Shown: piece after piece, positions 1 through 64,000 of the stretch
Layout of the letters: each line of letters begins with the position of its first letter
How positions within the stretch are numbered: the first letter of the stretch is position 1
NCBI GenBank assembly: GCA_964510025.1
Contig: CAZDZV010000007.1
Location: 1 to 64,000 of the forward strand
DNA length: 64,000 nucleotides
Reading direction: 5' to 3'
Source: an uncultured Methanosarcinales archaeon
GTDB lineage: Archaea; Nanobdellota; Nanobdellia; Woesearchaeales; DATDXC01
Position numbers and translations under genes: made by a program
The notes under the pieces: generated by a model
Told to the model about the DNA's origin: nothing
Database searches by the model: none
The model's input: the letters and a program-made list of their open reading frames with translations, nothing else

Positions 1-96
1 AATTGCTTTGCGCCTACATGACGACAATAGAGCAAGGTGTCACTGAAAACCTTTATGGGAAGCACATTCAGCCGCTGTTTATAGGGAGGTAACAAA

Positions 97-1560
97 ATGT
101 TTAGCATTTCAGACGAGACTTTTTTAGGATCGGATTTCGGGTTAGGAAGCGGACAGGCTGCAGAGGTGGCCAGAGAGCTGATGAGAGATGTGATAGGGCC
201 TTTGAGGGCGGAAAAAGGCTATACTGACGCTCATACCCATTTTGACGCAAAGCAGATACTGGATAATGAGCCTTACCCGGATATCTTTACAGCAATGGTC
301 CTTGACCCAAGCATCAGTAACAGAGACCACTATATCATCCAGCTTTTAGCAGGTGAGGGGGTTCCCTTTGAATTTATGTACAGTGAAAAGATTACTCCGA
401 AGCAAAAGTGGATGGAGATGGCCAGGCATTTCCCAGATCTGCCGCCTAACCAGGTCCATACATGGATGCAGCTTGAGCTAAGGGATACGCTCGGAATAGA
501 TGGCCTGCTTAGCCTGGAAACTGCAGAGAGAATATGGAGCGAGGCCAACAGGAAATTAAAACAAGATCAATACACCCCTCAGGGATTGTTAAGAAGGGCT
601 GATTTGAGGATACTATGCACAACCGATGACCCGATAGATGACCTTAGCTACCATGCTAGAGCCAGGAAAGAGCTTGATTGGATACAGATATTTCCGACTT
701 TCAGGCCGGATAAGGCAATCCATATAGGTGCTGCAGGCTGGAAAGAGTATATAGCTAGATTAGCTGATAAGGCAAACACCCAGCCTGATCTGCAAGGTGT
801 TAAGGATGCTCTGGCTGAGACGCTTGATTTTTTTATAACTATGGGCTGCAGAGCATCAGACCATGGGCTCGAAGCTCCTTATGGCAGGCAGGTAGATGTG
901 AAGAGAGCAGAAGAGATATTCAGGAAAGCATATAGCGGCACAAAGCCTACTGCTGATGAAGAGGCTGATTTCGAATCACATATGATAGATTTTCTTTTCG
1001 GCTTATACCAGAAAAAGAATATTTTGGCTCAGGAGCATTTTGGAGCCTACCGAAATGTCAATCCTTATCTTGCACATCATCATGGTCCTGATACAGGCGG
1101 CGATACTGCCTTGCAGCATATCTCGATTGCCAAGAACGCAAGCTACGTCTTAGGAAAATACTGCAGTACAGGCGATAGGGACAAAGACCTGAAGGTTGTA
1201 TTGTATGCTATGAGCCAGAACCACTTTGCTGAGATTGCGCAGCTTCTCAGGGTGTTCCCTGGAACATACTATGGCAGGGCATGGTGGATGAACGACAGTT
1301 GGCAGGGCATGGTTGACCAGTTTAGGATAACCGCTCCTATTGTACCGTTCTCAAGATGCGCCGGGATGGTATGCGATGGAAGAAAACTGCTATCTGTGGA
1401 GCAGAGGCACAGATTAGCAGACAGGGTAGTTGCTTTCACAATAGCGAACTTAGTTGCCCAGGGTCTCATGCCGTATTCCCAGGCACCCGCAATAACAAGA
1501 GGGCTGTGCTACGAGTATCAGGCCAGTTTATTCAATTTCCCAACAAGAAAAGCTGCTTAA
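97..1560 (+). CDS. uxaC: Glucuronate/uronate isomerase
   Basis: DAHTH metal motif, LCTTDDP, PTFRPDK, SDHG and WW-ND motifs of UxaC; GGAGG RBS upstream. Confidence 0.85.
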   Translation: MFSISDETFLGSDFGLGSGQAAEVARELMRDVIGPLRAEKGYTDAHTHFDAKQILDNEPYPDIFTAMVLDPSISNRDHYIIQLLAGEGVPFEFMYSEKITPKQKWMEMARHFPDLPPNQVHTWMQLELRDTLGIDGLLSLETAERIWSEANRKLKQDQYTPQGLLRRADLRILCTTDDPIDDLSYHARARKELDWIQIFPTFRPDKAIHIGAAGWKEYIARLADKANTQPDLQGVKDALAETLDFFITMGCRASDHGLEAPYGRQVDVKRAEEIFRKAYSGTKPTADEEADFESHMIDFLFGLYQKKNILAQEHFGAYRNVNPYLAHHHGPDTGGDTALQHISIAKNASYVLGKYCSTGDRDKDLKVVLYAMSQNHFAEIAQLLRVFPGTYYGRAWWMNDSWQGMVDQFRITAPIVPFSRCAGMVCDGRKLLSVEQRHRLADRVVAFTIANLVAQGLMPYSQAPAITRGLCYEYQASLFNFPTRKAA

Positions 1561-1561
1561 G

Positions 1562-2848
1562 ATGACCACGTTCATAGAAGAACAAAGGCTGGACAGGGCA
1601 TTTACAGATGATGAGCTGTCTGCTCTGCTTCTCGAAGGGCTTGGCAGATCTGGGAGAGACCTTTCACGGCTTGCCGTGGTTCCCACTGACAAGACCAGGC
1701 TTCCTGGCAGAGCCGGCTTTCTTACACAGGTCCTCTACAGGAACAGGTCCGCCACACTGGATATATCTGACATATTCATAGCACTAGGTTCCCACAGCCC
1801 CCACACAGCGCTGGAAAACCAGGCAATGTTTGGTGAGGTGCCCCAGGAAAGGTTTCAGGTTCATGATTGGAAGCAGGGTGTCACACAGATAGGGGTTGTT
1901 CCTGAAGCTGTTGTGAGCGAATATGTAGGCGAAGGCTGGGCTGCAGCTATCCCTGTCCAGGTCAATACAGATTTTATTGAAGGTCTTGATGGAGCTTATT
2001 CGGCAGCCGTGTCTATCGGTCCTGTGTTTCCGCATGAGGTTGCAGGGTTCTCGAACGGATTGAAAAATATTTTGGTAGGCCTGGGCGGAAAAGGCTTCAT
2101 CGATGCGTCTCATTATCTTGGAGCTAGCTACGGCATAGAAAGGATAATGGGCAGGTTAAGAACACCGGTAAGGAGGGTTTTTGACTATGCTCACGAGCAT
2201 TTTCTGGCAGAAAGGGGAATAATATATGCTCTGACGGTTCTTGACAATGACGGCAAGGTGAGGGGTTTCTTTGTAGGCGATGATATCGACACGCATAGAA
2301 GGGCAGCAGACCTGAGCAAAGAGCTTAATGTCACTGCCGTAGAAGCCCTGGAGAGAGCTGTCGTCTACTGCGATCCAGAGGAATTTACAAGCTTCTGGCT
2401 CTGCTGCAAGGCTGTATACAGGACACGGATGGCTATGCAAGAAGGTGGGGAATTGGTGGTCATAGCTCCTGGCCTTAGAAGCTATGTGGATGATCCTCAG
2501 AAAAATCCTCAGATGGATGCGCTTCTGCAGAACTACGGCTACAGAGGTAAAGCATGCATAATGGACGCTGTTGAGGTTGACCCAGAGCTAAAGGCCAACC
2601 TCTCTGTAGCAGCCCATCTCATGCATGGAAGTCCTGACAATAGGTTCGATGTCACATTTGCCACCGATCCTGCACGGATGTCTGATGAGGCTGTAAAAAG
2701 AGTAGGATTTAACTGGATGCATGAGAGGGAAGCCAGGCAGCACTACAAACCTGAGGGCCTAAGCGCAGGTTACCACCTGTCTGCTGATAAGGGAAGGTTT
2801 TATTTTGTTCCTAATCCAGCTTCAGTACTATTGACAAAGGAGGGATAA
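1562..2848 (+). CDS. LarA (lactate racemase)-family protein, probable sugar-acid 2-epimerase
   Basis: PTDKTR, ALGSH and PHEVAGFSNGLKN motifs of the LarA/DUF2088 family; lies between uxaC and gnd. Confidence 0.75.
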   Translation: MTTFIEEQRLDRAFTDDELSALLLEGLGRSGRDLSRLAVVPTDKTRLPGRAGFLTQVLYRNRSATLDISDIFIALGSHSPHTALENQAMFGEVPQERFQVHDWKQGVTQIGVVPEAVVSEYVGEGWAAAIPVQVNTDFIEGLDGAYSAAVSIGPVFPHEVAGFSNGLKNILVGLGGKGFIDASHYLGASYGIERIMGRLRTPVRRVFDYAHEHFLAERGIIYALTVLDNDGKVRGFFVGDDIDTHRRAADLSKELNVTAVEALERAVVYCDPEEFTSFWLCCKAVYRTRMAMQEGGELVVIAPGLRSYVDDPQKNPQMDALLQNYGYRGKACIMDAVEVDPELKANLSVAAHLMHGSPDNRFDVTFATDPARMSDEAVKRVGFNWMHEREARQHYKPEGLSAGYHLSADKGRFYFVPNPASVLLTKEG

Positions 2849-2857
2849 AAAATGGCA
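2837..2857 (+). repeat. 21-nt direct repeat, copy 1 (AAGGAGGGATAAAAAATGGCA; RBS plus start of gnd)
   Basis: Identical to 4437-4457. Confidence 0.9.
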
Positions 2858-4438
2858 TTGCAAGGAAAATTTGATGCGGTCCTTTATGGACTGGCACAGA
2901 TGGGGGTTAACCTGTTGGATAATATGGCCAGAAACGGAAACGTCAGGGTCATAGGTGTGAACAGGACTGTCCAGACTGCAAGGGACTTTCAGGAGGCGAT
3001 AGCAGAAAGAGGGCTAGCTGACAGGGTGGCCATCGCTGATACAATGGAAGAAGCTGCCCGATACCTAAGACCTGATGGGATGGTCTTTGCCATGATAAAG
3101 GCTTTTGATCCACGAGTTGAGAAGGTTGATCACATCGGAGATTTTTTCCTGGCAGGCTCACAGGCAAAGATGCCCGATGGGACTACAAGAGATATTGCAG
3201 CAGCAGTAGAGCTGCTACCTCATGGCTTTTTTATTGACCTGGCAAATTCGCATCCAGAGAGCACCTACAGGAGGATGCAGGCCTTCAGAGCAAGAGGATT
3301 GGGAGATGCATTCTTAGGTACAGGAGTCAGCGGAGGATCTGAAGGAGCATTAGAGGGACCATCGATCATGCCAGGCGGATCGTTGGCTGCCTACAGGAGA
3401 GTTGGCCCGTTGCTTGAAAAAATTGCTGCCAAATTTCACGGGCAACCGTGCTGCGCATATCTAGGTGATAATGAAGCAGGGCATTTTGTCAAAAACATAC
3501 ATAACGGTGTAGAATATAATATCATGGGTGCTCTTGCTGAAACCTATATGATATTAAGGACATTGACAGGCGCAACACCTAAGGAACTGCAGGGTGTTTT
3601 TTCTGAGTGGAAAGAACAGGGATTGGGGGGCTATCTCCTAGACATCACCTGCGATATATTAGGTATGGAACACCCAGATACAGGAAAGCCGATCCTGGAT
3701 GTAATCCTGGATGAAGCAGGCAGCAAGGGAACAGGAAAGTGGACATCCCAGGTAGCTTATGATCTTGGAGTGGCAGTGGAGGGTATAACAGCTGCGCTGA
3801 ACGAGAGGATCCATTCAGGGGATAGAAGCCTTAGAGCTAGTATGTCCAGAGGCCTGAGAGGACCGACGCCAGGAAGCTATAGGGGACGTAATGTTAGGAC
3901 ATTATTCAATGCTGCACGGGATGCGCTCTATGCTTCTATGATAGTAGCGTATGCCCAGGGATTCGCCATGTTTACGGCAATAAATCAAACTGAACCGGAT
4001 AAGCAGGGCAAATATGATTTTTCATTGGATTTGCCGACAATTGCAAATATCTGGAGAGCAGGCTGCATTGTCAGGGCAGAACTACTGCCCACTATTGCAG
4101 AGGCGTATGCGGATAATCCAGAACTGGCCAACATGATGCTCGCCCCGAAAATCGCATCAACACTGAGCGATCCGCAACTTCAACAGAACTGGAGATATTT
4201 TGTGACGACAGCGATTCAGAACGGCTTGCCCAGGGATTCCATAGGCGCATGTCTGAATTACTATGACAATGCAAGAACCGCTACCTCAGTAGCTGCGATG
4301 CTTCAGGCTCAACGAGACTATTTTGGAGAGCATGGCTTTGGCATATTGGGTGAACCAGATCGTGGAAAAGCAAACCATCTTCCACTGGAAAGGCCGTATG
4401 CAGTAACTATTCGAGTAAGAGATCAAAGGGTTCAATAA
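2852..4438 (+). CDS. gnd: 6-phosphogluconate dehydrogenase, decarboxylating
   Basis: GLAQMG, GVSGGSEGA-GPSIMPGG, GHFVKNIHNGVEY, KGTGKWT and AQRDYFG motifs. Confidence 0.9.
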   Translation: MALQGKFDAVLYGLAQMGVNLLDNMARNGNVRVIGVNRTVQTARDFQEAIAERGLADRVAIADTMEEAARYLRPDGMVFAMIKAFDPRVEKVDHIGDFFLAGSQAKMPDGTTRDIAAAVELLPHGFFIDLANSHPESTYRRMQAFRARGLGDAFLGTGVSGGSEGALEGPSIMPGGSLAAYRRVGPLLEKIAAKFHGQPCCAYLGDNEAGHFVKNIHNGVEYNIMGALAETYMILRTLTGATPKELQGVFSEWKEQGLGGYLLDITCDILGMEHPDTGKPILDVILDEAGSKGTGKWTSQVAYDLGVAVEGITAALNERIHSGDRSLRASMSRGLRGPTPGSYRGRNVRTLFNAARDALYASMIVAYAQGFAMFTAINQTEPDKQGKYDFSLDLPTIANIWRAGCIVRAELLPTIAEAYADNPELANMMLAPKIASTLSDPQLQQNWRYFVTTAIQNGLPRDSIGACLNYYDNARTATSVAAMLQAQRDYFGEHGFGILGEPDRGKANHLPLERPYAVTIRVRDQRVQ

Positions 4439-4457
4439 GGAGGGATAAAAAATGGCA
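4437..4457 (+). repeat. 21-nt direct repeat, copy 2 (RBS plus start of HAD gene)
   Basis: Identical to 2837-2857. Confidence 0.9.
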
Positions 4458-5516
4458 GCAATTATGAGACACCAAGACTATAAAGGGCTAGGAGATAAAA
4501 GAGTGGGCACCCTAAGGGTTGCGTGGGCGTGCGATATAGATGGATGTGTTGATCCTGGGATGCTCAAACACGAAGACGGATTTGGAACAGCCGCTGTTCA
4601 GCACTATGGTATGCAGCAGGTTACAGAGGTCGCAAAAAGAGCTTGGATGTTTGTTAACTGCTACTCTGAAACAAGGGGCGTAAATAGGTTTATGGCTTTG
4701 TACACTTGGGCAGACCTACTGCGGGAACAAACTCCATCTGTAAGCGCAGCAGGTGTGAGCGTTCCTGAGTTCAAATATTTGAGAAGATGGGAGGAACAAT
4801 CTAAGGTAAAAAAACATGGTGCGATCTATGAGTTTCTCGCTGGTGGAGCTGTGTATGGCATCTTGGACAATAGGGACAGTCAAGAGGAATTTCAGCAGGC
4901 AACTGCAGAGCTGGTCAAGGCTGCGCACTGGTCTGAACTCGTTGATAGGATGGTTCCAGCCACGATAGAGAACGTAAGGGCATTTCCTCAAGCAGTAGCC
5001 GCCATTAGGAGAGCCCACGAAATGGGTGTAGCGATATATGCTGTTTCTGGCACCCCTGAAGATTATGTGGCGGGGCAACTCGCCAAATACGGTGTCTTAG
5101 ATTGCTTTGACGGTTTGTTGTGCAAAGAGGCCGGCAAAAAAGGAGAATCGATTGCCACTCTTGTAGCAGGTCCTTTTGCAGACAGCGATCCAACTCCCTT
5201 GCTAAAGAGCAGGCAGCCACTGGTCGATGTGATCTGGATGATGGGAGATGCATGGAAAGACTACAAGGAAGCCCAGAGGGCAAACACAGTGCTTACTGGC
5301 GCAGCAGACAAGCCTGCTAGAATGTACTTCATACAGGTTGGCTCTGAACCAGGGTCTTGGGAAGAATTTGGCAGCGAAGTTCTTGAACAGCTGGTGGCTG
5401 ATAGATGGTCTGCAGAAGCAGAAGCCAAAGGTATACAAGCTGCTAGGGAAAATCTTTCAAGAATATGGACACCCGATATCACGACTATTGACACGTTCCC
5501 GCATAGTCCCGGATAG
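4452..5516 (+). CDS. HAD-superfamily hydrolase
   Basis: DIDGC motif I, VSG motif II, K motif III, MGDAWKD motif IV. Confidence 0.75.
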   Translation: MAAIMRHQDYKGLGDKRVGTLRVAWACDIDGCVDPGMLKHEDGFGTAAVQHYGMQQVTEVAKRAWMFVNCYSETRGVNRFMALYTWADLLREQTPSVSAAGVSVPEFKYLRRWEEQSKVKKHGAIYEFLAGGAVYGILDNRDSQEEFQQATAELVKAAHWSELVDRMVPATIENVRAFPQAVAAIRRAHEMGVAIYAVSGTPEDYVAGQLAKYGVLDCFDGLLCKEAGKKGESIATLVAGPFADSDPTPLLKSRQPLVDVIWMMGDAWKDYKEAQRANTVLTGAADKPARMYFIQVGSEPGSWEEFGSEVLEQLVADRWSAEAEAKGIQAARENLSRIWTPDITTIDTFPHSPG

Positions 5517-5526
5517 GGTGACAGCA

Positions 5527-6561
5527 ATGCCAGAATACAAACCAAGAGATTTCCAGGGGACCATGAATGCTGCCATAGGCCCGGATGCTGCTAGGATTTG
5601 TCCCGTGTCAAGATACGCCAATATCCACATGGGGACTGTTGTAGATAGGATCGTCACAGCTCAGTATAGGGTGGGGATACCTGATGAAGCTGCAGTTCAG
5701 CAGCTAAGGTCTGAGGATTTTGCAGGACGCAGGGCCGGATTTACCAAACCGCAGCAGCTTATAGACCTGTACAGGGAACTAGGCATTGGATTTGGAGAGG
5801 GCACAAGGCCATTAAACGTAATTGAGGTTTGCTTTGAGCCCAGGTCTCCTGAAACGATGAGAGACTTCTTTGAAGCTGCGTGCAGGTACAGAGATGGACA
5901 AGGAAGTGTGCTCCCGGTTCCGCTTAAGGTTTTTATCGGAACAACCCAAACAGTTGAGAGGTTCAGATATATGATAGAAGATGGCTATCTTCCTGATGCT
6001 GTGGTATCGACAAACATGGCTCCTGTGAGGGAATCAGGCATAAGGGATTTTTGCCGTGAATATGGGATTGTTCTTGGGCCCAATGCTGGATTTTCATGTG
6101 ACAATCTGGTAGAATGCCTGAGTAGCCAGGGTGATTGGGATAGTGTAAGCTATGATCCGGAATACAGGCCAACACAGGGCGCAGCCATACAAAAGCTGTT
6201 TCCATTCGGTTCTATACAGGCTATTGACTTCCTCAAAGCCATCAGGGCTACGCATCCCGGCATAAATCCTATGCCGACCGGCGGGGTAAGCCATCTGACA
6301 GCCAGGGAACTTATAAGGCATGGCGCCGAGCTTGTGGGAGCAAGCGCTCCAGCTAAAAAAGATGCATTGGTAAGAGCTGCATATGCAGACCTGATAGACC
6401 ATGAGCCTGAAGCTTGGGATGAATTTGTTTATGGTGCAAGCGTCATGGCAACTGAAGTGCATATTGGGATGCTGGAAAGGGCAGATGACCTGGCAAGAAC
6501 AGTAAGCAAAGATAGAGAACTAGATGCACTATTCCTTCCAGTTACAAGGACATTAGAATAA
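5527..6561 (+). CDS. Divergent KDPG/KHG aldolase-like protein
   Basis: IEVCF, KLFP (Schiff-base Lys) and MPTGGV motifs; start moved to ATG 5527 behind a GGGTG RBS to avoid overlap with the HAD gene. Confidence 0.6.
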   Translation: MPEYKPRDFQGTMNAAIGPDAARICPVSRYANIHMGTVVDRIVTAQYRVGIPDEAAVQQLRSEDFAGRRAGFTKPQQLIDLYRELGIGFGEGTRPLNVIEVCFEPRSPETMRDFFEAACRYRDGQGSVLPVPLKVFIGTTQTVERFRYMIEDGYLPDAVVSTNMAPVRESGIRDFCREYGIVLGPNAGFSCDNLVECLSSQGDWDSVSYDPEYRPTQGAAIQKLFPFGSIQAIDFLKAIRATHPGINPMPTGGVSHLTARELIRHGAELVGASAPAKKDALVRAAYADLIDHEPEAWDEFVYGASVMATEVHIGMLERADDLARTVSKDRELDALFLPVTRTLE

Positions 6562-6563
6562 GC

Positions 6564-9134
6564 CTATCTTCCCATAAACACTTCAACATTGTACCTATGT
6601 CCGGTTTCAGGCAGCGGAAGCAGCTGACCTAGGATAGGCTGGCCATCAACTGTAATTCTATCTACACCAGTCATGACCCCTGGTCGCTTATGGATCTTGA
6701 TTTGGTAATCAGCATCCCTGAATCTTCTATCCATGCTGACTTCTTGCCATTCCGGCGGCAGGCAGGGATCTATATATAGGCCATGCTGTCCGTCTATTAT
6801 CTCAGGCCTTACGCCCAGCATCCAGTTTAGGGCATTTACCTGCGCCCAGCATGCTGATCCTGTGGACCATGCATGGCTTCCCTCTCCGGGATGATCACTG
6901 TCTGGACCCTGGATGAACTGAGAGTAGACATAAGGTTCGATCTTGTATCTTTTGGGGTCTTGGCTGAACCTGAACATGGGATTCATGCTCTGGAACGCTT
7001 CATAGGCAAGGTCGCCTCTGCCTGCAGCGCACATCGCCCTTATCACCCACATGGCATTATGCTGCTGGTTAGCGTTGTTCTCCTTCACTCCGGGAGCAAA
7101 CCTTGATATAACTCCAGCTCTTGTATCCGGCCGGAGGAATGTACTGCGGAAATTACTTACCCCATAATCATTATAGAGAGAATGCAAAGATTTCGCAATC
7201 AAAGGAACCTGGTCAGGTGTGGCGACCCCGCTGAAGATCGCCATGCTGTTGACAGTGGAGACAAGACTGAAATACCTGTCGCCTGGCTTGCCCAGAATCT
7301 CACCCTCATGTGTCCTTACCCTCCAGTAATATTCTCCTGTCCAGCATTCCCGCCGGACTGTCTCCTTAAGCTTTTCCGCCCGGTCCCTGTAGGAGGCTAA
7401 CTTTTTTGGTCCTAAATGATTCTCCACAATAGGAAAAAAATTCTCAAGGCAGTAGACTGCCCAGCAGGCGAGCATGGCTGATTCTCCTTTTCTTTCCCTG
7501 CCCCCTGTCTGGTCTAGGGCATCATTCCAGTCAGCTATCTGCATAGGCGGCAGTTCATCTGCTTCGAACCATTGAAAAAACTTATCGATGCCTGTCAACA
7601 CATGCTCAAGCAGCGATGAAGGCTCTCTATGCCTGCTTCCGACCCTTCCGGTGTCCCTGTCAAGCCAGGGAACTCTTTCTTGAAAGATTGTGTAGTCTCC
7701 AGTCTCACGAACATATGCGTTCAGGGCAAAGAGGACATTCAAAGGATCGTCAGAATGGGGGCTGTCTGAGCCTTCCAGGGAGACAGGATTACCTGAATGT
7801 GCCCACCTGCCGTCATCATACTGCCAGCGAGCAACCTCTAGGATGCGCTGCCTGACCCAACGTGGATTTGTGGCTAGGCTTCCCACAACATCCTGAAAAG
7901 AATCTCTGGGCGAGATGCCGTATATCCCTGAATAATCATGGCCAACGTTCCTGTTCCACCATCCGAGCACTTTAGCCTGGTATCTTGACCATACGTTTAT
8001 CATGAGATCCATAAGGGCATCAGGTGTCTCTATCCTTGGTGTGGCAACAACACTTTGCCAAAATTCCCTTGTCTTTGCTAGTGCTCCTTCTGCAGCTTCA
8101 ACTGTCAGATACTTGCCAGTCAAAGGAAGAGCATCTTCAGCTTGCAATTGAGATCTTCCATCAGGGCTCATGTCGGCAGTCCGCATGTCCTTTACAGGTA
8201 TCGCTCCCATAACAACAACATAATCAGCAGACTGCCCAGGCAAAAGCTCAAAGCCCTGCTGTAATGCCATGCACGGTATCCTGTCAGCGACAAGCTTGTT
8301 TCCAAGTTGCCCATCATTTTCTGCAAAGACAGCCGGATCTGCCAGATCTCTTTGGGGCCCATAGAAACTTTCCCTGTCACCATGATATGATCTGACATCT
8401 GCAGAAGATGCCAAAAATACATGGTGATCAAACGGGCCGTTGTTCGAGTCTATCGATTGCCATGCGCCGGTGTATCTTACCCACATCAGATTTGTCTGCC
8501 ACATCACATTCCGGTCAAATGCCTGACGGTTCATGAGCTTATGGAACTGCCTCCATGTCTGGTCTTCAGCGAAGCTCCCAAGCATAGGTTCTGTATAGTT
8601 GGTGGCGCTTATACTTCTTTTCTGGGCTGAGGTATTGGTGAGACGTATTTTCCATACCAAACAGGGATCCCCTTTTCCATCCACAAGATCAACCATCGGG
8701 GCAAAATAAGTCTGCTCTGCCAATATCCCTTTATGCTGGCTTCTGATAGTGGTGTATCCTAAGCCGATATGCGCCTGCCATCTTTCCAAAGCTCTTTCGG
8801 GGGTAGCAGGAAATCCGTTTGCGTTCCACCATTCTCCTGAATCCTCATCTCTAAGGTATGTAAATTTGCCGATCCTGTTTGTCCTTGGCTGGCCATCCAT
8901 GCCTAGCCGGGTTATCCTGCCCACAGTGGGGTTATCCAAGACAGAATAACCTGTGCCCTGATGCTCCATGACAAAAGCCCATCTTCCGTTTGTCAGGATG
9001 TTTGCCCAGGGCTTTTCAAGCAAAGGATCAGTAAGGATAAACTCGAGGCCATCCTCACTGAACCAACCCCTTTCAAATCTGTCTCCCAGAAGATCAGGCC
9101 TAAAAAATTCTGTATCTGGTGTAACCATTACCAT
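6564..9134 (-). CDS. GH94 glycoside phosphorylase (cellobiose/chitobiose phosphorylase-like)
   Basis: KPWANIL, RDSFQD, HSDDP, DWND catalytic motif, IEPYVYSQ, W-TGSA. Confidence 0.85.
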   Translation of the reverse strand: MVMVTPDTEFFRPDLLGDRFERGWFSEDGLEFILTDPLLEKPWANILTNGRWAFVMEHQGTGYSVLDNPTVGRITRLGMDGQPRTNRIGKFTYLRDEDSGEWWNANGFPATPERALERWQAHIGLGYTTIRSQHKGILAEQTYFAPMVDLVDGKGDPCLVWKIRLTNTSAQKRSISATNYTEPMLGSFAEDQTWRQFHKLMNRQAFDRNVMWQTNLMWVRYTGAWQSIDSNNGPFDHHVFLASSADVRSYHGDRESFYGPQRDLADPAVFAENDGQLGNKLVADRIPCMALQQGFELLPGQSADYVVVMGAIPVKDMRTADMSPDGRSQLQAEDALPLTGKYLTVEAAEGALAKTREFWQSVVATPRIETPDALMDLMINVWSRYQAKVLGWWNRNVGHDYSGIYGISPRDSFQDVVGSLATNPRWVRQRILEVARWQYDDGRWAHSGNPVSLEGSDSPHSDDPLNVLFALNAYVRETGDYTIFQERVPWLDRDTGRVGSRHREPSSLLEHVLTGIDKFFQWFEADELPPMQIADWNDALDQTGGRERKGESAMLACWAVYCLENFFPIVENHLGPKKLASYRDRAEKLKETVRRECWTGEYYWRVRTHEGEILGKPGDRYFSLVSTVNSMAIFSGVATPDQVPLIAKSLHSLYNDYGVSNFRSTFLRPDTRAGVISRFAPGVKENNANQQHNAMWVIRAMCAAGRGDLAYEAFQSMNPMFRFSQDPKRYKIEPYVYSQFIQGPDSDHPGEGSHAWSTGSACWAQVNALNWMLGVRPEIIDGQHGLYIDPCLPPEWQEVSMDRRFRDADYQIKIHKRPGVMTGVDRITVDGQPILGQLLPLPETGHRYNVEVFMGR

Positions 9135-9225
9135 AAAACTAGAAAATCGTTTCCTGATTTATATATTTTTTTCTTTTCTCGTCAACAAACATGTCCCAAA
9201 TAGGTGACGAAAAACCAGCAACAGA

Positions 9226-10854
9226 CTACATCTCTTCCATGACTTCGATGCCCAGTATGTTTAGTCCGTCCTTAAGGACCATTCTTACGCATTCTATTAG
9301 CAATAATCTCGCTTTTCTTACATCATCTGATGCCTTAAGCACTGGGCATTTCTGGTAGAAGCCGGAAAAAAGCGTGCTAAGCTCAAAAAGATAATTGGCA
9401 ATGACATTCACCTTAAGGCTGTCTGCAGCCTCAGCCGCTATCTGGGTGAAATTTCCAAGCTTCTTGATGAGCTCAGCTTCTTCATTCGTATCCAGCAGGG
9501 AATAGTCGACCTCATCAGATATCTTCTCCTTCGATTTTCGGATTATAGACGATATCCTTGCATAGGCATACTGTAGATAAGGCCCAGAATCACCTTCAAA
9601 ATTAAGTGCCTGCTGCCAGCTGAATACCACATTCTTTTCTGGATTTACCTTTAGGATAGCGTACTTGATGGCGCCGTAGGCTATCTTCTTGGCCCTTTCC
9701 CTGTCTGCCTTATCATGCCTTTTCCTGATCTCGGCTGACGATTTTGCCACCGCCTCTTTCATAAATTCATCAAGCAGCACAAGATTCCCTTTTCTTGTAG
9801 ACATCTTGCCATCCTGCAGCAAGACAAAAGAATAGTGCACCGCCCTTGGCAGCCTGTGCTTCAGCAGCTTCAATGCTGCGCGTATCTGTTCATGATAAAG
9901 CTTCTGGTCTTCCCCCAGGACGACAATATTCTCCTTTTTCTTCTTATCAAGGTGATAGGCAATATCCCTCAGGGGATAAAGTGAGGTGCCATCTGCCCTT
10001 GTGAGCACCAGGACAGGAGACTTCATCGGAAGGTTGAAATCCTTCTGGTCCAGCACTTTTCTGCCCTCTTCATCTGTGAAAAGCTTCCCTGTCTTGTCCA
10101 GCTTCTCTAGTATCTTCTTGGTTTTATTGTCCCATAGGTAGTTGCTTTCATAGTCAAAGCAGTCATATTCTATGCCGAGCTCGGAAAAGATCTTTTGCTG
10201 TCCCTTGACGCAGACTTCCACGATTTTCCTGAACCTGTTTTTTATTTGCTCATCATTGTTTTCGAGCTTATGAAGCAGATCAAAAACTTCCTTCTCCAGC
10301 TCAGGCCGATCATCCATCTCCTTATTGATCCTGACATATACATCAAGCAGCTCATCGAAGCTTATCCTCTTTTGCCCAGCCCCCAAAACCAGCATAGCAA
10401 TCTGCTTACCTATATCATTGACAAAATAATGCACCTCGACCTTGTTGCCTAGAAACCTGAGCAGCCTTACAATGGAATCACCTATAAGCGCATTCCTGGC
10501 CCTGCCCACATGCGGAGAAGCGTTTGGGTTTATGGATGTATGCTCAACTATTATGTCTCTGCCTTTTGGCTTCTTCCTCCTGAGGATTCCCTTCAGCACC
10601 TGTCTGTTGAGCAGCTTCTTGTTCACAAAAAAATTAAGATAGGGGCCTTTAACCTCTACCTTTCTTACAGCCCCTGTAAGCTTTATCTCCTTTGCCAGCT
10701 CCTGTGCAGTCTCATACGGACTCTTTTTCCGCTCTTTCGCTTCTATGAAGCATGGAAATGCATAGTCTCCGAGCTCCCCTCCTGGCTGCTCCAGCTTCAC
10801 ATCACTAATCCCGGCCTTCTCTAGGATGCCTGTTATCTCTTCTTTGAAATCCAT
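9226..10854 (-). CDS. argS: Arginine--tRNA ligase
   Basis: HVGR (HIGH-like), KMSTRKG, GPYLQYAYARI, DALR-type C-terminus ending EEM. Confidence 0.95.
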   Translation of the reverse strand: MDFKEEITGILEKAGISDVKLEQPGGELGDYAFPCFIEAKERKKSPYETAQELAKEIKLTGAVRKVEVKGPYLNFFVNKKLLNRQVLKGILRRKKPKGRDIIVEHTSINPNASPHVGRARNALIGDSIVRLLRFLGNKVEVHYFVNDIGKQIAMLVLGAGQKRISFDELLDVYVRINKEMDDRPELEKEVFDLLHKLENNDEQIKNRFRKIVEVCVKGQQKIFSELGIEYDCFDYESNYLWDNKTKKILEKLDKTGKLFTDEEGRKVLDQKDFNLPMKSPVLVLTRADGTSLYPLRDIAYHLDKKKKENIVVLGEDQKLYHEQIRAALKLLKHRLPRAVHYSFVLLQDGKMSTRKGNLVLLDEFMKEAVAKSSAEIRKRHDKADRERAKKIAYGAIKYAILKVNPEKNVVFSWQQALNFEGDSGPYLQYAYARISSIIRKSKEKISDEVDYSLLDTNEEAELIKKLGNFTQIAAEAADSLKVNVIANYLFELSTLFSGFYQKCPVLKASDDVRKARLLLIECVRMVLKDGLNILGIEVMEEM

Positions 10855-10870
10855 GTCAAGAACTAGCTAG

Positions 10871-11206
10871 TTATTGGTTATAAACTTTTCGATACGCATC
10901 GACATCCTCGGGCTTTCGGAAAAGAACCTTGGAAAACTCTCCTGGGTTGGCATCGCATTCATCTGTAAGATGCTCCCTGCACACATTAGGCCTCTTATCA
11001 TATATGTCACATTTTGTTCCCTTGAGGTGCTTGCATTTGCTTTTTATCTCAATCTGCCACTCATCATCCAGATCCTTATACACTATCACTCCCTCATGCA
11101 TGAGGTACCATTTTATCTCATCCCAGTCTGCCTCCTCTTTGGGCTCTGCCAGTTCAACTGTTACATACCTGCAGCACTCAGCATTGCAGTCTTCGCACCT
11201 GACCAT
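10871..11206 (-). CDS. YkgJ-family cysteine-cluster protein
   Basis: CxxCxxxCC near the N-terminus and CxxL-CxIYxxRPxxCR. Confidence 0.8.
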   Translation of the reverse strand: MVRCEDCNAECCRYVTVELAEPKEEADWDEIKWYLMHEGVIVYKDLDDEWQIEIKSKCKHLKGTKCDIYDKRPNVCREHLTDECDANPGEFSKVLFRKPEDVDAYRKVYNQ

Positions 11207-11280
11207 CTGAAGCCGTATCTGGCAGTTTATTTAAAAATTTAATGGAAAAGCTAATAAACACAATTATCTTACTCCCACAT

Positions 11281-12525
11281 ATGTTCAGATACATAAAACA
11301 GCTCTTCAGGAAAAAAGAGCCTGAAAATATCGTTCTTAATCTAGATGAGCTGAGGCAGTTCTTCAATGAAAATGCTAAAAAGGTCAATGCTGAGCTTGAA
11401 AAAGAGCTTTCAGGGATAAAGCAGAAGATAGTCGCAGAGATGTACGACGCCAGGCAAAACCTTAAAAAATTGGCAGATGCAGAATTGAGGAACCCGAACA
11501 TATCGGTGCGGGAAAGGCAGTTCATGCAGGGCAACAGGGATGCTTACATAAAGATGACCGAGAACCTGCTGAAAAATATTGATATAGACAACATCAGCAA
11601 AGAAAAGTTCCAGGAGCAGCTGGAGCCATTTGCAAAATCAACCATGAAAGCCTACAGGATTCTGCAGAACTTTTTTGCGAACGAGACCAAAGATATAGCC
11701 ATTAATATAAAGAATCTGGAGCAGGCCGTAGACAGCCTGGAAAAAGCGGTAAAGCAGAAAGGGATACAGAAACTGAGAGAGCTTAGGGAGCTCATTTCGC
11801 AGGTTAAGAGAAAAAAAGAGCATATGCATAACCTTGCTTTGGAGCTGAAGGAGAAAAGGCAGGAAAAGGACCAGAGAGAGAAAGACAGGTCAAACCTGCG
11901 TGACATAATAGTGAACCTTAAGCAGAGCAATGAATATCAGGAATACCTTTCTTTATTATCACTGAAGAAAAAAGCTGAAAATGAGTACAATAGGCAGGAA
12001 AGCAGGATTATTCACATGTTCACCACAATCGATGCAGCTTTGAAGAAGTATTCTAGGATAACGCTGAAAGATGTTGTGCTTCTCGACGAGTATATCATAG
12101 ACCCGCTTAAGGCATTTCTAAAAGATGAGGATCTGAAGATTGCAGGACTTCTGGAAGGAACACGGAAGAACGTAATGAACGGCACGATAGCGCTGAAGGA
12201 CAGGAAAAGAGAGAAGACTCTGGAGCAGCTCAGAAAGATGGACCATGGATACCTGAAGTCTGAAAAACAGACTTATGTTGAGCTTTGCAAAACAATAAAA
12301 ATGCTTGGGGAAAGGATATCCAGGAACAATTCCAGGCAGAAGCTCGATGAGCTGAAGGAAAAAGAAGCCTATAATCAGGAAAAGCTTGAAAGTCTTATAA
12401 CAGGCATAGGCTATCTGCAGACAGAGATTGAAAAGATAGACTTCAGGAAGCCAGAGATAGAGCAACATATAGAGGATATATTTGACATCAAAGTTCAGTT
12501 GAAATTGCCCTTCAGAGCTTCATAG
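11281..12525 (+). CDS. Hypothetical coiled-coil protein
   Basis: Long K/E/L-rich ORF with host-like composition; start could alternatively be 11242. Confidence 0.7.
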   Translation: MFRYIKQLFRKKEPENIVLNLDELRQFFNENAKKVNAELEKELSGIKQKIVAEMYDARQNLKKLADAELRNPNISVRERQFMQGNRDAYIKMTENLLKNIDIDNISKEKFQEQLEPFAKSTMKAYRILQNFFANETKDIAINIKNLEQAVDSLEKAVKQKGIQKLRELRELISQVKRKKEHMHNLALELKEKRQEKDQREKDRSNLRDIIVNLKQSNEYQEYLSLLSLKKKAENEYNRQESRIIHMFTTIDAALKKYSRITLKDVVLLDEYIIDPLKAFLKDEDLKIAGLLEGTRKNVMNGTIALKDRKREKTLEQLRKMDHGYLKSEKQTYVELCKTIKMLGERISRNNSRQKLDELKEKEAYNQEKLESLITGIGYLQTEIEKIDFRKPEIEQHIEDIFDIKVQLKLPFRAS

Positions 12526-13718
12526 CTTGGAAGTGTTCCATTTGCCACAAGGTCAGATGAAGCGCCTCCGCCTGTGGAGCTTGGCACCTTTAGCCCGTAC
12601 CGGGAAAGCACCTCAAGCGTATCTCCTCCGCCAGCTATCTTCCTTGCACCTGATTCCGCAACCGCTAAGCCTACTCCTTGTGTGCCTGCCTGAAAATCCT
12701 CTACCTCAAATACGCCCATAGGTCCGTTCCAATAGATCGTTTTTGCAGAGAGTATCCTTTGCCTGTAATCAGCTACAGTGGTGGGGCCGATGTCAAGCCC
12801 TACCTCCCCTGGCTGCAGACCGTCACATGGCGCTGTCCTGGGTGTTTCATAATCGCCCGGCTTAAGCTGATTTGGTTTTACGCCTCCAGTTATTCTTGTG
12901 ACTATTATATCGCTTGGCAGTATCAGCCTGCCGCTACCTCTCTCAGTCCCATATTTTTCCAACAGATTTCTGCACTTCTCAACCATCCCGGGATTAAGCA
13001 GGGAATTGCCTATCTCATAGCCTAATGCCTTGTAGAAAGTGAAGACCATGCCGCCTCCTAGCAGCACAGCACTGTATTTCTGCAGAAACCTCTCTACATG
13101 CTCTATCTTATCTTCCACCTTTGCCCCTGCAAGTATAGCCAATGATCCTTGCCCAGGCCTGATAAAAGGCTTAAGCTGCTGAAGCTCCTTCTGCATAAGA
13201 AACCCTGCGTATGGCTGCCTGTATCTCATGATATCATAAGAAGAAGCATGCTCTCTGTGCGCCGCCCCAAACGCATCAAATACGACGATCCCGTCCTCAT
13301 CAACAAGATCGCATAGTTCCCTGGCAAAATCCTGGCGCTCTGCAGCCTGCTTGGATTTCTCCCTTGGATCGAACCTGACGTTCTCAAGCATTACAAACCC
13401 GGCTTCAGGTATGCCCTTCGTGTAGTCCGCCACAAACTCTACTGGCAGGCCCCATAGCTCCGAAGCCCTGGCTGCGACCGGCGCCAGGCTCATCTCCGGC
13501 ACTATCTTCCCTTTTGGCTTGCCAAGATGCGAAAGGACCACAACGCGCTTAGGGTTCTGTCTCTTGAAATAGTCTATTGTGCTCTGGACAGCCCTTATCC
13601 TGGAGTCATCGCCTATCACAACCATGCCGTCAATCTTCTTTAGAGGAACATTGAAATCAACCTTGAGAAGAACATCCCTTCCTCCAGTATCTGCTTTCTG
13701 TAATAGCTTGACTGCCAT
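12495..13718 (-). CDS. pgk: Phosphoglycerate kinase
   Basis: VDFNVP, SHLGKP, LENVRF, FGAAHR, WNGPMGVFE, GGGDT, STGGGA; ATG 13718 follows a GGTGG RBS. Confidence 0.93.
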   Translation of the reverse strand: MAVKLLQKADTGGRDVLLKVDFNVPLKKIDGMVVIGDDSRIRAVQSTIDYFKRQNPKRVVVLSHLGKPKGKIVPEMSLAPVAARASELWGLPVEFVADYTKGIPEAGFVMLENVRFDPREKSKQAAERQDFARELCDLVDEDGIVVFDAFGAAHREHASSYDIMRYRQPYAGFLMQKELQQLKPFIRPGQGSLAILAGAKVEDKIEHVERFLQKYSAVLLGGGMVFTFYKALGYEIGNSLLNPGMVEKCRNLLEKYGTERGSGRLILPSDIIVTRITGGVKPNQLKPGDYETPRTAPCDGLQPGEVGLDIGPTTVADYRQRILSAKTIYWNGPMGVFEVEDFQAGTQGVGLAVAESGARKIAGGGDTLEVLSRYGLKVPSSTGGGASSDLVANGTLPSYEALKGNFN

Positions 13719-13754
13719 TATTACCACCCAGAAAAATATTTAGCTATGGACTAT

Positions 13755-14867
13755 TTAAATTTTGTGAAATTTTTCCATAATCTTTCCGAAAGCATTTTTC
13801 CGGATCTCTACAGCATCGTGGGGGCATATCTCATGGCAGCAGTAGCACCTTATGCAGTCTTTCCTGACTATCGATGCTGCACCTGATTTCATCTTTATTG
13901 CCTTAGCCGGGCATATCCTCATGCATTCCCCACAGGCTTTGCATTTCCTGCTATTGATCCTGGGCTTGGCAGTCATAATCTCCCTCATGACTTTGGCCAG
14001 GTAGTTGGAAGAGACAAAAGTGACAGGCTGTTTTTCTGCCGGCTTGAATCTTAGCTTGAGGGCTTTATCTCCAACCTCATCGATATCCTCCAAAAACCTT
14101 TCACCCCTGGTCTGCAGGCCCTTTTTGTTCGTCAGGATACCCTTGACGCCCATTATCCGGCACAGCACAATATCCATGGCCAGGCTGTCATGAGATGCAG
14201 CGATGAGCCCTGAACTTATGGGTGTGCCATTGCCTGGTCCGTTGCCCTCCATGCCTACTACGCCATCCATCAGGTTGAGGTCCGGCTTGACAAAGTTGTT
14301 GATATCGACAAGCATAGACGCAAATTTTTCCCGGTCAGCAAGCTTAAGGTGCATCTGGCTTTTGTTGAGCCCTACCATGAACCCAAATGTGTTCTTGACA
14401 GCCAATGTCACCCCCATCATCACATGCGTTTTCATCTTTGGAGCGTTCACTATGTAATCAACACCATCGATAATATCGGCCAATTCCATTCTCTTCATGA
14501 GCAGCGCATCTTCATGGAGATAGGTTTTCTTTGATCGGAAGCCGACAAACTCAGCCCCTTCTTCTCTGCAGACATCCAGTATCCCGCATACCTTTGCAGT
14601 AGTATACGGATCATGAAATCCAGGGGAATCCCCCACAATTATCTCACATCCCTTACCCTTAAAAGTCCGGATGATTGCCCTTACAAACTCAGGATGTGTG
14701 GTAACGTGGAACCTGGGATGCCTTGGCCTAAGAAGGTTCGGCTTTATCAGCACCTTGGCCCCCTTACTGGCCTTAGGTCCGCCGATAAGCTTAATGCTTC
14801 TCTCAACAGCTTCAGATAACCTATCAGCGTCATAGCTTTCGCACCTGACCAGAGATACCTTTACCAT
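13755..14867 (-). CDS. DUF362 protein with C-terminal 2x[4Fe-4S] ferredoxin domain
   Basis: LIKPNL, TTHP, PKMKTH, MEGNGP; two CxxCxxCxxxCP motifs. Confidence 0.85.
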
Positions 14868-14936
14868 AACAAAATCTAATCAGCAGGCATATAATAATCT
14901 TTTGTTAGAAAAAATTATCCGTTCAGCTGCATTTGC

Positions 14937-16928
14937 CTATATAAACAGCGGAACAAACACCAAAGCAACAATGCTCATCAGCTTAATAAGGATGTTCAGT
15001 GAAGGGCCGGAGGTATCCTTAAATGGATCTCCTACTGTATCCCCCACAACCGCTGCCTTGTGTGCATCGGAGCCTTTTCCGCCGAAGTTCCCTTTCTCGA
15101 TATATTTCTTTGCATTATCCCAGCATCCTCCTGTGTTAGCCATCATTATTGCGAGCAGCACGCCGGTTACAAGAGAACCTGCCAACAGCCCTCCTAGGGC
15201 CTCAGCTCCCAGGAAATAGCCCACAGCAACAGGCACAATCACTGCCATCAAGCTCGGAACAATCATCTGCTTTAATGCTCCCTGTGTGGCTATGTCAACA
15301 CATCTTCTATGGTCAGGCTTTGCTTTCCCTTTCATCAGGCCTTTGATCTCCCTGAACTGCCTTCTCACTTCCTCTATCATGTAGTGGGCAGCCCTGCCAA
15401 CGGCCTTCAGTGTCATCGACGAGAAAAGGAATGTCAGCGCACCGCCGATAAAAAGCCCGATTATAACCATGGGATTCATGATGTCGATTGTCGTTATATT
15501 CGCAGATGTGGCATATGCTGAAAATAATGCCAGCGCAGTAAGTGCAGCAGAGCCTATAGCAAAGCCCTTGCCCATGGCAGCTGTTGTATTGCCCACAGAA
15601 TCAAGCGTGTCTGTTCTTTTTCTGACTGCCTTGGGCAGGCCGGACATCTCCGCGATGCCCCCTGCGTTGTCAGCGACAGGCCCGTAAGCGTCTACAGCAA
15701 GGCTTATCCCCAATGTGGAAAGCATCCCTATTGCAGATATAGCTATGCCGTAAAGTCCTGCAAAATAATATGCAACAAATATTGCGATGCAAATGGTGAT
15801 GATCGGAAGTGCTGTGCTTAGCATGCCGGTAGAAAGTCCTTCGATAATGTTGGTAGCTGCGCCGGTCAATGAACTTTCAGAAACTTTCTTTGTAGGCACG
15901 CAGTCAAATGAAGTGTAATACTCAGTCAGTATGCCTATTACCACGCCAGCTGCAAGTCCGGCCAGAGTCGCATAGAATATTCCCATGGACGAAAAGATGG
16001 CATTCCCTATGATAAAGTTTTCAGGCAGGCTGTATCTCACCAGAAGATAGACAAGGGGGATCAGCAGTACACTGGCGGTAATCAGGCCCCTGTTCAGGGC
16101 TGAATGCACCTTTTTCTCATCTTTGGTCCTCACAAAGAAGATGCTGATCAATGAGCAGATTATACCGATAGCTGCTATAAATAAGGGCAAAAGGGCAAAA
16201 CTTGCTGAGTTTTTTGTAATTGTCATGGCCAGCACCATAGTAGCCAGGATGCTGCCGACATAGCTTTCAAAAAGATCAGCCCCCATACCAGCCACGTCTC
16301 CCACATTATCTCCCACATTGTCAGCTATCACTGCCGGATTCCTCGGATCATCCTCAGGTATTCCTGCCTCGACCTTCCCAACAAGATCAGCCCCCACATC
16401 TGCAGCCTTTGTATAGATACCTCCTCCGACCCTTGCAAACAAAGCAACAGATGAAGCTCCGAATCCGAATCCTATTATCAAATTGGGGTCCCTGAAGATG
16501 GTGTACAGCACCGTAACGCCCAGAAGGCCGAAGCCAACAACCGAAAGGCCCATCACAGAGCCGCTGGAAAAAGCGATATGCAGTGCCTCAGCCAGCCCTT
16601 TCCTCGCTGCCTGGGTTGTCCTTACATTTGCTTTGGTGGCAACAAACATGCCTATATATCCTGCAAGTGTCGAAAAGATTGCTCCGAAGACAAATGACAC
16701 TGCAGTTATCCATGACAGGAACTGCCAGATAATGAAGAAAACTGCTACCACAAATACAGCTAGGATCTTATACTCCCTGAGAAGAAAGGTCATGGCTCCC
16801 TGGTGTATTGCTTCCGCAATCTCCCTCATCTTGGGCGTTCCAGTGCCAGCCTTTGTTATCTTCAGCATGAACATGAATGCTGAGATTATCGCTACAACAC
16901 TGATTAATATTATGAAAAGCGTATCCAT
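14937..16928 (-). CDS. hppA: Membrane-bound pyrophosphatase, K+-dependent, probably Na+-pumping
   Basis: [26 protein letters not shown] (Ala indicates K+-dependence), [16 protein letters not shown]. Confidence 0.93.
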
Positions 16929-16976
16929 TGTATCACCTGCTAAGCCTGCCCAAATGGCTGATATATAAGCTTTTGT

Positions 16977-17975
16977 CTACTTCATAATATATTTGGCCAG
17001 GTCAATCATCCTGTTGCTGTAGCCCCATTCATTGTCATACCAGCCCGTCACGACAAGCATCTCATTATCAACGACAGCAGTTAGTTTTGAATCAAATATG
17101 CAGGAGCTTGGGTTGCCGACAATATCTGTAGAAACTAAAGACTCCTCTGAATACTCGACTATCCCTTTCATGTGGTGTCTAGACACATTCCTGAAGAGCT
17201 CGTTTACCTCTTCAACAGGAACATCTTTCTTGTTTATCTCAGCCACAAAATTTACAAGGGATCCGTCCGGCACAGGTACCCTGATTGCAGAGGCTACAAG
17301 CCTGCCCTTAAGCTCCGGGATAACCTGCATGACAGCCTTTGCTGCTCCTGTGGATGTGGGCACTATGTTAAGTGCAGCTGCCTTCGCCCTCCTTAGGTCA
17401 GCGTGGGGCGCATCCTGCAGCTTCTGGTCTGCTGTGTATGCATGTACTGTGGTCATGACTCCTCCCTCTATAGAATAGTTATCATTGATGACCTTGGCCA
17501 TGGGGGCAAAACAGTTTGTCGTGCATGAGGCATTGGACACCAGCGCTTCCCCGTTATACTCATGCTCATTCACCCCCAGCACAATCGTCTTGACAGCCCC
17601 TCCTCCCTTCACAGGCGCTGACAAGACCACCTTCTTAGCTCCTGCATCTATGTGTTTCTGCATTCCCTCCTGTGTTCGGAAGAACCCAGTGGACTCCACT
17701 GCTATATCAATGTCAAGCTTTTTCCAAGGCAGCTTTGCCGGATTCTTCTCTGCAAAGACAGGTATCTCTTTTCCGTTGATGCTGATTGCCTTATCCTTGG
17801 CTGTCAGCTCCCCTCTGAAGGGCCCATGGACAGAATCATATCTCAGCAGATGGGCTAAAGTGCCGGGATCAGTAAGGTCATTTATGGCAACGAATTCTAT
17901 CTTGGGATCATCGATGCCCGCCCTTAGAACAAGCCTCCCTATTCTCCCGAAACCATTTATTGCGACCTTAACCAT
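16977..17975 (-). CDS. gap: Type I (bacterial-type) glyceraldehyde-3-phosphate dehydrogenase
   Basis: INGFGRIGR, SNASCTTNC, WYDNEWGYS. Confidence 0.96.
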   Translation of the reverse strand: MVKVAINGFGRIGRLVLRAGIDDPKIEFVAINDLTDPGTLAHLLRYDSVHGPFRGELTAKDKAISINGKEIPVFAEKNPAKLPWKKLDIDIAVESTGFFRTQEGMQKHIDAGAKKVVLSAPVKGGGAVKTIVLGVNEHEYNGEALVSNASCTTNCFAPMAKVINDNYSIEGGVMTTVHAYTADQKLQDAPHADLRRAKAAALNIVPTSTGAAKAVMQVIPELKGRLVASAIRVPVPDGSLVNFVAEINKKDVPVEEVNELFRNVSRHHMKGIVEYSEESLVSTDIVGNPSSCIFDSKLTAVVDNEMLVVTGWYDNEWGYSNRMIDLAKYIMK

Positions 17976-18029
17976 AATTCCACCTCTTTTTTTGATTGTA
18001 CAGCAAATCTAAGTTTATATATGTTTCTA

Positions 18030-19733
18030 TTAGATATATTTTTTCTTGTAGTATTTTGTATGCAGAAGCTTATGCGCCTTCTCCGAGCCAGGCTTTCCGA
18101 GGTATCCCTTATAGAGGCTCAAAGCAGCAGGATTCTCATGTGATTTTCTTATCCTCTTTCCTTCATCCTCTGCTATCAGGGCCTTTGTCCTTTTCTTGAG
18201 CCTTACCTTGTTTGTAGGCAGCGGCTGCCCGCCGCCGCCGATGCAGCCCCCATAGCATGCCATTATCTCTATAAAATGGTAAGGGCTTCTGCCTTCCCTG
18301 ATCTGCTCCAGCAGCTTTCTTGCCTCTCCTAAGGTGTGCACCACCGCAACCCTGATACTCTCTTTGCCTATCTTAATCTCTGATTCCTTGAAAGTGTCCA
18401 TGTTCCGTATCTTCTTGTAGTCTATCTTCTTGATTTTCTTGCCTGCCAGCCAGTCAGCTGCCGTCCTCAGAGCAGCCTCCATGACGCCCCCGGTATGCCC
18501 GAATATGGCGGCAGCTCCTGTGCTCTCTCCCAAGGGATTGTCAAAATCAGAGTCCTTAAGGTTGACAAAGTCCACATTAAGCTGTTTCAGAAGCTTTCCG
18601 AGCTCCACGGTTGTCAGAACAAAATCAGCCTCGCCCTTGAACTCAGGCCTCAGGATCTCATACTTCTTTGCTGTGCAGGGCATTATGTCTACCAGTACAA
18701 TATCCTTGGGTTTTTTGCCTATCTTTTCAGCATAGTATGTCTTAACCAAAGATGCAAGTATTGCCTGGGGGCTTTTGCAGCTCGACATGTGGTTTAACTC
18801 CTTGAAAAAGAACTGTTCCCCGAACTTTATCCATGCAGGGCAGCATGTGGTTATCATCGGCAGATCCCTTTTCTCCTTCAGCCTTTTTATGAACTCAGTA
18901 GCTTCCTCCATTATGCAGATATCCGCGCCAAGATCAGTATCAAATACCTTGTCAAATCCTATCAGCCTGAGCGCACTTACCATCTTTCCTGTAACTGGTG
19001 TTCCGGCAGGCATGCCAAAACACTCCCCTAGTGTGGCCCTTATGGACGGTGCTGTCTGGGCAATCAGTATCTTGTCAGAATTAAGGGCATCTATCACCCC
19101 CTGGATATCGCTTTTCTCTGTAAGCGCTCCTGTCGGGCAGGCGATGACGCATTGGCCGCAGTTGATGCAGGCGCTTTCATTGATTGACAGGTTAAAGGGC
19201 GGAGCCACCTTTGCGCTGAAGCCTCTGTTTTGAAGGCCTATGGCATACACTGTCTGGATATCGTTGCAGATGCGTATGCACTGTTCGCAGAGTATACACT
19301 TATTATTGTCCCGTCGGATGGAGACGCTTGAATTGTCCACCTTCTCCTCCCGTTTTTCACCTTCGAACCTTATCTCCTGCACCATAAGCTCCTCGGCGTA
19401 CCGCTGTAATTTGCATCTCAGGTTCTCGGGGCAGGTAACGCAGTTAAGGTCATGATTTGCCAGAAGCAGCTCAAGGTTTATTCTCCTTGCTTCCATGACC
19501 TTGGGTGAATGCGTATTGACCTCTGCCCCTTCCTTTATGGGCGTGCAGCAGGAAGCCACAAGCTTCCCTCCTATCTCCACTATGCAGAGCCTGCATGCTC
19601 CAATCCTCTCCAACCTCTCATTGTAGCAGAAATGAGGTATGTCAATCCCTGCTTTTTTTGCTACATCCAGTATCATCTCTCCTGGCTTTCCTTCCACATC
19701 AATGCCGTTTATCTTGAACTTGACCTTTTTCAT
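18030..19733 (-). CDS. hydA: [FeFe]-hydrogenase catalytic subunit 1 (group A3-type)
   Basis: H-cluster motifs TTCCPAW, MPCTAKKYE, EIMACYGGCIGGGGQP; N-terminal 2Fe-2S, His-ligated 4Fe-4S and 2x4Fe-4S motifs. Confidence 0.93.
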   Translation of the reverse strand: MKKVKFKINGIDVEGKPGEMILDVAKKAGIDIPHFCYNERLERIGACRLCIVEIGGKLVASCCTPIKEGAEVNTHSPKVMEARRINLELLLANHDLNCVTCPENLRCKLQRYAEELMVQEIRFEGEKREEKVDNSSVSIRRDNNKCILCEQCIRICNDIQTVYAIGLQNRGFSAKVAPPFNLSINESACINCGQCVIACPTGALTEKSDIQGVIDALNSDKILIAQTAPSIRATLGECFGMPAGTPVTGKMVSALRLIGFDKVFDTDLGADICIMEEATEFIKRLKEKRDLPMITTCCPAWIKFGEQFFFKELNHMSSCKSPQAILASLVKTYYAEKIGKKPKDIVLVDIMPCTAKKYEILRPEFKGEADFVLTTVELGKLLKQLNVDFVNLKDSDFDNPLGESTGAAAIFGHTGGVMEAALRTAADWLAGKKIKKIDYKKIRNMDTFKESEIKIGKESIRVAVVHTLGEARKLLEQIREGRSPYHFIEIMACYGGCIGGGGQPLPTNKVRLKKRTKALIAEDEGKRIRKSHENPAALSLYKGYLGKPGSEKAHKLLHTKYYKKKYI

Positions 19734-21463
19734 TTTTTGATTATTGCATCAAACGCGCATACCTCATGGCATTTTCCGCATTTTATGCATTTTTCCTGGT
19801 CTATGCTGTGCCGTTGCTTCAGCTCACCTGATATAGCCTCAACAGGGCAGTGCCTGGCGCAGTTACCGCATCCGGTGCAGTTTTCAGTTATATGGTAATG
19901 AAGGAGGCTGGTACAGGATCCTGCTGGACAGCTTTTTTCATTAAGATGCGCCTTATATTCATCCTCAAAGAACTGAAGAGTGGACAAAACAGGGTTGGGA
20001 GCGTTTTGTCCCAGGCCGCATAGTGAATTCTCCTTGACAAACTCAGCCAGCATCCTGATTTTTCCTATTATGGCTGAATCCCCCACCCCCCTTGTTACAT
20101 TTGTAAGCATCTCAAGAAGCCTTTTTGTCCCTTCCCTGCAGGGTGTGCATTTCCCGCAGCTCTCCTGTTGTGTAAATGCCATGAAATATTTGGCTACATC
20201 GACCATGCATGACTTGTCATTTATCACTATCAGACCGCCAGAACCCATGATAGCTCCGAGTTCCTGCAAAGGTTCATAATCAAGGGGCGTATCAAGCTTA
20301 TTCTCAGGGATGCATCCTCCTGCAGGGCCTCCTGACAATAATGCCTTCAGCTTGGTGCCTTTAGGTGTTCCTCCGCCTATATCGTAGACGATCTCATTGA
20401 GTTTAGTGCCTACAGGCACCTCTATTATACCTGCCCTGTTGATCTTTCCTGCCAGGCATATCACCTTGGTCCCTTTGGTCTTTTCAGAGCCGATTTTTGC
20501 ATAATTCTCAGCGCCGATCTTCATTATGGATGCTGCATGCGCCCATGTACCCACATTATTTACATTTGTGGGTTTTCCGTACAGGCCCTTTTCTGCAGGA
20601 TATGGGGGCCTGGGCCGGGGCATGCCCCTCCTGCCTTCTACAGAATTTATCAGGGCAGTCTCCTCACCACATACAAATGCACCTGCCCCTTTCTGGATAC
20701 GGATATTGAAGCCAAAGCCCTTTCCAAGGATATTATCTCCAAGAAGATTATTCTCCAGAGCTGTCTTCAGTGCCTTTTCCAGGGTTTCGATGGCCAGAGG
20801 GTATTCCGCCCGGGTGTAGATTATGCCTTCGTCAGATCCGGTTGCGTATGCGCCTATGGTCATCCCCTCGATAAGCTTGAAAGGATCTGACTCCATTATT
20901 GTGCGATTCATGAACGCTCCTGGATCACCTTCATCGCCGTTGCAGATAAGGTATTTCTTCCCTTTTTTGCCTGCAATAAATTTCCACTTCAGCCAGGTCG
21001 GAAAGCCTGCTCCTCCCCTGCCCCTTAGCCCTGATTTCCTGATCTCCTCTATAACCTGCTCTGGCTCCATCCTCATTGCTTTCTTGAGCCCGCTGTAGCC
21101 CCCCGCCTCAAGGTACTGGCCAAGCTCCAGAGGATTTATGGTTCCGCAGTTTTCCATAACCAGCCTTTTTTGCTTTTTGTAGAAATCAATCTCGTTTATG
21201 TCATGAGCGACCAGGTTCGGGTGCTCTTTCCACTCCTTGATGCATACTATGAGCTCTTCCACATTGTCTTCTGTTATGCTTCCGTAGATAGACCTGACAT
21301 CATTCCTTACAAGAGTGACTATCGGCTCATTATAGCACATGCCTATGCAGCCCACCTTCTCTACAGGGATGCCTAGATTGGCTTTCTTGAGCCTTTCAAA
21401 TACAGGAAGCCCTCCGGCTGATATCCCGCAGGTAGCAAGTCCCACTGTGATCTTGTTATTCAT
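19730..21463 (-). CDS. hydB: NuoF-like FMN/NADH-binding hydrogenase subunit, full-length
   Basis: GLRGRGGAGFP, DEGDPGAFM, GAGAFVCGEE, ESCGKCTPCREG; N-terminal thioredoxin-like and C-terminal 2x4Fe-4S domains. Confidence 0.92.
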   Translation of the reverse strand: MNNKITVGLATCGISAGGLPVFERLKKANLGIPVEKVGCIGMCYNEPIVTLVRNDVRSIYGSITEDNVEELIVCIKEWKEHPNLVAHDINEIDFYKKQKRLVMENCGTINPLELGQYLEAGGYSGLKKAMRMEPEQVIEEIRKSGLRGRGGAGFPTWLKWKFIAGKKGKKYLICNGDEGDPGAFMNRTIMESDPFKLIEGMTIGAYATGSDEGIIYTRAEYPLAIETLEKALKTALENNLLGDNILGKGFGFNIRIQKGAGAFVCGEETALINSVEGRRGMPRPRPPYPAEKGLYGKPTNVNNVGTWAHAASIMKIGAENYAKIGSEKTKGTKVICLAGKINRAGIIEVPVGTKLNEIVYDIGGGTPKGTKLKALLSGGPAGGCIPENKLDTPLDYEPLQELGAIMGSGGLIVINDKSCMVDVAKYFMAFTQQESCGKCTPCREGTKRLLEMLTNVTRGVGDSAIIGKIRMLAEFVKENSLCGLGQNAPNPVLSTLQFFEDEYKAHLNEKSCPAGSCTSLLHYHITENCTGCGNCARHCPVEAISGELKQRHSIDQEKCIKCGKCHEVCAFDAIIKK

Positions 21464-22053
21464 TTTAGTGCTTCTATTATTTTCTTGACCTTTGTCTTGT
21501 CCAGCTCCCCATAGACCTCATCGTTTATCATCATAGCTGGGGCTTTTGCGCAGGCGCCGATGCAGTTGACACATTCCAGGGTGAATTTACCGTCTTCGGT
21601 TGTCTCCCCTGTCTTTATGCCGATGATCTCCTCCAGATACTGTAGCAGCTTATCAGAGCCCTTGACATGGCATGCTGTGCCCCTGCACACTGAAATAATG
21701 TATTTACCTGATTTTTTGAGCTTGAACTGGGAATAGAATGTCGCTACACCATAGATATTCACGCCCGGTATATTCTTTTCCTTTGAGACCCTTATCATCT
21801 CCTCATTAGTTAGATATCCGTTCTTTTTTTGCAGTTCCTGCAGTATGGCCACAACATTAGGCCTTGCTTTCATTTTTTTGGCAGGCTGCCTCTTTGCATG
21901 AAACTCACGTTTCATCCTTTCCAGCTCATCTTTGCTGGGCTTCTCCTTTCCTATGTACCTGCTGAGTTTCTTGTACTTATCGCCTTCCCTCACAGTGTGG
22001 AATAGATAATAGTATTTGTTGCCTTTGATAGTGACCTGCTTAAGATAGGGCAT
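21460..22053 (-). CDS. hydC: NuoE-like 2Fe-2S hydrogenase subunit with a ~60-aa basic N-terminal extension
   Basis: GVATFYSQF, CRGTAC, CIGAC-APAM; extension KGNKYYYLFHTVREGDKYKKLSRYIG. Confidence 0.9.
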   Translation of the reverse strand: MPYLKQVTIKGNKYYYLFHTVREGDKYKKLSRYIGKEKPSKDELERMKREFHAKRQPAKKMKARPNVVAILQELQKKNGYLTNEEMIRVSKEKNIPGVNIYGVATFYSQFKLKKSGKYIISVCRGTACHVKGSDKLLQYLEEIIGIKTGETTEDGKFTLECVNCIGACAKAPAMMINDEVYGELDKTKVKKIIEALK

Positions 22054-22062
22054 AGCATAATT

Positions 22063-22172
22063 TAACTACCACTAGTATAAAAACCTTCCTATTTTTTTAT
22101 TAATTACCACAACAGTCCCATTGGCATTTAACTACCACATCTGGGTATGGCTGTCTAGTCTCTAATTACCAC
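22063..22172. promoter_or_regulatory. Four direct repeats TAAYTACCAC (22063, 22101, 22129, 22163) around the hydC1 promoter; putative operator
   Basis: 10-mers read directly; minus-strand TATA at 22076-22083; box 1 lies between the TATA and the start codon. Confidence 0.7.
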
Positions 22173-22215
22173 AAAAAAGCAAAAATAGATAAAGAAGCCA
22201 TGCAATAAGCAGCCT

Positions 22216-22572
22216 ATGGCAAAGGTTGCTGACATTTTAAGGCATACTGCAAGAACACTCTTGCTGGTATTTGGGATTTTGATATTTATTTTTGCCCTTG
22301 TCTCAGGAGCTGCGACTTTTGGACCTGGCATCAAAGGAGTTGTCTTGAACAGCCCTAACGCGCTGCCTTGGCTGATCCTGCTTATCTTGGTCTATGTAGC
22401 ATGGAATAATGAGCTTGTCGGCGGCATTTTAATAGCGCTGCTGGGTATACTCACTGTCTTCTTTTTTAACACACTGAAACATGCGGCTGTTTTTTTCATC
22501 ATCTCTCTGCCGTTGGTTGTCCTGGGGGGCTTCTTTGTACTAAGCTGGTATCTTAGAAATCATCGGAACTGA
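22216..22572 (+). CDS. Small membrane protein, about 4 TM helices
   Basis: Four hydrophobic stretches; occupies the gap between the two hydrogenase clusters. Confidence 0.75.
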   Translation: MAKVADILRHTARTLLLVFGILIFIFALVSGAATFGPGIKGVVLNSPNALPWLILLILVYVAWNNELVGGILIALLGILTVFFFNTLKHAAVFFIISLPLVVLGGFFVLSWYLRNHRN

Positions 22573-24251
22573 GTTCTTTTTACATATCTTGTATGCAGAA
22601 GGCTGTGCGCCTTTTCAGAGCCAGGCTTTCCCAGAAAATCATCATAAAGCTGGACTATCTCAGGGTTCTTGTGTGATTTCCTTAGCTGCAGCTGGCTGTC
22701 CTGGTTGTACAGTGCAGAAGCCCTTTTCTCTATTACTGCAGAATTTGTTGGGACAGGCTGTCCCCCTCCGCCGACACAGCCGCCTGGGCAGGCCATTATT
22801 TCTATGAAATGGTATCTTGAAGTATCTTTCTCTACAAGCTCCAGAAGCTTTCTCGCATTGCCCAGCCCATGGGCTACTGCAATGTTGAGGTCCATGCCGG
22901 CTATGTGGACTGTTGCTTCCTTTATCCCCTTTAAGCCCCTGACACCATGGTATTCAACTTCTCCCAGCTCCTTTCCTTCAAGCTTGTCAGCAGCTGTCCT
23001 CAGCGCTGCTTCCATGACGCCTCCTGTTGCCCCGAATATGGCTGCTGCTCCTGAAGAGCTGCCCATGACAGGATCAAAGAACTCATCAGGCAGCTGCTCG
23101 AATTCTATTCCTTTCTCCCTTATCATCCTGCCCAGTTCCCTGGTGGTAAGTACAAAGTCCACGTCCTGGAATCCAGAGCTTTTCATCTCTGGCCTTGACA
23201 TCTCAAACTTCTTTGCTGTGCAGGGCATGATGCTTACAGACACTATCCTGGCAGGATCGATCCTATTTTTGTCAGCATAATATGTTTTCAGCAAAGCTCC
23301 GAACATCTGCTGGGGGCTCTTGCAGCTGCTCACATGAGGCAGCAGTTTGGGAAAGAAATGTTCTATGAACTTTATCCATCCAGGACTGCATGAGGTGATC
23401 ATTGGCAGGACTCCCTTGTCCTTGATCCTCTCTATTAGCTCGTTGCTCTCCTCTACAATCGTCAGGTCAGCGGAGAAATCTGTATCAAGCACCCTGTCGA
23501 AGCCGATTTTTCTCAGAGCAGCTACCATCTTTCCAGTGACCAGGCTGCCTGGAGACATGCCCTGGGTCTCTCCCAATGTTCCCCTTATAGAAGGCGCTGT
23601 CTGCACGATGACAGTCTTATTCTCGTCATTGATGGCCTCCCAGACCTGCTGGGTGTAATCCTTCTCAACAATAGCTCCAGAAGGGCATACATTTGTGCAT
23701 TGCCCGCACTGTACGCATGCCACCTCTCCCAGGCCGTATCCGTAATAAGGCATCACTTCTGTGTAATGGCCCCTATTTTCAAAACCGATAGCGTATACTG
23801 ACTGGATATCCTGGCATTTCTGCACACACCTTCCGCATAAGATGCATTTGTTGTTATCTCTGTATATTGCCCGGCTTGTGTCGTCTGTCTTTTTGTCATA
23901 CAGCCTTTCGAACCTGCTCTTTTCCACACCGAGCTTTTTTGCCAGCTTCGCAAGCTCATTGTCCTCCCCTTTTGGATTATGGTTTGCCAGCAGCAGCTCG
24001 ATATTTAGTTTTCTTGCTTTGGTGAGCTCTTCATTATCAGTTGTAACGCTCATACCGTCAGAGATCTTTGTGTTGCAGCTTGTCACTATCCTGCCGTTGG
24101 CCTCTACTACGCAGATCCTGCATCTTGCCTGCTTTTCAAGATCAGGATGATAGCAGAGATGCGGCACTTCTATGCTGTTCTCGATACAGACTTCAAGTAT
24201 TGTCTGTCCTGGCTCTGCTTCATATTCTTTGTTGTTTATGACTATCTTCAT
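22560..24251 (-). CDS. hydA: [FeFe]-hydrogenase catalytic subunit 2 (group A3-type)
   Basis: TSCSPGW, MPCTAKKFE, EIMACPGGCVGGGGQP; lacks the three Cys of the His-ligated cluster. Confidence 0.93.
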   Translation of the reverse strand: MKIVINNKEYEAEPGQTILEVCIENSIEVPHLCYHPDLEKQARCRICVVEANGRIVTSCNTKISDGMSVTTDNEELTKARKLNIELLLANHNPKGEDNELAKLAKKLGVEKSRFERLYDKKTDDTSRAIYRDNNKCILCGRCVQKCQDIQSVYAIGFENRGHYTEVMPYYGYGLGEVACVQCGQCTNVCPSGAIVEKDYTQQVWEAINDENKTVIVQTAPSIRGTLGETQGMSPGSLVTGKMVAALRKIGFDRVLDTDFSADLTIVEESNELIERIKDKGVLPMITSCSPGWIKFIEHFFPKLLPHVSSCKSPQQMFGALLKTYYADKNRIDPARIVSVSIMPCTAKKFEMSRPEMKSSGFQDVDFVLTTRELGRMIREKGIEFEQLPDEFFDPVMGSSSGAAAIFGATGGVMEAALRTAADKLEGKELGEVEYHGVRGLKGIKEATVHIAGMDLNIAVAHGLGNARKLLELVEKDTSRYHFIEIMACPGGCVGGGGQPVPTNSAVIEKRASALYNQDSQLQLRKSHKNPEIVQLYDDFLGKPGSEKAHSLLHTRYVKRTQFR

Positions 24252-25348
24252 ATGAATTCATCCCGAAAATATTCCAGGGCTGTCTTGATGTGGTTATTTG
24301 AAGCCTGGCCCAGCCCGCATAATGATGTCTTGTTTATGAAGTTGGCAAGGTCCTCTAAGGCCGAGATATCTTCCTGGCCTGTCTTTTTTTCAACGATCCT
24401 GTTCAGTATCTGCAGTGCCCTGAAATTGCCCTCCCTGCACGGGGTGCATTTGCCGCAGCTTTCATGCACAAAGAACTCTGCAATATTCCTGCATATCTTG
24501 GGCATTGGAACGGATTTTCCTACTGCTATTACAGTGCAGCTTCCGAGCATCGCCCCGTATTCCTTGATGCTGTCCACATCTAATATAAGGTCTGGCGAAT
24601 AAGGCACACAGCCGCCGGCACACCCGAAAAAAAGCGCCTTTATCTCCTCCCTGGGCTCAGCCTGCTCCACAAGCTCTTTTGCCAGGATGCCTAGAGGCAT
24701 TTCGTATACCCCTGGCTTGTTTACAGAGCCAGACACTGAAAAGAGCCTTTTGTTCTGCCACTGCCCGGCCAAAATCAGGGGAACATTTGTAAGGGTCTCG
24801 ACATTATTTATTGACGTAGGGCAGCTGCATAGTCCGCTTTCCACAGGATAAGGCGGCTTGGGGCTTGGCTCCCCTCTTTGCTCCTCTATCGAATTCATAA
24901 TTGCGGTCTCATCCCCGCAGATGTATGCTCCTGCCCCCATTACGATTTCTATCCTCAGTCCTATCCTGTCAAGCTCCTTGGCATATTTTTTTATGGATTT
25001 TTCCAGGCTTTTCCTGAGATACCCGTATTCAGCCCTTAGATATATATAAGCAAGCTTAGCAGCTGTTGCATAGCCTGCGATTGCAATGCCTTCGATAAGT
25101 GTTTCAGGGTTGTGCTCCAGAATGAACTTGTCCTTGAATGTTCCCGGCTCACCTTCATCAGCGTTGCAGATGAGTATTTTCCGGGACTCTGCGCAGCTTC
25201 TTGTACATTCCCATTTCAGCCCTGTCAGGAAGTTGGCTCCCCCTCTTCCCCTTAGCCCTGCTTTCTTGACAATCTCTATTACCTGTTCAGGCTGGAGGCT
25301 TAACGCCTTTTTGAAAGCTTGCAGGTTTATCTTCTGTGTTATTTGCAT
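24248..25348 (-). CDS. hydB: Minimal NuoF-like FMN/NADH-binding hydrogenase subunit
   Basis: GLRGRGGA, ADEGEPGTFKD, GAGAYICGDE, ESCGKCTPCREG; no extra FeS domains. Confidence 0.88.
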   Translation of the reverse strand: MQITQKINLQAFKKALSLQPEQVIEIVKKAGLRGRGGANFLTGLKWECTRSCAESRKILICNADEGEPGTFKDKFILEHNPETLIEGIAIAGYATAAKLAYIYLRAEYGYLRKSLEKSIKKYAKELDRIGLRIEIVMGAGAYICGDETAIMNSIEEQRGEPSPKPPYPVESGLCSCPTSINNVETLTNVPLILAGQWQNKRLFSVSGSVNKPGVYEMPLGILAKELVEQAEPREEIKALFFGCAGGCVPYSPDLILDVDSIKEYGAMLGSCTVIAVGKSVPMPKICRNIAEFFVHESCGKCTPCREGNFRALQILNRIVEKKTGQEDISALEDLANFINKTSLCGLGQASNNHIKTALEYFRDEFI

Positions 25349-25779
25349 TTCTTTATTATCTCCCTGATCCTGATTTCATCAAGTTTAGTATAAGCCTTGC
25401 CATCTATCAGGCAGGCAGGCGCCTCGTCGCAGCATCCTATGCATGAGGTCTGTTTAAGCGTGAACTTGCCGTCCTTGGTTGTCTCGTTTATCCCTATGCC
25501 AAGCAGCTCCTGGAATATGTTCTGGATATTTTCAGAGCCGTTTATCAGGCACGCGGGCGAATTGCATAGCCTTATGATATGCTTTCCTTTTTTCTTTACA
25601 TCAAAGAATGAATAGAATGTAGCTACCTCATATATCTTTGTCAGGGGTATTCCTGACTTCAGTGACAGCTTCTTTAGATTCTCCTCTGACAAAAACCCCT
25701 CTTTTTTTTGTATCTGCCTTAGTTTTGATAACAGCAGCTCACTTGACTTGGTGTCAAGTATCTTGCGTCCTCTCTGCAT
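25339..25779 (-). CDS. hydC: NuoE-like 2Fe-2S hydrogenase subunit
   Basis: EVATFYSFF, CNSPAC, CIGCCDEAP. Confidence 0.88.
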   Translation of the reverse strand: MQRGRKILDTKSSELLLSKLRQIQKKEGFLSEENLKKLSLKSGIPLTKIYEVATFYSFFDVKKKGKHIIRLCNSPACLINGSENIQNIFQELLGIGINETTKDGKFTLKQTSCIGCCDEAPACLIDGKAYTKLDEIRIREIIKKCK

Positions 25780-25855
25780 TTATTTTTAATCTCCACCAAT
25801 TCCTATTTAATATTTTCTATTTTATAGGAATATTTAAATATCCGCTGCAAGATAA

Positions 25856-26179
25856 ATGAATGTGATGGAGATGATTACCAATATAGGCAAGCTCTTCCTT
25901 TTTCTGATACTTCTGATGAATCTTGTGTTTTTTTCTGTGCAGGAATTCCGTAAGAGGAGAAAGATGATACTGCTGGTCGTATTCCTTTTCCTGCTGTCTG
26001 TTGGGGCCCTGTTTAGCTTCCTGGCAGACCTTTCTGAGCTGAGGATGATAGAGCTTCTTTGGCATGTTATGGGCATTGGCTTTGTTGGGATAACTGCCAT
26101 GCTGATATCTGTCAGCGCAAACAAGAGGATGCAAAAGGTGATGAGGCATGGGATCAAGCTGGTTCATCGTAGGCATTGA
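25856..26179 (+). CDS. Small membrane protein, about 3 TM
   Basis: Hydrophobic segments; TATA upstream at 25831-25840. Confidence 0.6.
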   Translation: MNVMEMITNIGKLFLFLILLMNLVFFSVQEFRKRRKMILLVVFLFLLSVGALFSFLADLSELRMIELLWHVMGIGFVGITAMLISVSANKRMQKVMRHGIKLVHRRH

Positions 26180-26420
26180 TATCATAGGGATCATAGGATT
26201 CCTGGCTGGTTTCTATTTTTCCAGGAAAAACGATTACCTGACAAAATTCGCTTCAGCTGTGTGGTGGGTTTTTTCAATACTCTGCATCATCGGCATAATA
26301 TGGGTGATCTTCCTTATGCTTGACCTGGAGAGCATATCACTCGTATTTTACAGCTTCTTTGTGGGCTTCCTGACATGCTTTCTTTTTGTCTCCTATAAAG
26401 AGAAGATCAAGCTTTTCTAG
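26148..26420 (+). CDS. Small membrane protein, about 3 TM
   Basis: Hydrophobic segments; GGTGA/GAGG RBS; 32-nt overlap with the preceding ORF. Confidence 0.6.
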   Translation: MGSSWFIVGIDIIGIIGFLAGFYFSRKNDYLTKFASAVWWVFSILCIIGIIWVIFLMLDLESISLVFYSFFVGFLTCFLFVSYKEKIKLF

Positions 26421-26428
26421 GTGATTAA

Positions 26429-26971
26429 GTGGCAGATGTTTATGAAAAGCTGAAAAAGATAAAGTTTGATTCGTTGGTGGTATGCACTACAGAGGAGATC
26501 CTGTACTTCCGCAGGTGCATCGAGCTGATTGAGGTCTTGGTGAGGGAGCGTGGTATGGCAGGCATCCTGATAACGATGAACATCCCGATAGAGCATTTCA
26601 GCCGTGAGTTGTCTGGCCTTGATACCGGAGATATTTGGTTTGTGGACTGCATATCTGCAATATCTGGCACCATTCAGCCTGAGATATCTAACTGCATAAC
26701 AGTGAGCCACCCCATAAATGAGGGAGGCATAATGGTCGCTGTTGCCACAGCTTCCAGAAGATTAAGGGGCAGGCACAAGTTTGTGATGCTGGTATCACCC
26801 CATGTCCTGAATGAGTATTGGGACATAAACAAGATGGGGCTTTTCCTCTACCAATATAAGACATTTCTGGCTGAGAATAGCCTCCTGAATATCATAATGC
26901 TGAAGAAGGAGAAAAACAAGCTTTTTGAAGCCATGGTAGAGAGGCTGGCTGACTATCTGCTGGTCAGCTGA
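26429..26971 (+). CDS. Degenerate KaiC/RecA-like domain protein without Walker A
   Basis: GILITMNIP ... IWFVDCIS ... VERLADYLL pattern typical of inactivated archaeal KaiC-like domains. Confidence 0.55.
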   Translation: MADVYEKLKKIKFDSLVVCTTEEILYFRRCIELIEVLVRERGMAGILITMNIPIEHFSRELSGLDTGDIWFVDCISAISGTIQPEISNCITVSHPINEGGIMVAVATASRRLRGRHKFVMLVSPHVLNEYWDINKMGLFLYQYKTFLAENSLLNIIMLKKEKNKLFEAMVERLADYLLVS

Positions 26972-27009
26972 CAGAAAATTATATAAAGAACTTGCCCCAC
27001 ATTCATCTT

Positions 27010-27261
27010 ATGGTGCACAAAATAATCGGTCTGCAGCTTAAGGAAAGGCAAAAGCTTGCAGCAAAGGTGCAATCCCTCTTAAGCGAATACGGGTGCATTA
27101 TTAAGACAAGGGTCGGGCTTCACGATGTCCATAAGGAAAAGTGCTCAGAAACTGGGATAATCTTGCTGGAGATGCACGGGCCAGACCGGGATATCCATGA
27201 ATTTGAGAAAGATATCAGGGACATTGACGGAGTAACAGTGAAAGAGATGGTTTTTGATTAA
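27010..27261 (+). CDS. Small ACT/NikR-C-like protein related to iron-only hydrogenase system regulators
   Basis: KVQSLLSEYGCIIKTRVGLH ... CS-GIILLE ... GVTVKEMVF. Confidence 0.7.
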   Translation: MVHKIIGLQLKERQKLAAKVQSLLSEYGCIIKTRVGLHDVHKEKCSETGIILLEMHGPDRDIHEFEKDIRDIDGVTVKEMVFD

Positions 27262-27299
27262 GGATAAATTATATAAATGCTGAAAAAGGGTGATTGAAT

Positions 27300-27833
27300 A
27301 TGGAATATCTAAACAAGCAGGATTATAGGCTCAGCTACAATGCGGAGATTTTCGAGATAGCGCTGTACACAGTGGCTGCTTTCTTTCTGCCGCTCATGGT
27401 TGGCCACCCTCAGATAGTTGTGGGTGTGCTGGTCAACTCATTGCTGATTGTCTCAGCTTTGAATGTCAGGGGAATCAGGCTTCTGTCTGTCATCATAGCG
27501 CCTACATTAGGCGCCCTGTCCCGGGGCATTCTGTTCGGGCCTTTTACGATTTTTTTGGTGTACATGATCCCTTTTATCTGGGTGGGAAACGCGATCCTGG
27601 TGTATGCCTTTAAGAGACTGCATCTGGGCGCCAAGCTCAACAGGTGGATAACGCTGTTTATAGGGTCTGCTGTGAAGGCAGCATTTCTTTTTGCAGTAGC
27701 CTTTGCATTTGTGCAGCTTGGCATTTTGCCGAAGCTGTTCCTGGCAACAATGGGCATCTTCCAGTTCTACACCGCAATCCTTGGGGGAGTGTTGGCTCTT
27801 GGATTCCAGGCTGTAAAGAAAAAAGCTGCATAG
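27300..27833 (+). CDS. ECF S-component-like membrane protein
   Basis: HPQIVVGVLVN, PFIWVGNAIL, QFYTAILGG; about 5-6 TM; GGTGA RBS. Confidence 0.6.
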   Translation: MEYLNKQDYRLSYNAEIFEIALYTVAAFFLPLMVGHPQIVVGVLVNSLLIVSALNVRGIRLLSVIIAPTLGALSRGILFGPFTIFLVYMIPFIWVGNAILVYAFKRLHLGAKLNRWITLFIGSAVKAAFLFAVAFAFVQLGILPKLFLATMGIFQFYTAILGGVLALGFQAVKKKAA

Positions 27834-27900
27834 TTGTCACCTGCTTTAAGCAAAAAATTTATATACTTCAGCATATATATTAGCCTAAGCGGGGTGGAAA

Positions 27901-28347
27901 TTGGTAAAAACTTCTTTGATAAGGAAGATAGGCAAAGATAGCATAGAGAAGATAATGTTCTTCAATAAATACCTAGATAATAGCGATATCAGTTTTCTGA
28001 AGCATGAATTTGACTTCAACAGCAATGATATCAAGAATATTCTTGAAGGATACAGGAATACGGGCCTGGTCATCAACCTGAGCCAGCAGAAAGACGGCCT
28101 TAGCTTCGACTGGTCCCCTTTCATCAGCAGGGTCATAATCAAGAATGACATCATAAACAAGCTTGATAATGTTTTTGTAAACAAGGACAGCAACAAGGTG
28201 CTTCTTGTGACCACAAAAAGGCTGCTGAAAGTGGATATGCAGAAGCTGAATGAAAAGATAGAGCAGATAAACAAGGCCATCTACAGCTACAACTCCAAGG
28301 TTGAAAAGGAAAAAAGACAGATAGAGCACGAGTTAGACAGCATTTAG
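27901..28347 (+). CDS. Hypothetical protein
   Basis: TATA and GGGGTGG RBS before a TTG start; host-like composition. Confidence 0.65.
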   Translation: MVKTSLIRKIGKDSIEKIMFFNKYLDNSDISFLKHEFDFNSNDIKNILEGYRNTGLVINLSQQKDGLSFDWSPFISRVIIKNDIINKLDNVFVNKDSNKVLLVTTKRLLKVDMQKLNEKIEQINKAIYSYNSKVEKEKRQIEHELDSI

Positions 28348-28423
28348 ACCGGCTTATTCTATAACCAAAAGACTTATAAAGCAACTTTGTATCCCTTCTT
28401 GAAGAAATCAAGGGTGGATAATC

Positions 28424-28606
28424 ATGAAATCAAAAGAAAATACAAGCAAGTTTATCCAGGTAAGGTGTCCTAAGTGCAAGAACGAGCAGACAATCTTTGG
28501 AAAGGCATCTACCAAGATAAAGTGCCTTATCTGCGGAAAACTAATAGCTGAACCTACTGGCGGCAAGTCCAAGATCAAAGCCCGTATTCTAGAGGTACTT
28601 GAGTAA
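28424..28606 (+). CDS. rps27e: 30S ribosomal protein S27e
   Basis: [26 protein letters not shown] zinc ribbon. Confidence 0.95.
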
Positions 28607-29373
28607 TGCTTTTACGAAGAGAAGGCTACCCAGAGGAAGGAGAGCTTGTTTTATGTACTGTAACAAATGTGCACCACAACTCGGTCTTCGCAAAGCTTGA
28701 TGAGTACAGCAAGTCTGGGCTGATACATATATCTGAGATCTCTCCGGGAAGGATAAGGAACATAAGGGATTATGTTGTGGAAGGCAAAAAAGTAGTGTGT
28801 GTTGTGCTCAGGATTAACACTGAGAAAGGCCATATCGACCTTAGCTTAAGGAGAGTCAATGAAAGCCAGAAAAGGGCAAAGCTGAACGAGATAAAAAAGG
28901 AGCAGAAGGCTGAAAAGATAGTGGAATTTGTGGCAAAAAAGCTGAACATCGGCCTGACCATATTCTATAAGGAGATATTCAATAAGATTTCCAAGAAATA
29001 TTCTTCATTGTACCCTGCTTTCGAAGACATTGCGCTCGACAAGCTTGACATAAATACCTTGGGCCTGGACAAGAACCAGGCAGAGGCCCTCGAGGAGGCG
29101 ATAAAGAACAGGATAAAGCCTTCGGAAGTTGCTGTAAGCGCAGAGCTGAAAATCAGGAGCTATGCGCCCAACGGGGTGGATGTTATTAAAGACTGCCTGA
29201 AAAAGGCAGCTGCGATAGACTCCAGGGTCACTATACGCTATGAAGGGGGCGGCAGGTATAAGATAGACCTCATAGCCGATGACTATAAGGCAGCGGAGAG
29301 CCGTATAGACAAGATAAAGAACGCTATAATCGAGACAATGAAAAAATCAGGCGGGGAAGCTGCTGTATTATGA
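28606..29373 (+). CDS. eif2a: Translation initiation factor 2 subunit alpha
   Basis: S1 domain PEEGELVLCTV, GLIHISEI, GHIDLSLRRV; conserved gene order. Confidence 0.93.
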   Translation: MLLRREGYPEEGELVLCTVTNVHHNSVFAKLDEYSKSGLIHISEISPGRIRNIRDYVVEGKKVVCVVLRINTEKGHIDLSLRRVNESQKRAKLNEIKKEQKAEKIVEFVAKKLNIGLTIFYKEIFNKISKKYSSLYPAFEDIALDKLDINTLGLDKNQAEALEEAIKNRIKPSEVAVSAELKIRSYAPNGVDVIKDCLKKAAAIDSRVTIRYEGGGRYKIDLIADDYKAAESRIDKIKNAIIETMKKSGGEAAVL

Positions 29374-29540
29374 AAAAAATTCTCAGATGCTGCGGTACTT
29401 ATACGCTCAAGGAAATCTGCCAAAAGTGCGGCTCAAAATCAAAGAATATAGCTCCGGCAAAATACAGCCCCGAAGACAGATACGCTAAGTACAGGAGGGA
29501 GGCTAAGCTGGCTTTCTATAAAAAAGAGGGATTGATATGA
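29370..29540 (+). CDS. nop10: H/ACA RNP protein Nop10 (56 aa, absent from ORF track)
   Basis: Translated by hand: MKKILRCCGTYTLKEICQKCG...PAKYSPEDRYAKYRR; ATGA overlaps at both ends. Confidence 0.92.
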   Translation: MKKILRCCGTYTLKEICQKCGSKSKNIAPAKYSPEDRYAKYRREAKLAFYKKEGLI

Positions 29541-30325
29541 GTAAATGGATAATAGAGCAGTTTGGCAAAAAGCCCAGGCTTAACAGGCCGATACTTATCG
29601 AAGGCCTCCCTGGCATCGGCAACGTGGGCAAAGTGACCGTGGATTTCATCACAGACGAGCTCAAGGCCAAGAAGCTTTATGAGATAACCTCTTATTCATT
29701 TCCGCATTCAGTTTTTGTAAACGACCAGAACCTCGTAGAGCTTCCCAAGATAGAGATGTTCTACAGGAAAGGAAAGACAGACCTGCTCATCCTTGCAGGC
29801 GACATACAGCCTATGGATGAGATATCCAGCTATGAGTTCTCTGAGAAGATGCTTGACATAGCAGAGCAGTACAAGACAAAAGAGATAATAACCCTGGGGG
29901 GCATTGGTCTCAACGAGATACCGAAAAAGCCGAAGGTATACTGTGCTGCCAACTCAAAGAAGATGCTGAAAAAGTATAAGCATAAGCTGATACACGGCAA
30001 GATATATGGTGTTGTGGGCCCTATTGTCGGAATTTCTGGCCTGCTGCTTGGACTGTCTGCAAAAAGGAACATTCCTGGCATAACCTTCTTGGCAGAGACG
30101 TACAGCCACCCTATGTACCTTGGGGTAAAAGGTGCGAGAGAGATCATAAAGGTGCTGAATGACAAGCTTAAGCTTGGTATTGATGTGGAAAAGCTGAAAA
30201 AAGAGATTGATGAGGTAGAGTCAGAGATAATAAAGAGGACAAAAGACCTTGAAGAGGTCTCAAAACAGACAGCTTTCAGCAAGCTTAAGGGCAAGCTCGG
30301 GGGAGAACAGACATATATCGGCTAG
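29537..30325 (+). CDS. PAC2-family proteasome assembly chaperone
   Basis: LIEGLPGIGNVG, ITLGG, C-terminal YIG; follows nop10. Confidence 0.9.
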   Translation: MSKWIIEQFGKKPRLNRPILIEGLPGIGNVGKVTVDFITDELKAKKLYEITSYSFPHSVFVNDQNLVELPKIEMFYRKGKTDLLILAGDIQPMDEISSYEFSEKMLDIAEQYKTKEIITLGGIGLNEIPKKPKVYCAANSKKMLKKYKHKLIHGKIYGVVGPIVGISGLLLGLSAKRNIPGITFLAETYSHPMYLGVKGAREIIKVLNDKLKLGIDVEKLKKEIDEVESEIIKRTKDLEEVSKQTAFSKLKGKLGGEQTYIG

Positions 30326-30327
30326 TT

Positions 30328-31446
30328 TTACAGGCCCTGATATTCCTTCATTATCATCCTCTTCAGAATTTGGTGTTCCCTTCCTAATCCAGTATAGGTG
30401 TCTATAGCAGCAGAAAGATCAGCTTCTGCCTCGGGCTTAAGCGCAGGCAGGTCAAGAGCCATGGCTGCCACCCTTGCAGCCGGTCTTGCATCAGCATGGT
30501 GCTGCATGCAGAAAAGTGCTGCTCCCACCACCCTGTCTCTGCTGGACAGTTTGGCCCCTGGATTCCGTATAAGCCGTGCAACATCATCATCAAGGTATGT
30601 ATTTGCCGCCCTTTCGTACAGCGACATCCTGTGATCAAAGATTGCCTCTCTGCCAAAGTTTTCTGGGTCTTGCTCTCCGTATGCTCTCATAAGTGCATAG
30701 CATAAAGCTCCTGTCACCTCAGCTACAAAACTTCTTATCTCTGGAACAGCCACTGCTTCCGGTACCTTTTCACAGCCCAGCCTGGCTGCATATGCCCCTA
30801 TTGCCATATGCATCAGGTTATGGATATACAGCTTTCTGTGTATCATTCTCAAAAAAGGGCTATATGGCTTCATTGTCAAATCAGGAAACGGATCACAAAG
30901 CTTGGCAGCATCTACCACAAAATCATCTTCGCTGTATGCTTCAGATGTTATTGGAGATGTGGGCTTGCCCATCACGTGTACGATGCTGTCAGCTATCCCC
31001 ACCCTAGATGCCAGCCGTGGATCCTCCAGGATATCCGCAAGCTGCTGCTCAAGGAATGAAGCTCCGCCTTCCTTGTTCTCCGCCAGGATTATATTCTTTG
31101 CAGCATCTTCCTTCACAAACAGCTCCAGGCCCATCCTAAGGTACTCTACCAGGCCTACAAGATTATCCTTGCCTACAGCAGTTACAATAAGATCACAGTC
31201 TGCAACTTCTCTCGCTAATATGGCTTCAGTGCTTTTGGAGGGGACTATGCCGTCAACTACATTGTCGATTCTGGTGTGCTGCCTTCCTTCCAGTGAAACC
31301 ACATCCACGCCATATCCCTCCTCCACCCGGCTTATCGCATCCCCACAAGTATCTACAAAGACTATGTCATAGCCGTGCTCTGCTGCATTCCTGGCTACAA
31401 ATCCAGCTCCGTTGGCTCCGGCTCCGAATATAAGTGCTCTTGGCAT
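30328..31446 (-). CDS. Mannitol-1-phosphate dehydrogenase-like oxidoreductase
   Basis: FGAGANG, TAVG, AEN, RKLYIHN, RNPGAKLSSRDR. Confidence 0.75.
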   Translation of the reverse strand: MPRALIFGAGANGAGFVARNAAEHGYDIVFVDTCGDAISRVEEGYGVDVVSLEGRQHTRIDNVVDGIVPSKSTEAILAREVADCDLIVTAVGKDNLVGLVEYLRMGLELFVKEDAAKNIILAENKEGGASFLEQQLADILEDPRLASRVGIADSIVHVMGKPTSPITSEAYSEDDFVVDAAKLCDPFPDLTMKPYSPFLRMIHRKLYIHNLMHMAIGAYAARLGCEKVPEAVAVPEIRSFVAEVTGALCYALMRAYGEQDPENFGREAIFDHRMSLYERAANTYLDDDVARLIRNPGAKLSSRDRVVGAALFCMQHHADARPAARVAAMALDLPALKPEAEADLSAAIDTYTGLGREHQILKRMIMKEYQGL

Positions 31447-31452
31447 TTTTAT

Positions 31453-32376
31453 TCACCAATGTGTATAGCCGTGGTCGCACCTTAGCGTCTGGCCTTGCAG
31501 AAAAGCTGATTCCCTTGATAAGAGAAAGATTATTGCCCGGCTGGCATCCACGTATTCGCAGAATCTGCCGTCTGCGGTCTGTGCTGCATATTTCATAAAC
31601 ATGTCGACCATGCTGCCTCCCTGGTTATGGCTGTATTGGGCAAACAGCCCCCGCTCAGGATCAGTCCATAGTGGAGAATACAGAAAATTTCCAAAAGCAG
31701 CAGCATTAACCCTTATTCGCTGCCCATGCTCAAGCACTACACCTTGGTTGATGGTATGGCATGCTGCTTTTGAAGCTGGATAGGCATAATTTCCTCCTGA
31801 CCCTTTCAAAGCGGATTTTGATGTTACTTGAGCTATGGTGCCTCCGCTGTTTGTATCCAGCATATACCTGACAGAAGATCTTACAAAATTATAGTGCCCG
31901 CCTGTATTAACAGCCAACACCCGCATAAGATTATCATAGCCAAATTCTAGCAATGGTCCAGAAATCAAGATTGCTGCATTGCTTACTGAATGCGTGACTT
32001 TTCCGAATTCAACTGCAGCCCCCTGAAAGCTCCTTTCCACTGTTTCCTCATTAGTCAGGTCTACTGGATATGTAAGCACCCTAGGCCCGACATTATTCAG
32101 TGAGGAAGCAGTCTCATCTAGTGCACTCTGATTTATGTCCAGCAGGACCAGACCTTCGATACCTTGGTGTGCAATCCCTGTAGCAACAGCTCGACCGATA
32201 CCCTGTGCAGCCCCTGATACAACAACCACAGCACCCTCAAGGTCTGGTTTTTTGTATCTTTGGCTGCCAGCGACAACCTTTGGCATAGCCTCAGCTTCCA
32301 TCCTTCTTAACAGTTCCAGCAGATGCGCCTCATCGCTGATTTCTGCCTGTTCGCCTTGGATATTCAAGCATACCAT
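31453..32376 (-). CDS. SDR oxidoreductase, sorbitol-6-phosphate dehydrogenase-like
   Basis: SGAAQGIG, SKS, YPASK, GNFLYSPLW-DP-GLF-QY. Confidence 0.78.
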   Translation of the reverse strand: MVCLNIQGEQAEISDEAHLLELLRRMEAEAMPKVVAGSQRYKKPDLEGAVVVVSGAAQGIGRAVATGIAHQGIEGLVLLDINQSALDETASSLNNVGPRVLTYPVDLTNEETVERSFQGAAVEFGKVTHSVSNAAILISGPLLEFGYDNLMRVLAVNTGGHYNFVRSSVRYMLDTNSGGTIAQVTSKSALKGSGGNYAYPASKAACHTINQGVVLEHGQRIRVNAAAFGNFLYSPLWTDPERGLFAQYSHNQGGSMVDMFMKYAAQTADGRFCEYVDASRAIIFLLSRESAFLQGQTLRCDHGYTHW

Positions 32377-32377
32377 T

Positions 32378-33796
32378 CTAGCATCTCACAAGCTGGTCGA
32401 AAAGGATCATGGTGGCTGCATCACTCATCCGTCCCCTTTCCATCTGTTGTCGCGCGTCATCAACATCTATGCCTGAACCCCTGTAAGCTTCAAAATCTAG
32501 AACTGCTGCCAGCTCATCTATAGCTCTAAATCCAAGTGTGCTTGCAGCATGTGGAAGGACTATGCATTTTCCATCGATGCTGGCTCCCTCGATCGCCCTT
32601 AGCACTTCTGGCAGGCTGTCCAGGCTGGCCACAGCTGCTATGCTGGTCTCATACGGGTGGATTGAGCCTGCTGAGATGGCATCCCTGGCCTCATCCAGGT
32701 TTGCTCCCTCTAGTCCGCTGAATCCTTCTACCCGTACACACCTGTCCAGCATTGCCCTGCTGCCATAATGCAGCGCTTTCAAAGGAAGCTCATGATCACC
32801 GTATGCGACAATGACTTCATCTTTTAATCCTGCAAAGATATCAAATACTCCTCCATCATTCATCATACCCAGCGCGCCGGTGACAAGCGGCTGCATAACT
32901 GATTGTGGTGCAGCAAACATAAGAAAAGCGTCATCAACTTCTGGTATAAAGGCCTTGACATCTGCAAACATCTTCCCTGTATCATTAGCATCTACATAAG
33001 CCATCTGTATGCCTGCCTGTTCTGCCCTTCTGCCGACTGTAAGTCTAAACCTGTCTAGCCTGTCGTTCCTGACTTCTGTTACTGCTATTTTCGCTGGACA
33101 GCTATGTTCTCTCGAAAGTATAGACTCCATCAAAAATCTCGCCATCGGTCCAGCGCCCATTATCCATGCATTTCCCTGGGCTCTCAGGGTTTTCAACTCA
33201 GGCCTGTGTCTGTTCAGCGTATTAAAGCAGCATGCATATGGCTCAAGACTAGCTGCCAGCAGATAGCCCATATCATCTGGGATGGTCCTTAAGGAACATC
33301 CATCATCATTGTCCAGGAGCATCCTCCCATACACGCCAAACTGCCTGTATCCGCCCCATAATTTATAGCCAAAAGTCACCTTTTTTCCATCTAAAATGGT
33401 TTCTGCATTCACCACATATCTTTCCCCAGGATGATATCTGTCTCTCAGCGCTTCTCCCACACTTACCACTGTCAATGCAACCTCATGCCCCATTATAGCA
33501 GGAAATGTATCCAGGTCCCGTCCCTTCATTCGTGGGTGGTCTCCTCCTTGGGCAGCAATCTTGATGTCAGAGGCACAGGCACCTACTGCATCAAACCTTA
33601 CCATGACCTGGTCTGGCTGTATCTCCTGGCCGTGCAGATATTCAACCGGAAACTGGCTATCAAGCCTCAGGTTGCTGTAGTCTCTGCCCATCCCCGGCCG
33701 GCTTTGGCATTTCCCTGTCAGAAGCCAGGCTGCCTGGGTATCTGGCAGTGCTTTATATTTTGCTGCCTTGTATGCCTGAAAATTTGCTAGCTGCAT
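32378..33796 (-). CDS. Zn-dependent alcohol dehydrogenase, sorbose-1-phosphate reductase-like
   Basis: GACASDIK, QGGDHPR, GHE, LEPYAC, GAGPM. Confidence 0.78.
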   Translation of the reverse strand: MQLANFQAYKAAKYKALPDTQAAWLLTGKCQSRPGMGRDYSNLRLDSQFPVEYLHGQEIQPDQVMVRFDAVGACASDIKIAAQGGDHPRMKGRDLDTFPAIMGHEVALTVVSVGEALRDRYHPGERYVVNAETILDGKKVTFGYKLWGGYRQFGVYGRMLLDNDDGCSLRTIPDDMGYLLAASLEPYACCFNTLNRHRPELKTLRAQGNAWIMGAGPMARFLMESILSREHSCPAKIAVTEVRNDRLDRFRLTVGRRAEQAGIQMAYVDANDTGKMFADVKAFIPEVDDAFLMFAAPQSVMQPLVTGALGMMNDGGVFDIFAGLKDEVIVAYGDHELPLKALHYGSRAMLDRCVRVEGFSGLEGANLDEARDAISAGSIHPYETSIAAVASLDSLPEVLRAIEGASIDGKCIVLPHAASTLGFRAIDELAAVLDFEAYRGSGIDVDDARQQMERGRMSDAATMILFDQLVRC

Positions 33797-33800
33797 TTTA

Positions 33801-35045
33801 TCACCTTTTTGTCATGGTTGCTGCTCTCGCTTTCTCTACTTCCCATGTTCCGATAAACAGGGCCTGCTCGTCTGTCAGCCTGTAGTCAGGGCCTGCTGGG
33901 CTGCCTAATGCTCTTGCATACAGGTCTACAAGCAGACTGTCTCTTGCCAGCAGCATTGCATTTTCAGCTGCTGCATCTGGATTAAGATCATTCGGATTGT
34001 GCCCGCCTGCTGTCAGTATGCCGTAACCCCCAACAACATAGGTTCTTGGAAACACACCATCCTCAATAGATGTCTGGCCACTCACCTGGGCTGCGATTTC
34101 TTTAACGTCTTCGCCTGAAAAAAGTTCAATATTTGCTGTATTCATTCCTCCCGAGACAATATTGTCAGGAGCAACTCTTGTGAATCTCTCGCCTAGATAT
34201 CCTGCCCTTCTTGAGCGGGCATAAAGCCTGGCTTCTGCACTGGTGTCAAAACAGATAGTGCCGCCGCCATATTCTTCGCTGCCCATTTTTTTTGTCCTTA
34301 ACCTGCTTACCCGATATCCTTGCTCTAGCATCCTTCCCCTATAGCTTGGCCTGTTCGGCTCTTTGCCGAAAAGAGCCTGGTAAAAGCCTTCCATGATAGC
34401 CCTTATATCTGACTCAGTTATCTCAAAATCATCATAGCTATAGCTGCCGTAAGGCTCATCCCACGCCATGCGCTTCAGTCCCTCTGCTAGAAGAGCAACT
34501 GCCTTATTTATTGTCTCGTTATGGCGTGCGATGACCTCATCAAGGCTTTTTCCTGTGAAGAAGAAGCCATGATTCCTTTGCATCACAGCTGCTGGCATCG
34601 CCCCATATCCTTCCATAGCTTTTTTTACATGCTGGGCTAAGGTGATTCCTGGATCGCAGTAGTCCACTATTACAACATCTTCCAAAAACCTATCTGCTTC
34701 AAGAACACATGACAATGCAGTAAGGATAGTCGGATGGGTATGCAAAACATATGTATCCAGCAGCTCATGTACAGGAGTCTCTACAGATGGCCTCGGGCAG
34801 TCTCTTCCCCTGGAAGCCAGCAATGCCTCCTTGTACCTCTCCTCTCTCACGCTAGGGCTATATCTGTCAAATCTTCTTTCCAAAAGCTCTCTTAAAGCTC
34901 CTCTGGACACCCACGCCAGATTGTCTTCAGTCATCTCTGTAAGCCTGCTGCCGCTGGCTTTGATAGCCATCTCACCATCAAATTTCCTTGAGAAATTGCC
35001 GCCTCCCAGAAGTACGACCCTTGGATTATCACAAAGCTTTCCCAC
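33801..35045 (-). CDS. Class II aldolase/adducin-family protein (RhaD-like)
   Basis: VLLGGGNFSRK, RPSVETPVH, HTHP, NHG, WEVE; true start may be ATC 35075. Confidence 0.8.
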   Translation of the reverse strand: MGKLCDNPRVVLLGGGNFSRKFDGEMAIKASGSRLTEMTEDNLAWVSRGALRELLERRFDRYSPSVREERYKEALLASRGRDCPRPSVETPVHELLDTYVLHTHPTILTALSCVLEADRFLEDVVIVDYCDPGITLAQHVKKAMEGYGAMPAAVMQRNHGFFFTGKSLDEVIARHNETINKAVALLAEGLKRMAWDEPYGSYSYDDFEITESDIRAIMEGFYQALFGKEPNRPSYRGRMLEQGYRVSRLRTKKMGSEEYGGGTICFDTSAEARLYARSRRAGYLGERFTRVAPDNIVSGGMNTANIELFSGEDVKEIAAQVSGQTSIEDGVFPRTYVVGGYGILTAGGHNPNDLNPDAAAENAMLLARDSLLVDLYARALGSPAGPDYRLTDEQALFIGTWEVEKARAATMTKR

Positions 35046-35201
35046 TCTTCGCAGCTCTTCACTAAAACTTACGATTTAACCCACCATTTTTTTCAAAATT
35101 ATTAGGCATTTATAAATTTTTCCTGATTAACCACTTAAAAATAGAGACTTTTAGAAAAATTTATATATGAATCTATGGTTTGGCTGCAATAGGGGGATTA
35201 G

Positions 35202-37778
35202 ATGGTAAGGGAATGGGATATTGATCCAAAAGAAAGGCAAGCAAGCACTGCCTTGCCAAGTAGAAGGATAGTGCTTAATAGGTATGCAGGCGGTCTGGAA
35301 TCAGAGCTTGCTTCTGGCAGGTTCTTAGATACAGGCATGGCTATCAGAATATATATGGATATGCTCTTTGCTCGAAGGGTGGAAGAGGCATTGCTGGATA
35401 TTAAAAACCACCAGATGTTTCAGATTGACGAGGATGGTGAAACTGTTCAGTTTGAATACGGAGGTCCTGCTCATCTAAGGATGGGGCAGGAAGCTGATGC
35501 TGTTGGAAAGGTTTTTCTCCTGAGTGCTGATGATGTTATCTTTGGGAGCCATGGCAGCCATGTGGAGATCATGGCAAAAGGCCTGGCTGCGATCCATCAG
35601 CTGGATGAAGGAGCCCTGCAAAAAAGGATCGGGAATTATCATCATGGCCAGCTTGTGGACATCGTGTCGGGTCATGAGCCGCACGTCCCTGTTGCAGTGG
35701 GTCAGCTAGGCATAGACAGCTATAAAAACACAGCGCTGTCTGCTTTCACCTATGGATTGATTGCTGAGATCTTCTGCAAGCAACCTGGATTCAACAGGGG
35801 TATGGGGGGAAGCATGCATGCATTCTTTCTTCCTTTTGGCATAGGCCCGAATAACGCGATTGTCGGGAGCAGCGCCAATATTGCTGCTGGAGCAGCTTAT
35901 GCGAAACTGGTTCAGGCTTATATGACAGATTCAGATTTTCAGAGGGTCATGTTCAATATCGGAGATGGAGCAGCTGCCCGCGGGCCTGTACGAGAGACAT
36001 TGAACTGGGCAGGTATGGCTCAGATTGCGAACCTGTGGGGTCTTGGGCCAAAGGGCTTGCCCTTAATCGCTCATTTTGTGGACAATGCTTACGGGATGGG
36101 CGGCCAGACAGTAGGTGAAACTGGCTCTTATGACAGGCTGGCAAGGCTATTCTATGGACAAAGGTCTGATGGATACCATGCAGAAGGCATAAATGGAAAT
36201 GATCCTTTGGCTGTTATTGATTTTTATTTCAGGAAATTTGCTGAACTTGCAGAGTCACATGCCTGGCCATTGGGTGTAGTTTCTGAAACATACAGGCTTA
36301 TCGGCCATTCTCCAAGCGATAAAGGAGCCTACAGGACAAGGGAAGAGTTGGAAGCATGGAAAGAGGTTGATCCTCTGCCATCATATAGAAGAGGGCTCGT
36401 AACAGCACTGAAAAGGGTTGAAGGATTCGCTGACATTGAGGCCAGATTGGCTGATATTGAAAGGTTTGTGGATGAAACAGTCTTTGCTGCTGTTAAGCTG
36501 GCTGCAGATGACCATGTTTCTCCCCATTTTGAAGATTGTGGTGAAGGATTAGAGGCGATGATGTTCAATGAAGGCACCACTGCATCTGTTCCCCCAAGAA
36601 TAAGAAAGGATGTGCTGTCAGAATTGCAGGCTCATCCTACATATATGGCTATCGTGACCAAGTCCGATGAAAAAGGAGCTGGAAGCCTGTCGATTCGAGA
36701 TGCGATCACGCTTGCCATAATGCAGAGGGCAACCTCTGATGCAAGAGTGGTTAGCTGGGGCGAAGATGTCAGGCAGTGGGGCGGTGCATTTAAGATATAT
36801 CCTGGTTTTGAGAGTCTTTTGCCCCCGCACAGGCATTTCAATTCGCCCATAAGCGAAGGTACTATCATCGGCACAGCAGTCGGAGCTGCGATGATGGGCT
36901 TGCGCCCCTTGGTTGAGATCATGTACTCTGACTTCCTGGGCTGCGCAGGTGAAGAGCTCATTAATCAGCTGGCGAAATGGCAGGGAATGTCAGCAGGAGA
37001 GATAAGACTGCCGGTTGGGGTGAGGGTGAGTGTAGGCAGCAAATATGCAGCCCAGCATTCTCAGGATCTCTCATCGATGCTCATGGGTGTTCCCGGGCTC
37101 ATACTTGGTTATATTGCTACGCCTTACGACGGGAGGATGATGACCACTGCCCTTATGATGCAGGACAATCCATTTGTTGTTTCTGAATCACAGAAGGCAT
37201 ACAACATGACTACTGATCAGCTTGTCAAGATGGGCATGTCTGTAAGCAGTCCTGTCTTGGAGGAGACCGACCCAGGATATATTATAGGCAGGACACAGAC
37301 AGTCAGGCTTGCTTCCGAAGGCCTGGCAGGTGCAGGAAAAGCTGTTACCTTGCTTGCTTGGGGTCCTGCTTTGTATACAGCTGCAGCTGCCGCTGACCAG
37401 CTTGAGAGACTTGGATATGCAGCTGAAGTGATAAATGGGAGATGGTTCAGGCCGTTTGACTGCAGCCATGTTGTTGAGTCAGTCCAAAAGACAGGCAAAA
37501 TAGTCCTGGTCACTGAAGCACCTGAAGCAGGCTCAGCTGCTGCCTCCGTTGGCATGGATATCCAGCGCCTTGCTTTTGACTATCTGGATGCGCCTGTATG
37601 CCTCGTCGGAGCCCTGAATACGATTACCCCTGGATGGAAGGGCCAGGATGTCTACTTCCCCCAGGCAGGTGATATCTTGGATACAGTGCATGCTCAGGCA
37701 ATGAGGTTGAATGGCTACACTCCGGGGAAAGATATGTCTGCTTCAAGAATTCAGATGAAAAGGTCACATGGTGTTTGA
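35202..37778 (+). CDS. TPP-dependent 2-oxoacid dehydrogenase E1 alpha/beta fusion
   Basis: HLRMGQE, GMGGSMH, GDGA...N TPP motif, GEDV, PISE, EIMYSDF, QHSQ. Confidence 0.85.
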   Translation: MVREWDIDPKERQASTALPSRRIVLNRYAGGLESELASGRFLDTGMAIRIYMDMLFARRVEEALLDIKNHQMFQIDEDGETVQFEYGGPAHLRMGQEADAVGKVFLLSADDVIFGSHGSHVEIMAKGLAAIHQLDEGALQKRIGNYHHGQLVDIVSGHEPHVPVAVGQLGIDSYKNTALSAFTYGLIAEIFCKQPGFNRGMGGSMHAFFLPFGIGPNNAIVGSSANIAAGAAYAKLVQAYMTDSDFQRVMFNIGDGAAARGPVRETLNWAGMAQIANLWGLGPKGLPLIAHFVDNAYGMGGQTVGETGSYDRLARLFYGQRSDGYHAEGINGNDPLAVIDFYFRKFAELAESHAWPLGVVSETYRLIGHSPSDKGAYRTREELEAWKEVDPLPSYRRGLVTALKRVEGFADIEARLADIERFVDETVFAAVKLAADDHVSPHFEDCGEGLEAMMFNEGTTASVPPRIRKDVLSELQAHPTYMAIVTKSDEKGAGSLSIRDAITLAIMQRATSDARVVSWGEDVRQWGGAFKIYPGFESLLPPHRHFNSPISEGTIIGTAVGAAMMGLRPLVEIMYSDFLGCAGEELINQLAKWQGMSAGEIRLPVGVRVSVGSKYAAQHSQDLSSMLMGVPGLILGYIATPYDGRMMTTALMMQDNPFVVSESQKAYNMTTDQLVKMGMSVSSPVLEETDPGYIIGRTQTVRLASEGLAGAGKAVTLLAWGPALYTAAAAADQLERLGYAAEVINGRWFRPFDCSHVVESVQKTGKIVLVTEAPEAGSAAASVGMDIQRLAFDYLDAPVCLVGALNTITPGWKGQDVYFPQAGDILDTVHAQAMRLNGYTPGKDMSASRIQMKRSHGV

Positions 37779-37779
37779 A

Positions 37780-39039
37780 ATGGCGAGAGCAATTCCACTT
37801 TTGGATTTTTATGAGCAGGGCGTGAGGGGCACAGAAGCCCAGGTTGTGATGCTCTGTGCAAACAACTACCCTGCGAAATATGCCGGAAATCCGGGTTTTG
37901 AAAACATGTTTTATTTTAACCGGCTTGTAAGGGAGAAATGCGGTCTCAATCTAGTGGAGGTATCTGATGATTGTTGGGAGCCGTCTCACCTTATTAATGC
38001 AGATGGCATACTGGAGCATGGGGACCATATTAAGAGGATAGAATCAGCAGCCCAGGATGCCGGCGTATACATGGTAGCTATGGGGACAGGTGCCTTTCTC
38101 TCATATCAGTGGCAAAAAGGCTTGGGGGTGGCTTTGTTTGATTTGCCAAGGAAGGGCCAGAATTTTCTGTTGAGGATGTATGATGCTTGGGCGGCTCTTG
38201 GTTCAAGGACAGGGGTCCAGCTGATCACAGGTAGAAGACCAGGTATTCTAGATGATGCTTCAGCATTTTCAGAAGCAATACCCATAGGAGAGATCTCAGA
38301 CTACATTGCCAGTGTTTCAGACATTCGGCTTGGGCCAATATCATTGGGGAATATCAGCCCGACAGACGAAATCACCAAGTCAGAGGCGATGAACCTTGCT
38401 CTCGCCTTAAGGCTGAATCGTCAAAATCCAAGAGTCATGCAGCTGGTTGAGCAGATGCAATATGCAGGCATGGAACCAAATACAGTAGAGCAGGTTGTCA
38501 GAGTCAACCAGTTTCTTAGTGCAAATCTGCCAAGAGGTTATTTTGCAGATATGGCAGACAATGGTCATGTTGGAGTTAGAGGCACCAGAAAGACTTTGGC
38601 TCAAAGGGATTTTGACCTGTTTAGCTATGCTGATGCTTATGTTGGGCCTATTCTTTTTATACATCATAATATTCTGTTTGAGAATGCAAAACAGCCAGGG
38701 ACTGCCGCTAATCTCGATAGAGACCGAAGAGCGCAGAGACAGGCTATTCCTGCTCGAGATATGCCTCATCCGTCGGTCATAAGAGACATCAATGACTACC
38801 TAATCAGGGCCATTGATAATCCAAATGTGAGTTTGGCAATTGCAAGTCCAGAGCCCAAATGCCAGATCGATACAGACTTAGGACAGCTTGCTGGTGATGT
38901 GGCAGAAGCAACGCAGATAACTGCTGAAAGGATAAGGCAAACAGGAAGATTTGTGGAATCAGGGATAATCCCGCTCACATTCATAACCAGGGACCACAGG
39001 GAAAGGCTGGATGATCTGCTAAGAAGACTTGTAGCTTAG
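37780..39039 (+). CDS. Divergent xylose-isomerase-like TIM-barrel protein
   Basis: [17 protein letters not shown]; co-oriented downstream of E1. Confidence 0.55.
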
Positions 39040-40247
39040 ACTTTTCTCTTTGCCCATGCCTTCAGCCTTAGTGCATTCAACTTTATGAAGCCAATTGCAT
39101 CTTTCTGGTCATAGCCTCCCAGCTCATCCATGGAAGCTGTCTTCTTATCATATAGGCTGTGCCTGCTCTCCCTCCCTTTCACAAAAACGTTTCCCTTGTA
39201 AAGGCTAAGATAGACCTTTCCGGTGACATTCTCCTGGCTCTTTTCCACCATTGCCTTCAGAAGCTCCATCTCAGGGCTATACCAGAATCCAGAATAAACC
39301 AATTGCGAAAATTTCGGGATTAAGCTGTCCCTTATCTGCATCACTTCCCTGTCCATTGTGAGGCCCTCTATGTCAAGGTGCGCTTTCCTCAGTATTGTAG
39401 CCGCCGGGGTTTCGTAGACTCCCCTTGATTTCATGCCGACAAACCGGTCTTCCACCAGGTCTATCCTCCCAATTCCGTTCTTCCCAGCGACCTTATTCAA
39501 GTAGACAAAAAGCCCTAAAGGCTCTGTCCTTGTGACCTTGTTTGTGGTGTCAACTACCTTGACAGGAATGCCGTCTTTAAACTCTATAACCAGGTTGGTC
39601 TCTTTATCAGGTGCTTTTTTCGGACTTACTGTCATCTCGAACGCATCATCCGGCAGTGTATATTTGGGGTCCTCAAGCACGCCTGCCTCATAGCTTATAT
39701 GCATGATATTTGGATCTGAGCTGTAAGGGGATTTCTTGGTTGCCTTGACATGGATGTTGTGCTTTTCTGCATATTTCAGCATATCAGGCCTACCCTTGAA
39801 TTCCTTCAGAAACTCATCATCCTTCCATGGGCTTATTATCTTTACATCAGGCATCAGCGTATAGAACGTGAGCTCAAACCTGACCTGGTCATTGCCCTTG
39901 CCGGTCGCCCCATGCGCAACAATATTTGTCTTTTCCTTTTTTGCTATCTCGATCTGGCGCTTCGCTATCAATGGCCGTGCCAAAGATGTCCCTAGAAGAT
40001 ATTTCCCTTCATAGATAGCATTTGCCTTGACCGCTGGAAAAATGAAATCTGTGATAAACTCTTTCTTAAGGTCTTCAATATAGACTTTTGAGGCTCCGAG
40101 CTTGAGGGCCTTTTTTTCAGCCTCCTTGAAATCCTCTTCCTGGCCCACATCAGCTATGTAGCACACTACCTCGTAGCCCTTGTCTATGAGCCATTTCAGT
40201 ATTACCGATGTGTCTAATCCGCCTGAATATGCCAGTACAACTTTCAT
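39036..40247 (-). CDS. argG: Argininosuccinate synthase
   Basis: [40 protein letters not shown]. Confidence 0.96.
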
Positions 40248-41215
40248 TTTAAACCTACCTCCTCATCAATCTTAAACATTATGTTCATGTTCTGGACAGC
40301 CTGCCCGACCGCTCCCTTTATCAGGTTATCCATTACAGCCACAACAACAAGCTGGTTGTTCTCATCAATATCAAAGCCGCCCATAATGCATTTGTTAGTC
40401 TTCTGGATTTCGTGCAAATCTGGTATCTTATCTGTGACCTCGACAAAAGGCTTGCTGCTGTAATAGTTACTGTACATCGCCTTTATTTCTTCCGGATCCT
40501 TGTGCCTCTTTAGGATGAAATGGGCAGTGCACATGATACCCTGGTATGTGTTTATCACATGGGGCGTGAAGCTTACCCTGGATTTGATAAACTGCTCAAC
40601 CTCGTACTTGTGGCGGTGCTTTGTAAGCTTATAGGCCTGGATATTGTCTTTGATGATCGACGGATCCCTGAAATACTCTGAATTTTTTCCTGCTCCGCTA
40701 TAGCCGGATTTGCAGTCAAAGATGATGTTCCTTGCAAGCTTATAGGCCGGATAAGCTGATAATATGCATGCTGTTGCATAGCATCCCGGATTTGCCACTA
40801 TCCTTGATGTCTTGATCTTGTTCCTGAAAAGCTCGGGAAGCCCGTATGCTGCCTTTGTTTTCTTGTCCTTATGCATGACCCCATAGACACTCTCATAAAC
40901 CTCGGGCTTCTTGAAACGGTAGTCTGCGCTGAGATCTACTATCTTGGGCTTCAGCCATGGAACATAGTCCATAGCTGTCCTATGGGGAACGCACAAAAAT
41001 ACGATATCCAGGCCAAGCCCGTTTATCTTGACATCTGACAGGTCGCTGTATGCCATCTCCTCATCCTCGAAATCTTTCCAGACATCCTTGACCTTTTTTC
41101 CGGCGCAGCTCCTGCTGTTCAGCAGTTTTATCTCTACCTCAGGATGCTTCTTGAGCAGTTTTGTAAGCTCATATCCTGTTATTCCTGATGCTCCGATTAC
41201 TCCTGCCCTTATCAT
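40244..41215 (-). CDS. argC: N-acetyl-gamma-glutamyl-phosphate reductase
   Basis: GASG, DLSADYR, YGLPE, ANPGCY, DNLIKGA; ATG 41215 overlaps the upstream stop. Confidence 0.93.
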
Positions 41216-41955
41216 CTTAAAAACAACAGCTTGATGGCAAACACTATTGATAAGGCTATCAATAAATATTTTACCCATTCTGCTCCCTTTTTTATTGTTA
41301 TATGGCTTCCGAGCCATGAGCCGCCGAGATATACCACGCCTATAGGTATAGCTACCTTATAGTCTATATAGCCGCCCCAGGCAAACACCAGAAAACCGCC
41401 TAAAGCAGCAAATAGCTCTATGAACCTTAAGCTGCCGATAGCCTCTACAAGATCTTTTCTGAACAGAGCAATGAACACTATGATCGAGAATACTGTGGAG
41501 GCAGCTGCATAAAATCCTATGTATATCCCGATTACGAAAAAGTATGCCAGCCCTAGGATTATTGCTTTCTTTCCAATCTTCTTTTTCCCCAGCTTCATCC
41601 CGAAATCCTTCTTCAGCAGAAGAAATGCAGCTATGACTATCATAAGGATCGCTATTGTTGTCTGCAGTATATCTTCACTTATCTGTATGACAATAAAGCT
41701 GCCGATTATGCTTCCAAAAAATACGACTATAGCAAAAGGCCAGCTTAGCTTCAGGTCCACTTTCTTATGCCTTAAGAAATTCACAAAACTTAGGTTTATC
41801 GAAAGGCTCGTTATCTTTGTGATTCCAAGTATATAATATATATCAAACCCTAAAAAAAGCAGGGCAGGGATGAACAGGAGGTATGATCCCCCGACCATGC
41901 CGCCTATGATCCCGGAGATGAAAGCTATGATGCCTGCAGCTGCTACCGGGTCCAT
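41212..41955 (-). CDS. TauE/SafE (TSUP) family membrane transporter
   Basis: About 8 TM, GGMVGG N-terminal motif, GIYIGF repeat, GSWLGS. Confidence 0.75.
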   Translation of the reverse strand: MDPVAAAGIIAFISGIIGGMVGGSYLLFIPALLFLGFDIYYILGITKITSLSINLSFVNFLRHKKVDLKLSWPFAIVVFFGSIIGSFIVIQISEDILQTTIAILMIVIAAFLLLKKDFGMKLGKKKIGKKAIILGLAYFFVIGIYIGFYAAASTVFSIIVFIALFRKDLVEAIGSLRFIELFAALGGFLVFAWGGYIDYKVAIPIGVVYLGGSWLGSHITIKKGAEWVKYLLIALSIVFAIKLLFLR

Positions 41956-43091
41956 TTTAGGGCCTCCCCGACAGTATACACAGCTTCATCGATCTGTTCC
42001 TTCGCCACGATAAGTGCCGGAAGAAACCTTAGTATATTTTCAGTGGGATTATTTACCAGAAGCCCGAGCTCAGCGCATTTCTTCACAGTTGCTTTTGCTA
42101 CATCATCCTTAAGCTCCGCCCCCACCATAAGCCCCTTGCCTTTGGCCCTCTTTATTCCATCCATGGAACCTAGTTTCTCCATGAAATAATCTCCCATCTT
42201 GGCTGCGTTATCCATGAGGTTGTTCTCAAGGATATAGTCTATTGTTGCGTTTGCAGCTGCGCATGCCAGGTTGTTTCCCCCAAAAGTCGATGCATGGTCG
42301 CCCTTGTCAAATTCGATTCCCTTGGACATGCAGACCCCTATAGGTACCCCATTTGCCAGCCCTTTGGCTGCTGTGACAATATCCGGCTTCACATCTTCAT
42401 GCAGGAAGGCAAAAAACCTGCCGGTCCTGCCGTTGCCGGACTGGACCTCATCAACTATCATCAATATCCCGTTATCCCTGGATATCTTCCCCAATTTCTT
42501 AAGGTATCCTTTGTCCGGCACTATGATCCCTGCCTCTCCCTGTATTGGCTCTACGATAACTGCTGCAATATCTCCTGTGATTTTCTTCTCGACCGCCTCT
42601 GGGTCATTATAGTCCACAAACTCAACGTCCGGCGCAAGGGGCTCAAATTTCTGCTTATATTTTGCCTTCCAGGTGGCAGCCAAGCTTCCAGTTGTCCTGC
42701 CATGGAAAGAATCCTTAAAAGCTATGAACTTGTTCTTCCCTGTTGCTTTTTTTGCCAGTTTGATTGCAGCTTCATTTGCTTCTGTGCCTGAGTTGCAGAA
42801 AAAGCACTTTTCTAGCTGGCTCAGCTTTGCAAGCTTCTCTGCCAGCTCGACTTGCGGCTCAGTATAATAGAGGTTGCTCACCTGTATAAGCTTTTTTGCC
42901 TGTTTGCATATGGCTTCTGTAACAGCCCTGTTTGCGTGGCCGACCGGCACACAGGCGATGCCTGTAATGAAATCAAGATACTTCTTTCCCTGCTTGTCAA
43001 AAACATAGCACCCTTTCCCATGATCCAGGAAAATGTCCCTGGTATAGGTGTGCATGATATGCTTTTTTTCCAGTTCCTTAAGCGACTCCAT
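41943..43091 (-). CDS. argD: Acetylornithine aminotransferase
   Basis: NSGTEANEAA, FHGRT, EPIQGE, DEVQSG-GRTG, AKGL. Confidence 0.92.
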   Translation of the reverse strand: MESLKELEKKHIMHTYTRDIFLDHGKGCYVFDKQGKKYLDFITGIACVPVGHANRAVTEAICKQAKKLIQVSNLYYTEPQVELAEKLAKLSQLEKCFFCNSGTEANEAAIKLAKKATGKNKFIAFKDSFHGRTTGSLAATWKAKYKQKFEPLAPDVEFVDYNDPEAVEKKITGDIAAVIVEPIQGEAGIIVPDKGYLKKLGKISRDNGILMIVDEVQSGNGRTGRFFAFLHEDVKPDIVTAAKGLANGVPIGVCMSKGIEFDKGDHASTFGGNNLACAAANATIDYILENNLMDNAAKMGDYFMEKLGSMDGIKRAKGKGLMVGAELKDDVAKATVKKCAELGLLVNNPTENILRFLPALIVAKEQIDEAVYTVGEALKWTR

Positions 43092-43914
43092 TTTTTACGA
43101 TCTCGGTTCCTATGCCTTTGTCGGTGAATATCTCCAGCAATATGCTGTGCTTGTGGGTTCCATCTATGAGGTGTGCTTTCCTCACTCCCTTGTTGACAGC
43201 ATTCACGCATGCAAGGACCTTTGGTATCATGCCCTTTGAGATAACACCCCATTTTATGTCCCTTTCTGCGTTCTGTATGCTTAGATGGGTTATCAGCCTT
43301 CCGTTCTCATATACGCCCTCGACATTTGTGAGCATGGTAAGCTTTTCCGCATCCACTACCTCTGCAACCTTTGTGGCGACTGTGTCGGCGTTTACGTTAT
43401 TCATATTGGTCCCGTCATGGCCAACAGGGCTGATCACAGGTATTATCCCTTTCTTTATCCTGTCCATGATCTTTTTCTTGTCTATGGAGGATATCTCTCC
43501 CACAAGGCCTAGCTCCTTATTGATGATCTTTGTCTGTATGAGCCCTGCAGTCAGGTTTTCAGCTTTGCAGTTCTCTGCTGCAAGCAGATCCACCATCTCC
43601 CTGTTTATTTTGCTGCAGACCTTGCTGACTATGTCCATTGTCTTCTTGTCGGTATATCTCAGTCCATGCACAAACCTTGGCTTTATATGCGCCTTCTGCA
43701 TCTCCCGGTTTATTGTCGGGCCGCCGCCGTGCACAACGATGGGGCTTATGCCTACATGGCTCAGCAGAGCTATGTCTCCGACAACTGATTTCTTTATCTC
43801 CTGGTCTGTCATAGCGTTGCCGCCGTACTTTATGACGAAGATGCTGCCTGAATATTTCTTTATGTACGGCAGTGCCTCGATAAGCACCTCTGCTTTCTTC
43901 TGCACTATAAACAT
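43078..43914 (-). CDS. argB: Acetylglutamate kinase
   Basis: LIEALPYI, VIKYGGNAM, VHGGGP, NVNAD, GMIPK, GIGT. Confidence 0.93.
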   Translation of the reverse strand: MFIVQKKAEVLIEALPYIKKYSGSIFVIKYGGNAMTDQEIKKSVVGDIALLSHVGISPIVVHGGGPTINREMQKAHIKPRFVHGLRYTDKKTMDIVSKVCSKINREMVDLLAAENCKAENLTAGLIQTKIINKELGLVGEISSIDKKKIMDRIKKGIIPVISPVGHDGTNMNNVNADTVATKVAEVVDAEKLTMLTNVEGVYENGRLITHLSIQNAERDIKWGVISKGMIPKVLACVNAVNKGVRKAHLIDGTHKHSILLEIFTDKGIGTEIVKNGVA

Positions 43915-43915
43915 C

Positions 43916-45076
43916 TTACGTAGAGTATTCTGCATTTATCTGGACATAGTCATAGCTCATGTCGCATCCGTATGCAGTCGCCTCCCTCCTGCCCGACTTA
44001 AGGTCTATGATAATGTTAACCTTATCTGACCTTAGCAGCTTTGAAATCTTCCTTTTGTCGAAATTCTCAACCTCAATGCCATTTTTCACTATCGCCTTGC
44101 CCTGAAGGTATATGTCGACCTTATCTTCCTCAAAATGCGCATCCGAGTTGCCTGCGGCGCAGATTATCCTTCCCCAGTTAGGGTCATTGCCGAACATTGC
44201 GCATTTCACAAGGTCTGAAGAGACCACCATCCTGGCGATCTTTTTGGCATCCTTCTCTGCTTTGGCGTTCTTTACCTGCACCTCTATAAGCTTGGTGGAT
44301 CCTTCACCGTCTGCCGCTATCTTTATTGCCATCTCCCTGCATACATAAGTCAGGGCATCCTGAAAGCTCTTCCTGTCTGTATTCTTGGTATTGCTGCTCA
44401 TCAGGATTACCATGTCTGAGGTTGAAGTGTCTGTATCGATCGATATCATGTTGAAGCTCTCATCAGCGGCCTTGGCCAGGAATTTCTTGAGCTCTTTGGC
44501 CGGGAAATCTGCATCTGTTGTGATGAAGCAAAGCATCGTCGCCATGTTCGGATGCACCATCCCAGAGCCTTTTGCGATGGCGCCGATAGTGAACGTGTCT
44601 GACTTTACAGCCAGCTCTTTCTTTAAGGTATCAGTTGTCATGATGGCCTCTGCAGCATGATGGCTCTTCTTAAGGTCCCTGGCCAGGCCCTTCATCCCCT
44701 TCCTGATTATGTCCATAGGCAGGGGTTTTCCGATTATGCCGGTGGAAGCCAGAAGCACATCCTGCTTCCTTATCTTAAGCTCTGCAGCAGCCATTGCGCA
44801 CATCTCATCTGCATCGTCTATGCCTGCCTGGCCTGTAGCGACATTTGCATTGCCTGAATTGATTACTATCGCCTGGGCTTTGCCGTCTTTAAGGTGGGCC
44901 ATATTGACATGAAGGGGGGCCCCCTTCACCTTGTTCTTTGTGTATATTGCTGCTGTACTGCATACCTTGTCGCAATAGATGACTGCAAGGTCCTTTTTGC
45001 CTTTCTTGATGCCTATATGCTTGCCCAATGCTGTAAATCCCTCTACAGCTGCAACATTATCCTTTAGAAACTTCAT
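43916..45076 (-). CDS. argJ: Ornithine acetyltransferase
   Basis: NSGNAN, STGIIG, IMTTD, KGSGM-HPNMATML, DGEG, DPNWGR. Confidence 0.95.
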   Translation of the reverse strand: MKFLKDNVAAVEGFTALGKHIGIKKGKKDLAVIYCDKVCSTAAIYTKNKVKGAPLHVNMAHLKDGKAQAIVINSGNANVATGQAGIDDADEMCAMAAAELKIRKQDVLLASTGIIGKPLPMDIIRKGMKGLARDLKKSHHAAEAIMTTDTLKKELAVKSDTFTIGAIAKGSGMVHPNMATMLCFITTDADFPAKELKKFLAKAADESFNMISIDTDTSTSDMVILMSSNTKNTDRKSFQDALTYVCREMAIKIAADGEGSTKLIEVQVKNAKAEKDAKKIARMVVSSDLVKCAMFGNDPNWGRIICAAGNSDAHFEEDKVDIYLQGKAIVKNGIEVENFDKRKISKLLRSDKVNIIIDLKSGRREATAYGCDMSYDYVQINAEYST

Positions 45077-45942
45077 TTCAGTAGCTCCAGTATAAGCGCT
45101 TTCTGCGCATGCATCCTGTTCTCAGCCTGGTCAAATACGATGCTCTGCTTTGAGTCCAGCACATCGTCCGTCACCTCATGTCCCCTGTAGGCTGGAAGGC
45201 AGTGCATAAACAGCGCCTTGCCCAGGATCCTCTTGTTTACCTGGTAAGGGGGGAATACCTTTTTCCTCCTGGCTGCTTCCTCTTCCTGGCCCATGGATAT
45301 CCATGTGTCAGTATACACGACATCTGCTGCCTTAGCTGCTTTTTTGGGATCAGCTGTAAGCTCCGGCTTGTATTTCCTGACTATATCCTTCAACGGCCTG
45401 TATCCTTCGGGTGTTGCAACAGCAATCTTCATGCCTGCCTTTGTGCAGCCTATGATAAGCGAGTTGCATACATTGTTGCCGTCCCCCAGATATGCCAGCT
45501 TCAGCCCCTTTAATCTGCCGAATTTCTCTTTTATCGTCATCAAATCTGCCAGTATCTGGCATGGATGGTACTTGTCGCACAAGGCGTTGATTACAGGCAC
45601 ATCCGAATTGGCCGCTATCTCCCTGATTGTCTCCTTCTTGTATACACGGGCCATGATAACATCAGCATACCTCGCTATGCACTTAGCCTCATCCTTCAGC
45701 GACGCCTTCTTTAGCTGGGTGGTCTTCCAGTCAAGAAATATTGCATGCCCGCCGAGCTGTGTCATCCCTGCCTCAAAGCTCAGCCTTGTTCTTGTGGATG
45801 TCTTTTCAAATAGCATCACCAACACCTTGTTGTCAAGCTTTCGGTGATATCTTTCTGGATTCTTTTTAAGGGCTATAGCATTATCTATCAGCTTTTCTAT
45901 CTGCTTTCCGGAAATATCCTGCAGTGTGATAAGATTTTTCAT
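45073..45942 (-). CDS. argF: Ornithine carbamoyltransferase
   Basis: STRTR, HPCQ, DGNN, SMG, HCLP, QAENR. Confidence 0.95.
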   Translation of the reverse strand: MKNLITLQDISGKQIEKLIDNAIALKKNPERYHRKLDNKVLVMLFEKTSTRTRLSFEAGMTQLGGHAIFLDWKTTQLKKASLKDEAKCIARYADVIMARVYKKETIREIAANSDVPVINALCDKYHPCQILADLMTIKEKFGRLKGLKLAYLGDGNNVCNSLIIGCTKAGMKIAVATPEGYRPLKDIVRKYKPELTADPKKAAKAADVVYTDTWISMGQEEEAARRKKVFPPYQVNKRILGKALFMHCLPAYRGHEVTDDVLDSKQSIVFDQAENRMHAQKALILELLK

Positions 45943-45997
45943 ATGCCTTAATCTTTGAGAATTTATTTATAAACCTATCGACTCATTCTGGACAAAA

Positions 45998-46013
45998 TGG
46001 ACAAATATGTCTA
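45998..46013. promoter_or_regulatory. Palindrome TGGACA-AATA-TGTCTA upstream of the argF promoter
   Basis: GACA-N4-TGTC core shared with 48015 and 48055; argF TATA at 45966-45973. Confidence 0.5.
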
Positions 46014-46022
46014 GAATTAGAC

Positions 46023-46695
46023 TTAAGCTTTTCTTGGTTCACGCATTGAGACATCAAAGCTCTCAACCTTTACTTTGGCCCCGCTTCTGTAGCCTAATCT
46101 TGCTGGCAAGGTTGCAAGCAATTCTGCTGCCTTATCTCGATATGTTACTTCTGGGGCAATAATCTTCTTCGCTGACCGCCCCAAAAAGACGGCTTCTGCC
46201 CCTGACCGTCAGACCATCTTCTCCGGCTGTATAGGATCCTCCGCCTTTGTGGCGAATGTTCAATCTAATGCCTGATCCATGGATAACACAACAATCTGAG
46301 GCATAGTAACTTCCGGCGCCTGGTTTGTTATTCAAAGGCCAGCTTCCCGGAAGTGTATCAAAATAATCCAAGACACTGGTCCAGACGTCTGCCAAAAATC
46401 CGTGAGCCACATCATGATGATCCCTATAATGGCCTTCAAAACCTCTTAGAAATACCCGCCGATATACTGGTTGCCTAGCTCTCTGCCTGTCAGACAGTGC
46501 GACCTCTAAAACAAGATATTTGCCCATCTCCCCATTTTTAGACAAACCTTGCCCCCTTTTTGCCAGAACCTGTCTTCTTTTTTCATCAAGAACACTATCA
46601 ATGGTCTGTAGACCCTCAACAGTCCTGGCTATAACTATACGGGGATCATTCTGCCAGCTGCTTTCTGTATGATCCTCCACTTCAGTTGAACCCAT
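46023..46695 (-). CDS. PHPT1/Janus/Ocnus-like phosphohistidine phosphatase homolog with apparent frameshift at 46179-46182 (uncorrected ORF 46132-46695)
   Basis: KYLVLEV ... LRG ... HHDV ... GGG ... VRGRS-FG in the same order as PHPT1 motifs; an alternative frame stays open to TAA at 46023. Confidence 0.55.
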
Positions 46696-46828
46696 ATTAG
46701 CCTTCGAATTATTTTCAATATATAAATCTTTTGTTTAATGTTACTTTTAAGTAGTTAAATTTTATTAAAATAAGTAATTACTAACTAGTAACGATACATT
46801 TATAAAGAGATCCTGATTAGCCAGCTTT

Positions 46829-47308
46829 ATGCAGCTAAGATCACTTTATGAAGCACTATCCTGCCATGATAGTGTGAGATACTGTACTCCTGGATATATG
46901 GCTGTAGCTAGGGGAGCAAAGACAACTCAGGTTGAAGTTGGAGAACAACTGGAGATAGCTAGGCATGATCAGAGAGAGATCCTCACTCTAGGATGTGACG
47001 CCGATACCACAAAAATAACCTATTCTGGGGACATTGCCGAAATGCTCGCAACTTTAGATGAACTGCAGCTGCCTAGCGCTCACTCCGGGAATTTGGGCTA
47101 TAATGTTTTCAGGCTGTTCCAGGCTAGGATTGAGGGCCATCAGGAAAAAGGTCTTAGAGGCGAAGATGATATTATTATGACTGTTGAGACTGCACCTGGA
47201 AGGGTAGGGGAGCTCCAGGAAACCCTGGACAGGCTTTGTAGGATCTACGCTGCCCGGAAGGCTGCACGCTCAGGGGCTGTTCCCAGCGCCCTTTCAAATG
47301 CACCATGA
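46829..47308 (+). CDS. Hypothetical protein
   Basis: 159-aa ORF 22 nt after TTTATAAA (46799-46806), consistent with a leaderless transcript. Confidence 0.65.
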   Translation: MQLRSLYEALSCHDSVRYCTPGYMAVARGAKTTQVEVGEQLEIARHDQREILTLGCDADTTKITYSGDIAEMLATLDELQLPSAHSGNLGYNVFRLFQARIEGHQEKGLRGEDDIIMTVETAPGRVGELQETLDRLCRIYAARKAARSGAVPSALSNAP

Positions 47309-47970
47309 TCTTTGACACTGAATAGATAATAAAGCTTGTTGGAGCCGTGGCCTGCGATTATCCTGACCTGGTCTGACCTTCTTCCGATCTCATCCCAGCC
47401 ATGTTTAGCTGTTTTTCTCCTGTGCATCAGTCCAGGCCATAGAAGAAGCCTGTTCAGTACAGCTAATTCTTGTAGGCTGAGCTTTCTTAGCTTATTCACA
47501 AAAGAATCCTTCCCTTCTGTGTTATAGAGGTACATGCCTCCAGGCCCGATCTCCTTGTCCAGGATAAACCTTATGAGCTGCTCTTTTGTTATGGAAGTAA
47601 AGGACAGTATATCCGGATCAAACATCACCTTTAGCCCGTTGCCTATCCTGGAAAGCCCATGAAGAAATCTTTTCGCTATTTTACGCCTGTAGGCAGACAC
47701 AGGCTGGCCTGATACTACCATAGCCATGCCCAGTGACCACTGGCATCGCCTATATCCTATCTCAATATCAGGAATCTCATGATAGCTGACCCAGCCATAG
47801 AAAGTCTCAAGACACTCCCGGTAGCTCCTGATTATGCCTGGGTTCACTTCAAACCTGAAAGCCTCTATTATAGCGTTTATCTGGTTTTCATCAGAGATGA
47901 AGTCAAAGTCTTGCCTTGACAGGATTGAACGGAACATCGCCAGCCTGGCTATGATTCTTCTGCAGCCCAT
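47245..47970 (-). CDS. Hypothetical protein, possible C-terminal RelE/ParE-like domain
   Basis: TATA at 47994-48001; C-terminal SFVNKLRKL ... P ... DQVRII ... YYL-SVKDH pattern. Confidence 0.6.
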   Translation of the reverse strand: MGCRRIIARLAMFRSILSRQDFDFISDENQINAIIEAFRFEVNPGIIRSYRECLETFYGWVSYHEIPDIEIGYRRCQWSLGMAMVVSGQPVSAYRRKIAKRFLHGLSRIGNGLKVMFDPDILSFTSITKEQLIRFILDKEIGPGGMYLYNTEGKDSFVNKLRKLSLQELAVLNRLLLWPGLMHRRKTAKHGWDEIGRRSDQVRIIAGHGSNKLYYLFSVKDHGAFERALGTAPERAAFRAA

Positions 47971-48012
47971 ATTGCTGATGATAGCGATAATGCTATATAA
48001 ATTTTACTGCCT

Positions 48013-48068
48013 TCGACATCAATGTCTAGAAATGATATGCCTATTTAAATAAGAGACAGTTATGTCCA
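48013..48068. promoter_or_regulatory. Two GACA-N4-TGTC palindromes (48015-48026, 48055-48066) in a divergent promoter
   Basis: Each lies 12-13 bp upstream of a TATA box (47994-48001 on minus, 48079-48086 on plus). Confidence 0.55.
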
Positions 48069-48108
48069 AAACAAAACATTTAAATATGAGCTGTCTCAGT
48101 ATATCCTT

Positions 48109-48195
48109 GAGCGGTGTGTTTAATTATAGGGTACCGTAGAGATCAAACATACACGCTCCATCTCATGGGGGCCATGCGAACATGGCCTCTCTTAT
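48109..48195 (+). ncRNA. Candidate structured RNA or leader with two hairpins
   Basis: Stems 48109-48121/48145-48158 and 48167-48176/48181-48190; G-U wobbles favour the + strand; begins 22 nt after a TATA box. Confidence 0.4.
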
Positions 48196-48310
48196 TATCA
48201 TGCAAACTAACTTATCAAAATTCATGGATCTGACTGCGATTTGGCTAAATCCAGCGATAATACATACAGTAAGGACATCGACAATCACAAAAAAAAGACG
48301 CAAATAAAGA

Positions 48311-49198
48311 ATGAAAGTTGGGGGGGTAATGAATAGGCTATTTCCTAGAGCTAGAGTCATCTCTGTCTCGCCTATGAAAAAAGGTTGCGTCAATGAAACC
48401 TACGATATCAGGATTGAAAATCCGAAAAAAGACCTTGTTCTGAGAGTATATCCCAAAGAAGACTGGAAAGCTGTAAAAGAGGCTTATATCTATAAGCTTC
48501 TCTCGGAAGAAACTGACGTTCCGGTGCCGAAGGTCCTGTTTCTTGATACATCCAGAAAACTGCTCCCAAAAAAATATATTGTCTTGTCTAAGGTCAGGGG
48601 CAGCGAGCTGGACAAGAAGGATCCGAAGCTTGTCGCAAAAGCAGCTGAATACCTGGCTAAGATCCATAGGATTAGGTTCAGCAAGTTTGGCTGGATAATA
48701 AACAAGAAGATTAGGCCAAGCTTTGACAGCTGGCAGGCATTCTCAGAATATGACCTAAAGCATAAGATATCCGGTCTGAGGAGATATAAAAGGCTTAGCG
48801 CCCAAAAGGCAAAAAGGATATGGGAATATTTCAGGGCAAACATGGATCTGCTTGCAGCAGCCAGGCCGTGCCTGCTCCATAAGGACTATCATTCATCACA
48901 TATACTTACGGAAAAAGGCAGGATAACAGGCATAATAGACGTCGAGTGGGCGATATCCGGCCATAACGAGCTTGACCTGACAAAGTCCCTGATGTGGATG
49001 TTTGAAAGGGATAAGGCTGCAGAAAAGATATTCTTGAGGGCCTACGCAAGGTTCAATCCCATATCAGATGACTTTCCAAGCAGGAGGAAGCTCTACAGGC
49101 TCCTTATCTCAGTGAGCTCAGCGCTTTTCTCATGCCAGCTGAACAGTACAAGATGGCTCAGATATCATATGGATAATATCAGCAGGATAATAAGATGA
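48311..49198 (+). CDS. Aminoglycoside phosphotransferase/choline kinase-like protein
   Basis: GCVN-Y, LVLRV, VPVPKV, HKDYH-IL, GIIDVEW; start may be 48329. Confidence 0.82.
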   Translation: MKVGGVMNRLFPRARVISVSPMKKGCVNETYDIRIENPKKDLVLRVYPKEDWKAVKEAYIYKLLSEETDVPVPKVLFLDTSRKLLPKKYIVLSKVRGSELDKKDPKLVAKAAEYLAKIHRIRFSKFGWIINKKIRPSFDSWQAFSEYDLKHKISGLRRYKRLSAQKAKRIWEYFRANMDLLAAARPCLLHKDYHSSHILTEKGRITGIIDVEWAISGHNELDLTKSLMWMFERDKAAEKIFLRAYARFNPISDDFPSRRKLYRLLISVSSALFSCQLNSTRWLRYHMDNISRIIR

Positions 49199-49827
49199 AC
49201 ATAACAAAGCTTACAGAGCAGTATATACAGGCGCATCCGAGCGTCAAGGACTGCCTCAGGAAAGGCATGATCAACTATTCTGCGCTGACAAGGAAGATTG
49301 CAGAGGATTCCGGCCTGGACCTCAAAAAGAGCTTTGACGCTATACTCATCGCATGCAGGCGCTACTTCAGGAAGATAAAGAAGGAATCCATTCATGAGAA
49401 CAAGATCATTGACATCCTGAAAAAAAGCAAGCTTGAGGTTAAGAACAAGATAATCGTGGCTGTGATCGAGAAAGGCATCTATTTCAGCAACCTTTGGGAC
49501 CTCCAGAAATCAATCAAGGATAAATCAGAAATTTTTCACGTGATAGAGGGCAGCACTACAATAACCATAATTACTGCAGATGAGTTTAAGGAAGAGATAA
49601 AGAAGCTGTTCAGGAACAAAATCGTCAAGATATCTGAAGAGCTGGCTGAGGTAACGCTGAAGAGCACAGAAGAGCTTGAAAAGACCCCTGGAGTAGTGGC
49701 CTACCTTACATCCCTGTTGTCTGAGAACAACATAAACATCATCGAGACAATGTCGACCTGGACAGACACGCTGTTTGTGATAGAAGAGAAAGACATCGGA
49801 AAGGCGATGGTTGTGCTGAAGTTCTAG
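49195..49827 (+). CDS. Archaeal ACT-domain regulator (N-terminal HTH-like plus ACT)
   Basis: HPSVKDCL-GMINYSAL, TPGVVAYL-LL-NNINI-E-S-TDT. Confidence 0.82.
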   Translation: MNITKLTEQYIQAHPSVKDCLRKGMINYSALTRKIAEDSGLDLKKSFDAILIACRRYFRKIKKESIHENKIIDILKKSKLEVKNKIIVAVIEKGIYFSNLWDLQKSIKDKSEIFHVIEGSTTITIITADEFKEEIKKLFRNKIVKISEELAEVTLKSTEELEKTPGVVAYLTSLLSENNINIIETMSTWTDTLFVIEEKDIGKAMVVLKF

Positions 49828-49896
49828 TCAAAAACCGGAAAGTTTATATTTAAGCTTCGTCATAATGATTTTTACTATTCGAAAAAGGTGATACTT

Positions 49897-50568
49897 ATGG
49901 CTAAACAAGGATATGCTCTTGCTAAACAATATCTTGATCCAACAACCCAGAAGAAGCTGCAGGATGAGATAGGCGAAGAATTAGGCAATGCCATCGCTAA
50001 ATACCGTGCAGAGATCCGCGACAAGAAGACAGTTGAAGACCTGGATAAGTTTGCAGGGGATATGCAGCAAGCAGCCAAGGCTGTATTGCGTAAGCATCTT
50101 AAGATACAGGATGATGGTGAGCTGGATGCCATCGCACAAGGCATAATTGACCAGACCATCCGAAGCCATTTCAATATAGCTGAAGGAGATACCAAGACAT
50201 ACATGAGGCAGCATGGCATAGACAACTATGACCAGTTCCTCGCAGGCATGATACAGAATTCTCAGGAAAGAGCCCGACAAACATTGTATGAAAGAGCAGC
50301 CATGGTAGCTGACGAGCATCTGAAAGATTCCGGGAGAAGAGGGCAATTTCTTGATCACGCAGAAAAAGATTTTGCACCTGGTTATCAATGGACAGATGAT
50401 GCAAGAACAGCAGCAGATGCCAATCAGGTAACAGCTGTAATTAGGGATAGCCTGGAGGGCAGGTTAGCTCCAAGACATATCGACACTAATTATATGAATG
50501 TAGTCCAATACGACAAGGCACCGGCTGGATACCAGCCACCTGCAAAAAAGGCAAAAAAAGCTGCCTAA
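49897..50568 (+). CDS. Hypothetical protein, tandem paralog 1
   Basis: TATA and GGTGA RBS; similar to the two downstream ORFs. Confidence 0.78.
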   Translation: MAKQGYALAKQYLDPTTQKKLQDEIGEELGNAIAKYRAEIRDKKTVEDLDKFAGDMQQAAKAVLRKHLKIQDDGELDAIAQGIIDQTIRSHFNIAEGDTKTYMRQHGIDNYDQFLAGMIQNSQERARQTLYERAAMVADEHLKDSGRRGQFLDHAEKDFAPGYQWTDDARTAADANQVTAVIRDSLEGRLAPRHIDTNYMNVVQYDKAPAGYQPPAKKAKKAA

Positions 50569-50630
50569 ATAGAAAGTTTTATATATAGTTTATTACTTCC
50601 TAGTGATTAATATATTGACAAGGTGATAAA

Positions 50631-51299
50631 ATGCCAGAAAATCCTATGACAAACCCCCCTACTACAGATCTTGGAACGCTTGCAAGGTTACTTACAGATG
50701 AGAATAGAAGAGCTCTCCAGAATGATATCGGAGAGGCAGTGGGAAGTGTATTTGACCGGTATAGGGCAGGCATCAGAGCAAAAAGATATATAATAGATGT
50801 TGACCAGTTTGTGGATGACCTTGAAACTGCCCTGGTCGGAGTGATGGAAGATAGAGGATATTTGCCTCAACCAACAGATGCGGGTTTGCCTCTTGGCACA
50901 GCTGCAAGAAAAACTTTGTTAAGACAGATTCTTGGATATCAGAAATCCTCATTGAAAACTCAGTTGAAGCGGACTGATATAGATAACTATGACACCTTCA
51001 TGCCCAGGCTTATTGAAAATTTCAAGGGCAGTGCAATGAACTATGCTGATAGTGAAGCGCATGAGATTATCGATGGAATGCTCAAGACAGACCCGTCTAG
51101 AAATACATTCTGGGATTGGATTGATCGGATTATGCATAGCACCGAACCGGTAGGATATTTCGGTGTAAGCACAGACCTTAGAAGCGAAAGAGATCCATCT
51201 GTAGTCCTTAGGGTATTGGGACCGTTCTTTGACGGTTCAGCATCAAAAACAACTGCCGAAGCGACCCACGGGCTGGTAACATACGGTCCACCTTCTTAA
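50631..51299 (+). CDS. Hypothetical protein, tandem paralog 2
   Basis: TATA and AGGTGA RBS; shares LQ-IGE ... YRA-IR ... IDNYD-F with paralog 1. Confidence 0.78.
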   Translation: MPENPMTNPPTTDLGTLARLLTDENRRALQNDIGEAVGSVFDRYRAGIRAKRYIIDVDQFVDDLETALVGVMEDRGYLPQPTDAGLPLGTAARKTLLRQILGYQKSSLKTQLKRTDIDNYDTFMPRLIENFKGSAMNYADSEAHEIIDGMLKTDPSRNTFWDWIDRIMHSTEPVGYFGVSTDLRSERDPSVVLRVLGPFFDGSASKTTAEATHGLVTYGPPS

Positions 51300-51344
51300 T
51301 TTTTTTTCTCTTTATTGATATTACCTAAATAGTGGTCTGTAAGA

Positions 51345-52088
51345 ATGCAACAACAAATGTACCAACAGGTTGAAAGAATCGGAATACTTCTGCATCAAGG
51401 AAATAGGACTTTACTAAAGCAACAGGTCGGGGACGGATTCTGGGAAGCTATGAGTGACTACAAAGCCCAGATAAGATCCCCAGAGCAGATCCCGCTGCAC
51501 TTGGCCCAGAAGATGGCTGTAACGCTCTCTCAGATAATATCAGATGCTGTTAAAAAAGCCAAGATATACAGGCCTTCGGACAGTACCCATGTTGTGGGGG
51601 AGGTTCTGTTTGACGCTGGACTGGATGCAAATACAAGATATTTTGGCATGGCAGGCCTAGAAGCTAGGCTAAGGTCCAGAGAAACTGACTATGAGGCCTT
51701 TGTCGCAAGATTGATAGTTGAAAGACAGCAGGCATTGGATTCTGCCCTGCAAAAAGATGCAGTCAGGTTGATAGCTGGAATAATTGGAGAAAGCATCGTT
51801 ACGGCAGATGCAGAAAAAAGATATGCCTTTTTTGATATGAGCCAGGAGATGTACCTGACATCAGAAGTTGTCTATTGGACAGAGCATGCAAAATCAACAG
51901 CCAGGCCGTCAGATGTGGCTGATATTGTTTCTCACTGTGTAAATGGGACAGTAAGCCAGGCTGTGATTGCACAATCTAACGGTTTCCTTACAAGAACAAA
52001 GCCAGCTGTGATAACCCAGCCTGAAGAACAGGCCGCTACAAAAGGCGGATCACAAAGAACAAGCCCTGGTGGGATAATATTACCTTAA
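51345..52088 (+). CDS. Hypothetical protein, tandem paralog 3
   Basis: LKQQVGD ... YKAQIR ... TDYEAF ... WTEHA. Confidence 0.72.
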   Translation: MQQQMYQQVERIGILLHQGNRTLLKQQVGDGFWEAMSDYKAQIRSPEQIPLHLAQKMAVTLSQIISDAVKKAKIYRPSDSTHVVGEVLFDAGLDANTRYFGMAGLEARLRSRETDYEAFVARLIVERQQALDSALQKDAVRLIAGIIGESIVTADAEKRYAFFDMSQEMYLTSEVVYWTEHAKSTARPSDVADIVSHCVNGTVSQAVIAQSNGFLTRTKPAVITQPEEQAATKGGSQRTSPGGIILP

Positions 52089-52144
52089 TAAGCTTTCTAT
52101 CCTATTTTTTACCTTAAAGTAGTTAATAAACCGAAAAGTTTATA

Positions 52145-52173
52145 TAGTAGTATTTCTTACTACTTAGTAGTAT
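52145..52173. promoter_or_regulatory. Three AGTAGTA half-sites (direct, inverted, direct) just downstream of a TATA; putative RHH operator
   Basis: TAGTAGTAT 52145-52153, TACTACT 52158-52164, TAGTAGTAT 52165-52173; TATA at 52139-52146. Confidence 0.55.
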
Positions 52174-52245
52174 AAATAAGCCTTGCCGAAATCATCTATG
52201 GCTCATTGCAGCAGCCGCAGAGCCGTATCTACCCGGCCCTTGGAA

Positions 52246-52395
52246 ATGAAAAAAAAGATTTCAATATCGATCGATGAAGAGAAGGTTAGTCTAATAGAGA
52301 GCATAGTAGCCCAGGGAAAATTCCGAAATAAATCCCATATATTTGAATATGCTCTTGATTCTATGCTGAAGGAGGATAAGGATGCTGCCAGATAG
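52246..52395 (+). CDS. Ribbon-helix-helix (CopG/MetJ-like) protein
   Basis: MKKKISISID strand followed by helix-GKFRNKSH-helix. Confidence 0.82.
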   Translation: MKKKISISIDEEKVSLIESIVAQGKFRNKSHIFEYALDSMLKEDKDAAR

Positions 52396-53503
52396 CATAC
52401 ATGGCCCTTTCGGGAAATATAGGACGCCTGAAAGCCAGGCAAAGGCCAACAAATATGCCAATCTCCATAGCCATACCCCTCTTGATGTAGCTGTCGAGCT
52501 TGCTCACTCAGGCGGGAGATACGGCTATCCTTTCCTGAGAGAAAATTATGAGGCTGAAGTATTTGAGGGAGAGGTAAGGCATGAAGGAAGGTTTTCAAGA
52601 TGGCTTGCAGATAACGGGTTCTATGATGAGGTATCCAGCGATGCAGATATCGAAAATCCAGGCATAGTGGTGCCTGTAAAAGCAAGGCAGTCTGAGCATC
52701 AGCCTAATACCAGCCTGACAGCCTATGATTCAGCGTATCATTGTGACCTTAGGGAGATAGGCATATTGCTGTCAAAATCAGAAGACCTTAGGCAAAGTGT
52801 AGCGGGCTATCTTAGAAGCGAGGAAGGTCAGAAGCTTGTAGCTGCTCTGGCAGAAGCCGGCTATAGCTCTGCCGAGATAGAGGCCCTGGCAGTGGGGCTG
52901 GCTCCTGAAGAGGTTTTGTTCAGTGTAGTGAGCAGGGAAGAGGGGGCTGTTCTGCAGAGGCACAGGGATTTCTACAGGAAAGCCAGGAACGAGGCCGCAG
53001 CCTATGCAGAAGAGGTTAGCGGCTCCCTGGATCAGCAGCTAGGTGAACAGCTCTACATAAGGCAGGCTCTTGCTGAAGAGATAACCCATCTAGCCAGGAG
53101 AACAAAGGTAACAAGTTCAATAGCTGCGCTTCTTGAAGAGGCTGCGACAAAAGAGTTTGTCAGGGCCTTCTACGAAGATAATGCCAAAGGTCTGACAGGA
53201 GAAAAAGCAAGGGATTACCAGCTTTTGGAGGCCATGAAGGCAGTGGACCTTTCTACAACACTTGAAAGATATACCGAGCTGTACAGCATGGCATCAAGAG
53301 CAGGCTATTCTGCAGAAGAAATAGACGCAATAGTGGAAGGGGCGGTCGCTGAAGCAAAAAGCAAAGGCCTAAAGGGAAAAGCAGCTGCCGCATATGCGCT
53401 TGCGTCGGCTAGAGCCACAGTTCAGACAAAAGATGCTGAAGAGGCAGAAGAAAATCCTGAAGATCCAAAGGAAGACCCGGATGATGAATCATCTGAAGAG
53501 TGA
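52382..53503 (+). CDS. Hypothetical acidic protein with an EExxH motif
   Basis: 373-aa ORF overlapping the RHH gene; LAEEITH; acidic tail. Confidence 0.72.
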   Translation: MLPDSIHGPFGKYRTPESQAKANKYANLHSHTPLDVAVELAHSGGRYGYPFLRENYEAEVFEGEVRHEGRFSRWLADNGFYDEVSSDADIENPGIVVPVKARQSEHQPNTSLTAYDSAYHCDLREIGILLSKSEDLRQSVAGYLRSEEGQKLVAALAEAGYSSAEIEALAVGLAPEEVLFSVVSREEGAVLQRHRDFYRKARNEAAAYAEEVSGSLDQQLGEQLYIRQALAEEITHLARRTKVTSSIAALLEEAATKEFVRAFYEDNAKGLTGEKARDYQLLEAMKAVDLSTTLERYTELYSMASRAGYSAEEIDAIVEGAVAEAKSKGLKGKAAAAYALASARATVQTKDAEEAEENPEDPKEDPDDESSEE

Positions 53504-54319
53504 TGCATCGACCATATGCACTAGCCTTACAAACCATATCTTCACGAAAACAAAGGTAAAGACAAAGTTTGTTACAGACCACAGCACCAGGAAGATATTC
53601 GCTTCAGCGCTTTTCAGCATAAAAAAAGAAGCCATGCCCACAAGTGCAAGATCTATAATAGCTACAGGGACTATAAGGTAAGCCTTGGTGATACCTATCA
53701 GGAATGTTCTTTTTGCGATCAGTGCCATGTCATTTTCATGTATCAGGGAATAGGCTATAAAGGTGAAATAGTTCAGCACCATAAATCCAAAAAGGGCAAA
53801 TGCGACCTGGACCTTAGGGAATGTTGCCGAATTGACAGCAGTCTTCAGCGGCATTATCAGGAAGAGGAAAAGGATAGCTAGATACACTATCGTAATGATC
53901 AGAAAATTCAGCATATATCTTAGTATATGTGCAAGCCTCTTTTTCTTGTGCAGGTATACTGTTAGGGCCCAGTTAAGCCCTTCGAAAACTATGAAAATCG
54001 ACACAGCCAGGATTATGAAGAGCCGCAGGAACCCAAATATGATATCGTAGTTTTCATAAATCAGGGCAGGGTTCTCTCCGAACATGTCCTCCCCGGTGAT
54101 CAGCGATCTTGCCAGTGCTTCCTCATCCATCCTGAGCTGCTGTATATAGGAAAGCACCTCCTGGGTCGCCTCAAAGGCTGGCGTAAGCGTCAGCACCGTG
54201 TCCATACTGATCAGCATAAAGAAAACCAGCTGGACAAGAAATATCACCAGAACCGCCTTCTTGTGCTTGTTCATGAGCTTCAGTGATTCAAGCCATGACC
54301 TGAATATCAAATTTTTCAT
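53489..54319 (-). CDS. Hypothetical multi-pass membrane protein
   Basis: About 6 hydrophobic helices; ATGA coupling to the giant gene. Confidence 0.78.
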   Translation of the reverse strand: MKNLIFRSWLESLKLMNKHKKAVLVIFLVQLVFFMLISMDTVLTLTPAFEATQEVLSYIQQLRMDEEALARSLITGEDMFGENPALIYENYDIIFGFLRLFIILAVSIFIVFEGLNWALTVYLHKKKRLAHILRYMLNFLIITIVYLAILFLFLIMPLKTAVNSATFPKVQVAFALFGFMVLNYFTFIAYSLIHENDMALIAKRTFLIGITKAYLIVPVAIIDLALVGMASFFMLKSAEANIFLVLWSVTNFVFTFVFVKIWFVRLVHMVDASLFR

Positions 54320-57300
54320 ATTTTTGACTCTATTGTTATCTTTCCAGCTGCTGTTGCCTTTACAGGCTCGTTAGTACCGTCAGCTGCTATTATAGCTATG
54401 GTGACAGGTACGCCGTATAGAGCTGTATGCAGTGAGGATGTATCCCATTTCATCGTATATATTTCAGAGCCGTCATGCCGAGCAATGTCAGGAGCTATGC
54501 TCTTTATCTCCTGGTTCAGCCCGTTTGCCTCCAGCTTTATGCTTTCAAGCTTTGTCTCCTCCCTTATAGTTGCCCGGATCTCGACTTCATCTCCCTCAGC
54601 TGCTATGACATCGCCATACTCTCCCTGGATCATTATGTAGCTGACTACAGGGGGGCTGGTGTCTGAAGACAGCTCAGCATATGCCTCCTTGTGGCATCTT
54701 GATGATTCCCCTTCTTTAGCGTAGCAGTACCTGTATTCTTCTGGATTTCCTGGGACATAATTAGGCTTCTGATAGTCTGCCTTTTCTTCAGCTGTCTTAG
54801 CTCCAGCATAGCCGCAGTTGTAATAGTCTGCTTCATCAGACCCCATTATCCTGCCGCACACGCATCTATCAGCAACAGCACCTGCACCCGGGCATTCTGG
54901 GTACTTTCTGCAGACTCCGTCTGAGCAGTAGTGGTATTCCCCGTCCGGGCAGTTTTCCTGCATTCCTGCCACTGAATCCCTGGCAGAGCATACACATTGC
55001 TTCTGCCCGTCCAGATAGGTATCTTCATCACACCTGTTGCCTCTTTCTCCCATGCCGATATATATAGGGATATCGAAAGACTGCTTCACTCCTTCCCGTA
55101 CTATTATCTGGGTCTCATCATACTGTGCATGAGAGACAAGATTGCAGTTGCTCTCTTCATCCAGCGGGCTTCTGAGGTCAACATGAAGGTAATAGGAGGG
55201 CTCGTCGATGCTCTTTGTCCTTTGCTTGCTTTTTTCAAATACCACCGTAAAAACCCTGCTTCCGGCAGCGCCTTCCATGTTTACGTTGGAGATTGTGGCT
55301 GTTATCTCAACATCAAAATACCTGTCAAAATCAAATTCACAGATATCGTTCTGGCACATCTTCCTTATCTCGGCCACCCTTTTGTTGTTTATGCTGTATT
55401 TGTCATTGCTGTTCTCATCAAGCTGTATCCCGTTGTTGTCTGTATCGATGAACTCCATTGTTATCGACTTCCTCTCCCCAGGAGGGAATCTCTGGGAATC
55501 TGTTATATATATGGAAAGGCCGCCGTTGGCAGTGTTTCCGTCCCTTTGGTAGGAGATGGATGGGTCCATCATTGCATACGGGCTTGCATCATCCTCTTCG
55601 ATTCTTTTGTTCAGCCGGAAAGACTGGGTATCTACGCCTGTATCCCCTTCATGAAGAAGGATTGTCTGCGTGTAGCTTTCCTCTGCCTTTCTTGCCTTAT
55701 CCAGCAGCTTGACAGTCATGCACTGAAGCTTGTTGTCCTTGAAGTATGTAACCTCGCCTTCAAGCTTGTCGCCGGGATACAGTATTGCCCCGGTCTCCTC
55801 TGAGCCGCCCAGCGTCCTCAGGTCGATATCCTGCTTGTCAGGCCCTATGTTGATGCCGGTGACATAGGCCTGCCCGAATGGGTGAAGGAATGATGCTCCC
55901 TGGCTGCAGTCATAAGTGCCGCTTTCAGCATCCACGTAGCATGCTGCAAGCTCGCTTGGGGTGTAGTCTTTTATGGGGAAATAGAAGATGCCCTTGTCCC
56001 CTTCTGCATGGCCGTCAGGGAAGCACTTGCTTACATCCCCCTCCCCTCTTTCTATATTTCTTGCGTCTATCACTATCTTGATATGGTCATACCTGTATCT
56101 GTCCCTGACTATCCTGTTTCCGCTTGGTATCATGGTATGGTCTATATCCTCAAGGACATTCTGGCTCAGTGAGTCTCCATCATACAGCAGCCTGGTTATC
56201 TCCCTGTCCTGGTTCATGCAGGCACAGTCTGGCTTCTGGGGGCTTTCCACCTTATCGCACCTTATATCGCCATATTTTGCAAGCTCATTCTGGCTGATGC
56301 AGCTGAGATAGACATCATAATCATCAAAATTGCAGCCCGGATTTATCAGCCAGGAGGCTTTATACTCATATACTGATTTTCCAGTTACCGGATCAAACGT
56401 AAGGTACTCCCTTCCGGGCAGGACAGCCTGCACAAATGTCGCATATGGAGAGGCATAAGCCGCATCCATGAAGTTTTCTACGCTTAGATCCCAGTCATAG
56501 CCGAATGCTGCCAAGCACACCTTCCTTACGATGGCTTCCTCGCCCATGCCAAAGATGCTGTTCAGGTCTGCATTTCCGTATTCTGCCGCCATCTCCATCT
56601 GTGATTCCTTTACAGAGTCCAGCAAAGAGCCGACTCCTGCGACTATTGTAGTGGACCATGATGCCTCATCAGACTCCTGCAGCGACCCGAAAGGGCTGCA
56701 GCCGTCCCTTACCCAGACAAGTATCTTCCATATCATGGAGCATACATACTGTGAAAAAAGCTCTTTGCATACCCCGCTGTCAGCTTTGCCTGTTGTCCTC
56801 ACCTGAAGAAGGCATGACTTCAGCATCTGGGCAAGATTTCTGATAAATGCAAGCCTGTTGTATATTCCGCTTATAGATACGCACTGGAAGGTAGCCAGAT
56901 GGTCTGTGGAAGGATCCAGTATCAGTTCATCCTCCCCGTACCATATGTGGTTCTGGCCGAAGCATGCAGAAAAATCCCTGCCGTCTATATACCTGTGAGG
57001 GTCATATCTGTCTCTGACGCTTCCGGTAAGGCTTCCGGTCGCTTTCCAGTGTGTAAGGTGGTAGCGGTAGCTCCAGGCCATGTCCTCATAGCTGTCTGCA
57101 TGCGCTGCTTGGAAGGGCGGCTCCCTTCTTGTCTTTGATTCGACGTCATTAGGAACATAATATTGGCTGAAGCTCGTATCTGCAGAGCTGCTCAGGCAGC
57201 AGCATTCCATCCTCTTGTTCGGATCTCCGCTTACCGCATCCAGGCTATTGAGGCTCGGATGCCCCACACCATAAAAGCAGTCCTGCGTGTACCCTGCAGG

Positions 57301-60300
57301 CTCTGCCCTGTTCACCCCCCAGCTTTCCTCGCCTATATTATACTGCTTCTGGTAGAAGCTCCTGCATTGGTTTGGGGTGGTGCATAGTGCAGCTGTCTTG
57401 GATTCCTCATTTCCCCCGCTTGGGGAGCTCTGCTGTATAACATTATCATTGAGGGATGCCCCGTATATTGTGCCTGTGCTGCCTATGCCTGGCGAATCCA
57501 TCACCCCGCAAAGCTCAGCGCATGACTTTGGCTGGAATGTCAGATAGCTGTTCTCGTTTTGCTTTATTGCGTATAGGTATTCGATTCTCTGGGGGCCTGT
57601 GATATGGTTAAGCTGATAGACATAATTGCCCTGCGAAGCTCCGATAGTATACAGCGTCTTGGTGCGTTTGCTTGCTTCATTGCCGTACATCTCCACGCAT
57701 TTGTCATATATGGTGAACCTGCCCTCATAGCCGTATGTCTTTTCCACATCCCTGCAGTTGACTGCCTTTAGGGGCCTTCCTTTTGTTGACTGGTCATTTG
57801 TGCATGTTGAGCCCATAGAGGCTTTTTCCTGAAGCTCGTTTGACTGCCTGTTTCTTGTCCATCCGGCAGGGCTTGAGTGGCCGAAAAGCCTGTCGCATGT
57901 CCATCTGAAAAACTTGTACCAGCTGGACTCCATCTGCCAGGCGTTATAGCATGCCGGATAGCAGTGCCTCAAGCATGTATCGCTCAATGCGTTCATGTCG
58001 ATGCTGCTTATGTCACCTGTGTAGCCATCGAACTCGACAATGCACTGCTCGCACATAGGTGTCTGCTGGCCACCTACGATCTTTGTAAGCTTTGTTATAG
58101 ACTCCATCCTGCACTGAAAATTTCTTACGAACTTCATGAAAAACTTGGTGAAATAGCTGATCATGCACCCCAATGCTGCATACTCCAGTATCTTTTCCAG
58201 CTTTCCCATCCAGTCTGTGGTTTTTTCGATAACCTCATCAAGGGTATCTACAAAATCATAGAGCAGCCAGTCCGGAAGCACGGACCTGGGGTCTACCCTC
58301 GCCATATCCACATAATAGGCGACGGTGTCGCAGAAGGTTTGCGTGCCCTGGACCTGCTTCCCGGTTGCATTTGTGTATTCATAGCGCAGTGTGAACTTCA
58401 GCGGGAAAAGCATCTCGTTGTCCTCAAGTGATTTGAAAAATTCCTTCCATTCATCTACTGACCATGCATCCATCAGGTCGAACCTCTTCAGCCTGTACAC
58501 CACATAGGCAGTCCTGCCGTTTATTATCTCGACCTTGGTGGAGCCGTCCCTCATCACCTGGCAGCTGTAGTTGTATTTGGGGTCAGCGGTTATATAGTCG
58601 TCGCAGGCCCTCTGGATATCCACAGCATGCACGATAGGCTTGTCGTTCTGGTCCCCCCAATAGGTAAAGTTGAAGTAGAAGTAAAGCGTTTCTGTGCCTT
58701 CTGCGAGCCTTTCTGTGCTTATAAAAGCAGGGCTCTGGTATCTCAGCAAAGGAGTTGCTGACCAAAGCTTATCCCCGGACCAGCAGGTCTGTACGTTATA
58801 ATGGGCTGCTTCTGCGCCTCTCCTCCCAAAAACATCGGTAGATATGAACAGCAGGTCAGCTTCCATCTCATGCTCCCTGATATAGAGTTCCCGTCTGTCC
58901 TGGAGGTCTTCATAATCGACCTCCTCCATCCTGTATCCGACGGCAGCTGATGATGTGATGTCAACGTTCTCGAATACAAAATAGCCCTCAGCATCGGCGG
59001 TGGTCACATAGTCCGCTCCGCTGCTGCATCCGCAGTCAGCATCCAGGTCTGCTTCATCAAGGTGATGTATCTGGTTTGGTATGCCATAGACATCGACAGT
59101 CTTGTTGAACCTGCCCAAAGGTGTCCTCTCAACATAAAGGTACACCCTGGCATTTGGATCAGTCCTTCCCCTGATATCGACCTCGTTGGCAAACTGCTCA
59201 AATATCTGTGCGCCGTTCTCAGGATATATATCCTCTATCTGCGGGGGTTCTGTATCCAGGTGCACATTCCTTTCTATCCTTGCGGTATTGTTGGCCAAAT
59301 CAGATGCCTCTATGGTGATCAGATAGAACCCGTCCTTGTCAAGCTGCAGTTCAGCGGTAAAAGTGCCGTTGGTTTCAATGACTGTTTCCTCGCCCCGCCT
59401 GCATTTCAGTTCATACTCCCTGACCCTCCCTGATATGTTCCTTACGCCAGATAAGGTGGTTATGGCAAGTGCGTCAGATTTAGGCCCTTCGTTGCAGTTC
59501 TTGTCAACGGCGCTTACCTCGTATACATATGTTGTGCTAGTGTTGACCTGGTCTGCAAAATTAGGGCTTTTCCTGCCTGCGATCCTTCTGCCGTCCCGAT
59601 AGACAAGATATTCCTTGAAGTCATCTGCGTCGCTTTCCTGCCATTCGAACTCAACGCTGTTGTCTTCGACGACAGTCTGGTTCAGTCCCATGACCTTTCC
59701 AGGCGCAGCCTGGTCAGCGCTCCTGTACTCCACTGTTATGGTGACTGTTGCCTGCTCATCTACGCTTCCGTTCAGCTCTAGAAGATCATCTTCTACCTGG
59801 GCACCTGTATCAGACACTGCAAGCGCAGGCTTTTTTGTGTCCACGATAACCTCAAATATCTCTTCCCTGATATGGCCCCTTGGGTCCTCAGCCTTTATGT
59901 GCAGCTCGTTAAGCCCCTCCTTGAGCCTCAGGCCTGAAACTAGGAACCTCCCCTCTTCATCTGCATAGCCTCTTTTCCATTCCCCGTCTGACCGGACATC
60001 AACAAGGCTTTCTGGATCCGTGTCTATACTGAGGTCGAGCTCATGGGAGCTGTGGTATTCTGGGATGTTTGTCCTGATAAAGGGCTCCACATCCTGGCTG
60101 GTTGTGAAAAAATAGTATGTGCCGTTATTGTTGTCAGCAGCGTCATTTGATACCACCTCAAAAAAATACTGGGTGGATTCCTGCAGTCCGGTAAGCTTCA
60201 CTTGGTGGTCCCTGACAAGGTCGCTGTCTGTTGCATGATCGCCAAGCAGTGTATTTTTGCCGTAATTTACCCTTGAAGATGAGGCTTCATCAGTATCCCA

Positions 60301-60432
60301 TCGTATCTCAGCAGTGCTGTCGGTTATGCTGCTGGAGCTCACATTAGCTATCGACAGCGCAAATGACAGGGGAAGGCATAGCATAAGCTGCAGTATCAGG
60401 GTTGCTATTGCCTTAAGATACGCTTTCCTCAT
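54316..60432 (-). CDS. Giant (2038 aa) secreted/surface protein with FN3/Ig-like and Cys-rich regions
   Basis: Signal peptide; FN3 signatures (W-TDE...YG...H-V-L-GL...Y-F-V and Y-YEVSAVD...NEG); DT-P Ig linkers; many Cys. Confidence 0.82.
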   Translation of the reverse strand: MRKAYLKAIATLILQLMLCLPLSFALSIANVSSSSITDSTAEIRWDTDEASSSRVNYGKNTLLGDHATDSDLVRDHQVKLTGLQESTQYFFEVVSNDAADNNNGTYYFFTTSQDVEPFIRTNIPEYHSSHELDLSIDTDPESLVDVRSDGEWKRGYADEEGRFLVSGLRLKEGLNELHIKAEDPRGHIREEIFEVIVDTKKPALAVSDTGAQVEDDLLELNGSVDEQATVTITVEYRSADQAAPGKVMGLNQTVVEDNSVEFEWQESDADDFKEYLVYRDGRRIAGRKSPNFADQVNTSTTYVYEVSAVDKNCNEGPKSDALAITTLSGVRNISGRVREYELKCRRGEETVIETNGTFTAELQLDKDGFYLITIEASDLANNTARIERNVHLDTEPPQIEDIYPENGAQIFEQFANEVDIRGRTDPNARVYLYVERTPLGRFNKTVDVYGIPNQIHHLDEADLDADCGCSSGADYVTTADAEGYFVFENVDITSSAAVGYRMEEVDYEDLQDRRELYIREHEMEADLLFISTDVFGRRGAEAAHYNVQTCWSGDKLWSATPLLRYQSPAFISTERLAEGTETLYFYFNFTYWGDQNDKPIVHAVDIQRACDDYITADPKYNYSCQVMRDGSTKVEIINGRTAYVVYRLKRFDLMDAWSVDEWKEFFKSLEDNEMLFPLKFTLRYEYTNATGKQVQGTQTFCDTVAYYVDMARVDPRSVLPDWLLYDFVDTLDEVIEKTTDWMGKLEKILEYAALGCMISYFTKFFMKFVRNFQCRMESITKLTKIVGGQQTPMCEQCIVEFDGYTGDISSIDMNALSDTCLRHCYPACYNAWQMESSWYKFFRWTCDRLFGHSSPAGWTRNRQSNELQEKASMGSTCTNDQSTKGRPLKAVNCRDVEKTYGYEGRFTIYDKCVEMYGNEASKRTKTLYTIGASQGNYVYQLNHITGPQRIEYLYAIKQNENSYLTFQPKSCAELCGVMDSPGIGSTGTIYGASLNDNVIQQSSPSGGNEESKTAALCTTPNQCRSFYQKQYNIGEESWGVNRAEPAGYTQDCFYGVGHPSLNSLDAVSGDPNKRMECCCLSSSADTSFSQYYVPNDVESKTRREPPFQAAHADSYEDMAWSYRYHLTHWKATGSLTGSVRDRYDPHRYIDGRDFSACFGQNHIWYGEDELILDPSTDHLATFQCVSISGIYNRLAFIRNLAQMLKSCLLQVRTTGKADSGVCKELFSQYVCSMIWKILVWVRDGCSPFGSLQESDEASWSTTIVAGVGSLLDSVKESQMEMAAEYGNADLNSIFGMGEEAIVRKVCLAAFGYDWDLSVENFMDAAYASPYATFVQAVLPGREYLTFDPVTGKSVYEYKASWLINPGCNFDDYDVYLSCISQNELAKYGDIRCDKVESPQKPDCACMNQDREITRLLYDGDSLSQNVLEDIDHTMIPSGNRIVRDRYRYDHIKIVIDARNIERGEGDVSKCFPDGHAEGDKGIFYFPIKDYTPSELAACYVDAESGTYDCSQGASFLHPFGQAYVTGINIGPDKQDIDLRTLGGSEETGAILYPGDKLEGEVTYFKDNKLQCMTVKLLDKARKAEESYTQTILLHEGDTGVDTQSFRLNKRIEEDDASPYAMMDPSISYQRDGNTANGGLSIYITDSQRFPPGERKSITMEFIDTDNNGIQLDENSNDKYSINNKRVAEIRKMCQNDICEFDFDRYFDVEITATISNVNMEGAAGSRVFTVVFEKSKQRTKSIDEPSYYLHVDLRSPLDEESNCNLVSHAQYDETQIIVREGVKQSFDIPIYIGMGERGNRCDEDTYLDGQKQCVCSARDSVAGMQENCPDGEYHYCSDGVCRKYPECPGAGAVADRCVCGRIMGSDEADYYNCGYAGAKTAEEKADYQKPNYVPGNPEEYRYCYAKEGESSRCHKEAYAELSSDTSPPVVSYIMIQGEYGDVIAAEGDEVEIRATIREETKLESIKLEANGLNQEIKSIAPDIARHDGSEIYTMKWDTSSLHTALYGVPVTIAIIAADGTNEPVKATAAGKITIESKI

Positions 60433-62393
60433 TTTATCAGCTCTGGCCCCATAACACCTTCTGAATAGCTCTCAAGGTTGCTGAAGAAAAGGGCCATATC
60501 CTCTTCATCCACGAAATTCTGGTAGAGCACATGGAACCTGACCTTCTCATACTCGTCCACATTTCCTGTCTTCCATGCAGATCTATACCCTCCCGCTATT
60601 TCCTCGTCCTTCATCATGTAGATCTCTACATCATATTCAAATGCACCCGACAGCAGCTCAAGCTGCTGCGTCTCTTCGGCGCCGCTGTCAAAGGGATAGA
60701 CGACTGTCTCATCAAAATTCTTGTCTTTGGCCTTGATGATTATGATCGCTGACTCTCCATCGGCAAATTCCTGGCCTGGAAAGACGGTTCCGCCTGAATA
60801 TTCGTGTTTGATAACGCTGAAATTCACAAATGTCTTTATGGGGTTCATATAGATAGAATATATGCTGTCTTCCCCTGTCTGGATGAACATCTCTGAATCA
60901 GCATATCCCTCTTTCTCTGCCCTAAGGACGCCCAGGGTGCAGTAGGGTGTGAGCCCTTCCCAGTAAGGTGTTCCTCCGCTTCCGTAGTCCGGCTCTGTCT
61001 GGCCCAATGGGCAGATGAACTTTCCGCATGCCAGCGTAAGATTAACGTCCTTGATCTCCCAGCCGGAAGATGTGTTCTCCCTTGCAAAGATGGTCAGAGT
61101 GTTGTAAAGGTCGTTGCAGAACTGCTCGTCTTCAACCAGGTTGTCAACCTCAAAATCCGTTGACACGAAGCTTTCCCTTCTTGGCTCATTATGGTCAATA
61201 GATCCCTTGAACGCGAACATGAAAGTGTATTCATAGTTTCTTGTCGTCCGTTCATCCACTATGGTCACCTTGACAGGAAACCTTATGTCATATGTGAAAT
61301 GCCAGAAATGCATGCAGAAGAAAGACAGCATATCCTGGCCTTTCTGTGAATTTGAGTGCAGGAAGGGATATTTGTTGGGCCTGATGTAGAAGTCGTTGAT
61401 CCAGTGCATCGGCCAGTTGTAGTCATAGCTGAAGCTCACCCTCATGTTGCTCCAGTCCCTGTCGCCTATATCCCATACATAGTGGCTCCAGTAGTATGAT
61501 GAATTATAGCTGTCATCCAGCGGCTTTCCTGTCAGTAGGTCTTTGGGAGGCAGCGGCAGATACCTGTCTTCGTCAAACCTCGAGCCTTTGATCTTTATGA
61601 AATCGAAATTGTGGGCCATCAGCAGCTTAATCTTGTCTTTTATCCTGCCGATGTTCCAGCTCATCTTGGAGCATCTGAATTCAGGGCCGCCTGTGTCAGG
61701 TATATCGCTGTCCAGGGATATAAGGTCAATCACCTTTCTCTCGATAAATCCCTGCTGGTTCTCTACCTCCAATATTGTCCTTGCCATGGTATAAGCGGCA
61801 TGCAGCCTCACCGGAAGCTCAACATTGAACCTGCTGATCTCTGCCAGGGTCTTGTTGAACTTGTCTTTGACCTCTATGCTGTAGCGCAGCTCTATATCCA
61901 CAAGCGAATCCATCGAATCCCCTATCTCAGCTATTGTCTCGATGCCTGAATGCTCCACAATGTCATAGATGCTGCTGAATGCGCCGAAGTCAGACAGGCA
62001 TGCGGACATATGCTCGTTGATATATTTGGTTATCTGGTCTTCCATGAAATCCTCGCTTGGCACTCTTTCTGTCCCGTCATGCCACCAGTACGGATTCTTG
62101 TANNNNNNNNNNTTGTATTTGGGTGTCGGTGACCTGGAGATGTATGTTTCCGGATTGTTGTCTATCTCAGGGGGGAAGTAGATATACCCTCCGTTGAGTC
62201 CCAGCGTCGTGACCGCTTCCATGCCAAGGTTCCTTATGCATGCCTCCACATAGCTTTGCACAGGAATGAGCTCTGGATTTATCTTCTCAAGGTCCTGCAG
62301 GGCTTTCTCCTTTATGAAGCCGAAATAGGCTATCGCAAGCAGTAATACTAGCCCAAGTATTATAAACACAGTAATCTGGCCTCTTTTTTTCAT
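60429..62393 (-). CDS. Large protein with class III (prepilin-like) signal peptide
   Basis: MKKRG/QITVFIILGLVLLL; ATG 62393 overlaps the upstream stop; spans a 10-N gap. Confidence 0.8.
   Translation of the reverse strand: MKKRGQITVFIILGLVLLLAIAYFGFIKEKALQDLEKINPELIPVQSYVEACIRNLGMEAVTTLGLNGGYIYFPPEIDNNPETYISRSPTPKYXXXXYKNPYWWHDGTERVPSEDFMEDQITKYINEHMSACLSDFGAFSSIYDIVEHSGIETIAEIGDSMDSLVDIELRYSIEVKDKFNKTLAEISRFNVELPVRLHAAYTMARTILEVENQQGFIERKVIDLISLDSDIPDTGGPEFRCSKMSWNIGRIKDKIKLLMAHNFDFIKIKGSRFDEDRYLPLPPKDLLTGKPLDDSYNSSYYWSHYVWDIGDRDWSNMRVSFSYDYNWPMHWINDFYIRPNKYPFLHSNSQKGQDMLSFFCMHFWHFTYDIRFPVKVTIVDERTTRNYEYTFMFAFKGSIDHNEPRRESFVSTDFEVDNLVEDEQFCNDLYNTLTIFARENTSSGWEIKDVNLTLACGKFICPLGQTEPDYGSGGTPYWEGLTPYCTLGVLRAEKEGYADSEMFIQTGEDSIYSIYMNPIKTFVNFSVIKHEYSGGTVFPGQEFADGESAIIIIKAKDKNFDETVVYPFDSGAEETQQLELLSGAFEYDVEIYMMKDEEIAGGYRSAWKTGNVDEYEKVRFHVLYQNFVDEEDMALFFSNLESYSEGVMGPELIK
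62103..62112. other. Assembly gap (10 N) flanked by duplicated TTGTA
   Basis: TTGTA at 62098-62102 and 62113-62117. Confidence 0.95.
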
Positions 62394-63103
62394 CTTAACA
62401 GTATAGCTGCCAATCTGATCCTTATTAAATCTATCGCTGACACAACTCCTGTGAGCAGCCCTATGAATATGGCTGCCCGCAATGCGACAGCCCCTATGCT
62501 TTGCAGGGCAGGCATGAGCAGCAGCAGCGCAAAGCAGCCGACAAGCAGCATGTTGGGCAAGGCCAGCCTGTAAAACCTGACAACCCCTATCCTTAATGCT
62601 TCTCTTATTGACCTGATGGTCTGCTTTTCTGCAAATTTCAAAAATACTATGTTCCCGAAATATAGGGACAGCACCGGTATGGCTATTGCCGCGATATCCC
62701 TGAATATTGCCCTGAAGCCGTTCTGCGCAAGGATCATTGCAGCAAAAGATATCATGAAGATGCATGACGTCAGCAGCAGGAACCTGAGGAAATAGGCTAG
62801 ATTGAATCTTTTCTTTGCAAGCCTTGCGTAGATCATTCCCTGAAAAAAGGCAAAGTTCGCAAGCATTAGCGCTACATATGAGATGATCAGGGCTATCAGT
62901 ATCCCCAGTGTGTTGCCCATGGTAGATACCAGCATGGTCGCCTCCTCAGGTGTCTTCTGCAGCAATGTCTCAGGTGTAAGCCCTGAAAACTTGCTGTACT
63001 GCATAATCACAAGTAAAGAGAATGATGCCAGAAGAAGATAGCTAGCTAGCAAGAAAGCCATATCCAAGGCTACGATGCCTAGCAGTCTTTGCTTTTTTTT
63101 CAA
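62390..63103 (-). CDS. Hypothetical multi-pass membrane protein
   Basis: About 6 hydrophobic helices; TTG start. Confidence 0.75.
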   Translation of the reverse strand: MKKKQRLLGIVALDMAFLLASYLLLASFSLLVIMQYSKFSGLTPETLLQKTPEEATMLVSTMGNTLGILIALIISYVALMLANFAFFQGMIYARLAKKRFNLAYFLRFLLLTSCIFMISFAAMILAQNGFRAIFRDIAAIAIPVLSLYFGNIVFLKFAEKQTIRSIREALRIGVVRFYRLALPNMLLVGCFALLLLMPALQSIGAVALRAAIFIGLLTGVVSAIDLIRIRLAAILLR

Positions 63104-63117
63104 TCTTTATCTGGCCT

Positions 63118-64000
63118 CTAAAAGTCATTTATGTTGCCGGATGCCTGGCCTGCCTGGCCTCCCTGTGAAGGCGAGCTGTATCCTGTTGCAGGCGCAGCTG
63201 ACTCAGCTATAGGCACGCATACTTCATTATAAGACTCGTCATCCGGGGTGAAGAGCTTCCTGTCGAACACAAGGCATGCCTCATTGTACAGGTTGAAGCT
63301 GTATTGCACAATGGCCTCCTCACCTATATACCGTAGGGCCTCTCCCTCATCAGCCTCAAGGTCTGCTGCAAATACCTTTGCTGTGGTCGCTCCCCTCAGC
63401 TCAAGGTTTACGCCCAGACCCTCATATCCCGAATGATCAACATTGTTGACCACAAACGTCAGCTTGTATAGGTACTCCGCCCCGTCTGGACCATCCAGAG
63501 GCTGGCTCCTGTCTGCTTCTATGTGGGCTGCTGTCATCAGCAGTCCGGTCGGTGACTCCACTACAAGAACATTGTCAGGTATGCTCTCTATCTTCTGGTT
63601 GCATAACACAGAAGACCAGCATTCCTCTCCTCCGAACAGGACAGTGCTGCAGAAGAAATTGTCCACCTCCTGCCTCCATTCATCAAGGTCCTGCCTGTCG
63701 AACAATAACCTGGAAAAGCCGCTCAGCCCTGAAAACTCGCTTAATATGAATTCAGTTGAGGCTGCGAACCTTCTGAACTGGGATTTTGTCTTTGACTTCA
63801 GGGCCCTCTTTACCAGCTCATTCTCTGATTTCTCAGCTGTCTGCCCGTTATAAAGCCATTCCTCTTTTTCAGCGTCCCATTTAAGTATCACTTTATCATT
63901 ATCCTCCACATATATAAACTTCACCAAAGCGCCCCTGTCCCTGCCCCAGGTTGTCCATTCCCCTACGCTTTCCTGGAGGTCATCATCTCCAGTCTCAAAA
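63118..64000 (-). CDS. C-terminal part of a hypothetical, probably surface, protein; 5' end lies outside the window
   Basis: Frame stays open from 63927 to the window edge; acidic, Cys-containing. Confidence 0.75.
   Translation of the reverse strand, partial: FETGDDDLQESVGEWTTWGRDRGALVKFIYVEDNDKVILKWDAEKEEWLYNGQTAEKSENELVKRALKSKTKSQFRRFAASTEFILSEFSGLSGFSRLLFDRQDLDEWRQEVDNFFCSTVLFGGEECWSSVLCNQKIESIPDNVLVVESPTGLLMTAAHIEADRSQPLDGPDGAEYLYKLTFVVNNVDHSGYEGLGVNLELRGATTAKVFAADLEADEGEALRYIGEEAIVQYSFNLYNEACLVFDRKLFTPDDESYNEVCVPIAESAAPATGYSSPSQGGQAGQASGNINDF

Follow-up and report, generated by a model that had tools for sequence, protein, structure and literature searches.

Introduction

Some metabolic enzymes are fused to a DNA-binding domain, which in PutA is a ribbon-helix-helix. 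In such trigger enzymes (PutA, BirA, NadR and the archaeal RbkR), the DNA sites lie near the enzyme's own or related promoters, and autoregulation by RbkR has been suggested in 36 genomes (PMC5397151, in part). HydC1, the hydrogenase subunit described here, resembles them in joining a metabolic enzyme to a predicted DNA-binding domain with conserved candidate cognate sites at the fusion's own promoter. RbkR uses a winged helix-turn-helix (HTH) and BirA and NadR an HTH, and every one of these enzymes serves a single pathway and responds to a metabolite signal (PMC5397151, in part), unlike the N-terminal "head" of HydC1, a predicted beta-sheet domain that appears to move with its promoter and boxes between unrelated enzymes.

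Among Fic proteins, CccR of Yersinia pseudotuberculosis represses its own promoter via a fused DNA-binding domain; that domain is C-terminal, whereas the head in DPANN archaea is N-terminal and also occurs on non-Fic enzymes (PMC9755527, in part). The archaeal regulators Ss-LrpB and TrmBL1 have, like the hydC1 array, several sites in a control region, spaced by two to three turns; their sites repress when downstream of TATA and activate when upstream. Both are stand-alone regulators on palindromic-type sites, whereas HydC1 is an enzyme subunit (PMC2995911 and PMC4706686, in part).

Group A3 HydABC hydrogenases were reported in Woesearchaeales by Greening et al. 2024 (PMC11216029, in part). The enzyme part of HydC1 looks like an ordinary HydC of this group, with HydB and HydA encoded downstream and bifurcation putative. 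The term "DNA-binding" is absent from the main text of PMC11216029, and the sections consulted of PMC8407392 hold nothing on such a system. We found no published description of the head, the boxes or a DNA-binding HydC in a search that covered few subscription journals.

Results

HydC1 leads a hydrogenase operon

The window, meaning the whole 64,000-nucleotide stretch analysed, belongs to a 1.70 Mb host genome that is 97.7% complete. It contains the following genes and domains.

hydC1, 21460-22053, minus strand: 197-residue open reading frame for a NuoE/HydC subunit with an N-terminal head
N-terminal head, 21889..22053, minus strand: residues 1-55, FHTxR subtype signature, putative sequence-specific DNA-binding domain
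HydC/NuoE thioredoxin-like [2Fe-2S] domain, 21460..21882, minus strand: residues 58-197 (PF01257, E 1e-50)
hydB1, 19730..21463, minus strand: NuoF-like diaphorase subunit, 577 residues, start overlapping the hydC1 stop
hydA1, 18030..19733, minus strand: [FeFe]-hydrogenase catalytic subunit, 567 residues, all three H-cluster motifs
hydC2, 25339..25779, minus strand: paralog of 146 residues without head or boxes, leading hydC2-B2-A2
DUF7670 membrane protein gene, 22216..22572, plus strand: divergent, sharing the intergenic region of hydC1

Consecutive genes of hydC1, hydB1 and hydA1 overlap stop-to-start. Because gap has its own TATA-like element, the operon likely ends with hydA1. Joint transcription with gap and pgk was considered and is unlikely, since gap and hppA each have a TATA-like element and the neighbourhood is not conserved across 14 loci. 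No DUF7670 gene adjoined the other box-bearing orthologues examined. The thioredoxin-like [2Fe-2S] domain, together with HydB and a HydA bearing H-cluster motifs, identifies the enzyme part as a group A3 HydC, and Foldseek matched HydC1 to HydC chains (PDB 8a6t, 7q4v and 7p5h; E 7e-15 to 1e-14) over the NuoE part only. The source names of homologues indicate Woesearchaeota/Nanoarchaeota.

Four boxes surround the hydC1 promoter

The upstream intergenic region of hydC1 is 162 bp long and carries the following elements.

Box 4, GTGGTAATTA, 22163..22172, minus strand: most distal putative operator site
Box 3, GTGGTAGTTA, 22129..22138, minus strand: putative operator site
Box 2, GTGGTAATTA, 22101..22110, minus strand: 8 nt upstream of the BRE-like element; a box upstream of BRE recurs in orthologues
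BRE-like purine-rich element, 22084..22092, minus strand: fits the A-rich profile that precedes TATA across 379 host-genome promoters
TATA box, TTTTTATA, 22076..22083, minus strand: 30 nt ahead of the ATG, the commonest spacing in the host genome
Box 1, GTGGTAGTTA, 22063..22072, minus strand: separated by 3 nt from TATA and by 9 nt from the ATG; predicted repressor site

A first-pass annotation had reported four TAAYTACCAC copies (GTGGTARTTA on the coding strand) in this region, the first between TATA and ATG in a repressor position. Both observations held. The window contains exactly four copies, at 22063, 22101, 22129 and 22163, compared to a mean of 0.10 in 100 dinucleotide shuffles, none of which reached four (0/100). 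On the coding strand the order is box 4, box 3, box 2, BRE-like run, TTTTTATA, 3 nt, box 1, 9 nt, ATG. Contigs from three public DNA runs (all from one study, and one possibly the source of the window) span the boxes with no listed differences. The head and box array of hydC1 are real and far from chance.

In 212 of the 379 TATA promoters of the host genome, the first TATA base precedes the start codon by 30-31 nt, a modal distance that suggests leaderless transcripts. Box 1 is therefore likely in untranscribed DNA, at about -19 to -10.

The boxes are not a generic promoter element of this genome, as the first-pass annotation had allowed they might be: the full box occurs in 1/379 TATA promoters, that of hydC1. 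The whole genome has eight exact copies, four at hydC1 and four scattered singles. A wider regulon was also rejected, since box pairs (up to one mismatch, within 70 bp) were found only at hydC1 and as one inverted pair on C14. We also considered whether the boxes belong to a trans-acting factor, or are half-sites of a genome-wide palindrome, TAAYTACY-N4-RGTARTTA, with the head as a passenger. The host genome has 23 palindrome sites upstream of many promoters, compared to five for the reversed control, the half-site has 8 bases in common with the box, and the C14 pair is a near-perfect inverted pair of 9/10 boxes before a gene. However, none of the four hydC1 boxes appeared in the palindrome scans (0/4), and the full box is confined to one promoter. 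In most of 60 relatives there was no excess of palindromes over the control, and the box-bearing G004 was one of these (29 vs 27). Boxes also differ between head subtypes and disappear when the subtype does, as described below, and we regard this explanation as very improbable.

The head is a small predicted beta-sheet domain

The first-pass annotation had described a basic extension of about 60 residues absent from the paralog. The extension is present, and HydC2 lacks it, aligning only to residues 62-197 of HydC1 (42% identity); its extent is better given as about 55 residues, followed by a linker. Two AlphaFold runs predicted strands at residues 3-9, 12-23 and 26-35 and a helix at 41-53/55, with a short, low-confidence linker to the NuoE domain (pLDDT 61; pTM 0.60). 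Y14, G35 and P39 are invariant, and the head has no cysteine. HydC1 shows the family pattern, Y-x-Y-L ... R ... Y-x-G-x-x-x-P, at its extreme N-terminus, with a subtype-specific repeat beside TATA.

No significant match to the head was found in Pfam, NCBIfam, PHROGs, PDB sequences or a Foldseek search of the PDB. In the ESM Atlas, matches were to unnamed clusters (best 0.86), and a DUF6788 cluster at 0.77 is a lead only. The absence of matches across these databases is not evidence for a new fold. In the models, three antiparallel strands followed by one helix give the layout of AP2/integrase arm-type domains, and the fold match is only middling. Compared to the HPI integrase arm domain (PDB 3jtz) and the PfSIP2 AP2 domain (6sy0), the head has 6% sequence identity and no significant profile match. 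It has tyrosines in place of the AP2 Arg/Trp pattern, and it is fused to archaeal enzymes. A Pfam scan of 46 heads yielded one that touches Arm-DNA-bind_5 (E 0.032) and none for the window protein.

Of the two likenesses proposed at first, to DPANN Fic proteins and to IS1634-type transposases, the former stood: judged by sequence, the head is a conserved domain family without earlier description that is common to DPANN Fic proteins. The latter went unconfirmed, as neither IS1634 nor any other transposase occurred among 120 homologues listed, 40 Pfam-scanned proteins or the NCBIfam matches. A tblastn search with the head gave no plasmid match and one weak phage match (E 0.2).

Boxes follow the head onto HydC and PheS

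Full-length head-HydC fusions were found in 17/401 genomes of the host's order. (The 401-genome tallies include the unpublished G135, G208, G210, G212, G247, G316 and G374, none of which is among the fusions or box matches or underlies any claim on sequence.) The FHT[VT]R subtype was present in seven of the 17, from five families, and each of these seven had an array that places one box between TATA and ATG; no array was present in the remaining ten. A phylum-level search added merely two further fusions, both box-less. At unfused HydC loci, an exact box within about 1.5 kb was found in 0/33 (one locus counted twice). The boxes thus co-occur with FHTxR fusions, the association that the first-pass annotation had proposed to check.

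Searching from the DNA side, a three-box pattern matched 64 loci in genome contigs and at least 112 in metagenome contigs. Among the 176 three-box loci listed, the first downstream gene carried an FHTxR-type head in 40 (25 + 15, with some duplicates across the collections). Ten of these genes were HydC and 30 were of the phenylalanyl-tRNA synthetase alpha (PheS) type, an assignment based on PF01409 (E 8e-82 for L070) and, for several incomplete genes, on similarity. Plain tandem repeats accounted for 109 of the remaining 136 loci; at L087 a PheS fusion is the second gene downstream of the boxes, and L199 is truncated where its contig ends. When the 401 genomes were scanned for two boxes, 11 matched, comprising six HydC fusions, four PheS fusions and one without a nearby head gene (G125), compared to four single matches for reversed boxes in the same scan. 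The linkage of box and head is strictly in cis.

The FHTxR-type array is regular. In 39/40 non-redundant loci there are three to eight boxes, box-to-box intervals are 28-31 nt in 80/136 cases (40 non-redundant loci), and the last box ends 9 nt before the ATG in 19/39 homologous loci, and 2-3 nt before it in one PheS group.

These distributions do not support the idea of a hydrogenase-specific system, as the same head and box serve PheS and 12/23 HydC fusions with available DNA are box-less. They also bear on the possibility of a redox-sensing trigger enzyme, in which binding of the head to the boxes would be controlled by the [2Fe-2S] cluster or by the HydABC state with respect to NADH/ferredoxin. 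PutA, in which the flavin redox state switches DNA binding, offers a precedent. The four cluster ligands of HydC (C123, C128, C164 and C168) are invariant in 91 fusions, fusion length is tightly kept near 197-202 residues, and the head occurs on two separate NuoE clades. However, FHTxR-type heads of HydC and PheS have 68% mean sheet identity and the same box, although PheS has no redox centre. Related heads also occur on Fic proteins, GlyRS, histidine kinases, nucleotidyltransferases, NAD kinase and PEP-utilising enzymes, and the cysteine-free head and low-confidence linker suggest independent domains. Since PheS uses this head and box too, a redox signal is not required for the system to work, and we consider redox sensing unlikely. 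The original autoregulator proposal thus divides: its autoregulatory part has strong comparative support, from boxes that accompany the fusion, box 1 being in a repressor position, while redox sensing has no direct support.

Sheet and boxes are conserved together

In 11 box-bearing HydC fusions, four of which had been found via their boxes, the sheet (residues 1-36) had 76% pairwise identity compared to 57% for the NuoE domain, and was the more similar of the two in 52/55 pairs. In 12 box-less fusions the relation was inverted, at 42% for the sheet and 56% for the NuoE domain, with the sheet higher in 6/66 pairs. The FHTxR signature was present in 11/11 box-bearing and 0/12 box-less fusions. 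One box-less fusion, L045, is an exception in having a nearly intact head.

The two NuoE clades that carry heads are 42% identical in the enzyme domain and 74% in the sheet, which suggests cassette transfer or strong constraint. The head-only tree (56 columns) is too weak for the donor or the order of events and the NuoE tree is a quick tree; the direction of head transfer is not settled by them.

Coupled conservation also bears on whether the locus is an inert mobile-element relic, a transposon end with a transposase N-terminus, or whether the boxes are ribosome-binding or RNA elements. Integrases contain beta-sheet domains of this type, GTGGT resembles Shine-Dalgarno-like sequences before pgk and other genes, and the last box of the one PheS group noted above is close enough to the ATG to fit. 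Yet the sheet is more constrained than the enzyme domain while boxes persist, no transposase appeared among the homologues listed, and the tblastn search gave no plasmid match and one weak phage match. Most boxes, being upstream of TATA, would fall outside the transcript, and other subtypes have inverted copies as well as boxes that do not resemble a ribosome-binding site. We therefore give this explanation almost no weight.

A wider head family pairs other boxes with other enzymes

The head profile matched 508 places in 239/401 genomes of the order, 150 of them listed, and 677 representatives in a 50%-identity library at E 0.001. The loci examined included 113 additionally fetched regions; after duplicates, loci with short upstream regions and three without a callable repeat were left out, 144 protein-selected loci remained. 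A repeat matching at 9/10 positions or better, with one of its copies close to the start, was present in 109/144 of these loci, compared to 12/150 control promoters. Fic genes were the commonest carriers, with HydC, PheS and GlyRS among the others; further partners were PAS histidine kinases, nucleotidyltransferases, NAD kinase, PEP-utilising enzymes and an asparagine-synthase domain. The host enzymes are unrelated.

Each head subtype had its own box: GTGCCCATA for TKN, GTGACGTAT for EHT, GTAGGGGTAA for EHS, GTAATGGTA for QHS, GTGGTGACTA for V[KH]S and GTAGTGTATA for [AG]HS, with direct copies in some subtypes and inverted copies in others. GlyRS heads had the box GTAGTACCTA, and the GlyRS of the host genome itself (C12) has a related head and a GTAGTGCCTA box after TATA. 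Head subtypes on Fic proteins and GlyRS have boxes other than GTGGTARTTA at the same promoter position.

Across 80 Fic loci, box similarity correlated with sheet similarity at 0.40 when controlling for the Fic domain, and the reverse gave 0.04, over pairs that are not independent. Nearest-neighbour prediction of the box was a tie (5.98 vs 5.88 of 8; random 3.14), and kinship therefore explains much of the box-head correlation. The most informative head positions (3, 5, 18, 29 and 31) fall on one putative sheet face, which also holds the conserved Y14, Y16, R22 and Y33; box-linked information was higher on one predicted face (0.19 vs 0.09 bits, p 0.02), an indirect measure confounded by kinship.

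Box positions across subtypes also speak to whether the head is mainly an activator, or a two-phase switch that activates through the upstream boxes when the protein is scarce and represses through box 1 when it is abundant. At hydC1, three of the four boxes are upstream, with box 2 merely 8 nt from the BRE-like element, and the prevailing 28-31 nt interval is about three helical turns. Activation by Ptr2, LysM and Ss-LrpB involves a site just upstream of BRE, and the sign of Ss-LrpB regulation depends on concentration (PMC2995911, in part). Nevertheless, the box just downstream of TATA is the most constant element across subtypes, while the spacing of the upstream copy is variable and its orientation, direct or inverted, depends on the subtype. 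In some subtypes (L021, L025 and L265) both boxes follow TATA, and the head, which shows no evident activation surface, serves many unrelated partners. Activation as the main function, or a two-phase switch, seems to us quite improbable.

Discussion

We consider it probable that a portable self-repression cassette limits hydC1B1A1 expression by protein amount or assembly state, with binding of the head to its boxes as a prediction. Binding, repression and avidity by the head are steps that we infer. Residues 1-55 of HydC1 likely bind the four GTGGTARTTA boxes around their own promoter, and the bound head likely represses the hydC1-B1-A1 operon, negative autoregulation being the simplest reading. 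Judging from fold type and covariation, one sheet face would read the 10-bp box as a monomer (for the AP2 binding mode, see PMC5104403, in part); direct and inverted box copies and variable spacing suggest monomeric site recognition. Protein on box 1, between TATA and the presumed leaderless start, would block recruitment of RNA polymerase, as described for TrmBL1 at a site just downstream of TATA (PMC4706686, in part).

Boxes 2-4 would add avidity when an oligomeric enzyme presents several heads. HydABC, PheRS, GlyRS and many Fic proteins are oligomers. Since avidity would come from the host-enzyme oligomer, the loop would be sensitive to protein amount and assembly; its output would be negative feedback on the amount of enzyme and probably also on its assembly state. 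Promoter, boxes and head would behave as a portable unit, grafted onto HydC, PheS, GlyRS and other genes.

In its proposed mode of action HydC1 resembles a trigger enzyme, or a Fic protein that represses itself, a likeness that assigns it to neither class, nor to the AP2/integrase family. An autoregulated HydC1 would be one case of a portable cassette rather than a hydrogenase-specific redox sensor. A broader version is conceivable, though we think it less likely than not: a transferable cassette of promoter, operator array and 55-residue beta-sheet reader with its own recognition code would serve hydrogenase, tRNA synthetases, kinases and Fic proteins, and on HydC would turn an electron-bifurcating [FeFe]-hydrogenase into the transcription factor of its own genes, whose operators would be occupied according to complex assembly or the [2Fe-2S] redox state.

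Control of gene expression in reduced-genome DPANN archaea is almost unstudied, and the cassette offers a concrete, testable mechanism in which a tiny DNA reader fused to an enzyme limits its own promoter, in a family with head matches in 239/401 genomes. If this holds, a hydrogenase subunit would regulate its own operon, an arrangement of which we found no description. Box-less fusions with decaying heads may be a record of how such control is lost. The head family would be a natural library of 55-residue domains paired with 10-bp sites, which could be used for learning a beta-sheet recognition code and as a source of small orthogonal repressors.

Hydrogenase operons and their neighborhood

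Window segment 18030-27833 includes a tandem pair of complete hydC-B-A operons, which encode a long HydB1 and a short HydB2, respectively, and HydA proteins with differing motifs (TTCCPAW versus TSCSPGW). Two further genes lie near these operons:

Window 26992-27261: TM1266-like putative hydrogenase regulator
Window 27294-27833: conserved membrane protein

Directly 3' of hydA1 and on the same strand are four genes (window 12495-17975), which we take from sequence motifs to be gap, a proton-pumping pyrophosphatase, a DUF362-like Fe-S protein, and pgk. This neighborhood of hydA1 was not seen among the related loci examined.

Head fusions with and without boxes

A set of HydC fusions (loci L036-L045, L375, and L376) retains the head, the putative DNA-binding N-terminal domain, but lacks the GTGGTARTTA box, and the predicted sheet of the head is decaying; in the L045 fusion, the head is nearly intact though the box is absent. 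The HydC fusions P0051 (L039) and P0108 have long, very basic C-terminal tails rich in Lys, Arg, and Ser, similar to histone H1-like tails.

A head of a different subtype from that of HydC1 occupies the N-terminus of a glycyl-tRNA synthetase in the window's own genome, G000:

G000:C12:8717-10387 (-): glycyl-tRNA synthetase gene, locus L374

A GTAGTGCCTA box lies immediately 3' of the TATA of this gene, and the pairing of the glycyl-tRNA synthetase head with a GTAGTGCCTA box after the TATA is repeated in relatives. The head domain also opens a family of PAS-containing histidine kinases (P0168, P0178, P0182, P0190, P0208, P0235, and P0255), and PAS kinases with a putative DNA reader at the N-terminus would represent an unusual kinase design.

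Box arrays in other gene settings

At L087:966-5582, two box arrays occur in tandem:

First array: before a 408-aa gene
Second array: before a 426-aa ATPase gene, with a PheS fusion downstream of the ATPase

Here, genes appear to have been inserted between the cassette promoter and the head gene. At L160:288-2991, a 333-aa dehydrogenase-like gene stands between an upstream, box-bearing head-HydC gene and HydB downstream; control by the cassette may thus extend to a different flavoenzyme complex. On a Woesearchaeota contig (L062:4001-4158), the box falls within six near-identical repeats of 29-30 nt, with a recombinase-like gene nearby and no head gene found within the locus. These repeats are possibly iterons of an integrated element.

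A genome-wide palindrome

In G000, a degenerate palindrome, TAAYTACY-N4-RGTARTTA, precedes many start codons by about 45-60 nt, with the BRE immediately 3' of it (for example, at C14:11864, C4:1816, C4:71146, C1:195138, and C12:47151). Scanning G000 with at most two mismatches recovered 23 sites versus 5 for the control, and the palindrome is also enriched in five related genomes (G025, G050, G008, G046, and G016). The palindrome may serve as the binding site of a global regulator.
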